In this document: in pieces, positions 1-64,000 of the stretch
Position numbering within the stretch: position 1 is the stretch's first letter
Layout of the letters: the number at the start of each line of letters is the position of its first letter
Source of the DNA: Octopus vulgaris
Taxonomy: Eukaryota
Direction: 5' to 3'
NCBI GenBank assembly: GCA_951406725.2
Contig: OX597816.1
Span: forward strand, 44,640,001-44,704,000
Length of the DNA stretch: 64,000 bases
Position numbers and translations under genes: made by a program
Notes under the pieces: model-generated
What the model saw: the letters and a program-made list of their open reading frames with translations, nothing else
What the model was told of the DNA's origin: nothing
Database searches by the model: none

Positions 1-377
1 AGGTCGCGGTCTTAAAGCGACGAAAATATTTTGACAAATTAAACTTAAATGCTGAAGTGAATCGAACGGCTTTTGTGTGTTTCTTAAATGGCTTACAAAC
101 ACCTTCCACGCTGCAATTGTTTTTGTTTCAGCACACGATCTCAGATCAAATCACTTGCTATGCATGTACATCTCCGTCATTTATTACTTTTCTCATTTTG
201 TCAGTCTAACTCATATCCATTGTCCGGAAATCTTTCGTCACACATCTGTAACTTCTTCAGCGACACATTTCGTTTTCGTATGTGTTCTTGCCCCACTTTC
301 TCCATTCTGTTCTTTTAAGGTATATATCCTTATGTGCGCATTAGTTTGTGTCCTTGTTTGTGTGTGTTTGTATGCTT

Positions 378-440
<63 letters not shown>

Positions 441-679
441 CGTGTGTCTGTGTCTGTGTCTGTGTATGTGTGTGTGTGATAGTTTTTAGCAGTAGTTCCC
501 CTCAGCAACCCCATCTTCTCAACCCACTGTACTGCTGCTGTCCTAAGACCCGACAATATGATACAGTTCCTGTATTCTTTTGTGTATGCATGTTCGCCCA
601 CGGTATTGCCATTGTGGTAGATGTTGTTGTTGCTGTTATTGCCACCATTGTCAGATAGATAGGTAGATAGGTTGATAAG

Positions 680-724
<45 letters not shown>

Positions 725-1804
725 CACACACACACACACACACACTCATAATATCATTTCAAATCTGTTTGAGAAATATTTGAACGTTTAAAGGCTTTTC
801 ACTACAATTTGTTGTTTCAGTCTGTCTGTCTGTCTCGCTTAAGATTAAAACGTGTTAAAACTTCACAGTCCACTCAGAGTGCTTTGTATTGGACGGGTAG
901 GTGCATTTCGAATTCGTTAGTTCTCTTCAACACTAGATACCAAAAGATGCAACTCAAAACTGACTAGCGGGTTTTGCTCCTTTTAGCATCAATCATTAAA
1001 TAGTCATGCTGTGTGTTTATCCCAGAATTCGAATTTCATTCTACAACGAATCTCATTGTCAGAACTATAAGTATTCGGTATTTTGGTTCATTTACATACG
1101 TTGGTTTACATGTTGTTTGTTGTTCTTCTTTTGTTTTGTTTGTTTCTTTTCTTTTGTTTCTGTTGAATGGTTTTTATTCTTGTGCTTCTGTATTTGCTAT
1201 GTATGTAGCATGGTGTTTGCTTGAATTATGTTTTTGAGCAACATACTTAGGTATTTTGATACATTGTTTTCATTTTATTGATTGTCTTCGTGTTCCATAT
1301 ATCTGTTAATCTTGTTAATACCACTTACTTCTTTGGGAGTTGTTTTGATGATTAGAAGTGGAGGGGTGTTTCGTATTGTGCTTAAAGATATTGATCTCCA
1401 AGGTGGAATATTTTTCTTGTTGTGAATCTTGTTTTAGCCAAGGTTACATGGTTTTAAATTCTTGTTTGAGTATAAATATTGTTGGTGGACTGATATATAA
1501 GTGTTTGCATTCATTGCTTTGCATTATGCCGATAATACACTTGTATATTTATATATATTTAGTTTGAAGAAAATCATTCTATTGACAGATATTTAAAAGT
1601 GCTCATGTATTTCATTTGGAGGATTTCTACTGACTTATGAAGTGAAGCTAAAAGAGATTTGGTTTGAAAAAACTCCTATTCATGTGAAACTAAGAGATGT
1701 GTAGTTTTCGGAAAGTGATTTTGAAAATGACTTCTTGTTTCGCGAAGATAGGTTAATACTAAAGTAGTTAGTATAAGAAAAAATGTACAAGTGACGTAAA
1801 ATTT

Positions 1805-2885
1805 ACAGGGATCTGTTCTTGGCCCCCTTTTATTTCTTGCATATGTTAATGTCATAGATGCCAACGTAAAGAATGCCACAGTGCTGAAATATGCAGATAA
1901 CATCAAGCTGTACTTCGAAATAAAGAGGACAGATTCTGTACCCTATAGAACTTTACTGCAATCAGACCTGGACACAATGCAGCAGTGGATCATGGACTGG
2001 CAACTCAGGCTGACTGTGGACAAAAGTACTGGCAACTCAGGCTGACTGTGGACAAATGCACCAGCATGCATTTTGGGAGGAAAATCCCAGCGTCTACTTA
2101 CTCCCTCCACAACACTAATCAAAAAAAGTCTTCTTGTGAACGTGACCTGGGCATTATTGTCGACAGCGACTTGTGTTGGACGAAACACAGCTAAAATTGC
2201 CACGAAAGCTGGGGGTGTTTTGGCATCACTTACCAAGTCCTTTGTGAGCCGCTCTCCGGCTCTCTATCTGAGGCTTTATATAGCTATGGCGCGGCCTCAC
2301 CTGGAATTTGCATCACCGGCCTGGAACCCCTATCTTGCCCAAGATGTTAATCGTCTGGAAACCATTCAGCGACGTGCAACCAAGAGAATACCCTCCATCA
2401 GGCATTTGCCATACTCTGAACGCCTTAATTCTTTGGGCATGGATACATTGAAACTCCGACGTCTGGCACCTGACTTGGCAGACACCCATAAAATTATTAA
2501 CCATCTTACTAACAATAACACTGAGCACATTTTCAAACTCCACCTGTCTAACACCCGTGGGCATGTTTACAAAGTCAGAAAACAGCACAGCTCCCATGAC
2601 TTTCGGAAACATTTTTTCACGCTAAGAGTTGCTGAAGTATAAAACAAACTGCCGGCATCAGTTGTTAGTTGTCGGAGCATTGCATCCTTCAAAACTTCCA
2701 TGCTTCCTGAGATTCGCCTACACTACACCTGATTTTCTCCCCTCCATACACACGCAAGCATGTATCTGACTCATACATTGTTCACTTCCCAGATATTTGT
2801 ACATTACTGCATATACCTTATACGCACTTTTGACAAGGTGTGGTGCACCTGAGCACTGTATACATTAATTTCATTATTTCATTTC
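1805..2885 (+). mobile_element. 5'-truncated CR1/L2-group LINE: RT C-terminal half plus 3' UTR (decayed)
   Basis: Translates QGSVLGPLLFLAYVN...KYADNIKLY (YADD-like)...LQSDLD...W...ERDLGIIVDSDL, then ORF 2073-2642 ...RPHLEFASPAWNPY...LETIQRRATKRI...YSERL...TRGH...FFTLRV. Frameshifts present, with a ~32-bp internal tandem duplication near 1996-2057. Confidence 0.9.
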
Positions 2886-2905
2886 AATATTCATTATAAA
2901 ACAGT

Positions 2906-3210
2906 GGAGGCACATGGCTAGGTGGTTAGAGCAGCGGAATCGCGGTCGAGGGATCGCGGGTTCGAATTTCAGACCGGGCGATGTATGTTTATGAGCGAAA
3001 CACCTAAGCTCCACGCGGCTCCGGCAGAAGGTAATGGTGAACTTCTGCTGACTCTTTCGCCACAACTTTCTCTCACTCTTTCCTCCTGCATCTTGCAGCT
3101 CACCTGCGACGGACCGGCGTCTCGTCCAGGTGGAGAACCTATGCGCTAAGGAAACCGGGAAACCGGTTCTATGTGCCAGGCATGATTTGAGAGGGAACAA
3201 ACAAAACACC
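2906..3210 (+). mobile_element. tRNA-head SINE, family A (GGAGGC head), tail type 1
   Basis: A-box-like TGGCTAGGTGG and B-box-like GGTTCGAATTTC. Head and body shared with copies at 13250, 20533, 26110 and 53254. Ends in an AACAAACAAAAC tail. Confidence 0.85.
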
Positions 3211-3227
3211 ATGGTTAGTAAATAGTT

Positions 3228-3545
3228 ATGTATGTATGTATGTGTGTATGTATGTATGTATGTATGTATGTATGTATGTATGTATGTATGTATGTATATA
3301 TGTATGTATGCATGTATGCATGTTTGTATGTATGTATGCATGTATGCATGTATGTATGTATGTATGTATGTATGTATGTATGTATGTATGTAGTATGTAT
3401 GTATGTATGTATGTATGTATGTACGTATGTACGTACGTATGTATGTGTGTATGTGTGTATGTATGTATGTATGTGTGCGTGCGTGCATGTGTGTAGGTAT
3501 GTATGTGTGTGTATGTATTTAGGTATGTATGTAAATGTATGTATG
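3228..3545. repeat. (TATG)n compound microsatellite
   Basis: Seen directly; explains the YVCM/IHTY ORFs. Confidence 0.95.
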
Positions 3546-4344
3546 TAAATATATATATACCCCTTGATTCTCCTTAAATTGGCCTGTGAAACAATTCTAA
3601 CGACTTTATCCACTACGCTTCATTCAAATTCAACGACTGTAATATTTTATAGAAATGAACTCCTTGAGTTTCGTGGAGAAAGCACTTCATACTTGCTTAG
3701 GTGTACAGAGAGATGAATATAAGTCGTGAAAATGATCTTCAAATAATATCTTATCTCAAATAATATCATCGTTCACAGAATTTTGTCGTATCGGTTATAT
3801 ATGAGTGAGAAACAAGTTATTTCGAGAACAATTTGATGTATTGAAACAATGGAATTATTTAATCAAAAGCACCATATAGAAAACATAAGATATCAAATTA
3901 AAACAAATTTTGTTTAAATGAATACACTGAAAATATATGTTAGATCATAAATAATTGTAAGGTAACATTAACGTGGATTAACATAATAGAGAGAAAATGA
4001 TAAAAGTTTGTATAAGTTTGTACAAAATACATTGTAATTATATAGATGTATACGAACAAAGAAATGAAAAAACAACATAGATATCTTGCAGTAACATTGT
4101 CTATTACTCCTATCACATATCAATAATAAGTATGTGTATATCTTGAAACAGTGGCATTATCTAATCAAATAACAAAGACAATAAATGATATCAAATTAAA
4201 TGAGTGTGAAAGTGAATACATAGAACAGAATTTAGAATAGAGATTCTGAAAAGGGAAATGTTAAAGTCAATTAAAATAAAGTAAGGCTAAAAGAAAAGGA
4301 AGTAGAGATAAAAAGAAAAATAATGTGAAACAAATGCAGAATAC

Positions 4345-4942
4345 TTTATAATATGGAATAATTACTGGCTATGTGAGCAAGAAATCAGCTCAATTAGAGA
4401 ATGGCAAAAAGCAAACTGCAATAAACTGAAGCAATATAAACTTAATCACGTTTAATAAATTGATGGTTCAATAGGAAATCGTAAGAATCATATTCAATAA
4501 TTAAGTAAATATAATAAATGGAGAAACAATAATTGAGTCTCAGTTTAATCAATTAATTAAATATCTCAAAACGTGGAATCCTGCCAGAGTCAAGAATTTT
4601 TGTCAGATACTATTGTGAAGTGAGTTAGTTCTCCTATTTATTTTGTTTTAAAGTATGAAAGGTATAATGAAGAAGAAAAAATACAGTTAGTAGCAAAGTA
4701 TGCGTTTGTTAGAAGTAATGGCCTTCATTTTGAAATTGTTTCTATCTAGATAAAAAATAAACCATAAATATGATGATTGAAGATTACTAGAAATATAGTA
4801 ATATACTAATAAAAGTGTGTATCTGTGTGTGCGTGTGTGTGTGTGTGTGTGTCTTTGTGTGTGTGTGTGTGTGTGTGTTTTAATGTTCTAAGTATCGTAT
4901 TTCTGTTTCTGTCAGATGAGAGAAATTCCAAGAGTAGATTAA
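4345..4942 (+). pseudogene. Possible death-fold (CARD-like) pseudo-exon ending at 4619, plus 27-nt microexon 4916-4942
   Basis: Broken frame EISSIREWQKANCNKLKQYKLNHV/FNKLMVQ*EIV...INGETIIESQFNQLIKYLKTWNPARVKNFCQILL*. Donor GTGAGT at 4620, acceptor TTTCTGTTTCTGTCAG ending 4915, donor GTGAGT at 4943, phases compatible. Stops and a frameshift are present. Confidence 0.3.
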
Positions 4943-5224
4943 GTGAGTGCATGCTGGTGAATAAGATTTTCCAACGTTCTGAGAGAAACGGGCAAAAACT
5001 TTAAATGTCACTATAAGGTTTTCCGCCCGTAAACTTTTCCATTTTATATTTGTTAAATTTAAATTCAAAATAGGGTTTTGTTGAAAGAAGTAAGCTTTTT
5101 TGTTCTAGATTCTTAAAGTGCGTATATATTGAAAATAAATTTCGGAAGAAGTGGCAATTAAACCTGTAAGGGATACAGAAGACCAGCTTGTAAATATTGT
5201 GGTAAAAGTTACCTTCCCTATTCA

Positions 5225-5450
5225 AACCGACTCATAAGGGCCAATTTCCCGGTTTCATGGCGTATATATTCCCCACCTGGATGGAACGCTGGTCCCTCGC
5301 AGGATTAGTCATTCTTGCCAACTGAGAGAACTAGAGTGAGTGAAATGAAGTGTTTTGCTCAAGAACACAACGCATCGCCCGGTCCAGGAATCGAAACCAG
5401 ATTCTTACGTTCATGAGTCCAACACCTTAACCACTAAGCCACGCGTCTCT
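5225..5450 (-). mobile_element. tRNA-head CORE-like SINE sharing tail type 1
   Basis: Reverse strand reads GCGTGGCTTAGTGGTT...GGTTTCGATTCC...GTGTTCTTGAGCAAAACACTT...CCTGCG...TCCAGGTGGGGAAT...GAAACCGGGAAA, a tail like that of 2906-3210. Confidence 0.75.
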
Positions 5451-5794
5451 ACTTAAACGCTGTGGTGCAATAAAGTGATTATTTATTTGATCTTGCAATT
5501 TCTTTCGAGTGGACAATTGCTGGTGTTAATATAATTGCACTTAGATATATTTTGGTTTGGGAAATGTCGAAGTGACTGCCACTTAAATAAAATAAAAATT
5601 AAACAATGCCACATTGTCCATCCTTTAGATATTCCGATGAAAAAATGCCATGTAATATTTTCCATTGAATTGGCAGAAACAGGAGGATATCGGATATACA
5701 TGAGTGCCCTGTTTATGTTAGAAATCAATATGCACAGTAGTCTGTTCGATTGCCCATTATCTTAATCAAATAATCGGTCCACTGCAGTCGGATT

Positions 5795-5957
5795 ACTCTT
5801 TTACTCTTTAACTTGTTTCAGTCATTTGACTGTGGCCATGCTGGAGCACCGCCTTTAGTCGAAGAAATCAACGCCAGGACTTATTGTTTGTAAGTCTAGT
5901 ACTTACTCTATTGGTCTCTTGGATGTTGGGGGACAAACACAGATACACAAACATATG

Positions 5958-6032
<75 letters not shown>

Positions 6033-6196
6033 GGCGGGGTTCTTTCAGTTTCCATCTACCAAATCCACTCTCAAGGTTTTGGTCGGCCCGAGGCAAAAGT
6101 AGAAGACACTTGCTCAAGGAGCCACGCAGTGGGACTGAACCCAGAACCATGTGGCTGGTAAGCAAGCTACTTACCACGCAGACACTCCTGCGCCTA
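5795..6196 (-). mobile_element. SINE family B (GGCGCAGGAGTGGCTGTGTGG head, internal TA/CA microsatellite, GTAAAAGA tail)
   Basis: Reverse complement of the copy at 18811-19270. Confidence 0.85.
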
Positions 6197-6654
6197 TTGG
6201 GTTATTGACATAATAAGGTGATATCTACGTGGTCACTCAATTTGCAAGAAATATCATCCGCATCTCTCTCAAATCCCGCTCTATCTCATCTTAAAAATGA
6301 AGGAACATATTTGGCAATTTGGTTCTGGATAGCACAAAATGGTGATATTGTCACAACTAAAATTATGTTGATCAGAAATCTATTTGATTATGGTTGACCT
6401 TGAATAAAACAATGAGAAAAACCTTCGAGAAAAACTAACTACATTCACTTGATGTTGTACTAATCATTACTACGGCTGCTGTTGTAGTTGGGAGAATATT
6501 TTTGTATGCGTATATAGGTGTATTCTATAGATGATCGTTCATTCTTTCCTTTATTTTCCCTTTAATAAGTTAATTTTTGTTGTGCGGTTCTAAAGTTGCG
6601 TCCCGTCCCAAGCTGCAGTTAATTCAGCACCGGAAATGTTCATATACATATATA

Positions 6655-6885
6655 TGCTTCTTTATTATCCACAAGGGTCTTAACATAGAGGAGACAAACA
6701 AGGACAGACAAACGGATTAAGTCAAATACATCGACCCCAGTGCGTAACTGGTACTTAATGTATCGACCCCGAAAGAATGAAAGGCAAAGTCGACCTCGTC
6801 GGAATTTGAACTCACAACGTAGCGGCAGACGAAATGCGTAGCCGCATTTCGCCCGGCGTGCTAACGGTTCTGCCAGCTCGCCGAT
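6655..6885 (-). mobile_element. SINE family C (GGCGAGCTGGCAGAA head; GTCGACTTTGCCTTTCATCC central domain)
   Basis: Near-identical to many copies in the window. Confidence 0.85.
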
Positions 6886-9069
6886 AGTGTGTGAAGTGAC
6901 TTTGCTTATAATCTTACCTTTGGCCATAACTTCAGGATCGGCAGATTCCTGTTCCCCTTTTTTTTTATTTCTGAACGGGTGTCTATTAGAAGTTAGGCAT
7001 TTTCCTTAGATCTAATTTGTGGTCAAGAATACTGCTGTGTGACTGCCGAATTACAAGCGGGTCTTTTCTTTGATTCGTTAATCACATAAGAATCATATGT
7101 GTGTCATCATTCTTTATACAACGAATTATGACAAAGCGTAAAGAGAAGAAAACTTTGCACATTTTTCGTCATTGCACGCATACTATACACTCAGACCCTT
7201 TATACAAGCAAACATATGCTACACTTGAAAGGCCATCTCAGCAGGCATTTGGAAGTGTACTGTTGGTTGTAAGCCATACATTTCCAGCTATTAAGCTATT
7301 AACATGAATCACTACTCTCGGCTGTAAAGAGAACACTTTAAAGAACACGACTACGAAAGTTTCCTATGAATGCAATCTCTCAAACTCTGTGCAGGAAAGC
7401 AAAAATATGTGACAAGGAAATATAGCAGCAGAAAGGAAACATTTTTTTATAATATTGTCAGATGCTGCATAGCATAATAATAAAGGCAGAACGGCTGTCT
7501 CGTTTGCGCACTATCTGTACGTTGCTTCTGCCAGTAGAATCTGAACCAGTGACAGGTAGCTCATGATAGTTCCACCTGCTAGAAATATCAGGTAAATCTC
7601 CATTGAGTCATACCTTATTGGCTTAGAAATAAGCAGTGCACATTCGATAATGTCATCCAAGATACATAATATCTGGAGAAAAAACTTCTTGTCTTTAATG
7701 ATAAATCAGTTAACCCACCACAAAAACTATCAACACCACCATCATCACGACCACTTACCCATTATGATCAACATCACCACCACTACCACAACAGCAACAA
7801 CATTCTTACATACATACATACAGACTGACAGACAGATAGACAGACAGAAATCGTCTGGACAGTAGCAAGATTACAAAATATATAGAATACGAAACTATAA
7901 CGCATGAACCACTGCATGTTAGAATGTTCAATATGTTACCGAACTAGATGAAAATATGGCTCAGCTGGAGCTATGAATCTGTAAATCATACATTGTTGTT
8001 CGGTTGTCTACCCGTTACTATACAACAATTGCAATTCACATTACGCTGGGTACACACCACCAAATGAATGGCATCACCATGCATTAAGGAAGGATTTTCA
8101 AGATGCACATATAGAGTTAAAATTACATTTCCCAAGAAAAATATTTAATTTTGATATATCCCGGTTCTTACTTCAGCTTTCTAGTAGACCAGAATATTTC
8201 TTAAATATATACATTGGTGATCTATCTATGGTTCGTGACTTCAAATCCAATGATAGCTTTCATTGTGTTTCTCAGCAGAATAGTTTACGGGCCATAGGTA
8301 ATAGAGATGTTGTAAATAATACCAGATCCTCTGTGAGAATTTAATTACGGCAGATTAGCATCCCATGACAAGTCGGAGAATGAAATTAGAAACCTTCCAA
8401 TGCTTCTCTCTGGTTTGTGAAAAGATTAATCGCTGCACACTGTGGTTGACTTAACAACTTACTTTCTTGTTTCGGATAATAATTTAAGAACATTCGATTC
8501 CTCTGTCCATTCGATTGCTTTCGAACGACTGCAAAAGGTTATAATTTACATGACCCAGAAATGAAAAGGCTATACTTTATTTCATAGATTTAACGAGACC
8601 ATATTTAAAAGTTTCATATACATCAGTAACGGCCTATAAGTAAATGATTTTTATCATGGTCTTGCCGTTTAGTTGCATGTTTAAATAGCAAGACGCGTGG
8701 TTAACCGACAAACCTGGAAGCAACATACGACAAATCGTTTTATTAGAATATTGATTTCTTATATAGACACAAGGTCACAGATTTGCAAGTGAGGGCCGAT
8801 CAATATTTTGTGACGTTCATATTTCATATATTATTCAACTTCATGCATTTCTCATGAGAAGTGAAGTGATTGGCATTAAGTGGAGAAAGAAGCCAGTTTG
8901 TGAACTAGCCTCATTCGAAACTTATGTCTTTACAATACTATACTCTATAGAATATCAATTCTGATAAATATTTGAAATGGCTGACAACGTTGGAACAAAA
9001 TTTTGCTATTTGTTAGGTTGTTCTTGATGAAATAGTTATACCTTGGGCTTTTCAAGCCATCCAAGATCG

Positions 9070-9370
9070 GGAACAGTGACGTGGTTAATGCGCTTCTTGA
9101 ATAAATTTACTGCAATTTGACAACTGCAGAAAGAACATGAGTATGGAGGGATTTCTAGTGTGGGTTGGTATTCTGAAGGGTGGGTTAGGGTTTAATGCGG
9201 ATGCTTTGGATGGTGAATGCTGAAGTGCTGACAAGAGAGACGAATGGATTGCAAGAAGAGGAGGAGAGATGTTATGAGACCTGCCACTCCGAAGAACAGA
9301 AGACAATAATGTAGCTGCGATAGAAAGGGCTGAGAGGGGATACAGCAATTCCGTGGGACAGAATTAGAGG
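9070..9370 (-). mobile_element. Highly decayed LINE ORF2 3' end (L2/CR1/Jockey-like)
   Basis: Minus-strand frames loosely follow the C-terminal pattern C..EL...TR..H...RT...SF...W..LP...FK.. Confidence 0.4.
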
Positions 9371-9564
9371 AGGTTCTTACGAATTAGTTCATACCTCACC
9401 TGAGATAACTTTGTTCTTCATTCTTTTAAATCTCGTGAATTACCAAAAGAAAGAAAATTAGCGTACCAGTTCAAAGGTACAATTATTCTTTTTAAAAAAC
9501 TCCTTGAGTAAAGGATAAAATAGTATCGGCAGAAAGCAGTACTGTCATCCTGCAATATTTCTTT

Positions 9565-9595
<31 letters not shown>

Positions 9596-10569
9596 TTCCT
9601 TGTGACGCAAAGCATGATTTTTGAAAAAAGCGGTTGCAAGAGAGAGAGAGAGAGAGTTGTAAACCGTTTCAGTTAGAATGAGACGGTAGTAGAGCTGAGT
9701 AAAAAAGCAATGGTTGTAACATGAATTAAAACTGTATTCCGAACATGAAATCCAAGGAGATTTACTACAATCTATTCTGTTACTGCTTACACACAGTCTC
9801 AGTCTAGACCAGGTACTCCTATTATCAAAATGCGCAATTCATGACCATCCCTACTCATTTTCTGATAATGCATTGAAGACTACATATCCTAAACTATCCT
9901 TCTTGCATGTAATTTTATTCAAGTCGTACTTTTATTCAGATCACAAAGTACGTGTGGATAGAAAAGGATTTGGTTGTTATTTCAGGCACCGGGAGTGACT
10001 TCGTACAGCCCCAACACCACCACCACCATCACTTCCATCGCCACCACTCCAGACACCATCATTGGCTCGTTTATCACCAGTCCACAATATCAAGTATAAA
10101 ATTAAAATGAAAAGACATTATATTGATTCTTTGTTAATTTCTTTGAGTTCATCTCCTCCAAAATTGTTCAATTACTTCGCTATTTAAAATGTAAATATGC
10201 AAGATTGGAAGATAACTTTTATCGACCCAAGTTTTATGCGTATCAAATTAGCTCTATAAATATATCTGTTCTAAAAGATGAAAAAAAAAAAAACGCATAC
10301 ACACACAGAGAAGAGACAATGGATAACTCTAAGTTCTATTATTCTGTATCATCAGTATGTTAAGTCCATTGAGCATTGTTCGGACGCCAAGTAACCGGAA
10401 TGATCGTTAGGAAACCTGATTGTAACAAAGGCCTTGTTATCGTCATTTGCATATTATTTCTGAATATAGTCATATTTTTCAAGTTTGTCTAATTTTCTAA
10501 AGTGCTTTGTTAAATAAAAGAAATGGAGTGAAGGGGAGGGAAGAATTTTAACAAAATGAATACACAGCC

Positions 10570-10669
10570 ATACACGCAAATAAACATACAAACATACTTG
10601 TATACATACACACTCACACACGTACATACACACATACATACATGCATACATACATACAAACATACATAC

Positions 10670-10749
<80 letters not shown>

Positions 10750-10823
10750 GTAGAGAGTAACAGAAACAGACGGAATGTGTAAAGTATGAGTTTGAGATGA
10801 AGATAGAGAGAGACAGACAATGA

Positions 10824-10902
<79 letters not shown>

Positions 10903-11277
10903 GGAGAGAAAATGGATGGCTATAATGTGACAAGAATATAATGATAGAACAGAGTCGAACAATGAAATTGAGAAATTGAACAAAAAATAAGAGAGAGAAA
11001 GGAAAGTGAAAAAAAAAACGGAAAAAAAAGTCTTTAAAGTTAGAAGTTAAGATGAGGAGGAAGGAAAGGAGAGGTAAAGAGGAAACGCATAAATATGAAC
11101 AAAAGATTTAGAAGAAAAATAATTGTAAGAAAAAAATCTCTTTTTTAAGAATGGACAAAAACAAAAGACGCAATTAATGAACGAATGAATAATTTATACA
11201 TACATACATACATACTTATGTATACAAACATATACATATAAAACAAACATATATAATAAATATTTATACATAGACAT

Positions 11278-11326
<49 letters not shown>

Positions 11327-11345
11327 CATATATATATACATATAT

Positions 11346-11378
<33 letters not shown>

Positions 11379-11597
11379 CATATATACACATACATATATA
11401 TATACATATATACACACATATATATATATATATACATACATATATACATATAAAACAAACACATATAATAAATATTTATACGTATACATACAAATATATA
11501 TATATATATATATACATATATACACATACATATATATACATATATACACACACATATATATATATACATATATACACATACATATATATATATACAT

Positions 11598-11646
<49 letters not shown>

Positions 11647-11647
11647 T

Positions 11648-11694
<47 letters not shown>

Positions 11695-11800
11695 CATATA
11701 CATATATACATATACATATATATATGTACATATATGTGCGAGTGTGTAACAAATATATATTTATATGATATATGACTAATAACATTCACACATATATGTA
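10570..11800. repeat. Compound microsatellite blocks (CATA, TA, GATA, GA, GAAA; long TA/CA block 11195-11800)
   Basis: Seen directly. Confidence 0.9.
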
Positions 11801-12121
11801 TGTTTGTATGTTTATCTATACAAATAGAAAAAGGTTAATGAGATAATTAGAGAAATATGGCAATACCTTTAAAAGAAAAACGAATGTCTAGAAATTTAAA
11901 AGCGGCAGTGTATAAGAAAATGGTGAAGCTTTAGAGTTCAGAGGCACGTTATATTCTATTTTCAACCTATCAAATATCACAATTCAAATTATTGTACTCA
12001 GTATATATTCCTACATTTGAAACTAAAACTTGACTCCATTCCTAAAGTAATTATCTCGTACTTTCGAACCGAATGCAAAATGCGCATAAACACTAAAATA
12101 CCGACAGTATTTATAAGATAG

Positions 12122-12520
12122 CAAGGCGGTGAGCTGGCAGAAACGTTAGCACGCCGGGCGGAATGCTTAGCGGTATTTCGTCTGCTGCTACGTTCTAAGT
12201 TCCAATTCCGCCGAGGTCGACTTTGCCTTTCATCCTTTCAGGCTCGATAAATTAAGTACCAGTTACGCACTGGGATCGATATAATCGACTTAATCTGTTT
12301 GTCTGTCCCTGTTTGTCCTCCCTGTGTTTAGCCCCTCGTGGGTAGTAAGGAAATAGGTATTTCGCTTGTCGCTACGTTCTGAATTCAAATTCCGCCGAGG
12401 TCGACTTTGCCTGTCATATTTTCGGGCTCGATAAATTAAGTATTTGTTGCGTACTGGAGTTGATCTAATCGACTGGCCCCCTCCCCCAAAATTTCCGGCC
12501 TTGTTCCTAGAGTAGAATAG
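12122..12520 (+). mobile_element. SINE family C with internally duplicated central domain
   Basis: The CTACGTTCT...GTCGACTTTGCCT...GATAAATTAAGTA block occurs twice, each followed by a different tail. Confidence 0.85.
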
Positions 12521-13249
12521 TATTTAGAATAGTAGGCTGTGCTGCTACATCATATTATACTGAAGTTAAATAATTCGAAACATGTCTCAGAATGTACTCT
12601 TTTATTGCAAAGATAAGATTTCCTTGTTTCTAAGAATGTGATACTTTTGAGAGAATAATTTCTGATTTTTCGATGAGAAATACTCTCAAATGCCGCAAGG
12701 TTTTGGTCTTCTTTCAACAATTACAATTAATTAAGGAAATTATTTTGCTAACAACTCTCAGTAAATCACCTTTCTCTGAAGGTGAATTATTCAAATTTGT
12801 ACTATTTGTTTGATTATGATGTTTCCCTTGGTTAGTTTTATTTTTAACTTATGCGAACCTTACTGGTTAAAATTTATTTGAAATTCTTTCCTGTATGTGA
12901 AAAAAATAATATTAAGAAATCAACACTTTCTTCTAGTCTGTATTAAGTTGATGAGGTCTAATAGGTCGAACGATGTATGTCTTCAGAAGGTACTTTGATG
13001 CCTCCAGGATAAACAAGGAAACAATTCAATGGACTAGTAAAAACATTCATGTACCCCAATGCTATTGGGAATGGCTTGACTTTTTTTAAGAGAGTATAAT
13101 AATTTCCATTCTGATTTTTTTTTTTTTTGTTCCAAATTAAATGTAAATATCATTACCTTATGATTTTGTTATATGGCATTCAGTATATCAATTCGTATCT
13201 TGACTGCTGCGCTTTGTTAGTATCCGATGTGGCCAACATCTAAATCTGT

Positions 13250-13425
13250 GGAGGCGCAATGGCCCAGTGGTTAGGGAAGCGGGCTCGCGGTCGTAAGAAC
13301 GCGGTTTCGATTCCCAGACCGGGCATTGTGAGTGTTTATTGAGTAAAAACACCTAAGCTCCACGAGGCTCCGATGATTAACCCCGCTGTACACTTTCACC
13401 ACAACTTTCTCTCACTCTTTCTTCC
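13250..13425 (+). mobile_element. SINE family A, 3'-truncated
   Basis: GGAGGCGCAATGGCCCAGTGGTTAGG...GGTTTCGATTCCCAGACCGGG head. Confidence 0.85.
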
Positions 13426-13479
13426 TACTTCTGCCACAAAATGGTGTAACCCATTATGGTGTGGTAAACTTTCAGACCC

Positions 13480-13728
13480 TAATCTAGATTGCGAATCTTC
13501 TGTACCCCATGATGGTTCAACCATCCACCCGTTAAAAGCTACCGTTTACGGAAGAGAATAACAACGTAGCTTTGGCGCCCGTGCAACCGCCAGTCTATGG
13601 CGTGTGGTGGGTGGATCTTCAAGTTGCCACACACATTCTTAGTAGCTTAGAATAGGCTCGATTTAGAGATTATTCTTTGTGGCTAATGGCGTGAGTCCTG
13701 ATTAGAAGAAGAAGAAGAAGAAGAAGAC
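13480..13728 (+). mobile_element. Decayed RTE-like LINE 3' end with (GAA)n tail
   Basis: GRP...W...A.NR..W-like remnants followed by (AGA)n. Confidence 0.45.
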
Positions 13729-14541
13729 CGATACAGCTAGCGACAGTAGATTGGCGAAAATGAAACACGTTCAAACTGTCAAAGTTGCACTTTGTATGCT
13801 AAATATGACGAAATGTCCAGCGTAGTTCTCGACCAGGTAGAAGTACCGAATATCCTGGATTGTTGAGTACTATTGTACTTCCATGGGGAGTGACAAAGGC
13901 TATACAGCAACAACAACAACAACTACTACTACTACTACTACTACTATTACTACTACTACAATAACCTAAATTATTAAATTCACATATCGCACCTGCTCTT
14001 GGAAGTGAGCAAAGAAGTGGGCAAAGTTGCGTACTTTTAACTCAAGTCTCTATGCAATGTGTATAACTTAGCAATGAAACAACGTGATATAGTAGTAGTA
14101 ATGTAACTGAAACCCGAAATCAAAATTTTAGTACTGGAATTTAATCGTTTCAAAGATTTTCTTTAAACTTCAATACTGAACGCAATATCTTGTAACTAAT
14201 CATAAGCCCTTCTCTCTACAACCACCATCAGATTTTGATGGAAGAGAAAATTAAATCAGGTACTGTTTGATGAAATAGGATACAATAATAACTGAGTGAA
14301 TTAGTTTCAAACAGGATACGAAATAAGCAAGTGAACTCTGCTCGTTATGGTCTCATACAACCCAAGGCGTTTGCTACAAGAATTTTCATCATCACAGTAT
14401 TTTCATACATCCCCACAGTCCCTTGCGTATTAATCACGATATAACTGAGAAAGGCTCTTGCAAATAATAGGTCTATCGTTTTGAAATATTTGAATTAAAA
14501 TTAAAATGTAATATGTAAGATATTCATGAATATGTTATATA

Positions 14542-16044
14542 CAAAGGTAGGCTGAAAAGTTCATAAGCTGACAATGAAGGAGTGAGGCTAGAGCTGGGAA
14601 ATCTTGCATGCATTAAATTTCAACCCTTTTTATATATAACTGCATTGTTTCTTTCTAAGTAAACTAACGTATCATTCTTCTAAGAAGACTCAAAAATAAC
14701 TAGTGGTGACTTCCCTTGAAAATTGTCAATATTTGGCATCGTGGTGTTATCAGATATCTGCAAAAAATTATTTAACCCGCAAAGAACATTCATGCTAATA
14801 TGGTTGCTACGCTAGTGGATGCCTTTCCACCTTTATCAACAGTGCAAAAGTAGACAGCTGAACTTAAAAGGGAAACGGAGAATCTTGAAGTTGAGCCAAG
14901 ATTTGGACGTCCTGCAACTACCACCACAGAGGAAAACATTCACCATGTTCGCTACATGCTGATGGATGATAGGCAATTCACAATAAATCAAATAGCCAAT
15001 TTTATCTGCATATACCATGCGAGAGTTGAAAATATTTTGCAAAATGAACTTGATAAGAAGAGGGCTACTGCTCGGTGGGTGTCATATCTTCTGACACCTG
15101 ACCAAAAGCACACCAGGCTCATCGCATCACAGGGAAAATTTGACATATTTCAAGGCAGATCCAGCTGCTTTCCTTCAACGTTTCCTAACCCAGAATGAGT
15201 GTTGAATTCATCATTTTGAGCCAGAAACAAAGAAACAATCCATGTAGAGGAAACACCCCTACCCCTTCACCTGCTCCAAAGAAGGCCAAGATCGTTTTAT
15301 CTGCAAGATCATTTCATCTGGAACGTGATGGTCTCAATTTTTTGGCGGGATGTTTATTGATTATCTTCAAAAGGGCCACACCATCAATAAAGAGTGCTAT
15401 GTCAACTTGCTGAAACAGTTACGAAAATCTAATCTATCGAGACCAAATGTCCAGAAAAACTGACGAAAGCGATCTTATTTCATCAGGACAGTGTTTCAGC
15501 ACACAAGTCCTTAGTTTCAATAGTTACTGCTCATGACTGTGGCTTTCAGATTGTTCATCATTCTCTGTATCCTCCCTATTTCTCCACATCTCACTATCAT
15601 CTGTCCTCCAGCATAAACGAACACTTGGCTAGAGCAGTATTACAGTGATAATAACGTTTTTAACCAACAGGATGAAAGTTTCTTTACCAATAGGATCCAA
15701 GCACTGCAACATTGATGGAGGAATTGCAGTAGTTGTTGTTGTTGTTAAGCAACAAGACGGGTAAGGTTGATTAGGTGATGGTCTAGGGCTTAGGGGTGGG
15801 AGACCCCAGACCTTGGAAAAAGATCTTTGGTCGTCTTGTTGTAGTCGAGGGCTCTTCGTTGACGCCCGACACCACTGGAAGGTGGCCCTCGAAGTCGCTG
15901 GAAATGGAGATCTCCAGGTCCAAATTCTTGGACGGCGAGGAATTGTATGGACCACAAAGGGAACTATGTAGAAAAATAAACCTCATTTGATCATAATCCA
16001 TAAGAGTGTTTTGGTCAGCCTATGAACTTTTCCTCCGACTCTCG
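14542..16044 (+). mobile_element. Full-length decayed mariner (DD34D-type) transposon
   Basis: Imperfect ~35-bp TIRs (..GAAAAGTTCATAAGCTGAC / GTCAGCCTATGAACTTTTC..) flanked by TA. Transposase remnants GRPATTTTEENI, ARWVSYLL (WVPHEL-like), LFHQDSVSAH, GNYVEK*, with many stops and frameshifts. Confidence 0.92.
15727..15936 (-). mobile_element. 210-bp 5'-truncated retroelement nested in the mariner
   Basis: 9-bp TSD GAGGAATTG (15718-15726 and 15937-15945), (CAA)n tail on the minus strand, GC-rich body. Confidence 0.85.
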
Positions 16045-17369
16045 TAATAAGCTGTAGGAAAAAAAGGATGAAGCAAATATTTACTACCAACAGAAACTAA
16101 CAAGTATTTCCTAACAACATGTATCAGATGCTAAATGTGCCTCATATCTTTAAAGTGGGTCATTATTGATTTGCCAAAGTGCCTTGCGTTGGCAAAAGTC
16201 TTATAAAAACGGATACATGCCATAAGGTTTTTTTATTTTATTTTCCAGTTGGTTTTATCATAAAGATAAATATATTCCTGCGATTTTCTAACCTTTAGGA
16301 TAAGGGAATTAAAATTACGATCAACGAAATGAAATCTAGAGCCAAAACCCAAAAGCCCGCATCAGAATTTATTACTGTTAAAACATACAATATCAACATT
16401 AATAAATTGTGAAATCTGAAATACAGCGCTGGCACTATGAAGATTTTTGTCCTTAAGGCAAGATATTGAGCCATACATGCCTAAGGTTTTGTACTTCATT
16501 AAGAAATTGTTGTTTCGTATTCTATGTATACCATTGCATTTTTCTACTACTTGGGATGTTATTTGAGACTGTCACTGTTGTGTTTTGTTGATAATAAAGT
16601 TGATGATAATGATGTTTCTATTGTTGTTGATGTTATTGTTATGCAAACTACAGCAGTAGCTGCAGTGGGAATAGTTATTGTTGCCAAAATAATGCAGCTT
16701 ACAAGCCAACATCTATTTTCATACAACCCTAGTTTTTATTCTGATTTCTGCCAAGTAATCTCCGTTAATTATACCCTCAGTCTTTCGCTATGTGGTATTA
16801 TCTATATTTGCCTATCTGTCAACATATATGTATCAATCGAGTTGTGTTAGAGAAAGAGGAAGACAGCGAAGGGGAGAGATATGGAGAGAACATTTATTTG
16901 TGTGTCAGATATTTTGCGCACGCTCGTGTTTGTTAATAAATGTGTATGTGTAAGTCTGTGTGTTTCTGAACATTGATCTAGACATTATTCAGGAATATTG
17001 TAGTTATATGTATGAATTCTTGTATATCATAATTGCACACTTATATATATATACGTCCTTGCATGTATACATAGGCACAAACTTACGTACAGGCATACTT
17101 ACAGAGTTTGGATGTATGAGTCCAGGCTAATTTTTAGGACATTCTATATCTCCTTTTTTCGAGAAAAGCTTGATATATCAATGAATAGTCAAAAGTGTTA
17201 TATCGCAATACTACACAGTGGCTGTGTGAGCTACGAAATCATCGTCGCCACAGTTATGTCGCACGTTCGGATGCCTTCTACTCAACTCTTCTCTTCTGCT
17301 CTCAACTCCTGACGGCTAGGCTTCTCCCTATGTATCTACTTATTTGGCTAGCCTACTTCATCGTCCGGG

Positions 17370-18472
17370 GATGTCCACACAACAAGAGCATAACGATTAA
17401 AGTAGTAGTTGAGAAAAGTTGAATGTGTACCCATCTGAATATTGAGCGGTTTACCTGTATCATGTTGATTCGCACCGGCTTTCAAAATGCCGACAAGGCA
17501 ACTGCTGTACAATGCTCTGCGAACACTGTAAATGCTGTAAACTATGACATGAAGAACTGCAACAGAGACATAGAAGCCGTGACAAGCAGGACGGGACGTA
17601 GCGGAACGGGACGTAGCAGGACGGGACGTAGCAGGACGGGACGTAGCAGGACGGGACGTAGCAGGACGGGACGTAGCAGGACGGGACGTAGCAGGACGGG
17701 ACGTAGCAGCAAGGGACGTAGCAGCAAGGGACGTAGCAGGACGGGACGTAGCAGGACGGGACGTAGCAGGACGGGACGTAGCAGGACGGGACGTAGCAGG
17801 ACGGGACGTGGCAGGACGGGACGTGGCAGGACGGGACGTAGCAGGACGGGACGTAGCAGGACGGGACGTAGCAGGACGGGACGTAGCTGGTGCTCTGACT
17901 ACGTACGCTCGACAGAATCTATCCCCACATCTTTGAAGAGAGCCTCTGGCTCAATCTAGACGGCTATGTGAAACTGCTGGAAGCTGTGATCAAATCCTGA
18001 GTGGAAAGAGTTGCTGTTGTAAGCTCATATGTGTGTCAGAAGAATTTGGCTTCTTGGTATACCTCCGAAAAGTGTGAGAAGTGGTTGTCTGAATATTTCT
18101 CCGACTTTACTAGCCCCAATTTCTGGCCTCTTAATTCCTTTGATTGTAATCTCATGGATTACTATGTGTGGGGCGCTGTTTATAAAAACACCAACTGCTC
18201 TGCCTGCAACACGGAAGCCTATCTATGGTCAGGATCAAAGCATTGTTTGAAGACACCCCCAGGGATACAGTGGGAAACGCATGCGCCATGTTCCGGAGTC
18301 GTCTTGAGGCTATAATGGATGCTGTCGACAGCTACTCTGAGTAACCTTTTATACCCCGGCCACAATCTAGTTGACAATTTTATTTATTTTTTTAAATACT
18401 TATATTTTTGGATGATATATTGTATTTTCTTTTCCTTTTATACAAACTGTCAACTTTAGCTCGATAACTATG
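17370..18472 (+). mobile_element. Internally deleted Tc1/mariner-superfamily relic (DD37D/maT-like)
   Basis: FWPLNSFDCNLMDYYVWG matches the WPPxSPDLNPLDYxVW motif. Probable 3' terminus near 18445-18472; 5' end not resolved. Confidence 0.75.
17586..17885. repeat. 15-bp minisatellite (GCAGGACGGGACGTA) x ~20
   Basis: Seen directly; gives the TGRSR repeats in ORF 17423-17959. Confidence 0.97.
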
Positions 18473-18810
18473 TATATACATATATACAAACGTATGCATA
18501 CATGCGCACGTACTTACGCACATGCATATTTATATGCCTGTTTATACAAATGCTTATATGCACGTATGTATGTATATATTTCTGTGCGTGTGTGTTGTTA
18601 TTGTATGTTTGTATATTTGTGTTAGTGGTTACAAAAGAACGAGATGGTACTTAATATACTAAACAGAATGTTTAATTTGAGCAACTAAAACCAACACAGA
18701 CCGTCGATTGCAGTCTATTCACACACAAAAAAATTGCTGCAGAGTTCATATGACCATCAAATTGGAATAACTAACACATCCCTTCAATGAATAAATACAA
18801 AACTGTAATA

Positions 18811-18975
18811 GGCGCAGGAGTGGCTGTGTGGTAAGTAGCATGCTAACCAACCACATGGTTCCGGGTTCAGTCCCACTGCGTGGCATCTTGGGCAAGTGTC
18901 TTCTACTATAGCCTCGGGCCGACCAATGCCTTGTGAGTGGATTTGGTAGACGGAAACTGAAAGAAGCCTATCGTA

Positions 18976-19050
<75 letters not shown>

Positions 19051-19270
19051 TTGTGTGTTTGTGTGTCTGTGTTTGCCCCCCTAGCATTGCTTGACAACCG
19101 ATGCTGGTGTGTTTACGTCCCCGTAACTTAGCGGTTCGGCAAAAGAGATCGATAGAATAAGTACTGGGCTTACAAAGAATAAGTCCCGGGGTCGATTTGC
19201 TCGACTAAAAGGCGGTGCTCCAGCATGGCCGCAGTCAAATGACTGAAACAAGTAAAAGAGTAAAAGAGTA
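18811..19270 (+). mobile_element. SINE family B, full length
   Basis: tRNA-like head, CORE-like CATCTTGGGCAAGTGTCTT, internal (TA)n(TG)n, (GTAAAAGA)n tail. Confidence 0.9.
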
Positions 19271-19514
19271 ATGGTAACTGAAACAACACAAACTTTGTTT
19301 TCTTCTTGTGTTGTCAGCAAGATTACAGACGTTAACATAAACTTTTTTTATATTTTGCGCAGTAGGAATTACAATTGATAGATCGAAGGAGAAAGTAAGG
19401 GAAAGAATAAATGTGTATGTGTAAATCTATGTGTTTCTGAACATTGATCTAGTTATTATTCAGGAAAATTGTAGATATACGTATGAATTCTAGTATATAA
19501 GGATCGCACACTTA

Positions 19515-19728
19515 TAGTAATCCCTCACCATATTGCGGTTCATTTATTGCGGTTTATTATTTAAGCTTATATCAATTCCTCTGTCGTGTTCTTTTGCATT
19601 TACAATAAAATAAATATATAAAAATAATTTAAATATATATTAATTACGTACCATTTCTACTTCGCGCGTTTTCACCAATCGCAGGGAGTTTTGGAAGTTA
19701 ATACCCGCGATAGTCGAGGAATTACTTC
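19515..19728. mobile_element. MITE (pogo/Tigger-like termini)
   Basis: AGTAATCCCTC...TTGCGG at left and CCCGCGATAGTCGAGGAATTACT at right. Absent from the paralogous segment near 17040. Confidence 0.7.
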
Positions 19729-20530
19729 ACATACATATACATCGTTGCATGTATGTACATACATACTTACAGAGTGTGGATGTATGTGTTCAGACTAAAT
19801 TTAAGGGTATCCAATGTCACCTTTTTTCAGGAACAGCTTGTTGTATTAGTAAACACTCAAAGGTATTGAACAGCATAAAGATTTTAATCAGTAGTTGAAA
19901 AAAGCGTCAGCTGACATGAAAGGCAATCTGATAAAAGATACAATAGATACTGAGGCAATATGGAGAAGACATAGGGACCGAGTAATGATGGTGACACACT
20001 GGCATAGTCATTAATTTTTCTTGTGTTCTAAGTACATACATTCAGTTGCTCAGCTTTAAATAGAACAATAACACAGAGCTATCAATCCGATTCTGTAACG
20101 ACTCTGCCAATACAGAAATAGTGAGTTTATGAAAATCTACAAAACAGCCGAAGTAAGATGGCCGAAACAATAGGTCACCTCAATCAATTTGATTACTAAC
20201 TGTGCACCACCATTTTAGTTTGGTCGTTAGAATGAAGCAGATCCTTTGTCACATATTGTGGATCAGGCGAAAAACAATATTATACCATCATTCCCTTTCA
20301 GATGATCAAACCCAAAAGGTCTTTAAATCTTTTACTGCAAAAACCAGGTACATCCAATCAAAATTTCAACGCCCTTAACTGCGGGAAGCAGTTTTATATA
20401 ACAAGTTAGCATTAATTGAAGGATGTCATGTTTGAAACTAATTTTTGTTAAGATATGTCAAATTTATAAAGGCAACGTGGCTGGCAGAAAATAGCAAATG
20501 TATTTTTTGGTAGATATTTCATATCATTAC

Positions 20531-20841
20531 GTGGAGGCGCAATGGCCCAGTGGTTAGGTTAACGGACTCTCGGTTGTAGGATCGCAATTTCGATTCCCAG
20601 ACCGGGCGTTGTGAGTGTTTATTGAGCGGAAACACTTAAAGTTCCACGAGGCTCCGGTAGGGGGGGGGGGCGAACACTGCTGTACTCTTTCGCCACAACT
20701 TTCTCTCACTCTTTCTTCTGTTGGCTTGCTCGCTTAGCCAGCAGGGTGGCGTCATTTGAAGGCTAAAAGAATGCGAATCGCATTGTGAACAGCGATGTAT
20801 AGCAACATCTGATAGCCTGGTCGGTCACGGTGGTTACGGTG
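20531..20841 (+). mobile_element. SINE family A, tail type 2
   Basis: Family A head. 15-bp TSD ATTTCATATCATTAC (20516-20530 and 20842-20856). Confidence 0.92.
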
Positions 20842-21163
20842 ATTTCATATCATTACAGGAATAACCATGAAACTAAAATTCGTAGTTAAAGAGTTCAGAT
20901 ATAAAGTACTAAGGGATATAAATGCTATTCAAATCTAAATACACAGAATTAATAAGGAAATATGAAATGTTCTTAATGTCAAAGATCAAACTCGAATATA
21001 GTCGACCGTTTGATATAAGATGTTTAAAAGGAAAAATTTCCCCCACTTTACAAAAATGTATTCATATAGTCTGGTCGTTAGAATGAAGCTGATCTTTTGT
21101 TACGTATTGTAGATCAGGCGAAAGACAATATTACCATCACTCCCTTTCAGATGATCACACCCA

Positions 21164-21582
21164 GGCGTAGGAGTGGCTGTGTGGTAAGTAGCTTGCTTAC
21201 CAACCACATGGTTCTGGGTTCAGTCCCACTGCGTGGTGCTTTGGGCAATTGTCTACTACTATAGCCTCGGCCCGACTAAAGCCTTTTGTGTGTATTTTGG
21301 TAGACGGAAACTGAAAGAAACCCGTTGTATATATGTATATGTATTTATATGTATGTGCGTGTGTATTCGTTTGTGTGTCTGTGTTTGTCCCCCCAAACCT
21401 CGCTTGACAATTGATGCTGGTGTGTTTACGTCCCCGTAACTTAGCGGTTCGGCAAAAGAGATCCGATAGAATAAGTAATAGGCTTACAAAGAATAAGACA
21501 TGGAGTCGATTTGCTCGACTAAAGACGATGCTCCAGCATGGCCACAGTCAAATGACCGAAACAAGTAAAAGAGTAAAAGAGT
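21164..21582 (+). mobile_element. SINE family B
   Basis: Matches 18811-19270. Confidence 0.9.
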
Positions 21583-21699
21583 ATACGTGTTGCATGTTGT
21601 ATATTGTCTTATTTAAGTTAATAGCAATTACCTACTGTACTTATTGAGCTTTTCATTCTCATTTCAGTATTATCATCCACGCCGTCATATCGAACACAT

Positions 21700-21754
21700 T
21701 CACAATCATCATCATCATCATCATCATCATCAACATCATCATCATCATCATCAA

Positions 21755-21809
<55 letters not shown>

Positions 21810-21892
21810 TTCATAATCATCAACAACGTCATCGATACCATCGTGTCTTGTTATTAATATTACTATTGTGTTCATTATTACCAACGCTGCTG

Positions 21893-21931
<39 letters not shown>

Positions 21932-22080
21932 ACACTCCTTCGGTTTCGATTTCATATGTAAGAATTTTAATAATAATAATAATAACAATAATAATAATAA
22001 TAACAACAACAACAATAATAATAATAATAATAATAACAATAATAATAATAATAATAACAACAATTATAATAATAATAGTA
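21700..22080. repeat. (CAT)n, (CTA)n, (AAT/AAC)n trinucleotide microsatellites
   Basis: Seen directly. Confidence 0.95.
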
Positions 22081-22635
22081 AAATGAAATGAAATTACAGA
22101 CTATTTCTAGAATGTTTTATTTTTCTACATGACTGCTTGCTAAGACTCTAACAACTTATGCTTGACGTTTTAAAACAGGTGAGGCAAATTAGATACAATT
22201 TTAACAACTAAATTACAAAAAACTAATAAATGAATAAAATTGTTTTCCTATCCTATCCTCCGTAAACAAATATCTTTGTTATTTTTATTTATTGTTTTAC
22301 ATCCCACATTTATTTTATATATTATTTCTACTTATTTGTTACCTTATTATCCTATTATATTAAATTTACTCCGATATAATTTTAACTTATTTGTTTAAAG
22401 ATTATTGCTTGGTCTGTAGAGCAATTTGAATGCATTTATATTAGAATAGAGTTTGGCTTCTGTTTTTTTTTTATGAAACACAATAGAAATATATTTCATC
22501 TAGAACTCTTATTTTCTATCTTATTTCTATCTGTGGGTTTGTATGTGTGTGTTGGAAGGTGTCCATTTGTGCTTGCTTGTCTTCATTCGTCTGGGTTTGG
22601 TTTTTTTAAGAATCATTTTCATTATTTGCTCAAGT

Positions 22636-23300
22636 AAAGGCGGCAAGCTGGCAGAGTCGGTAGCACGCCGGGCGAAATGCTTTGCGGTTTTTCGTCTGCC
22701 GCTACGTTCTGAGCTCAAATTCCGCCGAGGTCGACTTTGGCTTTCATCCTTCTGGGGTCGATAAATTAAGTACCACTTACGCACTGGGGTCTATGTAATC
22801 GACTTAATCCGTTTGTCTGTCCTTGTTTGTCCCCTCTATGTTTAGCCCCTTGTGGGTAGTAAAGAAATAGGTGTCCATTTGTGCATGCTTGTCTTCATTC
22901 GTCTGAGTTTGGTTTTTAAGAATCATTTTCATTATTTGCTTAAGTAAAGGCGGCGAGCTGGCAGAAACGTTAGCACGCCGGGCGAAGTACTTTGCGGTAT
23001 TTTCTCTGCCGCTACGTTCTGAGTTCAAATTCCGCCGAGGTCGACTTTCAGGCATTTCACCTTTAATAGAGAGGAGTATTTTATATAAAGGTAGCGAGCT
23101 GGCCAAATCGTTAGCGCGCCGGCTAAAAATACTTAAAAGTATTACGATTTGAGTTCAAATCCCACCGACGTCAAAATGGCCTTTCATCTTATTGGGGCCA
23201 ATTTAATAGAGTACAAATCATGTACTGGCGTCGAAGGAATAGACTGAACTCTCCCTATAATATTGCTGGCTTTGTTCTGTAATTATAAAGAATTATTTAC
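22636..23300 (+). mobile_element. Cluster of three SINE family C copies (22636, 22946, 23087)
   Basis: Repeated AAGGCGGCGAGCTGGCAG heads. Confidence 0.85.
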
Positions 23301-23509
23301 ATATGTAAAGTACATATACATATTTTGGTCATTTGAAGGTGAAAACACGTGGCGTAGTCGATAGGAAATTTTGCATATAATAATTATCTTGTGGGTTCTA
23401 TACTTGAATAGTGCGGGGCATGTAAATGCTTCGCGAGTTCCATCTATCACAACAACGTGGCACGTATTCCAAGCGATTAGATTAAGTGAGAGCTATTAAA
23501 AGACTGTTA

Positions 23510-23785
23510 ATTATTCTATGGGTCTTTTTGCCGAACAAATAAGTTACAGGGACGTAATCAAACCAACGCCGGTTGTCAAATGGTAGTGGAGGACAAATAA
23601 GCACACATACCTACACACGTTCACACACACATATACCCGATTGGCTTCTTTCAGTTTCTGTCTACTAAATCCACTCACAAAACTTTGGTTGGTTCGAGGC
23701 TATATTACAAGGCATAATTCGCCCAAAGTACCAGGCAATGGAACTGAACCCGGAACCATGTGGTTTCAATGCAAACTTCTTACCA
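23510..23785 (-). mobile_element. SINE family B, diverged
   Basis: TTCTTTCAGTTTC..CTAC.AAATCCACTCACAA...GGAACTGAACCCGGAACCATGTGGTT. Confidence 0.75.
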
Positions 23786-25280
23786 TACATTTTGTGTATA
23801 TATTTATAACATGTACTGGTACACGCTTATATGTGTGTGTGTGAGCATAAATACTATATGGAGGGAGGGAGAGAGAGGGAGAGAGGGAGAGGAAATAGAC
23901 ATGAAAATCAAATATATATAGACAGTTGAAAAGTGTATGAGAGTATCCAAGAAGAAGAAGAAGAAGAAGAAGGAGGGGAGGAGGAGGAGGAGGGGGAGGA
24001 GGAGGAGGAGGAGGGGGAGGAGGAGGAGGGGAGGAGGAGGAGGAGGGGGAGGAGGAGAAGGTGCACAACCGTTTTTTCCGCAACTGTCTATATATACTTC
24101 ATGCATCTGCAAATATTTCTCTGCGTTCGACTATATTTGTTTATTTTGCCTCTGTCTTGTACTCGTAGCCACTCTCCAGGACCTTTTTCTTTAAATACAT
24201 ATGATGAGAGCGTGGAAAATGTCGCCTTATTGCCCCAGCATGACCACAATACAATAAATGGAACCAATAGAATAAAACATTAAAGACAGAAATAACATCA
24301 CATTTTCCAAGATCTGCGACAGTTATAACTCATTCTTCAAGACGGAAAAAAAAATTCTCTAAAAAACTGTCCCGACAGAGAATAAACAATAAACATATAA
24401 ATCAATAGAAAAAAAATATAGTGAAAAATAAAGTGAAATAAATAAAAGTATCAATTGTCTGAGTTTCTCAATCTTTTATCATGAATCTACTTATTAATTT
24501 ATGGCGCTGATCAAGGGAAATAATACATTGTAAGAAAATGGAGCTCTCTATTATTGTTTTTTTTTATTTATACCTCTCCCCGACCTATCTACCAACACAA
24601 CAAAGTAACGATGTGATATAATTTGGAAATGGAAACGAAGATGTAGTTTTTGTTTTAATGTGTTGTTTGTATGGAATATATTCAGAAGGAGGGAGAGAAG
24701 GCGATGCGTGGGAGAGACATAAAGAGGAGAGAGATGTTAAAAGACAAATGGTGAGGGAACGATTGACTGAGTTTGCTAGAAATTAGGAGAAAGATATGGA
24801 GGGAGAATAACAAAGAGTGAGAGAGAGACTATACGTGAAAAGTGTGGTGGGGGAGACAAAAGACACTAAGAAAGAGAGAATGGGTGTCAGAGAAAATTAT
24901 AGACACAGAAAGACGTGATTCTGTGATACAGAGAAGGCGAGGGAGATAGAGGTATTTAAGAGGAAGAGTGCGGGAGAAAATAAAACAAGAAGAGAGGTTT
25001 AGAGGGAAGGCTAGAGAATGAAGAAAAAAGAGAGGAAGGAAAAACCGCTTGAAAAATGCGAGAGAGGGAGAAAGACAACCAGCGAGTGAGAAGTTACAGC
25101 AAGAGATTCCATCAGATACATGAAAAAAAAAATTTTGGTCCAGGGGTTCAATTTTCAGAGCAAGAAGAAAAATATATTTATTCTATATATTTTATGACTT
25201 ATACAACCCATATGTATTTATTGTGTAAGTACGTTATTAATAAAGTTGTGTGTTTGTGTGTGTGTGCATATATAAACGTA

Positions 25281-25316
<36 letters not shown>

Positions 25317-26109
25317 TGTATGCATGTATGCATGTATGTATGTATATATATATAGAGAGAAAAATATACATGTATACATACAGTGTATGTATGTCTGTAT
25401 ATGCACATATGCACACACGCGCGCACACACAAACACGCGCACGCACTCACACACACACACACACGCACGCACTCACACACACACACACATACACACACGA
25501 GGTCACTCTCTAAATTGAGCTGCATCATCCAGGCACTGTATCTTTCAGACGAACCAATTTAAATTACCAGGGATCGTCTCACCACGTTAGAAGAACGAAA
25601 AAGAATCGAAACATTAAGTAAACAACATCCATCACCTTTTCACATTTAAACAATTCTGATGTGCTTTTCTTTTTTGATTTCGGTAAAGATTCTTCAAATT
25701 TCTGCAATAATTGCCTTTTTGTGACGAGGTTCCATCACCCATTATAATTCCTTTTCAGTTCAGCTGAAAGGAATCCTATATTTCCTATATATATATATTC
25801 CAGAATATTGTGTTTGCACCCACAAAACTGCAGCCGGGGTTAGTGAGTTTAAAGATGGCAGTGGTACGATGAAATACTTTGACAATCCAACCAAAACGCT
25901 GAATGATTGATAAATTAGATAATTATTCAATAAACAATTGGTTCTAACATGGGAACAAAGCTAGAAAATGAGGGAAGGTTTGTGGATTTTAACAACCTTA
26001 ATAACTGATTGGTACTTTGTTCTATGGACATTGAAATTGGCAAGGCCAAAGTTGAGCTTGGTACGATTTCATATCTGAATGCAGATACAGGGAACATCTA
26101 ACCCATAGT

Positions 26110-26483
26110 GGTGGAAGCACTCCGTCGGTTACGACGATGAGGGTTCCGGTTGATCCGCTCAACGGAACAGCCTGCTCGTGAAATTAACGTGTAAGTGGCT
26201 GAGCACTCCACAGACACGTGCACCCTTAACGTAGTTCTCGGGGATATTCAGCGTGACACAGAGAGTGACATGGCCGGCCCCTTGAAATACAGGTACAACA
26301 GAAACAGGAAGTAAGAGTGAGAGAAAGTTGTGGTGAAAGAGTACAGCAGGGATCACCACCATCCCCTGCCGGAGCCTCGTGGAGCTTTTAGGTGTTTTCG
26401 CTCAATAAACACTCACAACGCCCGGTCTGGGAATGGAAACCGCGATCCTATGACTGCGAGTCCGCTGGGCCATTGCGCCTCCA
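26110..26483 (-). mobile_element. SINE family A, tail type 3
   Basis: 12-bp TSD CTAACCCATAGT (26098-26109 and 26484-26495). Near-identical to 53254-53648. Confidence 0.92.
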
Positions 26484-26891
26484 CTAACCCATAGTAACAT
26501 TTATACCAATCAATCAGCCTTAAAAATTAATAATTTCTACTATAAGCACAAGGACTGGCATTTTATGGGGAAGAGGCTAGCTGATAACATCGACCCTAAT
26601 ACTTAACTAGTACTTATTTTATCGACCCTGAAAGGAGAAAAGGTAAATTAATATCGGTGGAATTTGAACTTAGGACGTACAAACAGATGCAATGATGTGT
26701 TAAGCATTTTGACCAGAATACAAACGATTCTGCCATCTCGCCCCATTTATTAGTTAACTAATGGTAATAAAAGAACTACAACATGTGTACATGATTATTC
26801 TTGGCAGCATGACTCTTAATTACTTTGCCTCCTTCAAGTACGCAAATTCAACTCTCAAAAATTCTGGCGAAAGAACTTCAAAGATAAAGGC

Positions 26892-26935
<44 letters not shown>

Positions 26936-27569
26936 TGTGTGTGTGTGTGTGTGCGTGCGTGAGTGCGTGCGCGGGTATATGTTGTCTGCATGTGTATCGT
27001 TGTGTGTGTGTTTGTCAGTAGGTAGTAGGTAGATAGATACATACACATATACGCACAAACATGTACACACCTATAAATATACACATATGTACATCTACAT
27101 ATATCTGCATATACACGTACACATATACATATAAACATATAAGCCACTAATTGCTTTGGAGATGCTGCTCGACGTAAGTCGTTCTATAATATGCCTTTTG
27201 TCTCTAAGTAATCTTCAGACTTTGAGCACATGATCTATTCAGTTTGTGACTCATACAAATCACGAGAAAAACAAGAAGGTAGATACAAAATTTGAATGGT
27301 AAAAAAATTGGAAAAGGAGAAGAAAAAAAGAGTTATGTCCCGTTTGATTGAAAGGCCATAATTTAAGCTGGTTTTTGTAGAATAATTTCAGTAGCACTGC
27401 CAACATAGGCAGAATAGAGTATTGACTTTTAAGCCGTTAATATATTTGGTATTTATTCCGGAAGGAAGCAATTAATACCAGATATTCAGCACGCACTTCA
27501 TGATTTTTCGACATACAGAAAACATGTAGCGTATTTCAAGATATATGTATATCTTGCTTAATTCAAATT

Positions 27570-29890
27570 CGTTGGCACTCTTGACTTTCAAGCGTGATAC
27601 TAATCGTAAACCATTTTGAATATGAATGACAGAAATTGATTGTTATTACCGTAAGGTGGACTTCGATTGAGTGAGGATGGTCACGTTGTGTCGTGGTTTG
27701 ACGTTAGTATATGGGTGACACTCAGTTGGAAAATAACGCACGGTGAACAGGAAATTGACCACGCGGAGGACAGGAAATAGACCACGTGGCTGATAGGAAA
27801 TCAGCCAGGTTGTTGAGAGGGAAGCAGGAAGGGGTGGCATGTGCAAGTATTCACTTCTATATGGTTTTGTGCGTATGTGTGTATTGATGCGAGCATGCGC
27901 ATCTGTACATGGGCGTGCACGTGCGCGTCTGCACACACACATATACTTGCGCGCACATGCACGCGCTCACACGAACACATACACGTGCATACGCACAGTA
28001 CACACACATTCAGGCATACACGCATACACACATGCGTATTCATTTATATGTTCATATATATATATATTCGCATGCATGTAAGCATGCATACCAGTATGCA
28101 CGCGCACACACGTCTGCGTGTGCACATATGCATTTGCGCGCACGTGCATTAGTATACATGCGGAAAACAAACGTTGGGAGTTGGTAAGCGGTGGGGATTG
28201 GTATGTGTTGGGGGCTGGTAAAAGTTGGGGATTGGTAAACGTTGGGGATTGGTAATTGGTGGTGCTGCTCATAGGGTTCGTTGGTAGCGGTGACCTTGGT
28301 GGAGGCGGTGGAGAGCAGAAGCTGGTGCTAAGGTGGTATATACTCTGTTCAGCCTATATTGGCAGTGCTCGTCAAATTCTTCTACAGCAACCAGCTTAAA
28401 TTTTGGCCTTACAAACAAAGGGAACAAAACCCTAACAGTCTTTTCTTTTCTTTCTCCAGTATTTTCACCCTTCAAATTTTGAACCTACTTTCCCGTTTTC
28501 CTCGTAATTCCTCTAAAGCAACCTATAAGTTTCCACCAACGTAGATAGGGACTTCTCGCTAATTAAGAAACACTTCCCGTGAGGCCATAAGTATTAAAAC
28601 TCCTCAACCCCCATAATGTCAAGGTGAGCTACTCCTGCTCAGACAACATCACATCTAACATCACGCACATCAACAGACGTAAATGTGCACGCACACCACA
28701 CCCAAACTCCAACTTGCAACTTCCGAAGCCCCACCGTGTGCCATCTAGAAGGATCTTGCCTCTCAAAGGCTATGGTATAGAAAGCCACCATTAAACAATC
28801 TGATGGGATTACTAGGCACTATACGAGTATGACAGCTAATGGCTTAAAGGAAAGATACTCTCAGCATACGCACTCGTTCAAATCTAGGGACAGAGAAAAG
28901 TCTACTTTTGTGACTCGCTTTCTCTAGAGATTCCGTGATCTCCGAGATGAAATACCCAGTATCAAATGGACTATTGTCAACAGAACGCAACCATATTCAC
29001 CCGGCGTCTCCAACTGCCGACTCTGCTTCCTTCAAAATGAAATATTATTTATCGTATTGCTGTCACCGGAGGTATGCCTAACTGGCAAATTTCAGGCCTC
29101 TGACTGCCGACAACCTGGATATACTACCTTAGCACCAATTGCTATTCTGCACCGCCTGCATCAATTTCACCGCTACTAACCAGCCCCATGAACAGGACCA
29201 CCAATTACCAATTCCGAACGGTTTCCAATCTCTAACGCATACCATTCCTCAACGCTTGCCAATTCCCATCGTTTACCAACCTTCAAAGCTTGGTTTGCGC
29301 GTGTATATTCACGCACGCGCGGACCTAAATCTGCATGAGCAGGCGCATGCGTGTGTGCGCGTGCGCTGGTATGCATGCGTACATGCATGCGAATATACAT
29401 ATGTACATATGAATGAAGGGGTATGTGTTTGCGTGTGTGCGTATGTTTGTGTATATGTGCGTATTCGCGCGTATGCGTGTGCGTGTGTACGCGTGCATGT
29501 TCGTCCAAGTGTCGGTGCGTTACGCGCGTATGTGTGCAGATGTGCGAGTGCGCGCCCATGTACAGATGCGCACGCTCGCATTAATACATACTTGCTAGCA
29601 AAACCATATGAGCGCTTCTACACACCCACATATAGAAGTATATACTTGCACATGCCACCCCTTCCTACTTCCCTCTCAGCAACCTGACCGATTTCCTATC
29701 CGCCACGTGGTCTATTTCCTGTCCTCCGCGTGGTCAATTTCCTGTTCATCGTGCACCATTTTCAAACTAACTGTTAACCATATACTAACGTCAAACCACG
29801 AAACCACGTGACTTTCCTCGGCCAATCGCAGCCTACCTTACCGTAATAACAATCAGCATTTGTCATTCAAGTTTAAAATGGCTGACGAGT
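27570..29890. repeat. Long inverted repeat (arms ~27600-28345 and ~29115-29890)
   Basis: For example, CAGGAAATTGACCACGCGGAGGACAGGAAATAGACCACGTGG (~27748) is the reverse complement of CCACGTGGTCTATTTCCTGTCCTCCGCGTGGTCAATTTCCTG (~29703). GGTGCTAAGGTGGTATA (~28324) pairs with TATACTACCTTAGCACC (~29120). Confidence 0.93.
28535..29035 (+). mobile_element. Decayed Penelope-like (Naiad-type) linker plus GIY-YIG endonuclease fragment
   Basis: IKKHFP...VKVSYSCSDNITS...TCNFRSPTVCHLEGSCLSKAMV*KATI...HYTSMTANGLKERYSQHTHSFK...IKWTIVNRTQPYSPGVSNCRLC. Confidence 0.8.
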
Positions 29891-31349
29891 TACAGCGAAT
29901 CTAAGTCACACTGTTTTGATCCATACATGTAACTCACAATAAATCTTTCGATTGCCCTTCTTTCGTTTCTCCACTCACTCCTATATTTATACTCACACAC
30001 ATACACACACACACACACACCACATATAGCATGACGCACCTCATCTTGTTAAGGTTACGTACATCTGCATGAGGAAGAGTATTAGAACTTAGCTTTTTTT
30101 CATGTACTGACAAATTTATACGAGTGTGCATGTATAAATATATTAACTGCTGCCCATATACCGACATCAAACCACGACACCGCCTGACCTTCCTCGACCC
30201 TTCGCAGTCCACCTTAATGTAATAACAATCAACTTCCGTCATTCAAAATTCAAAATGGCTGACGACTAGTATCACGCTTGAAACTCAAGAGTACCAACTA
30301 TTTTGATCCATATATGTAAAAGACTGTAATAAACAATTTTCTTTGGATTGGAAAATTTTATCAAAATCATTTCCCTATGATAAAGCGAAATCCTTCTGCC
30401 TCCTTTGTACGGACGAACAATTAATAATCCTTTTACCAAACACACATACTGGTCGACACCTATAAAGTGTTTATAGGTATTTACACTGGAAAAACACACT
30501 TTCGGGCTTTTCAAATAATATCTGCCCCTTACCTAATAATATCAGCAACTTAATCTTCATTCTTTCATCCCGTACCTCCTATTCTTTCCTTCATCTTTTC
30601 TATCTATCTGTCATTCACTTTTTATTTGTTTATACCTCCATTTCTCCTTTAATTCTCCCTCTCTCACTTTCTCTCTTCCTTCTCATCTTCTCTTGATCTA
30701 TGACGTCAAAATACCTTACTGTATTTTAAAATTACTAGCATTCCCTATCCACCTTTGTTTTCCATATGTGTGTGTGTGTGCATTTAAACATGTGTGTGTG
30801 TTAGATATTTTGGTTTCTTACATCTGTTAAATTGACTTACTGATGAATACTGTTGTTTATATCCTCCCTGATGGGATTGATGCATTTTTCCACATTATTC
30901 TTCCTCAGATTTATCTTAATGCATACATATGTGGGTGATATGGTGATATAAAAGATTTAAATAACATCGTGTCTCCATTCTCCATCATTCTTATGTGACA
31001 TCTGGCTACCTAGTAACTGTTCCTCTGGATTTCTCCTTGTAAATTGAACCTTCATACATATATATATATATATATAGATTGATACGAAGAGAGACAGAGA
31101 GAGACATATATGTCTCTGAGTGCATGTGTCTGTATACACACTTATAAATACAAACATGTATACATATATATATATTGCGAAGATGATCTGGTTCTTGACT
31201 GATGACTGAGGGCTTCGAATGTCCCGTCCTGTGGTTCTTGTGTCGTCTCTTTGGTGTTTCATGTTCTTGTCCATGTCTGTATTTATTTTTTACTGTTTAT
31301 ATATATATATATATATATACATAAACATGTGCATATACATAAAGATGTA

Positions 31350-32239
31350 CAAGTTGTTTCAAAAACTTTGATATCATTTTGCAATCTTATAACTTTGTCG
31401 GTTCTAGTGCAAATAACTTCGAATTTTAACAGCTTGTGTAGAGACACGTCAAAATCTTATCTTTAATGTTTGGTATGTTTATCGTTTCAGGTATAGAAAT
31501 GGCGTTCACTGAAAGAGAAAAGGTGTTTTGTCTTTTGGAATATGCTTGAACACAATCGAAGAAGATTGTGCAGCGTCCATTTGTGAGAGAGTTATCTAAA
31601 AAGTCACCAACGGCAATGCAGATTTGGACATGGCAAAATATTTAGACATGTGTGTCCAGGGCAAAATGATCTGGACGGCCACTAACATCAGAAGAGACGT
31701 TGGAGCGGATTCACGAAAAACTCTTGCGAAGCACCAAGAAGTCCATAAGAAGAACATGTCTGGAAACCCAGATTCCTCCAACGACAGCTTGGCGCATCCT
31801 GAGAAAGCACTTGCTAATGAAACCTTACAAGCTGCAGCTCCTTCAGGCCATAACGGCAGATGACAAATGAAAGCACAAACAATTCTGTGTTGATATGCAA
31901 GAGAAATTGAAGAAGCCCAGTTTAAGGACCGTTTTGTTTTCAGTGATGAGGCCACATTTCATACGAATGGCAAAATCAATAAGCATAATGTTCGCATTTG
32001 GGTTGAAGAGAATCCCATTGCAACAGTTGAAAATGAGAGGGACTCACCAAAAGTGAATGTGTTCTGTACCATTTCCAAGAAATCGTTCATGGAATCACAT
32101 ACTTTTGAAATTCTCATTCAAATTTGGAGGAATAACTCTTAGGTTGCTCAACATTAAGCCTGTTTAGTTTCAATTACTTTGACAATGTAGTTTCTGTGAT
32201 ATTTACATCTCAAATGATATGAAATTTTTGAAACACCCC

Positions 32240-32242
<3 letters not shown>
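31350..32242 (+). mobile_element. Internally deleted Tc1/mariner-superfamily element (rosa/DD41D-like)
   Basis: TIRs TGTTTCAAAAA..T.ATATCATTT with TA flanks. ATG at 31499: MAFTEREKVFCLLEYA*TQS...KPYKLQLLQA...FSDEATFHTNGKINKHNVRIW...DSPKVNVFC. Confidence 0.88.
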
Positions 32243-32284
<42 letters not shown>

Positions 32285-32679
32285 GAGAGAAAGAGAGAGA
32301 CAGACAGACAGAGAGACAGACGGATAGACAGGCAGGCAGGCAGACAGACAGATAGATCACATCACACCACACTACACTACACCATCCATACAGCATTACA
32401 CATCACATCACAATACACCACCCACAGCACTCCGCCCACACACCCATCTCCACACCCACACATACATATACACACACGTCCAGACCACCAGCCCTCTTTC
32501 ACACGCACATACATACTCTCTTATACACACACGCACCTTTGTGTTGGGGGCACTTTCGTATTGGAAGTCACTTGACCCTGTTGTTATCTCCTATACTGAC
32601 CCTCTCGCGTCTGACCATTGTCCGAAGTCAGGACGCCATGATAGATCGTTAGCTCCTACACGCATTTTTTCTCTGCTTG

Positions 32680-32836
32680 TTTCTCTCCTTGTTTTTTTCT
32701 CTGTATCCTTCTGTCGAAGAACGTAGGATCGAAACGTAAAAGACTTTTTCTATTTCTATTCCTGAGCGCTATACTAATACATTTGTTTGTTTGTACTCCA
32801 TCTGCCTTCGTCTTTTGTTTATTTTCGTAAACTTTC

Positions 32837-32840
<4 letters not shown>
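32680..32840 (+). mobile_element. Short Penelope-derived element with decayed minimal hammerhead, abutting (TA)n
   Basis: CTGTCGAAGAACGTAGGATCGAAACGTA at 32711-32738; related to 40735-40945 and 43195-43390. Confidence 0.6.
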
Positions 32841-32912
<72 letters not shown>

Positions 32913-33563
32913 ACAATGTATAAAGAATGGTCCTTTACTCAAATAAAGAAAAATATATAACGACCATTATTTATCTCTTGTCATATATCCCTCAGTGCAA
33001 AAACGAGTTCGATTGGAGCCCAACCACGGTATTACAATATTGTGATGAGCCATAAACTCGCACTAGTTCTCAGTTAATAAAACTGTTCTGAGATATTTAT
33101 CTATATATTTTCATCAATTTTACCTTAGCCATTGCAGTGCCGTGATCATTATAACAACTGCTATATTATTATTAATATTACTACTAAATTTGTTATTATA
33201 ACTTCTGCCATTACTACCAACACTGTTACTATTAAAACGAATACTAATAACAACACTAGAACAACATTTATTTCTTGTTTTGATTTCATATTTAATAATT
33301 TTGGCGTATATGCAATACACGCACACAGGAGTATACTTGAGAAAAATGATGAATTAAATTACCGAGTATATGAAGAATATTAACACACATACACACATAT
33401 GCATGTATACATATACATACATACATATACATATACATAAATATACATACATACGTATATTTATATATATAGATATATATAGACATATATAGAGACATTA
33501 CATTACACATATAAATACATATGCACATATATATACACATATATATATACATATATATATATA

Positions 33564-33603
<40 letters not shown>

Positions 33604-33881
33604 CATACATATATTTATATATATATATAGATATATGTAGACATATATAGAGACATTACGTTACACATATAAATACATATGCATATATATATATACATTT
33701 ACACATATATATACATATATATATATATATATGTATGTGTGTATACGTATATACGTTAGTATATACATACGTACATATATGAATATATGCACGTATGTAT
33801 CTATATATATAAATATAAATATACGTATACAAATGTATATATATATAATATAAATATATTATATATATGTATATATACATA

Positions 33882-33924
<43 letters not shown>

Positions 33925-34130
33925 ATGCAGAATTGCTATTGTTGCTGTCTTTGCTGTTATTATTATTGTTATTTTAAATTAAATGAAATTACAGACTATT
34001 TCTAGAATGTTTTATTATTCTACATGACTGCTTGCTAAGATTCTAACAACTTATGCTTGATGTTATAAAACAGGTGAGGCAAATTAGATACAATTTTAAC
34101 AACTAAATTACAAAATAATAGCAACAACAC

Positions 34131-34219
<89 letters not shown>

Positions 34220-36367
34220 TAAAATGCCAATAAATAAATAAAATGTTTTGCTATCTTATCCTATCCTCTATAAACAAATGTAGATTTTTTTTTTATTTTG
34301 TATCTATCAAATTTTGTTGTATATCATTATAAATATATTTTTATCTTACTGTTATTTATAATTTTTATCTCATTTTATTATATTAAGTTTACTCCGATTT
34401 AATTTCAAGTTATTTATTTTAAGATTATTGTTTGGACTGTAGAACAATTTGAATGCGTTTATAGAAGAATATAGTTTACTTTTATGAAACACAACAGAAC
34501 TATAATTCATTTGTAACTCTTATTTGCTGCTTATTCGTGTCTCTATATTTCCATGTGTTTGGAGTTTTTATTGAAATGCGTTCATCTGAGCTTTCTTGTC
34601 TGCATTCAATTTTATTTAGTCTAAATGAATTATCTATGTATACATACATACATACCTGCATACACACTCACACATATATATATATATACATATATAAAGT
34701 CACGCATACAGATGCATATATACACATATGTGCAGTTATGTATGTATTTACATGGCTGATGCCTGTAAATGTATATTAAAAAGTCAAGATATTAACGATT
34801 TTGAGTTTCGAATCACTATCCGATGGCTTTCCTCCCAGATCGCATTATCAACGGACATCCACGGAAGTGGTTGACTACTTCCGGCAAGTAAGAGCATGCG
34901 TGGAAGAAGTTATATTATTAAAATGTATGTTATTAGAATAATGTGGTGTTGTGTATGTACTTTTGTACTGGAGATGTCTTCACTTTTTTAGTAAAAACTC
35001 ATTTATCTAAAAATCATATACGCAATATACCAGTTCATGTGTAGCAAGCATGTACACACACAGACACACACTCACACGCACGCACACACACATACACAAA
35101 CATGCACACGTACACACGTTCATATACATACACGCTCATATATATTTTCTCATATACGTAAAATTTGAGGGTGAGATGTGTACTCGGTTCTAGAGAATGA
35201 TTTTCCCTTCAAACATAAAGACGCCGAAAATCTCTCTTGGTATTTGGGCATAAGCCCGAAAATCGAGAATTATAATAATTCTCTTTTTGGTGGTGCAATG
35301 TCTGCATCTCTTGCTACCATTCGCTTACAGTTTACATTATTTCAGCAATTTTCAAGTTGGTATAATATGTTGCGTCTTTCTATTTCAACTACCTGAAGCA
35401 GCTTGCGAGTTTTGCAATATCTCACCTCTCGATGTCTCTGACTATGGAGATGTGACAATAAAATCGTTTTTCTTTTTACTTTCTTTTCTTTTTTTTCTTT
35501 TTTTTTTTTTTGAAAGCTCCCTCTGCCAGACTGATGTAATGTTTCAGTTCAGGTTGGCGTTATGGTTCGCGTCTGCGAATTCACCAACCGCATTTAAAAT
35601 AGTTTCTATATTGTGGAACCCAAATAGGCTGCTATATTGCAATGTTTCTGCACGAACATACAGCAAGATTAGATGCAAGTGTGGAGTCCATGACATATAA
35701 TTTACTTACTTACGCATGCAGGTAATGTTATCTTAACAGTATATTTATTAAGCAATTGTTTATATTTAGGAGAAAATGGCAAACGATTAACTATAAATCT
35801 AAGGTAGGTTTTATCTATATTAGATTTAATATTGCCCGAGAAAGAGATATAAACCAAGTTCTTTTCTCTTTGCTGGATTCAAACTCGAATAGGAAGTAAT
35901 TTTATTCTTGAACGCGCTTTCGTTAAAATGTATCATAATAATGGTTCGCCTTAGGGAAGATTACTAGAAATGTAAATTTGAAATTATCCTGTTACCTTTT
36001 ATGAGATTTTTAAAGCTCAAAGTGGTGCGAATGTACTGTATTAACGTAGGTGAGTCCTGGCTGAGATCTAGAGTAACTGTTACAAGATTAGGATATATAG
36101 CCGAAATCACTCTTTATTACTTTATCTAACACGTGCCCATTTTTGTGACTGGATATGGCCAAGCGATTGCTTCTGTACATAACAAAGCAAGCAAGCGAAG
36201 CGTTTTCTTTTCATGCAGACAGGAGAAACGAAGATGAGAGACGATGCAGAAAAATAAACGGAGATTATGAAAGGAGAACAACCTCTCAAAATATCAATAT
36301 GGAACATTAAGCAATTCTTCAGTTTACTAGGGCATGTCACGTGGGTGACATTTTGGAAAACTTCACA

Positions 36368-36522
36368 AGCGTGGCTGTGCGTAAGAAGCTTGTTTCTCAA
36401 CCACATATTTCAGGGTTCAGTGCCACTGCGTGAAAGCTTGGGCAAATGTCTTCTACTATAGCCTCGAACCGACCACAGCCTTGTGAGTGGATTTGGTAGA
36501 TGGAAACTGAAAGAAGTCCATC

Positions 36523-36556
<34 letters not shown>

Positions 36557-36785
36557 TCATGTCTTTGTGCCTGTGTTTGTACACCATCATCGCTGCACAA
36601 CCGATGTTGGTATGTTTACATCCCTGTAATATAGCAGTTCGGAAAATGAGACCGATAGAATAAGTACTACGCTTCCAAAAGATAAGTTCTGGGATCAATT
36701 TCTTCGACTAAAATAAATCCTTCTGTGCGGTGCTCCAGCATGACCGCAATCAAATGACTAAAACAGGTAAAAGAATTAGAGAATA
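36368..36785 (+). mobile_element. SINE family B (left arm of an inverted duplication)
   Basis: Family B head and tail. Confidence 0.85.
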
Positions 36786-37149
36786 CAAGAATATCAAAGT
36801 ACCTATATATCAATACCCTAAGTGTACAGGAAGTGTTAGTCGATACCTAGAGAATCTCATATAGAAAACTCTAGGAGCAAATAGGATCCCGGAAAATGTA
36901 TTGTCTTCGCAAGTTAATGCTGGAATCATGGAAGTCTGATGAGGTCTTACATTGGAAGACAAACAGGTGTAGAAAGCATATACCATTTGTCTCTTTGCTG
37001 TAGAAGAACAGATCCTAGGAAGCGTACTGCTCAATAGACCAAAAGAAAGGCTAAAAACTGAGAAAAGTATTTATTTATTTTTTTTTTTTTTTGTCATTGC
37101 TATTAGACACTTGCGTTAATTTGTAATTACGTTCAGTGAATTAGAAAAT

Positions 37150-37655
37150 CATTTTCGACTGTATCGGGTACTCAGTTTGGTTGTCTAGAAAATTTCATTC
37201 GTATGATGGTCTTTCTAAGGCATCTGAACACAGGCATGAGAGCTCAAGTCGCACACATTATCTCTAGCTCTGTAAAGTATAATGCTACAATGGAAATCCA
37301 ACAGGGTAGTCTGTTAACACATTATCTCTAGCTCCGTAAACTTTGATGCTACAATGGAAATCCAACAGGGAATTCAAACTTGATATGACAGCAATGCACC
37401 AGGTGGTATTCTGTAAGTGAACTAATGATGTATATTTCCAAAACCAACCAGATGCAATCTTGCTTAAAATGACGTATTTCCAATCTAAAACCAAAATTAC
37501 ACATGTTAACTAAGAGAAATATTTGCTGATGGGTGCGCCATTACTTCCAACAGTGTGGATTGTATGAAAAGCATGGTGGATATTTTTACAGTACTGTCAC
37601 TAAGTTTGGCTTAAAACTTAACACCTTGAAAACTAAAAAAATACTTTTCTCAGCT
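37150..37655 (+). mobile_element. Decayed RTE-type LINE RT fragment
   Basis: FQSKTKIT...FADGCAI (FADD-like)...KSMVDIF...KFGLKLNTLKTK. 63-bp tandem duplication at ~37253-37371. Confidence 0.65.
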
Positions 37656-37725
37656 CTTAACCTAGTTATCGACTAACACTTCCTGTACAATTAGGGTATT
37701 GATATATATAGGTACTTTGATATTC

Positions 37726-37956
37726 ATCTATTCTTTTACTTGTTTCAGTCATTTGACTGCGGCCATGCATAGAAGGGATTTTTAGTCGAAGAAATCGACC
37801 CCAGAACTTATTTTTTGTAAGCCTAGTACTTATTCTAGCGGCCTCATTTGCCGAACTTCTATATTACAGGAACGTAAACAAACCAGCATCGTTTGTCCAG
37901 CGATGGTGGTGGACAAACACAACATCGGTTGTCCAGCGATGATGGTGGATAAACAC

Positions 37957-38014
<58 letters not shown>

Positions 38015-38190
38015 TATGATAATATATATATATATTTACGACGGACTTCTTTCAGTTTCGGTCTACCAAATCCACTCACAAGGTTTTGCTTGGCCCGAGG
38101 CTATAGTATAAGACATTTGCCCCAGCTTCCACGCAGTGGCACTGAATCCTGAAATATGTGGTTGAGAAACAAGCTTCTTACACAAAACCA
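37726..38190 (-). mobile_element. SINE family B (right arm of an inverted duplication)
   Basis: Reverse complement of the family B consensus. Confidence 0.85.
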
Positions 38191-38514
38191 GAAGCTTCTT
38201 ACACACAAGTACTTATTCTATCGGTCTCATTTACACCAGCCAAGAAATTCAACTTCAGGCCCTCGTTATAGGAGAGTAAATTATATCGAGATATGAACCA
38301 TTACATATTTAGGGAGTAAAATCAATAATTCGAGTTCATTTCTGTATGTGGATGTCCATTCATGAGCGGACATGTTTGTAAGCGTCCCCGTTCTCCTTTG
38401 CATCGGTCCATGCCCATCATAGATTGTCTCTGTTCGTCTGTGTTTGCACGTAATTGGTGTAACTATAAGCGTAGTTTCGCATTCGGCTATATTTCATATG
38501 TATTTGTCTATTAT

Positions 38515-38716
38515 TCTCTTTTACTCTTTTACTTGTTTCAGCCATCTGACTGTGGCCATGCTGGAGCACCGCCTTTAGTCGAGCAAATCGACCCCAAGAC
38601 TTATTATTTGTAAGCCTAGTACTTATTCTATTGGTCTCTTTTGCCGAACCGCTAAGTTACAGGGACGTATACACATCAGCATCGGTTGTCAAGCGATGTT
38701 GGGGGGACGAACACAG

Positions 38717-38771
<55 letters not shown>

Positions 38772-38922
38772 ACAGGCTTCTTTCAGTTTCCGTCTACCAA
38801 ATCCACTCACAAGGCTTTGGTCGGCCAGATGCCATAGTAGAAGACACTTGCCCAAGGTGCCGCGCAGTGGGTCTGAACCCGAACCATGTGGTTCATAAGC
38901 AAGTTACTTACCACACAGCCAC
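38515..38922 (-). mobile_element. SINE family B
   Basis: Reverse complement of 18811-19270. Confidence 0.9.
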
Positions 38923-39782
38923 TCGAACGCAAACATTTTTGAGAATCTGTTTTTGTCTTTCACATTTTCATTTCTTAGTGTGTGTATGGGGGGGGGGCAA
39001 TGTAAATGAAAGACTAATGTCACAATTGGTAGAGCGTCGGTTACTTCACCGTTTTAGTTCAAATCCCCTGCAGAATCACTATTTGGTTCATCCTTCCGAT
39101 AAACATGAAATAAGAACTGGAGATCGACTAAATCGATTGTATCCTGCCGAGTCGGTACTCCAGAATGGTCACAATGCAATGAATATAACCAATAATAGCA
39201 TAAAAGATTAACGAAACAACATCACACCTTCCTATATCAGCGACACTTATAACTTATTCTTCAGCAATCAAAAACCAAAATGTACTTGAGAAAAAAAAAA
39301 ACTGTCCCGACTGAAAATAAATAATAAATTCATAAATCAATACAAAAATATAAATAAAATAAATAAATTATACAAAACTAAACAAATGTTTGTGTTTCAC
39401 AATCTTTTATAGTGAATCTACTTATTAATTTATGGCACTGATCACAGGAAATAAAACGTTCTCAGAGGAAAGCAACAAAGTGATATAATTTGGAAACTGA
39501 GACGAAGGTGTGCAGTTTTCTTTTGTTTGTTGTTTGTATACTTTTGTGCGCTTGTATCAATGCATGTATATAAGTATGTATGTATGTATGTATGTATGTA
39601 TGTATGTATGTATGTACGTATGTATGTACGTATTATGTAGGTAGGTAGGTACGTACGTACTGAGGTGCGTAGGTAGGTAAGTAGGTATATACGTACCTAG
39701 GGAGGTATGTATAAATGGATGGCTGTATGTATATATATGTATATATGTATGTGTGTATGCATGCATGCATGTATGTTTGTAT

Positions 39783-40322
39783 GTCACTATTCAGTTTTAT
39801 TTAAAGATTTCTTGCCAATAGAGAAAAAGCCGGTTTCTAACCTAGATCCAAGACTCCTTCTTTGAAATTTCAACATCGACAGGATATTTTTGTATGTATG
39901 TATGTATGCCATTATTCAATTTTATTTCAATATTTCTTGCCAATAGAGAAAGAGCCGGTATCTAACCTAGATCCAAGGCTTCTTCATTGGATTTTCAACA
40001 TCAACAGGGTATTTTGTATGTATGCATTTATGTATGTATGTATGTATGTATGTATATATGTATGTATGTATGCATGTATGTATGTATGCATGTATGTATG
40101 TATGTATGTATGTATGTATATATGTATGTATGTATGTATGCATGTATGTATATATATATATGTATGTATGTATACATGTATGCAGGCGTGTATGTTTGTT
40201 ATGTTGGCATGTACGTATGTCATTATTCAGTGTTATTTCAAGATTTCTTGCCAATAGGGAACGAACCGGTTTCTAACCTAGCTCCAAGGGTCCTTCACAG
40301 GAATTTTAACATCAACAGGGTA
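39783..40322 (-). repeat. Three ~105-bp units separated by (TATG)n tracts; probable LINE 3' termini
   Basis: Unit ..ATTTCTTGCCAATAG..CCGGTTTCTAACCTAGATCCAAGG..CAACATCAACAGGG at ~39783, ~39907 and ~40219. The minus strand has AATAAA-like signals followed by (CATA)n. Confidence 0.85.
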
Positions 40323-40661
40323 CTTACACATATTCTTGTGTACGTGTGCTATAATTGGAGTCAAAGCCTGTGCAGATTTGTAAGTTTGTTTTATGTATGT
40401 ATTCTCATGCATATTGTTGCATGTCTAGACATGTGCATACATACTTAATTACTAAAGTTCTGGAAAATTTTACAAATGTTTACAGTTCTCTTGATGGCCT
40501 GAATCTGTAATCTAATTAATTTCTCTTTTCTGGTTTTCAGAAGCCTAGTTCTTCAACATTTGTACTGAAGTATCCATCTCCATCTCTCTTTCTCAGTCTC
40601 TCTTTTATATTCATGTTTGTCATTTGAACTTTAAAATTTTTTTCTTAATAATTTTAACCGA

Positions 40662-40708
<47 letters not shown>

Positions 40709-40734
40709 GTATATACATACATATATATATAGTT

Positions 40735-40945
40735 AATCCAAACAAGAAAACACAGAAAAAAACACAGTAACACGAGGACGTGAAACCATTAAAGTATTAT
40801 TTGACGCTCAGGAAAGAAGGTAAGGAGGGTTTAACGTTTCGAGCGGAGCTCTTCGTCGGAAACAAGGAGAAGGAAAGATCCCGAGAAGGGAAGACAGAGG
40901 AAAAAAATATTTTTGCTGGTGGTGCTCAAGAGATCACATGTTGAA
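40735..40945 (-). mobile_element. Short Penelope-derived element with minimal hammerhead-like motif
   Basis: Minus strand 40863-40829 reads GTTT CCGACGA A GAGC TCC GCTC GAAA CGTT AAAC. Flanked by TA tracts. Confidence 0.7.
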
Positions 40946-40978
40946 AAAAGATGTATATATATATGTATATATGTATAT

Positions 40979-41040
<62 letters not shown>

Positions 41041-41434
41041 GTATATACATACATATATACACACTTATACATAGATATGTAGGCAAATATGTATATACAT
41101 ATTTACGGATGCATCTATGTATGTATAGACATATGTAAATATACAAATGCACATAGCTTTATGAAGATATACGCAAAGAAACACGCAAGTATATACATAC
41201 ACACACACGCACCTATACACGCGCGCACAAATTTGCAAAAATAGCGGGCTCACTTTTGCAAAGTGAAACAGACACACGCGCAAACACGCGCGCGCAGATA
41301 CACGCACACGCACACATACAGAGACCCGCCACACAGGGGAGCGTGTCGTGCAATATGTTGGCACATCTTGAATAGCTCACGATTTCGTTTTGAAGATTAT
41401 ACCATCTGTAAGTGAAATATAGCAAATACAAATT

Positions 41435-41448
41435 GTATCCATGGCAAC
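41435..41448. promoter_or_regulatory. RFX X-box-like motif GTATCCATGGCAAC
   Basis: Exact fit to the GTHNYYATRRNAAC X-box consensus; lies in a non-repeat island. Confidence 0.35.
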
Positions 41449-41499
41449 AAAAAAGTAGGGGCAACAGTGGAGGATGAAGGAGAAGAAAAAAGAAGAGAA

Positions 41500-41549
41500 T
41501 GACGATGATGACAACGATGATAACAATGACAATGATGATGGTGATGACA

Positions 41550-41580
<31 letters not shown>

Positions 41581-41885
41581 CGATGAAAAAGAAGAAAGAG
41601 ATGAAGGGAAAGGAAGCAAAGGACAATAGGAACGATAGTAGCCATCACAAACCCAATGACAATCATTAACAGCGCAGTAGTAGCAGCAGCAGTAACAGCA
41701 GCAGCAGCAGTAACAGCAGCAGCAGTAGTAGTAGTAGTAGTAGGAGGAGGAGGAGGAGGAGGAGGAGGAGTTGTAGTGTTGATGACAGTGCTGGTGGTGC
41801 GGGTCCCGGTGATTGTAGTAGTAGGAAGGGAAGTAGTAGTAATCGTAGAGGTGATGGTAGTGGTTGTAGTGGTGGTGGCTAGTAA

Positions 41886-41918
<33 letters not shown>

Positions 41919-41982
41919 AGCTGGTGGGCGGTGTTGGTGGTGATGGTAGTGGTTACTATAGTTCTGATGCAGCAGCTGCAAC

Positions 41983-42045
<63 letters not shown>

Positions 42046-42065
42046 TGTTGTTGTTGTTGTTGTTC
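41500..42065. repeat. Patchwork trinucleotide microsatellites (GAT, GCA, GTA, GGA, GTT)
   Basis: Seen directly. Confidence 0.9.
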
Positions 42066-42324
42066 TTGTAGTAAAAGCATAAAAGGAAAAAACCTACAAA
42101 AGAAAGGGGGAAAAATCCTTCAATTGGTTTTGCCATGCCAAACGTGACGTGTTTAATGTGTCAGTGTATGAGTCATGCATGCATACGCCGAACAAGAATG
42201 ACCCTATGCACAACACGAGGCTATCAATTGTTTGTAATTACAATTATTATTAACACAAAGACCAAATTAGAAAAAAAAATTATCATTATCAAAATGATTG
42301 TCATTATTTTTATCGTATTCTCAA

Positions 42325-42750
42325 AAGCGGCGAGCTAGCAGAATCGTTAACACGATGGCCAAAATCCGTAGCGGTATTTGGTCCGTCTTTACATTCTGAG
42401 TTCAAATGCGATCGGGGTCGACTCTGCCTTTCACCGAAATTGCTGGCCCTGTACAAAAATTTAAAACCATTATTAACATATAGAGCAAATTAGAAAAAAA
42501 AAAATTATCATTATAATTATAATTCTGTCAAAGGCGACAAGCTGACAGAATCGTTAGTAGGCCGGACAAACTGCTTAGCGGCATTTCGTCCGTCCGTCTT
42601 TCCCTTCTGAATTCAAATTCCACCGATGTCGACTTTGCCTTTTATCTATTGGGGTCGATAAAATAAGTACCAGTTGAGACTGGGGTCGATGTAAAAGACT
42701 TACCTCCTCTCACAAAATTCGAGGCTTTGTGCCTATAGTAGAAAAGATTA
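42325..42750 (+). mobile_element. Two diverged SINE family C copies
   Basis: GGCGAGCTAGCAGAATCGTTA and GGCGACAAGCTGACAGAATCGTTAG heads. Confidence 0.75.
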
Positions 42751-42809
42751 TCATTGTCTTTTTATCAGCTCTCATTGTAACCTTATTGATATACAATTTT
42801 ATCAACGTG

Positions 42810-43705
<896 letters not shown>

Positions 43706-44436
43706 ACGAATAAAATCCATATATAGATACTGTTAAACAATCGGAAACATTGTTGACAAAGTGTATCTGGGAATTGTTTCCTTAAGTAAAAGGGATACAT
43801 TTATAAAATTACTCATTTTAAATTATGCTGAAGCATATATTCAGGTGTGTAAATTTTGAAGGGTCTACCTCTGGTCAATGTTGAGTATATGATTGCACAT
43901 CGTCAATCTTCTAGAAAAGAATTTTGGTGATAATTTCTTTTTGCAGACTTAAATACATTATTTCCTTTGTATAATATAAAACCTCACAAAGCCCACTAGA
44001 TGTCAAGTTTTGTGCAACAGTTTCACTTAATATTTACGTCGCATTTGGTTTCAAGGTCATATGAGATTTTTTTCATTTAATTATTATACATAACTTTTCA
44101 TTAATCTGATTTATTTTACGATCATCTTTCTGTAACTTATTCATTAATAGGTCCCTTTTGTCATTATTTATCATTTTCATACCCTATGTTTTTCTTTTGC
44201 GTTTTTCTTTTTATTTACCACTACGTATTTTATGTATGTATGTATGTATGTATGTATGTATGTATGTATGTATGTATGTATGTATGTATGTCTTCTATTT
44301 TTTAATTATTATAAATTTTCCCCAGAGGAGAGTATCGGTTTCCAACAAAGATACAAAGCTCCATCTTTGTGATGTAGTTAACACAGACAAATTCACATCT
44401 AGAACTTGTCTTGCATATTTTTACTGTTCCACTCAA

Positions 44437-45165
44437 AGATTGCACTTGTAATGTACGAATCAGCCGGTCGAGAATTTTTTTTCCTACGGGAGTTCTGGAC
44501 CCCAGTAATGAACTCATGTGCATACAGCCAATCAAAGCCCACCTTGAAAATCAACATACTGTGTACTACTACAGTACAGTCAGTCAGGCACAGAATAGTG
44601 TATGCCGCTCTGTGAGTACGGCATAGAATGTCTTACATAAATACCACATTCCCACACACCATCCTCATAGATCAATTGTGCACCATCTCTATATGAAGCT
44701 AACATTAGGTACTCATGCTCAGACTTACATTAATGATACTGCATGTACCCTTGACATATGCATGGAGGGCACAATACGACACAAAGCCTTATTGATTATG
44801 ATGTTTCCAGATCAGCACCAACATTTCAAATTAGGAATGTACAAAATCAGTCAAAAAATTAGGAAACTACACTCATTTACATTTTCTAGTTATTTACGCA
44901 AATTGGCAACACTTAGGGCATCATCTGGGAGCAGCTCTCCATTCACTTTATACACTAAATTTCACATTTGTCACCCCTGTTAACCTGTTTAGAACTGTTA
45001 CATTTTGCTGTAACGCACATTTTCCCCTGAACTCAACCAGAGTATTTTCGTAACTAGGTGGACACTAGTTTCATAGTTGAGCTCTGATTGGCTGTGTGAA
45101 ATTGAGTTTATAACTGGGGGCAGGAACTCTCGTGGTAAAAAAATTCGCCAGCCGGTCAACTCATT
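44437..45165. mobile_element. ~720-bp non-autonomous DNA element with ~90-bp imperfect TIRs
   Basis: GCCGGTCGAGAATTTTTTTTCCTACGGGAGTTC..CCCCAGT..CAGCCAATCA at left is inverted at 45080-45155. Confidence 0.7.
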
Positions 45166-45283
45166 CTGAAAATCCCAGTTTATCCAAATTCTCCTTTAAG
45201 CATCTACTAATAAAATCTAGTGCTTCAATTATCATTGGTACGAATATGAGTTCATAGCCTGGATATATACATGTTTATGTATG

Positions 45284-45317
<34 letters not shown>

Positions 45318-45356
45318 TGTATGTATGTATGTATGTATGTATGTATGTACGTATAA

Positions 45357-45431
<75 letters not shown>

Positions 45432-45464
45432 TATTTATACGTACATACATACATACATAAACAC

Positions 45465-45858
45465 AGATTGCACTTGTAATGTACGAATCAGCCGGTCGAG
45501 AATTTTTTTTCCTACGGGAGTTCCGGACCCCAGTAATGAACTCATGTGCATACAAACAATCAGAGCTCACCTTTAAAATCCACATACTGTGTACTAGTAC
45601 AGTACAGCCAGTCAGGCACAGAATAGTGTATGCCGCTCTGTGAGTACGGCATAGAAGGTCTGACATAAGCACCACATTCCCACACACCATCCTCATAGAT
45701 CAATTGAACACCATCTCTATATGGAGCTAACATTAGGTACTCATGCTCAGACTGACATTAATGACACTGCATGTACCCATTGATATATGCTTGGAGGGCG
45801 CAATACGACACAAAGCCTTACTGATTACGATGTTTCCAGGTCAGCACCAACATTTCAA
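45465..45858 (+). repeat. Direct ~395-bp copy of 44437-44828
   Basis: Colinear and highly similar. Confidence 0.93.
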
Positions 45859-46020
45859 TTTTGAAATATACGAAATATATATATATATATATATATATAT
45901 TATCTTTTTTTAATAATTTTGATATATATTTAAAATAATATAAATTAATTAATCTTATGTATTGGCTTAAGTCTTTCATTGTATGATTTGCCTAATAGTG
46001 GTTTTATCTCTAATTTAATA

Positions 46021-46052
<32 letters not shown>

Positions 46053-46439
46053 CATACATATATGTATATATATGCAAATATATACACGCATTCACATGTA
46101 TATGATTGTGTGTGTGTGTATCTATATAAATATAGATATGTGTATGTACGTGTGTTTGCATATTTATATGTGTGTTTGTGTACGTATGTGTGCATGCATG
46201 AATGGGGAGGTGCTCTTCATTTCATGTTGCTATAGACCACTCGGGTGGCAAAATGGAATGATGCTTCAACGGACAGATGTCCCGTCCACGTAGGGAAAAT
46301 ATACAGCACGAAATCCAGGTAACCACATTTATGAACCTAGGACTTGGAAAGGGCCCTTGATTCTTTTTTCTTTCTTGATATATATATGCATAAAAATAAA
46401 GTCGCACGCAAACCCAGATAAGTGTATTGAAGTATTAAT

Positions 46440-46860
46440 GCAAAATTCCTCCCTGGAACCTAATGGAAACGTTGACACAATCTCAGGTGTTGCAATGGAG
46501 AAAATATTGTCCTGAATAACAAAGAACATTCTAGACAAGTGTAACGAAAGAAGAGCATTAAAAGCCAAGGAGAATAACAGTTCAGAAGCAAAAAAAGAAG
46601 AAAAAAGAGAGAAATTGAAGTCCTTAAACAATAAAAGTGGCTCGAGCGAATTTCATAGAAAGGAAATGCTATGCGCTACAAGAAAATTTTAAGAGAAATA
46701 ACACGAGAAAGGCATACCAAATTGTCAAAGCGTTGACAGGGCAAATAGAGTGAAAAGCTGCTACGACCGCTATTGTAGATTAAAATGGCAATGTGCTGAC
46801 AGGAAATAATGGAAGAAAGATGGAAAGAATATATGAAGGAACTATACAACCATCCCATTA
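46440..46860 (+). mobile_element. Decayed RTE (BovB-like) LINE, inter-domain fragment
   Basis: ITKNILDKCNERRALK...AYQIVKALT...IVD*NGNVLT...EERWKEYMKELY. Confidence 0.7.
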
Positions 46861-47139
46861 TAATAGAATCGGCTATTTTGCACACCTTAGAACAATAAGA
46901 ACGAGGAAATGGTGTGCAGGAGCTAAAGCCATTTATTCTGACATGTGTGAAGTACTGTGTGTTATAAAAAAAAGTGCAACATCGCAAGGCATCTAATTGG
47001 AATATTGCAAATACTATCTGAGAAATATACTTGTGCTGATCTGAGCAGCAATAAAAGAACACGATAATTTTAAACAAACAGGCTACCCATCATCAAGAGA
47101 ACTTTCAATGTATTTTGACTATTTTACATATACATGTAG

Positions 47140-47175
<36 letters not shown>

Positions 47176-47362
47176 GCATGTATATATATACTATATACTA
47201 TTTATTATTCAGTTGAACGCCACAAATACATTCCCAAGTAAGTTTATATACATACATACATACATACACATATATATGTGTGTGTGTGTATGCGTGTGTT
47301 TTTCTCTCCATTTTTTCCTCTTGATCTTTTCTGTCGAAGATCAAGAGAAAAAGCACACGCAT

Positions 47363-47433
<71 letters not shown>

Positions 47434-47447
47434 TGTATGTATGTATG

Positions 47448-47514
<67 letters not shown>

Positions 47515-47517
<3 letters not shown>

Positions 47518-48495
47518 CAACTAATATAGGATAAAATTTTTCGAAAAAATTCTATCAATGTCCAGCGTATTAAAAAATACCTTTAAAGGTTACATTTATA
47601 AACCACTTATAAACAAGGGCAAAAGAAAAAATTCTAATGCCAAATATGCCAAAAATAGACAAATCGTCAATAACCATATAATTTATCACTATAAGCACGC
47701 GTCTCGAAGTAAGCCGACTGTAATCTCTAAAAAATTTCGTTATTATCGTATTGGTCCCAATTTCAGAGTTAATTCATAAGAGTTTTCTCCTTGCCAGCTA
47801 TAAATACAGTAAGAAATAAATGAAATACTTACTTATACCCATGGAAAAAGCAAACACTAAGTCCTGGGCACACTTAAGTACCCCAAATATATCCAAAATA
47901 GAAATTCTCCAGCACACCTCGAGACACGTGCGATCGGACTGAAACTCTCATAGAGTGAGAGAGTCCGGAAGTGAACACTATTAAATTTACATCTAATATA
48001 GGATAAAATTTTTCGAAAAAATTCTCTCAATGGCCAAAATACCTTTAAAGGTTAAATTTAAAAACAACTTATAAACAAGGGCAAAAGAAAAACATTCTAA
48101 TGCCAAATATGCCGAAAATAGACAAATCGTCAATAGCCATATAATTTTTCACTATAAGTACATACGTGTCGCGAGATGTGCTGGATAATTTTTATTTTGA
48201 ATATATATTTGGGGTACTTAAGTGTGCCCAGGACTTAGTGTTTGCTTATTCCATGGGTATAAGTAAGTATTTCATTTATTTCTTACCATATTTATCGCTG
48301 ACGAGGAGAAAATTCTTATGAATTAACTCTGAAATTGGGACCAATACGATAATAACGGAATCTTTTAGAGATTTCTGTCGGCTTACTTCTAGACGTGTGC
48401 TTATAGTGATAAATTATATGGTTATTGACGATTTATCTATTTTCGGCATATTTGGCATTAGAATTTTCTTTTGCCCTTGTTTATAAGTTGTTTGT
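47515..48495. mobile_element. Penelope-like pLTR array: unit 47515-47985, partial direct copy 47986-48160, inverted copy 48164-48495
   Basis: Direct and inverted colinearity seen. Embedded between two long (TA)n tracts and contains a hammerhead motif. Confidence 0.85.
48292..48352 (+). ncRNA. Type I hammerhead ribozyme
   Basis: Helix I TTATCG/CGATAA; core CTGACGA (48298-48304); helix II GGAG..AATTC-TTAT-GAATT..CTCT; GAAA (48331-48334); helix III ATTG-GGAC-CAAT; cleavage triplet AUA ending at 48346. Confidence 0.75.
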
Positions 48496-48511
48496 ATACA
48501 CACACACACAC

Positions 48512-48596
<85 letters not shown>

Positions 48597-49618
48597 ACTG
48601 TTTCAGAAAACGATTCAGCGAATAGCGTGAGCTACTTCACAGAACAAAGATTTCTTTCTCACTCGCTCTCTCTCTCTCTCTCTCTCAACCGCTCTCACGC
48701 TCGCTCTTAACTATCACATTCTCTCTATCCCTTCCACCCAGTCTACCTCTCTCTCTCACACACTAAAAATCCGTTTTGATGTTTAGAAACAACAATTTTC
48801 TCACGTTAGAAAAAATTATTTTGTGTTGAAGTGTCTCGTTCAGAATACAATAATACTCGACTCCCAAAAGGAGTCAAGAGAGTGAAGGAAAGTGATTGGC
48901 GATAATGATCACCCGTATCTTCATTCTCCTGCTTTGGTTGATAATATAATTTAGTGGGAAAAAAGACTAATTAATTACGCACAGTTACTGATAAAATTAT
49001 TTTAATGACTCAACGAATTGGTTAAATTTTTCGAATGTTAGTTAAAAAGTTTCGCAAATCTGTTCCAACTCCTTGTGCACTGAGTTTAAATGCCAACGAG
49101 ATCATCTTTACTTTTTATCCTTTCAGGATCGATAGAAAGATAAGAAAAAAGAAAATAACGATCCAGCACGGCCTTTTGGCGAGTCTCTAAGAATGTCAGG
49201 CAGGGGCTTTGAGTTGTTCGTTCCCTTCTGAAGCCAAATTAATAGTGTAGCCTTTAATACTTTGCCCGAATCAGTACCATCACAGGGCGTTTGTGGATGC
49301 CTTTAACAGACCCCACTTTTTTTGCAATCATTCAGCTAAGCTTGAGAATCATGTCGAGAATCTTCGAGACTTTCACGCGCTACTTCCTGGCTGAAAGATT
49401 AGTTGTGTATTATATATGTCTGTGTGTGTGTTTGCGTGTTTGCGCGTATGTATATACTCTTTTTACTTTTTTACTTGTTTCAGTCATTTGACTGCGGCCA
49501 TGCTGGAGCATCGCCTTTAGTCGAGCAAATCGACCCCGGGACTTATTCTTTGTAAGCCCAGCACTTATTCTACCGGTCTCTTTTGCCAAACTGCTAAGTG
49601 ACGGCCACACCGCTAAGT

Positions 49619-49657
<39 letters not shown>

Positions 49658-49738
49658 GTATATGCATACGCATATAGATGGCATACGCATATAGATGTAT
49701 ATGCATATATATATATACTCTTGTGTGTATGTGTGTGT

Positions 49739-49800
49739 GTGTGTGTGTAAATTATCTATTATCATCATTCAATTGAACGCAACGGATCCATTTCCAAGTA

Positions 49801-49858
<58 letters not shown>

Positions 49859-49920
49859 TACATGGAAATGGATCCGTTGCGCTCAATTGAATGATGATAA
49901 TAGATAAATTACACACACAC
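49739..49920. repeat. Near-perfect palindrome centred on (TA)n
   Basis: Arms 49739-49805 and 49854-49920 are reverse complements with about 3 mismatches. Confidence 0.95.
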
Positions 49921-51019
49921 ATACATATATGTGTACAGAACGTCACCACCTGTACAAAGGAGTTAAATACATAAACAACGAGAGGAAATGGAAAACAGGA
50001 AAGTAAACACAGAGAAAGAACCCTTCATCAGTTGTCGGATGTCTATCTACCTCTCAATTCGAACATTCAACGACAATATGGGTCTTCAAAGACAATTGCT
50101 CCCATAAATTCTAACATAAAGTTTAGGATTTATGGAGGGCTAAATTTGGGAACAAAAACAAGGCATTAGAGAGACATAAATGGAAACCGAACGAAAACGA
50201 ACATGGAATGGCGTGAGACTAGCACGGGAGGAAAAGAGGGAACGCTGGGAAAAATAATTTCTTTGAAACAAGAAAATATAGAAGGGAGAGAAATATCACG
50301 TCCAGTCTTATGAACGTCGAAGCAGGCAAAGAAAGATGGTCACGTTAGGAAAAGAATAATGGACGATGGTCACGTGTGAGCAACGAGTGATAGAAGAGAG
50401 AAAGAGTGGGAGAGAGAGATAGATAGAAAACGCCCTCCTTCTTTCAACGTTTTCTATCTGTCTGTCTGTCTCTCTCTCTCCCTTCTCCTCTATCTCTTTT
50501 TCTGTCTTGTTGCTCACAGGTGACCATCACCCATCTTTCTTTTCCTCACGTAACCATCTTTCTTTTCCAGCACGGAGCCCGAAAGGATGAAAGATAAAGT
50601 CGACATCGGCAGGATTTGAACTCAGAGAGCGGAGATCGGAACAAATACCTTGTGACATTCTATCGAAAATTTTTAAGATTCTGCTAATTTGGAGTCTATT
50701 CTCAACCACAAACTAAAAGACAGATGTCTTTACTTGTTTACTCTGTTGAATTATGTATAAGGTTATAGTGAATTCATCAATAATTTGTTTCCTTTATGCT
50801 TTTGTTTTGCAAGATTCTTGATGTGAAATCGTGAGTTGAAACATATAATGCTATATTTGGGGGTGGTCAACCATCCCTAAATATAACAATATTACGGTTC
50901 AGTTCATTCCATTATCACTGTCGTGACTGCCACGTTTGTGCTAAAACTGCTTTCAGCTGACTAAAAAGACATTTAGGGTTCCAGTTGCACAAGATCCCCT
51001 AGATTGTGTCGAGAACGAT

Positions 51020-51311
51020 GAAAAGTTTTGAAAACTTTGCGTAGGCCTCTGCGCACATGTCGCAAAGTTTTTGGCAAAATTTAATGCAGATTTTCTGCTC
51101 AGCTTTCTCTGTCATGGTTAATGCGACGATCATACGCTCCACACCTTCCTTCCAAGCACTGCTGTAAACAGCGAAAATAAGCTAGAACGTTAAAACATTG
51201 CGCGCATGCGCAACAGTGTTCAAGGTCAATCTGTGCCAAGCGACTTCATTCTGCATGCTTTAGCTTCATTACTACAACGACAGTCCGGATACTTATCGAT
51301 CAGACCATGTA
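51020..51311 (-). mobile_element. Mariner 5' fragment (TIR plus transposase N-terminus)
   Basis: Minus strand starts TACATGGTCTGATCGATAAGTATCCGGAC; translates MTEKAEQKICIKFCQKLCDMCAEAYAK. Confidence 0.8.
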
Positions 51312-52814
51312 TATACGACGAGCTTCTTTCAGTTTCCGTCTATAAAATCCACCCACAACGCTTTGGTCGGCCCGTGGCTATAGTAAAAGACACCTGCCCA
51401 AGGTGCACTGCAGCGGGTTTGAGCCCGGAACTATGCGGTTTGGAAGCAAGCTTCTTACTATACAGTCACGTTTGTTTATATTCTAAGTAACAAAAGTCAC
51501 ACCAAAGTCGATAAAATAAAGTATCAGTGAAATATTGAAATCGATAGTATCAACTAAAATCTTTTTCTCAAAACTAGCGGCCTAAATTAGCAACAATTAA
51601 GACCCCCAAACTTCTCAGTGTAATATTTTGATATTTTACAGTGTGGATTACAGTGTGGAATTATGTAACATTTCTTATCCTGTAACACATACCAGTGATA
51701 CGCAACGATGCATGATTAACGGAAAATCCGGTTCCTTATCTACTTGCCAATTACATCTCTTACTCTGGTGATATATATATTTTAGGTCGTTCTTGTATAA
51801 TTTATATCATTAAAAAAAGAAAAGAAATTGCACTAGAAAGTCAAAAAAAAAAAGAACTCCAATATTTCATTTGCTCTTAACATAATGATTGATGGAATTT
51901 AATGATTGAGATCGAAAACCACACCTATATCAAGCGATGTCAGAAAGTAGAAAGCTTCACAGGCGAATCGAAGAAAATTAAATGAATGCGTGCCTTCTTA
52001 AGAACATATTTTCTCGTTGTTATGCATGACAGAAGAAAAACATTCTTTTTCCTTTAATTAGCCTGCTTGTGCTTTTCCAAGCTTAACCCAAGAGCTAGAG
52101 GCTAAATTCGTTGGCCTAATATCAATTCTGTCACGTCAAGTTATCTATGGCTCAGCTTGTTCCTATTTATTCCTTATTATTGATCGGCAATCAGTAAAAA
52201 CTATAAAGTCACAAACTACATATTATTTCCATTAGTTCGAGTTCAACATTATAAGCCAATGGTTTTACGTAGAAATCTCTCTTCTGTTACGAAACAATTC
52301 ATACACTTGTTTTGTCTTGTTTTTATTTCTTTATTTATTTCATAGTATTTTTTTATTTTAGTTCTTAGCTGATCAATGACTTTGCTTTCAATGACTTTTT
52401 TTGTACATGACAAAACGAACAATTAATCACCTCGTTTTCAATTTGACCTGTTAAACTTAACCAATTCCTATCATCTTTCAATACTTCTGCCTGTTTCTTC
52501 ATCTTTCAGTCTATTTCAATTTTTATTTCTTTCTTTTCCTCCATTTCCAAAGATTGTGTAATTCTGTCTATCACTCTTCGCAGTTTCTTTTTAATCCAAA
52601 CACAAGTGAACTATATTGAATATTTTATATCACTGACATGTTCTGGAATAAATGAAAATATAACACGTTACCTTATTACTTCTGAAAAATTTTCATTCAT
52701 TTGCTTGCAGCAAAGTCTATATTTCTCTACAATAAAACTACCGGTTACGGTGATAAATATGAGGATTCAGTTTTCAAATACCTTTGCAAAGACTCTTTAT
52801 ATAAGTAACTTTAT

Positions 52815-53222
52815 ATTTCTTTATTTCTTTGTTGCCCACAAGGGGATAAACATAGAGGGGACAAACAAGGACAGACAGGGGGAATAAGTTGATTACATAG
52901 ACCCCAGTGCGAAACTGGTACCTTATTTATCGACCCCGAAAGGATGAATGGTAAAGTCGACCTCGGCGGAATTTGAACTCAGAACGTAGCGGCAGACGAA
53001 ATACCTATTTCTTTACTATCCACAAGGGGCTAAACACAGAGGGGACAAACAAGGACAGACAAACGGATTAAGTCGATTATATCGACCCCAGTGCGTAATT
53101 GGTACTTATTTAATCGACCCCGATAGGATGAAAGGCAAAGTCGAACTCAGAACGTAGCGGCAGACGAAATACCGCAAAGCATTTCGCCCGGCGTGCTAAT
53201 GTTTCTGCCAGCTCGCCGCCTT
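52815..53222 (-). mobile_element. SINE family C, tandem-domain form
   Basis: Duplicated central domain plus tail; TATATAAGTA-like flanking duplication. Confidence 0.88.
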
Positions 53223-53253
53223 ATATATAAGTATCTTTAGTCATAACGAACGT

Positions 53254-53648
53254 GATTATTTTTTGGAAGCACTCCGTCGGTTACGACGACGAGGGTTCCG
53301 GTTGATCCGAATCAACGGAACAGCCTGCTCGTGAAATTAACGTGTAAGCGGCTGAGCACTCCACAGACACATGTACCCTTAACATAGTTCTCGGGGATAT
53401 TCAGCGTGACACAGAGAGTGACAAGGCCCGCCCTTTGAAATACAGGTACAACAGAAACACGAAGTAAGAGTGAGAGAAAGTTGTGGTGAAAGAGTACAGC
53501 AGGGATCGCCACCACCCCCTGCCGGAGCCTCGTGCAGCTTTAGGTGTTTTCGCTCAATAAACACTCACAACGCCCGGTCTGGGAATCGAAACCGCGATCC
53601 TACGACCGCGAGTCCGCTGCCCTAACCACTGGGCCATTGCGCCTCCCG
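53254..53648 (-). mobile_element. SINE family A, tail type 3
   Basis: 10-bp TSD TAACGAACGT (53244-53253 and 53649-53658). Confidence 0.92.
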
Positions 53649-54184
53649 TAACGAACGTACATAAAGGGAAATTAGCAATATTGTCAGATTACTAACACAA
53701 TTTGCTCCCACTTTCTGTGGCATGAGTTCAAATTTCAAGGAGGCCGATTTTGACTTTTATCTTTTTTGGTGGGGTAGGATTAAGAGAAAGTACAAATGCC
53801 AGATGGTGGATTGGTGAAAATGTCGGAGGATTTAACGGCACCCAATCTGGTTTTTTTTTGTGTTCTAACAGCAACACTTACAGCGATAGTATGCCAGACT
53901 ATGTCGGCCCAAGTTGGTGGGCTCTCCTTGCATAAATGAAACTTAAATGGAAAGGCAACTATCAGTCTTCCTTCAAAAATCTTGTCCAAACTTTTGCATG
54001 CATGGGTTGATGCACGGTCAACACTGGCCAATGTATGTCATTGAAGAGGGATGTAATATAAGTTTAAGACAGAGGGGAAAAAAGGAGTATCGCACTAGTC
54101 CATATAGTTGGTTCATGAAAGTATTAAGGTCATTACTTGATTAAACCATATTGATTAAACACCAATTATTGTTATTGTTGTTGT

Positions 54185-54850
54185 CAAGGCATCGATCCTA
54201 GCAGCATTTCGTCCGTCTCCACCTTCTGAGTTAAGATTATACTCTGATGTCGATTCTGTTTCATCCTTTCGGGATCGATAAAATAAGTATCAATCGAGAA
54301 CTGGTGTCGCTGTAATTGACTTCCCCTTCTCCCAACATTTCGGGCCTTGTGTCTATATTTGAAAGGATTATCTAAGGTGGCGAGCTGGCAGAATCGTTAG
54401 CACGCCGGGCGAAATGCGTAGCCGTATTTCGTCTGCCGTTACGTTGTGAGTTCAAATTCCGCCGAGGTCGACTTTGCCTTTCATCCTTTCGGTGTCGATA
54501 AATAAAGTACCAGTTGCGCACTGGGGTCGATGTAATCGACTTAATCCCTTTGTCTGTCCTTGTTTGTCCCCTCTATGTTTAGCCCCTTGTGGGCAATAAA
54601 GAAATATATATTTGAAAGGATTATTATTACTGCCGTCAAGAGATTTTGATCTAGTAGAACCGTTTGTGTGTGGGACAAAATGCTTAGCAGCATTTCTTCT
54701 TTACGTTCTGAGATTAAATTCCGCTAAGTCGACTTTTCTTTTCATCTTCTCGAGATCGATAAAATATCATTTGATCACTCGGGTTGATATAATCGATTAA
54801 TCACCCTCTCACTAAAATTGCTGACCTTGTACCCACATCTAAAGTAATTA
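54185..54850 (+). mobile_element. Cluster of SINE family C copies (young copy 54374-54605)
   Basis: Family C consensus matches. Confidence 0.8.
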
Positions 54851-56079
54851 TAGTTTTTGCTGTTTTGATTCATTGGGCCAGCAACACCCATTCCAATACT
54901 TCCCCTAAAGTTTTTTTTGTTCAGGTATCAAGACTCATTTTCATTGTTGATATCTGTTATTTACCATAAGCTAGCGAGTACACGGTGGGAAGATCGGATC
55001 GCCTCTTTTATCGCTTACAGTTTAGGGGCAAAACATCTTAACAAACTTTAGTAATTGTTTGTTTTCGAAAACAAATTTTTAAATGGCAACGTCTTTTACA
55101 AACCATTGAGGCGTAGTGGGAGAGAAGTAGGAGAGAAACTGTTGAAAAAAGTGGTTCATCTCTTCAGATTACACAGTCTAAAAGACCTACACGACCACTA
55201 TGGCAAACGACCCAGCACTATCAACAGAAAAAAAAAATCTTGTCAAATTTAGAGAACAGCATCAACCGATCAAATTCCACCACAACAGGTCATGGAGTCA
55301 ACCACAAATCTTCAACAAGAGCAGCAACAGTAATAACAAAAGAAAAGCCAAAATCGTGAGTGTTACTATCACAACCACTCTACCTTCGCATCACCCATAA
55401 AAGCATAACCAACCATAACAATCAACTATACTACAAACACAACCACTCTCTTGTGCAGGCATTGCTTTTCTCCCTACCACAGATTTCTCTGACGGCGACG
55501 ACTACCAGAATGGATACTTGTGTAAACGAAGAGGAAAGATAGAAAATATGAAACGTTGCATCAGACTAAATCATCCAAAACGAACATCCTTGTCGTGTAG
55601 ATACAGTGATCGACGAACAATCACTTTCCGACACTCCTCAAACCAACACAGCCACAAGCACTGTTAACACTAAAAACACCGTCATCATTCGAAAACACAA
55701 TCTAGTCTACACCATCAAGAAGAACAGCACCTGCACATCGAACAACCAAAACGTATCATCAAGTACACGAGCACAGAGACCAAAAGCAAAGACTTGACAT
55801 ATTTACATCGACACAGATTTTACTCACAATGACTACATCATACGAGACTCACGATGAGTAGATCACATGACTACATAACATCCCAATGCAAATTAAAGTT
55901 ATTGAATCTAAGAAACATATTACAAGCTGGAAACGAAATATCCTAATGAAATAGAAGATAACCGGTGGACTATTGATGAAAGACAGTCTAAAACCTACTT
56001 GCGGAAACACCCACCTTTAGCCGAAAGGACGGAAATTCTGTCCTTTCACAGAAATAATGCAAGTAGTCCTTTTCACTTT

Positions 56080-56340
56080 CCTCCCCCGTACTTGTCAATG
56101 CTGCCTTGAAAGGGAGTTAAGGCTTCCTGTTCAGCGATCGCTGGTCGCTAAATATAGATGTAGTGGCTATAAGCGAGACAATGATTTCCGAGGCACGATT
56201 CTTTGCTCCCAGCCTCCGCAGCTTCGAGTTGTATACATCTCTAGGTCTGACGGGAATAGATAGCGGAGTAGCTGAGCTACTTCGGAAAGGACTGCATCAT
56301 CCGATACGGATCATCTTCCTGGACGCATCATTAGCCATAA
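56080..56340 (+). mobile_element. Tx1/L1-type APE endonuclease N-terminal fragment
   Basis: GFLFSDRWSLNIDVVAISET...SGVAELLRKGL...RIIFLD; paralogous to the fragment starting at 62045. Confidence 0.65.
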
Positions 56341-56439
56341 CATGCCTATTCGTCCACTTAGCTGGTATTAATCTTATGGTAGGTGTGTAATACTCAAATG
56401 CCAACTGAATTTCTTCTCCTTTCCTCTACTTCTTATTCC

Positions 56440-56850
56440 TTTATTGCCCACAAGGGGCTAAACATAGAGGGGACAAACAAGGACAGATAAAGCGATTAAG
56501 TCGATTACATCGACCCCAGTGCGTAACTGGAACTTAATTTATCGACTCCGTAACGATGAAAGGCAAAGTCGACCTCGGCGGAATCTGAACTCAGAACATA
56601 ACGGCAGACGAAATACCTATTTCTTTACTACCCACAAGGGGCTAAACACAGAGAGGACAAACAAGGACAGACAAACGGATTAAGTCGATTATATCGACCC
56701 CAGTGCGTAACTGGTACTTATTTAATCGTCCCCGAAAGGATGAAAGGCAAAGTCGACCACGGTGGAATTTGAACTCAGAACGTAGCGGCAGACGAAATAC
56801 TGCTAAGCATTTCGCCCGGCGTGCTAACATTTCTGCCAGCTCGCCACCTT
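56440..56850 (-). mobile_element. SINE family C, tandem-domain form
   Basis: Same structure as 52815-53222. Confidence 0.88.
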
Positions 56851-57689
56851 TTCTCTCCTCTACTTCTGCTTCATACCCCTGGCCACACCCACAGAGGTCT
56901 CGCCTTTGTTTCACTTAGGCTAAGGGCTGTTTTCATAACCAATTTCTGAGTATGTGATATCCTTCCCTTTCTTTGGATAAGCAGGAATATGACAGTTTTC
57001 TTTTCCCATCCCAACAAATCCCGCTGGCAAAGCGGCATACCCCTCTTTCATTTACTTTTTAACATTGTTTCTTGTTTTCGAGTATTTTTATTAAACCCAA
57101 ATCATTGTAGTCACTAGGATGTTGTCGCAAATTATCATTGTTCTGCAGTTGTTTATGGTAATTTTGCAGCCGATGTTATTATGAGCTTTGCTATCAATGG
57201 TAATGTTATTCATTTTGCAATTGTCATTATTTTCTGTAATGTCAAAAATGTGTTAATGTCACTTTTGACATTGTTTAAATCGTTTCCTTATTCTTTTTGG
57301 GGTTTTTTTTCTTCAAAATCTCCAAATTCATTTTTATTTTCGGTGAAGTTGGGTGGGAATATCTTTCACGCTTCTCGAAAGGAAGCCTACCACCACCAAT
57401 ATTGGAGTCGCCTACTGCTAAAGCTACTACAAATGCAATCATGTTTACAAACAAATTTTGCAAATATCTGACGCTAAAAAACAGAGTTGAAATAAAACCA
57501 ATTCAGTTACCCTTAAAAGAGAAGAAAATTAAATTTTAAAATCTCATCTGCTTCTTCAAACAGTCAACACACACACATACATACACACACACACAAACTG
57601 AAACCAAAAAATACACTTCAGACAGGAATGAAATGTTTGAAACCCCTAACTGAGAGAAATTTGCAGACATCTCTTAATAGCTTCATGGC

Positions 57690-57845
<156 letters not shown>

Positions 57846-57879
57846 TAAAACGAACCAACTCAATCAAGTATAGCATTGA

Positions 57880-58540
57880 TCAGCAGTATCAGACTATGTA
57901 AAAATTCATCTGAGACAATTAGATTTATAAGTGGGCGTTCAAAAGCAGATCATAAAGAGTACAATAAACGCCGTAACAAAGTGGTAGTCCGAATGCACTG
58001 GAATTTGTGCAAGAAGTATGGGCTAGAATGTTCTAAAAAGTGGTATGAGCACCAACCTTTGCCAGTAGCAGAGAATGATCAGAGAATGATCACATGGTAT
58101 ACGCCAATGTACACAAAACAAAATGCAACCTAACCGATGAGATATCACTTCTTCTACGGAAGGAGCCCAAAGAATGGACTTTCATCGACGTAGCTATACC
58201 TACAGACCAAAATAGTGTGAAGATAGACGACAAGAACGCCAGAGAGTACTAAGACGTAGCATACAGTCTCAAACACATAGTATCTCAAACGTGACTGTGG
58301 TACCTATTGCGATCGGTGCGTTCGGGGCCATCTGAAAGAGAGAAATAATCTGGCACTAAAAGCTGCAAATGCCAAATTCATAGGAATTATTCAGTTGGTA
58401 GCAATAATTGGAGCCGCTCATGTGTTGAGAAACATTTTGCGCAACTAAGCTACGGGATGGAGCAGAGTCGTGACATAGCTAAATCAGGTTAAGTTTAGTC
58501 ACTTAATGAATAATAATAATTATAATAACTATTATTATTA
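57880..58540 (+). mobile_element. R4/Dong-clade LINE 3' end (zinc knuckle plus restriction-like endonuclease), (TAA)n tail
   Basis: RLCK..ETI.FISG...Y..R.NKV...HWNLCKKY...WYEHQP..V.EN...FIDVAIPTDQN...VVPIAIGAFG. Confidence 0.85.
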
Positions 58541-58837
58541 TTGGCGGTGATCTTGGAAAAACTGTTAGCACGCCGGAAAAAACTCTTAGCGGCATTTCGT
58601 CCGTCTTTACGTTGTTAGGTCTATAAAATAAGTACCAGTTGAGTACTGGGATCGATGAAATCGACTTTACTTTTACCTAAAAGTTTCAGGCCTTGTACCT
58701 TTAGAAGATAGAGGTCGGTTTTTGCCTTCCGTCCTTTTGAGATCTATGAAAGAAATTCCAGTTGAGCTCTGAGAATGATACAATCAACTAACTCCCACCA
58801 CCAAAATTTAGAAGGGATTGTTATTTCTATTGTTGTT

Positions 58838-59945
58838 TTAGTCCAGTACTTGCCATGAAGGGGCTTTTCTTGCCATCGTTTTATCATGGTCCGTTGTTGT
58901 TCTAGTTTTAGTTTTGATTTCATTTGCTTTATAGCTTTTGTTATGTTTTCTTCTTCTTTTTTTTCTTCTTCGTCTTCTTCTTCTTCTTCATATTTGTTAG
59001 GTGGTATGATTTCTTGTTTGTATTTGTCAGCTTCCTTAAATACCGAGAACAATTTTTTGTTTTGCTCGTGTTTTGCCGCTATTTGTATCAGTTTTCCTTG
59101 CTTCTGAAGTAGGTATTTTCGCAGTCCTAAGGAGGTTATTTTATAGTAGTTTTCCAGCTTTATAAGGCCTCTACCACTTTCTATACGTTGTATATATAGC
59201 CTTTCTATGTCAGATTATTGGTGATGCATTCTCGATCCTGTCATTATTTTTCTTGTTTTTCTATCTATTTTGGTTAGTTCATTTAGCGTCCAGATAAGGA
59301 TATTGTAGCTGTAACTTATAACTGGGACGGCTAAAGCGTTAATACCTATTATCTTGTTTTTAGCATTGAGCTCTGTTTTTAGTATTGATCTAACTCGTCT
59401 ATAGTATTCCTTCTTTATTTTCTCTTTCATTTGTGTGTGTTGTGTCTTATCTAATTCATGGATTCCTAAATGTTTGTAAGTTTGGCTTTGGTCTAATTCT
59501 CTTATTTCATTTGCTTTATCTAGTGTGATGTTGCTACTCTTAACTAGTTTTCCTCTTTTCAGGGTTACTTTGGCGCATTTTTCTAATCCAAATTTCATAT
59601 CTATTTCTTTGGTGAATCCATGAACTGTCTTTAGTAGTGTTTCCAGCTGTTTGTCATTTGTAGCGTATAGTTTTAGGTCATCCATATATAAAAGGTAACT
59701 GATCGTTTTGCCGTAACATTTATATCCGCATCCAGTTCTATTTAGCATATCAGATAGAGGTGACAGTGCCATCAGAAAAGGAGTGGAGAGAGCGTGTCTC
59801 CCTGGAATATTCCTCTTCTAATGGGGATGGCTTTGGTTTTCACGAGTCCCTCATTTGTTTGGAGCTGTAGCACTGCTTGCCATTTATTCATAATGTCCTA
59901 TGTATTTTATAATTGTTGGTGCTACTTTGTTTATGGCTAGTGCTT
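58838..59945 (-). mobile_element. R4/Dong-clade LINE RT fragment
   Basis: IRRGIFQGDTLSPLL...LLYMDDLKLYA...FGLEKCAK...YKHLGI...LNAKNKIIGINALAVPVISYS...DRKTRKIMT...WQEKPLHGKY (includes ORF 59215-59772). Confidence 0.92.
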
Positions 59946-59994
59946 CCTTTGTTAACGTCCCCCGGTGTTCATTCTGTTAAACGTGCCCCGGTGT

Positions 59995-60017
59995 TCCTTC
60001 TTCTTCTTCTTCTTCTG

Positions 60018-60106
<89 letters not shown>

Positions 60107-60119
60107 CATTATTATTATT

Positions 60120-60205
<86 letters not shown>
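59995..60205. repeat. (CTT)n(ATT)n microsatellite
   Basis: Seen directly. Confidence 0.97.
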
Positions 60206-61613
60206 ATATCGCTTCTGTCGGACGTGCATCATTCCAGCTCCCATAGTTTTGTTAAATAATGTTGAAATAATTTGTTTACTGTTGTGCATCTTGTGAATCC
60301 TTTTGTTTACTGCTGTGAATCTTTGTTGAAGCCTCGACCCCTACTTCAATGGGTGACGAGGGCTTCCGCCAAATTCTGCAAGAAAAAAACGCAATTGTCA
60401 ATATTTGTGTGATTTTGCTTGTTTTTTTTCTTTTTTGGTTTGTTTGTTTTGTGTTTGTTTTCTTTCTTTTCTTTCGTCTGTTTGCAATTATGACGACGAC
60501 AACTCCCACCAACAAATCCATCGAGGAGGTTGCGTGAAAGTGTTTTCATACCACGAGAAAAACAACAATAAGAAAAGCAAAAATAACAGCAAATATTATA
60601 ACGTTTTTAACACCAGCAGCAGCAGCAGCAACTACAATAACAATAGTAGCAACAATAGCCCTCAACGAAATATCGCCAGTTACTGATCGTATGATCAGTA
60701 CAAGGCAGTCCGTGTGCTTGATGGTTCCCTTCCAGATAGGAAATCTCACTCCGATGTACTCCATATTTCTCATAAGGGAAAAGTGATTAAGCTTCTATAC
60801 ACAATGCTTAGGGGTAAGGACCTGTCGCATTAAGGTAGAGAGAGATTCCTCATGTTGGACATCTTGTGGTTGTTGAACTGTGTTTCTCTTCGAAGGGCAG
60901 CGACAGCTCTTCGAATTGAAACGAATAGGGAGGCAGTTTAGGTCTGGAACACCAATGAAAATTTCCCTCAAGGTCCAGCCTGGTGAGGTAGAATATATCC
61001 CAGATCTTATTCACCTTCCCAACGAAGTGCAGATACGTGTTGCAGTTTAGGGTAGAAGGCCAAGGTGCAGAAGGCCATATCAGAGCTTTCCATCTTCCGC
61101 AAAGTCTGGAAAGAAGATCCACTGCACGACTATTACCGACACCACAGCCTCAACAACAGTAGAGTACAGCATAAGTACAGCAGTAGCAACGAAGAGAACA
61201 GGATCAAGATCAGGAAAGAAGCAACACTGATAACAACAGAAGCGACAGCAAGACCAACATCAACAACACCCACAACAACAGAACCATAACCAGCCGCCTA
61301 GAAAAAGCCCCAAACTAACTTCGTTCTCTATTACTTTCTCCCTCCATCTTCCCCTCTCTCACTTTCTCTCTCTCTATTACCTTTTCTATCTATCTATCCT
61401 TCCTCCTCTCTCTCTCTCTCTCTTATTCCCTCTTTTTGAAATGCAGACACAATTATAGACAAATACGAAAACATACTTTTGTTCTCTTGCATCAGATCCC
61501 TAAGATGTGGAAGTATCATTTTGCGATGAGGAGAAACAACAAAGTAACGCAAAACACACGCTTGCATGCGCATGCAAACTCACAAGCACAGCTTCAATAA
61601 AACATGCCCACTT

Positions 61614-61736
61614 TGTGGTGATAAGGATCACTTATAAAAGATGTTGTGGTGATAAGGATCACTTATCAAAAATGCTGTGGTGATAAGGATCACTTATAAA
61701 AAAATGTTGTGGTGATAAGGATCACTTATAAAAAGC
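61614..61736. repeat. ~31-bp tandem repeat x4 (TGTGGTGATAAGGATCACTTATAAAA..)
   Basis: Four copies seen directly. Confidence 0.95.
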
Positions 61737-62044
61737 TGATGTCTTTCATCGCACAAAAGGAGAACATTGAAACAGAGGGAAAGGTCTTCACGTCCAGTAC
61801 TGTCAAAGAACCAAAAATCTTTTCATTAATAAGGATGAACTTGGAGACATACAAACTATTGAGGGAGGTTTTCTCAATAACGTGAGAATCCAGAAGGCAA
61901 GTTACCAACAGTAAGCTCCAATAAGAGTTCCAAAAGGAACCCCAGAATTTCAGGGACACCGAGCTAACCAGTCTTCGGGACCAAGAATTGGGTAAGTATC
62001 CCGTTTTTCGTCTTTTTCCTCTCTCTTCCTTCTCTTTCTACCAG

Positions 62045-62760
62045 TATGATCACTCCAAGAGTGTTGTCTATAAATACATGTGAGCAGGAATTACCCGCGA
62101 AGCAAGGTCACTTACTAAATGATACTCAAGGGGCTAGTTTGGATGTGATACTCATTGGCGAAACCAGAATTTCCGACATAAGTCCCACAGTGCCCATTGC
62201 TGCTAATCTTTGAGATCTTCGCATCCCTTACTTAATCCGATATAGGGGCAGAGTGGCTATGCTGCTCCGATAAGATCCGGACCCCAAAATTTCGGGCCTT
62301 GTGCCTAGAGTAGAAAAGGATAGAGGTGAAATAAAGGAGTCGATATAGATCTAATCGACTGGCCCCCTCCCCCAAAATTTCGGGCCATGTGCCTAGAGTA
62401 GAAAAGGATGAGATCCGGGCCTTGAGGTACGGTAGATCTTCTTGGACTCAGGAAGTAAGTTAGTGGACCTAAGCGGGAAGAGGAGTGAGGGAGTTGCCTC
62501 TACACAAGTCAGCGTGCATGCCCCGACAGGAATGGGGAGATGAGATTTCTTTTGGTGTTTGAAGGTTTTCCTGGGAAATCCTGTTCTTTAGTGCTAGTTG
62601 GATTCGGAACGCAATCTCGGATGCATATGCTCGGCCGATTCCAACTGGGTGACACGTAGACTGGATTTTCCGAATACACCAATGTGTAAATGAACAAACA
62701 GTGTCGTGAAATCCGGATCGCATGTAGATAAAGTATTCTATAGGCCAGTCGTTAAGGATA
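62045..62760 (+). mobile_element. Decayed Tx1/L1-type LINE ORF2 endonuclease domain, interrupted by SINE-tail fragments at ~62281-62411
   Basis: RVLSINTC...KQGHLLND...LDVILIGETRI...GRVAMLLR...IFLDSG...VHAPTG..FF..L. The insert is flanked by AGATCCGG repeats. Confidence 0.75.
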
Positions 62761-63539
62761 GCATATTTTATCCACACTACAAAGTAGTCGGCTTCGCAGA
62801 CCACAAGCGTGTAATCTATACTGTCTGTACTGCAAAGAAAGAGACGAAATTAGAGAAGTAACTGATAGGAGCAATCGTCAACAACTGCTGGTGATTAGCT
62901 TTGAAAAAGGCTATTAGATGTAAATTCATATGGTTTTGTAAGAAAAGAGCGATAGAGAGTTCTAGAGTAGACTAGTCAGTTACAGGCCTACAATGAAAAG
63001 GTATTGCGACTGATGTGTTAGTGATAAGATTGACCGTTGGCTGATTCTTCAACGCTAAGCACGAACGTTGCGTTTTCAGAGTTAGGGCAGGTACTCTAAA
63101 GCATGAAGGGACGAAAGCTGTTCGATGGCCCCGGGTTGCGGAAGCCCAATGTAGTAACAAAATCCACAATTTGGTCTTTGACAGATCGCGAAGGGGTGAT
63201 TGTATCTGTTTAAGGTGACCATTATCCGACCTAACCTCATGCTAGTATCTCCAACCCATAATGTGGAAGAACTTTAGAAAACATTTACCAGCATTTTCCC
63301 ATTCCATTGACAACATTATATAACAAAATTTAAATCATCTGATACCCTCTCGAGTAACAGTCGCCAATATTTCGATTACTTCTTATATGATGGTCGTTTC
63401 ATGCTTTTGGCAAATACTGTGCTTAGCTTCACTCCAATCTCTCTACATTTTTTCCTACCTTTCCAGATTTTCACCTATTTTTCGACTTTCAGTTGTTCCA
63501 ACTAAACACCGTCAAATAGAGCTAATTATTAATGCTAGT

Positions 63540-63740
63540 TGACAATCGCCATTTCGAACAACGAATTAAAAATCACGTGATCAGAACGGTTTACGTCATA
63601 AAATTTCGTTTTATTTTGTGGGAGCGAATGTGTATTCGCGCCTACCTGTGTGTGACAGTGTACGCGTTTGTATGTGTGTATATTTGAGTATTTTTGCATG
63701 TGTGTATCTTTATATTTGTGCGCTACGTTACGACTTTTTT
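63540..63740 (+). promoter_or_regulatory. Promoter-like CpG-containing island
   Basis: CGCCATTT (YY1-like, 63547), TCACGTGA (E-box/CLEAR, 63573) and TTACGTCA (ATF/CRE-like, 63591) within 55 bp of non-repetitive DNA. Confidence 0.4.
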
Positions 63741-64000
63741 TCTGGTGGTTTTACTCAATTTTATTATTATTATTCTTTTTAGTGGGGGTCTTTTTCGCTT
63801 TTCGTCTTCTGCCTATTTGATCGTTTCATTTTTCCTTCCATTTTTCACTTTACAAAGACAAAAAAAAATAAATGAATAAATAAATAAATAACATTTCCTT
63901 AATTCCACCAGTATCAGTCAACAAAATTGTTCTTGGCATCAACTGGAATCGCTTAAAATTTTCAGGCTGATGAAGAAAGAAGATGTAAAGTAAAAATGAA

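What the first reader, a model, noticed from the sequence alone, without database searches (positions are those of the whole stretch)
27570..30320. 2.3-kb foldback enclosing a Penelope/Naiad-like GIY-YIG fragment
Seen: ~750-bp inverted arms (27600-28345 / 29115-29890). Each has a motif-dense outer part (CACGTG, repeated AGGAAAT, AAAATGG; CCAAT on the right arm), a CA/CG-rich middle and short GATTGGTA subrepeats. The ~770-bp spacer encodes a decayed PLE endonuclease with the C-x-C/CPL.G.C linker and terminal CxxC typical of Naiad-type elements. The outer terminus recurs at ~30218-30305. Established: PLEs form inverted terminal structures, and Foldback/MULE-type elements have long modular TIRs and capture DNA. 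Inference: either an unrecognised long-TIR element that captured a PLE piece, or a PLE-triggered inverted duplication. If transcribed it would form a long dsRNA, a plausible ADAR or small-RNA substrate.
Basis: partly seen in the sequence, partly recalled or inferred. Interest (0 to 1): 0.7.

Follow-up and report, generated by a model that had tools for sequence, protein, structure and literature searches.

The report
Dead Hydra-clade Penelope retrotransposon foldback
This hairpin is two shortened tail ends of one Penelope-type jumping gene of the known Hydra group, lying back to back in a TA repeat and likely made in a single insertion; it is an ordinary, decayed insertion, with a short piece of neighbouring DNA copied into its middle.

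Summary
The foldback is real: arms 27604-28341 and 29119-29888, 76% alike. It is neither a Naiad nor a long-TIR DNA transposon. The arm is the native 3' end of a Penelope-like element (PLE): in 31 of 39 other loci found with the spacer, the endonuclease runs straight into it. A full-length copy shows RT then a C-terminal GIY-YIG, with RWK, CxCx5C and CxxC motifs and a Hydra-type hammerhead; two other copies show DKT. That is the Hydra clade, a family different from Hydra-1_Obim. An inverted 5'-truncated copy is the published PLE architecture and recurs in 26 of 72 other loci. The family has two fixed 3' ends 58 nt apart. All 15 head-to-head pairs with both ends clearly readable (window included) have one of each; one further pair is ambiguous. 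This argues for single insertion events. Peculiar to this locus among 26 junctions: about 170 nt of the left flank copied, inverted, into the junction. The dsRNA/ADAR idea is only predicted. The scan has already reported this kind of structure on other DNA, this genome included. Ordinary; low interest.

The parts
27258..27422 (+). Flank segment that served as donor of the junction filler; most of it belongs to the 3' region of an older, different PLE family
   Evidence: 79% inverted match to 28340-28509; dispersed relatives match only 27257-27387; relative L037 carries a PLE endonuclease next to it (tblastn E 6e-19)
27541..27555 (.). Degenerate (TA)n at the left end, likely the target site
   Evidence: sequence; most other copies end in (TA)n or a similar microsatellite
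27556..28345 (-). Left arm: inverted, 5'-truncated copy of the element's 3' end (last few codons plus 3' UTR); tail-less end, stopping about 12 nt before the family's usual short end; hammerhead remnant at about 27561-27625 with a mutated core
28340..28514 (-). Junction filler: inverted copy of the local flank 27258-27422, overlapping the arm end by a few bases
   Evidence: extends about 35 nt beyond the point where four other members of that repeat diverge, in step with the local flank; junction letters; bridged by contigs of other runs
28519..29132 (+). 5'-truncated, decayed ORF end: RT thumb/linker, Cys linker (28715-28741), GIY-YIG endonuclease, CxxC (29015-29026), stop codon 29130-29132; several stops and frameshifts
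29133..29923 (+). Right arm: native 3' UTR (17-nt repeats, CA/CG-rich middle, 23-nt repeats, hammerhead region partly deleted in this copy)
   Evidence: follows the endonuclease directly in 31 of 39 other loci
29924..29981 (+). 58-nt 'tail' on the right arm only, followed by degenerate (TA)n and (CA)n; equals the first 58 nt of the next monomer's 5' UTR in the tandem copy L103
30144..30310 (+). Separate solo 3' end of the same family, tail-less, with an intact hammerhead core (CUGANGA 30259-30265, GAAA 30280-30283, predicted cut after 30293); likely an independent insertion
   Evidence: lacks three variants shared by the two arms in its range and shares two with the left arm; the 141 nt before it matched nowhere else in the genome

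Best explanation
The region is a decayed, 5'-truncated insertion of a Hydra-clade Penelope-like retrotransposon with an inverted, shorter copy of its own 3' end at its 5' side, likely made in one insertion event. Shown: element identity, domain order, the arm as native 3' end, recurrence of the inverted layout, two fixed 3' ends 58 nt apart with one of each per pair, and a flank-derived filler. Inferred mechanism (from PMC11167929, where another PLE protein nicks and extends both strands and starts reverse transcription at two internal RNA sites): the element's protein nicked both strands of a (TA)n site; each free 3' end primed cDNA on uncleaved element RNA, one at each start site (32 and 90 nt past the predicted hammerhead cut); both cDNAs stopped early, after about 0.8 and 1.5 kb; before they were joined head to head, the shorter cDNA likely snapped back on its own flank strand and copied about 170 nt of it. 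The copy is dead; no host function is indicated.
For: Arm directly follows the endonuclease in 31 of 39 loci chosen by the spacer, whose query held only 12 nt of arm. Full-length copy L103: inverted arm, direct pLTR, 5' UTR, RT, endonuclease, 3' UTR, tail. RWK in 2 of 2 copies that reach it, DKT readable in L091 and L093, CxxC in about 36 of 42. Full-length homologues carry the matched region at their C-terminus (P0004 516-680 of 713). The hammerhead has the layout listed for Hydra elements in File S2 of PMC8557442 (compared by eye). Inverted 5' copies in 12 of 39 spacer-chosen and 14 of 33 arm-chosen loci (read by eye). One tailed plus one tail-less end in 15 of 15 clean head-to-head pairs, 14 of 14 without the window (14 of 14 has p 6e-5 at best odds of one half). 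The window's arms share 9 non-CpG departures from the column majority against at most 6 with any other copy. Penelope-13_HM has the same inverted 5' copy.
Against: The window's left arm stops about 12 nt short of the usual tail-less end, so for this locus alone its end type is less clean than in other pairs. Pair identity beats the background median in only 11 of 16 pairs (that list still held L105, later dropped as tail-to-tail), and several variants shared by the window's arms are carried by 10-23 other copies, that is subfamily marks. L098 is ambiguous (7 nt of tail, then unlike). Rfam did not call the hammerhead and Pfam called neither RT nor endonuclease; the minimum-energy fold of the intact-core copy gives stems I and III but not stem II. 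The second Cys of the CxCx5C linker is Phe in 24 of 42 copies, the window included. No tree against published Hydra sequences was built. Loci were the best matches to this copy, not a random sample.
Confidence: 0.92

Rival explanations
1. A single ordinary PLE copy inserted first; a later repair event at this site made the inverted arm and copied the flank piece.
For: The flank-derived filler was seen in 1 of 26 junctions and looks like a repair product; the left arm does not end exactly at the family's short end; arms share derived variants, as a local duplication would also give.
Against: The same head-to-head layout recurs in 26 of 72 other loci, with the one-tail rule in all clean pairs; the left arm keeps hammerhead-region letters that the right arm has lost, so any duplication is old; filler-to-flank identity (79%) is like arm-to-arm identity (76-86%), compatible with one date.
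Confidence: 0.04
2. Two copies of a dispersed repeat landed independently next to each other in opposite orientation.
For: The arm is abundant (782 candidates), copies cluster at microsatellites, a third likely independent copy lies 160 nt away, and arm-to-arm identity is only slightly above copy-to-copy identity (0.844 against 0.813 +/- 0.023).
Against: Independent insertions would not give one tailed and one tail-less end in 15 of 15 pairs, nor junctions in which the two pieces abut or nearly abut in most loci, nor rare shared variants (one carried by 2 of 62 copies, the two arms).
Confidence: 0.03
3. A Foldback/MULE-like DNA transposon with long modular TIRs captured a PLE fragment.
For: Long inverted arms with subrepeats; paired arms recur with different spacer lengths.
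Against: The arm is contiguous with the PLE ORF in 31 of 39 loci and in a full-length element; the two outer ends differ by 58 nt; inner ends vary; spacers are element sequence except this filler and a 256-nt piece in L134; ends lie in microsatellites with no target duplication seen.
Confidence: 0.01

Closest known systems
Hydra clade of C-terminal EN+ Penelope-like elements, including Hydra-1_Obim and Penelope-13_HM (Craig et al. 2021, PMC8557442; read: abstract, sections 6, 11, 12, passages, supplement parts 2 and 58 and search hits)
   Same: RT then C-terminal GIY-YIG; RWK, DKT, CxCx5C linker, CxxC near the end, no Cys pair inside the GIY-YIG core; hammerhead in the 3' end with the same core layout; (TA)n targets; inverted 5'-truncated copy (listed for Penelope-13_HM).
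   Different: A different family from Hydra-1_Obim: hammerhead stems and protein differ (compared by eye). Tail 58 nt against the 30-40 nt given for PLEs. Long 3' UTR (about 850 nt) with subrepeats. Most sampled copies have Phe at the second linker Cys.
Inverted-pLTR insertions of Penelope elements in Adineta vaga (Arkhipova et al. 2013, PMC3846280; read: passages)
   Same: [quoted passage not shown]
   Different: Other clade; 31-nt tail; target duplications of 8-10 bp seen there, none readable here in (TA)n.
PAc (Poseidon of Anolis) in vitro mechanism (Frangieh et al. 2024, PMC11167929; read: passages and section 3 part 2)
   Same: Two internal start sites of reverse transcription bound the tail; ends lie past the hammerhead cut, so uncleaved RNA is the template; AT-rich targets; both strands nicked and extended.
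   Different: Other clade. In the passages read, no strand difference in start site is reported and no pairing of the two sites within one insertion is tested; the genomic pairs here suggest one site per strand.
Naiad PLEs (PMC8557442)
   Same: Inverted 5'-truncated copies, one-sided tail, (TA)n targets, present in octopus.
   Different: N-terminal endonuclease, DKA, CCHH, no canonical hammerhead; none fits this family.

Membership tests
Hydra-clade PLE | Single ORF with RT followed by a C-terminal GIY-YIG endonuclease | tested here: met
   L103 and L091 align to homologue P0004 from residue 1 to about 710 in order; translations
Hydra-clade PLE | N-terminal RWK motif | tested here: met
   2 of 2 copies reaching it, L103 and L091; the window copy is truncated before it
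Hydra-clade PLE | DKG modified to DKT | tested here: met
   DKT readable in L091 and L093; degenerate in L103; L079 starts just after it
Hydra-clade PLE | CxCx5C linker | tested here: inconclusive
   Complete in L103; first and third Cys in 30 and 35 of about 42 copies; second Cys in 10, Phe in 24, the window included
Hydra-clade PLE | CCHH absent; CxxC beside the conserved Glu | tested here: met
   No Cys pair between the GIY and YIG equivalents in the window, L084 or L103; CxxC in 36 and 35 of about 42 copies
Hydra-clade PLE | Hammerhead motif in the 3' end | tested here: met
   Core intact in 35 of 68 copies scored; layout like File S2 entries (by eye); Rfam gave no hammerhead hit; cleavage not tested
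Hydra-clade PLE | Insertion into (TA)n | tested here: met
   Most of 75 termini run into (TA)n or a related microsatellite (read by eye); degenerate TA at both window ends
Hydra-clade PLE | Length generally under 3 kb | tested here: inconclusive
   L103 monomer spans about 3.2 kb (3870-7046), with about 0.3 kb in its 3' UTR not matched to the references
Hydra-clade PLE | RT phylogeny within the Hydra clade | not tested
   Published reference proteins were visible only as supplement text; compared by eye
Naiad PLE | N-terminal endonuclease | tested here: not met
   Endonuclease is C-terminal
Naiad PLE | DKA motif, CCHH motif, no canonical hammerhead | tested here: not met
   DKT, no Cys pair in the core, hammerhead motif present
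Foldback / MULE-type long-TIR DNA transposon (features recalled, not from a call) | Equal termini at both ends with a target-site duplication | tested here: not met
   Ends differ by the 58-nt tail in 15 of 15 clean pairs and lie in microsatellites; no duplication seen
Foldback / MULE-type long-TIR DNA transposon (features recalled, not from a call) | Arms independent of the cargo; associated DDE transposase | tested here: not met
   Arm is the PLE's own 3' end in 31 of 39 loci; a transposase was not searched for genome-wide

The most novel reading that the evidence does not exclude
The two start sites of reverse transcription in PLEs are not used at random: in this family each foldback insertion uses both, one per DNA strand (15 of 15 clean pairs; the tail may sit on the longer or the shorter arm), which would be the genomic footprint of an asymmetric dimer priming twice on uncleaved RNA; and a stalled cDNA can snap back to copy its own flank, so PLE insertion duplicates nearby host DNA in inverted form.
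Probability: 0.55. Interest if true: 0.35.

Novelty: new member of a known kind. Interest (0 to 1): 0.15.

Why it matters
The locus is one dead copy among hundreds, of a clade and an architecture already in print. Such foldbacks would be dsRNA substrates if transcribed, which matters in animals with heavy A-to-I editing (recalled), but nothing here shows it for this locus.

Tried and rejected
Rfam scan of 27000-30600: 58 weak matches, all below gathering score, mostly miRNA models on CA/TA-rich DNA, no hammerhead. Pfam: no RT or GIY-YIG call on 4 stop-free family fragments or on 9 full-length homologues; the clade seems too divergent for these models. Word-seeded protein searches found nothing; the exhaustive HMMER search found 3772 proteins. 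RNA: no RNA holder listed; one run guessed to be RNA has a single contig identical to 28304-28448, which may be DNA; its one A>G difference is also in the other three runs; no conclusion on expression or editing. ORF list of the window was not followed up, so whether the locus lies in an intron is unknown. An inversion with staggered breaks as source of the duplicated flank piece was considered and rejected: other loci match 27394-27450 as one piece across the supposed breakpoint at 27422. Two 'end types' first looked like two subfamilies; they are one sequence ending at two sites. L105 was first counted as a pair and then dropped because its two ends face each other; L120 was added after inspection; my notebook entry 2 predates this. 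Pairs with one end lost or interrupted (L082, L083, L104, L107, L108, L111, L115, L128, L129, L138) could not be scored. Flank capture was looked for in 25 other junctions and not found (L120 not included; gaps of 14 nt or less not searched). Literature searches; they found no paper on this family or on flank capture in PLEs, but the library is incomplete, Repbase and Dfam could not be searched, and only 2 of 59 parts of the 2021 supplement were read in full; supplements of the other papers were not opened. A sequence look-up in earlier scan notes gave nothing.

Full report
1. Observation. The arms exist: 27604-28341 pairs with 29119-29888 at 76% over 779 columns, E 1.6e-150, 86% in the outer 260 nt. 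The subrepeats, the decayed endonuclease and the third terminus are as described, with the corrections listed under the observation check. Contigs from other public runs bridge the arm/filler/body junctions.

2. What the arm is. The outer arm has 782 first-look candidates in the 2.8-Gb genome, best copies 79-86% alike; the spacer has 416. I fetched 72 larger loci: 39 chosen by the spacer and 33 by the arm, the best matches in each case, so not a random sample. In 31 of the 39 the ORF end runs at least 35 nt into the arm (the other 8 stop earlier or are interrupted). The ORF stop is at 29130-29132, so the arm is the 3' UTR plus a few codons. L103 is a full-length copy: inverted arm, direct 5'-truncated copy (pLTR), 5' UTR, ORF, 3' UTR, tail. 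The 5' ends of copies fall at many different positions, as expected of 5' truncation.

3. Which clade. Upstream of the endonuclease the copies encode RT. An exhaustive search with a stop-free 192-residue stretch of L084 found 3772 proteins; full-length ones match at their C-terminus and carry RW(K/R), DKT, CxCx5C and CxxC. P0004 aligns along L091 and L103 from end to end. In the family, RWK is in 2 of 2 copies that reach it, DKT is readable in two, CxxC is in about 36 of 42, and the linker is complete in L103 but has Phe at the second Cys in 24 of 42 copies. Craig et al. 2021 (PMC8557442, section 11) define Hydra by these features; Naiads have an N-terminal endonuclease, DKA and no hammerhead. 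The terminus holds a type I hammerhead motif: stem I with an internal loop, CUGANGA plus one base, a short stem II, UGAAA, a near-palindromic stem III and a GUA cut triplet, the layout that File S2 lists for Hydra elements (by eye). The core is intact in 35 of 68 copies scored; in the window only the third copy keeps it. Rfam and Pfam recognised none of this. The one octopus Hydra family in that paper, Hydra-1_Obim, has different hammerhead stems, so this is another family. No tree was built.

4. The foldback. Inverted 5' copies occur in 12 of 39 and 14 of 33 loci (by eye; the arm-chosen set favours pairs). The family ends at two fixed places, 32 and 90 nt past the predicted hammerhead cut, mostly running into (TA)n. 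The 58 nt between them are the start of the next monomer in L103. Of head-to-head pairs with both ends clearly readable, 15 of 15 have one tailed and one tail-less end: the window, L078, L080, L103, L117, L120, L130, L132, L134, L136, L139, L142, L144, L146, L148. L098 is ambiguous, L105 was dropped as tail-to-tail, and ten further inverted loci lack a readable second end. The tail sits on the longer arm in some (window, L103, L120, L130, L146) and on the shorter in others (L078, L080, L132, L142, L148). Chance for 14 of 14 is at most 6e-5. The window's arms share 9 non-CpG departures from the majority, more than with any other copy (at most 6), though pair identity exceeds the background median in only 11 of 16 pairs listed and some shared variants are subfamily marks. 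Copies are about 9% from the column majority outside CpG, the window's arms about 11.5%: old and dead. The layout is in print: an inverted 5'-truncated copy and a tail often at one end only (PMC8557442 section 6), a tail on one of the inverted pLTRs (PMC3846280), and the same inverted copy on the Hydra element Penelope-13_HM.

5. The filler. 28340-28514 copies the flank 27258-27422 in inverted form. That flank is mostly part of an older PLE family, but the filler follows the local flank about 35 nt beyond the point where four other members diverge, so it was copied from this site. It overlaps the arm end by a few bases. None of 25 other junctions examined had such a filler.

6. Mechanism. Shown: sections 1-5. 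From the literature: a purified PLE protein nicks and extends both strands at AT-rich DNA, is predicted to be a dimer, starts at two internal RNA sites that bound the tail, and does not need hammerhead cleavage (PMC11167929). Inferred: both ends of a cut (TA)n site primed cDNA, one from each start site; both stopped early; the left cDNA folded back on its own flank strand, copied about 170 nt, and was joined to the right cDNA. Rivals (later repair duplication 0.04, two independent insertions 0.03, TIR transposon 0.01) are weighed in their own sections. The third copy at 30144-30310 is likely separate.

7. dsRNA. Folding 27558-29995 predicts 642 arm-to-arm pairs on the + strand, longest helix 53 bp, and 611 on the - strand. 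This is a prediction for an RNA not shown to exist.

8. Verdict. New member of a known kind; interest 0.15. My reading was fixed before I opened the scan's earlier notes; five of them describe the same kind of structure and are not counted as support. The boldest reading left open is the strict one-start-site-per-strand rule with occasional flank snap-back (probability 0.55, interest 0.35); it is known qualitatively, and my four literature searches found no count of it.

Noticed in passing
window 27200-27387; L033-L042: The flank repeat is the 3' region of a second, older PLE family (copies 66-77% alike); L037 carries a Hydra-like endonuclease next to it. The foldback inserted beside an older PLE remnant.
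   Followed up: partly
L087:2675-4194 (minus strand): Remnants of another Hydra-like PLE (RT thumb and endonuclease pieces) next to a copy of this family.
   Followed up: no
L105:3775-4374: A short copy of the terminus lies tail to tail with the tailed arm, 210 nt away and 96% identical to it, far above background; possibly a local inverted duplication.
   Followed up: partly
L103:7046-7247: The full-length copy runs about 35 nt past the tail into the next 5' UTR and then repeats its last ~110 nt plus tail.
   Followed up: no
window 27791-28050 and 29702-29933: One contig of run X3 joins the outer right arm to the inner left arm (record 17). Likely an assembly switch in the 47-nt stretch identical in both arms; a flipped allele is not excluded.
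   Followed up: no
L134:2001-2258: A 256-nt piece unrelated to the element or the flank sits in the junction of another pair; possibly a later insertion.
   Followed up: no
window 17585-17887; 39769-40032; 56434-56800: A 15-nt GC-rich tandem (20 copies, 96%), a 125-nt and a 184-nt two-copy tandem.
   Followed up: no
family linker, window 28715-28741: The dominant sampled subfamily has Phe in place of the second linker Cys (24 of 42; Cys in 10), so copies with an altered linker may have been mobilised, in cis or in trans (sample biased towards this copy).
   Followed up: partly

What the first reader, a model, noticed from the sequence alone, without database searches (positions are those of the whole stretch)
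47515..48495. Direct-plus-inverted pLTR-like array with an apparently intact hammerhead ribozyme
Seen: a ~470-bp unit, a ~175-bp direct restart, then a ~330-bp inverted copy, all between (TA)n tracts. The inverted copy has a complete type I hammerhead at 48292-48352 (CUGACGA, long helix II closed by G-U, GAAA, 4-bp helix III, AUA cleavage site). The opposite-strand copy (~47742-47803) has a mutated core (CUGGCAA). Established: this terminal architecture plus hammerhead is typical of Penelope-like elements and retrozymes. Inference: a non-coding, self-cleaving mobile RNA unit with an unusually long helix II, paired in cis with its own antisense copy, which could block folding or create dsRNA.
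Basis: partly seen in the sequence, partly recalled or inferred. Interest (0 to 1): 0.75.

Follow-up and report, generated by a model that had tools for sequence, protein, structure and literature searches.

The report
Decayed Penelope-type retrozyme insertion with hammerhead
This is one old, decaying copy of a protein-less jumping repeat, present in hundreds of copies in this animal genome, that carries a predicted self-cutting RNA; its back-to-back layout is likely the ordinary footprint of a Penelope-type copying enzyme, not a built-in antisense switch.

Summary
Observation confirmed: a full unit (47515-47985), a partial tandem (47987-48161) and an inverted arm (48164-48496) lie between TA-type tracts. 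The + arm holds a complete type I hammerhead; the - copy has four private mutations. The ~470-bp unit is a dispersed non-coding family: at least 233 exact ribozyme-core copies in two subfamilies, whose differences keep the core and all 19 pairs. No coding sequence leads into the unit at 154 loci, and no autonomous partner was found. Inverted arms are routine (85 of 154 loci). In 54 of 57 readable two-armed insertions one arm ends at a short site and the other ~77 nt further on, the Penelope 'tail' signature. The window's two arms share four rare variants and then decayed equally (~3.5% each): one insertion event, no sign that the intact ribozyme is selected. The long helix II is normal for Penelope-type hammerheads. 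Cleavage and circular RNA are untested. Verdict: new member of a known kind (non-LTR retrozyme / non-autonomous Penelope-like element). The scan reported the same kind on other families of this genome.

The parts
47385..47514 (.). (TA)n/(TATG)n target tract at the 3' end of the main arm
47515..47985 (-). Full ~471-bp unit (main arm), ending at the long, tail-bearing 3' end; 4.1% from the subfamily A majority sequence
47515..47592 (-). ~77-nt optional 3' tail (unit positions ~395-472), absent from the inverted arm
47743..47803 (-). Hammerhead copy with broken core (CUGGCAA; A6 and G8 changed) and two broken pairs; predicted inactive
47987..48161 (-). 5'-truncated upstream tandem copy (unit 288-471), the pseudo-LTR-like partial repeat; has no ribozyme
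48164..48496 (+). Inverted 5'-truncated arm (unit 57-389), ending at the short, tail-less 3' end
48292..48352 (+). Complete type I hammerhead motif with near-palindromic helix III; predicted cut after 48346
48497..48594 (.). (AC)n then (AT)40 target tract at the 3' end of the inverted arm

Best explanation
The locus is a single old insertion of a ~470-nt non-coding, hammerhead-bearing repeat family, likely copied into a TA microsatellite in trans by a Penelope-like (PLE) reverse transcriptase-endonuclease. Shown: the family, the lack of an ORF, tandem head-to-tail units, TA targets, two fixed 3' ends, one short and one tailed end per two-armed insertion, a shared template haplotype in both arms, and equal decay since. 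Inferred: the enzyme cut both target strands and primed one cDNA at each of two start sites ~77 nt apart on the same RNA species, a circle or an uncleaved multimer, since copies run through the cut site and exceed one unit. Joining the two truncated cDNAs gave the inverted layout. Predicted: the ribozyme cuts multimeric transcripts into monomers, probably best as a dimer through its near-palindromic helix III. The intact + copy most likely survived by chance and would be blocked by the antisense arm in a read-through transcript.
For: Copy number: 87 exact core copies for subfamily A and 146 for B. Structure: 96.0% of cells paired over 61 distinct rows, covariation score 0.200 against 0.161 shuffled (0/500) and 0.048-0.073 when slid; double changes A-U/G-C in helix II and U-A/C-G in helix III. 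All 6 differences between the two majority ribozymes keep the core and all 19 pairs; random substitutions do so in 0.8% of simulations. The unit folded as a circle gives -140.7 kcal/mol, z about -10 against 40 shuffles. Of 64 arms reaching unit positions 1-6, 54 are preceded by the unit's own end and the other 10 share no coding upstream. End pairing: 54 of 57 readable two-armed loci are short+tailed, 25 of 26 in the set picked only by the exact ribozyme pattern (p=4e-7). The window's arms share 4 derived variants; none of 73 other arms has more than 2 of them; private changes are 11 and 12 in 331 nt. Intact 781-aa RT + GIY-YIG ORFs and hammerhead-bearing PLE ends exist in this genome. Literature match: partial tandem + inverted truncated copy + tail at one end + (TA)n bias (PMC8557442); two RT start sites and both strands cut and extended (PMC11167929).
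Against: No autonomous partner with a homologous terminal repeat was found in 46 GIY-YIG-anchored loci (one of them a family dimer locus) or 24 loci of a second RT family. The tail (~77 nt) is about twice the 30-40 bp described for PLEs. Three readable loci break the end rule: L114, L124, L169. Subfamily A has G.U where G10.1-C11.1 is the conserved pair. The ribozyme fold is not the predicted ground state: in the inverted arm folded alone, helix I pairs have probability about 0. The covariation rests on few independent events, and the measure 'pairs with a double change' was reached by 30 of 500 shuffles. Arrays are short (at most 851 bp, ~1.8 units), unlike multimer retrozymes. 5' truncations do not pile up at the cut site (2 of 82 against 6.8 expected). 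In PMC11167929 ribozyme mutants did not affect insertion in vitro, and 8 of 9 tested Xenopus retrozyme dimers did not cleave.
Confidence: 0.8

Rival explanations
1. The unit is the pseudo-LTR of an autonomous PLE whose coding copies are rare, lost or not sampled; the locus is a 5'-truncated insertion of that element.
For: All terminal hallmarks are those of PLEs. PMC4209133 says most such motifs are solitary and probably come from truncated PLEs. A CCATGGGT motif followed by a 5' splice-like site precedes the ribozyme both here and in the Neptune-like PLE of this genome.
Against: Upstream of unit position 1 is the unit's own end in 54 of 64 cases and never shared coding DNA. PLE protein matches in flanks (8 distinct loci: L005, L028, L054, L107, L122, L128, L134, L149) lie beyond an arm end, antisense, or cut mid-domain. 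No long ORF in a two-unit translation.
Confidence: 0.12
2. The inverted pair at this locus is functional: an intact ribozyme held off by a cis antisense arm, or a source of double-stranded RNA.
For: A + strand read-through transcript is predicted to pair 59 of the 61 ribozyme nucleotides with the other arm. One copy has 0 private changes in the ribozyme and the other has 4.
Against: Inverted arms are a family-wide by-product (85 of 154 loci). Both arms carry the same load of private changes (11 and 12). A 0-versus-4 split has two-sided p=0.125 (my arithmetic), and P(at most 1 change from the majority sequence) is 0.21.
Confidence: 0.05
3. The hammerhead is a vestigial or structural motif that does not cleave; the family spreads from uncleaved linear multimer transcripts.
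For: G.U at the base of helix II, weak helix III, competing folds, no 5'-end pile-up at the cut site, ribozyme-independent insertion in vitro. This rival concerns only the ribozyme step and is compatible with PLE mobilisation.
Against: Core and helices are kept across subfamilies 14% apart. The two bases that can pair only in a dimer are kept in 75 of 82 copies while the central two vary.
Confidence: 0.2

Closest known systems
Metazoan non-LTR retrozymes (PMC7229834; bioRxiv 10.64898/2026.07.22.740005)
   Same: Non-coding, AT-rich, few-hundred-bp unit with one type I hammerhead; head-to-tail repeats; strongly self-paired predicted fold; coexists with autonomous PLEs.
   Different: Unit of 465-475 bp is slightly above the 150-450 bp range of the 2020 paper (within 51-972 bp of the preprint); arrays stay under two units; circular RNA not shown; carries the full inverted-arm and tail footprint, which a term search of PMC7229834 did not find mentioned ('inverted' 0 hits).
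Endonuclease-bearing Penelope-like elements (Neptune, Penelope/Poseidon; PMC8557442, PMC11167929)
   Same: 5'-truncated partial tandem, adjacent inverted truncated copy, optional tail on one end, (TA)n targets, hammerhead upstream of the 3' end.
   Different: No RT or GIY-YIG ORF; tail ~77 nt rather than 30-40 bp; no sequence homology to the PLE ends sampled in this genome.
PLE hammerhead variants with small palindromic helix III (PMC4209133)
   Same: Type I, enlarged helix II, palindromic helix III suited to dimer cleavage, opposite-strand pairs a few hundred bp apart.
   Different: Helix III is longer (3 bp plus A-U as monomer; 10 pairs around a tandem G.A as dimer); G.U instead of G-C at the base of helix II in subfamily A.
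Non-autonomous Chlamys PLEs such as MRC1 (PMC8557442, passage seen)
   Same: Non-autonomous elements that form pLTRs and head-to-tail insertions.
   Different: Those are in green algae and resemble an autonomous family at the 3' end; no such partner was found here.

Membership tests
Type I hammerhead ribozyme | Core CUGANGA / GAAA / NUH in order | tested here: met
   48298-48346; core intact in 40 of 50 A and 28 of 32 B copies aligned without gaps
Type I hammerhead ribozyme | Three helices supported by pair-preserving variation | tested here: met
   few independent events
Type I hammerhead ribozyme | G10.1-C11.1 pair | tested here: not met
   G.U in this copy and in most of subfamily A; G-C in subfamily B (GU 36, GC 17, AU 5, other 3 of 61)
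Type I hammerhead ribozyme | Match to an Rfam hammerhead model | tested here: not met
   no hit
Type I hammerhead ribozyme | Self-cleavage at the predicted site | not testable with these tools
   needs an in vitro assay
Type I hammerhead ribozyme | Loop 1-loop 2 tertiary contact | not tested
   a possible helix I extension with a 2x2 loop is visible in the alignment but was not modelled
Non-LTR retrozyme | Non-coding unit of a few hundred bp with one type I hammerhead | tested here: met
Non-LTR retrozyme | Two consecutive units with complete ribozymes (the preprint's 'active' criterion) | tested here: not met
   not at this locus; met elsewhere in the family, e.g. L120 and two exact same-strand copies 464 bp apart on C10
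Non-LTR retrozyme | Highly self-paired monomer | tested here: met
   circular fold z about -10, 65% paired; pair-preserving changes along the long stem
Non-LTR retrozyme | Expressed as linear and circular monomer RNA | not testable with these tools
   only contigs of runs guessed to be RNA were available; a ligated junction equals the genomic tandem junction
Autonomous Penelope-like element | RT plus GIY-YIG ORF joined to the terminal repeat | tested here: not met
Autonomous Penelope-like element | Partial tandem, inverted truncated copy, tail on one end, (TA)n target | tested here: met
Non-autonomous PLE derivative | Homology to the pLTR of an autonomous family | tested here: inconclusive
   none in 70 PLE-anchored loci; sampling covered only some of the genome's PLE families

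The most novel reading that the evidence does not exclude
A protein-less ribozyme RNA that obeys a near-strict one-short, one-tailed rule shows that a PLE enzyme primes both cut DNA strands on the same RNA species, probably a circle, at two fixed sites ~77 nt apart. That would make this family direct genomic evidence for how animal retrozymes are mobilised and would define a minimal cis signal (unit ~330-472) for an in vitro PLE reaction.
Probability: 0.5. Interest if true: 0.5.

Novelty: new member of a known kind. Interest (0 to 1): 0.3.

Why it matters
That PLEs move animal retrozymes is proposed but rests on co-occurrence and terminal-repeat homology. A non-coding family that reproduces the whole PLE insertion footprint, with a countable end-pairing rule, supports that route and offers a short test substrate. 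This particular locus is an old, decayed copy with no sign of a function of its own, and the same kind was noted on several younger families of this genome.

Tried and rejected
Rfam: no hammerhead hit; only microsatellite-driven miRNA matches below threshold. Partner search: GIY-YIG profile gave several Neptune-like families and an RT fragment query gave another family; all have their own hammerheads but none shares sequence with the unit. The family B copy next to an intact PLE (L092) and the RT fragment upstream of L054 are separate insertions. A head-to-head pair 3 kb apart (L137) is one element split by other DNA with no PLE protein match. First-look candidate counts (3808, 4729, 2751) are not copy numbers and were not used as such. 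Expression: no RNA holder listed; contigs of runs guessed to be RNA lie on family sequence but are short, mixed across copies and show no ends, strand or locus, so they count neither for nor against. No splice-type joint was interpretable. A 5'-end pile-up at the cut site was looked for and not found. The covariance model could not be run on the whole genome, so more distant subfamilies were not surveyed. No host gene was identified: seven window ORFs gave only one RT remnant in Pfam.

Full report
Observation. In the ribozyme's sense the locus reads: inverted arm (unit 57-389, + strand, 48164-48496), partial tandem (unit 288-471, - strand, 47987-48161), full unit (1-471, - strand, 47515-47985). 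Both outer ends run into TA-type microsatellites. The + arm holds a complete type I hammerhead at 48292-48352 with the predicted cut after 48346. The - copy has a broken core. Rfam does not detect either copy, and simple folding does not give the ribozyme as the ground state.

Family. The window lies in a 2.8-Gb animal genome; that it is an octopus is my inference from size and repeat content and from other scan notes, not a tool result. DNA searches returned copies on many contigs at 88-93% to the window copy. A sister subfamily B, 86% identical at the majority level, turned up beside an intact PLE. Exact 37-nt core-to-GAAA matches number 87 (A) and 146 (B), with 0 for reversed controls, so the family has hundreds of ribozyme-bearing copies. 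Sampled copies average 94% (44 A loci) and 97% (30 B loci) to their majority sequences.

Ribozyme. I aligned 82 of 89 recovered copies; the 7 with length changes were left out. Over 61 distinct rows 96.0% of cells pair; cells paired, cells with a double change and covariation score exceed all 500 shuffles, while 'pairs with a double change' (30/500) and 'further pair types' (50/500) do not. The informative changes are A-U to G-C and G.U to G-C in helix II, U-A / U.G / C-G in helix III, and U-A to U.G in helix I. These are few events inherited by many copies. All six differences between the A and B majority ribozymes keep the core and all 19 pairs, which random changes do in 0.8% of trials. Helix III is near-palindromic: two copies form a 10-pair duplex around a tandem G.A (-12.3 kcal/mol) while the 12-mer alone does not fold, and the G and C that can pair only in the dimer are kept in 75 of 82 copies. 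This matches the dimer model for PLE hammerheads, for which larger-than-usual helix II and opposite-strand pairs 100-700 bp apart are already described (PMC4209133, parts 1-2 of 4 read). The whole unit folds far better than shuffles (z about -10, 40 shuffles), with pair-preserving changes along its long stem; in that fold the ribozyme is not formed.

No coding partner in cis. A two-unit translation shows no long ORF. Of 64 arms that reach the unit's first bases, 54 are preceded by the unit's own end; the other 10 share no coding DNA. PLE protein matches in the flanks of eight loci are beyond an arm end, antisense or cut mid-domain. The genome does hold young PLEs with an intact 781-aa RT + GIY-YIG ORF and several other PLE families, each with its own hammerhead near the 3' end, but none of the 70 PLE-anchored loci shares a terminal repeat with this unit. 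The mobilising family is unidentified.

Insertion footprint. I classified 154 family loci, the window's included, after dropping 16 that were fetched twice or are segmental duplicates. Eighty-five have an inverted arm. 3' ends fall at two places, unit ~385-396 and ~460-472, as a rule followed by (TA)n; single-armed copies split 32 short, 31 tailed, 6 unreadable. Of 85 two-armed loci 28 have an unreadable end; of the other 57, 54 pair one short with one tailed end. In the 80 loci fetched only by the exact ribozyme pattern the count is 25 of 26 (p=4e-7). The exceptions are L114, L124 and L169. A tail at one end, an adjacent inverted truncated copy and (TA)n bias are described for PLEs (PMC8557442, passages), and a purified PLE protein cuts and extends both strands and starts at two sites that bound the tail (PMC11167929, parts 1-2 of 4). 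The tail here is about twice as long as the 30-40 bp reported.

This locus. The two arms share four variants that differ from the majority sequence; none of 73 other arms carries more than two. They then gained 11 and 12 private changes in 331 nt. So both came from one template variant in one event and decayed at the same rate. The ribozyme has 0 private changes in one arm and 4 in the other, which chance allows (two-sided p=0.125, my arithmetic; one search gives 0.21 by a second route).

Mechanism. Shown: family, non-coding tandem unit, TA targets, two ends, end pairing, common template. Inferred: mobilisation in trans by a PLE RT-endonuclease priming on both cut strands; a circular or uncleaved multimeric template, because copies cross the cut site and reach 1.8 units. 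Predicted and untested: cleavage, dimer dependence, circular RNA. Against an obligatory role for cleavage: no 5'-end pile-up at the cut site, ribozyme-independent insertion in vitro, and 8 of 9 inactive dimers in the retrozyme preprint.

Comparison and novelty. It works like a PLE-mobilised non-LTR retrozyme (PMC7229834, parts 2-3 of 6 and passages; bioRxiv 10.64898/2026.07.22.740005, parts 1-3 of 5). This locus fails the preprint's two-ribozyme criterion, which other copies of the family meet; it is not an autonomous PLE. Five literature searches found no description of this family; supplements were not read and Repbase/Dfam could not be searched, so it may already be catalogued. Earlier scan notes describe the same kind, including two-armed insertions with two fixed starts, on 360-bp and 485-495-bp families of this genome; a sequence look-up found none on this family. 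I had seen the end pairing before that look-up; the shared-template test followed it. Verdict: real, new member of a known kind, modest interest.

Noticed in passing
window 40820-40870 (- strand): A second, unrelated minimal hammerhead (core CCGACGA, short helix II, palindromic ACGU helix III) in a short element between TA tracts; close relatives occur in L027, L028, L030 and L077.
   Followed up: partly
window 215-270 (- strand): A hammerhead-like motif (CUGAAGA ... GAAA) found by the same scan; may be another family or chance.
   Followed up: no
family unit positions 134-149 (window ~47837-47852 and ~48241-48256): 5' truncation and inversion points are enriched around a CCATGG palindrome near a hairpin tip, just before a 5' splice-like site: 23 of 118 against ~10 expected, window chosen after seeing the data. 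Could be a transcription start or a template-switch hot spot.
   Followed up: partly
L091-L098 (e.g. L094 768-4468): Young Neptune-like PLE (copies 97-99% alike) with two ORFs: a 479-aa upstream ORF without a convincing Pfam match and the 781-aa RT-GIY-YIG ORF; its end has repeated CCAAT/CRE-like boxes, a TATA box and a U3-A8 variant hammerhead.
   Followed up: partly
L100, L064, L103, L124, L079, L218-L239: At least six further hammerhead families with palindromic helix III and a variable first pair of helix II (G.U, A.C, U.U, A.G).
   Followed up: no
window 47270-47392: A short imperfect palindrome between microsatellites, just left of the element; source of the spurious miRNA hits.
   Followed up: no
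window 58744-59817 (-) and 2046-2642 (+): Non-LTR retrotransposon remnants; the first has an RVT_1 match, the second looks like a LINE C-terminus by recall only.
   Followed up: no
G000 C8 106.81-106.96 Mb (L053, L055, L056, L058): Six near-identical copies of one insertion within ~150 kb, a local segmental amplification.
   Followed up: no
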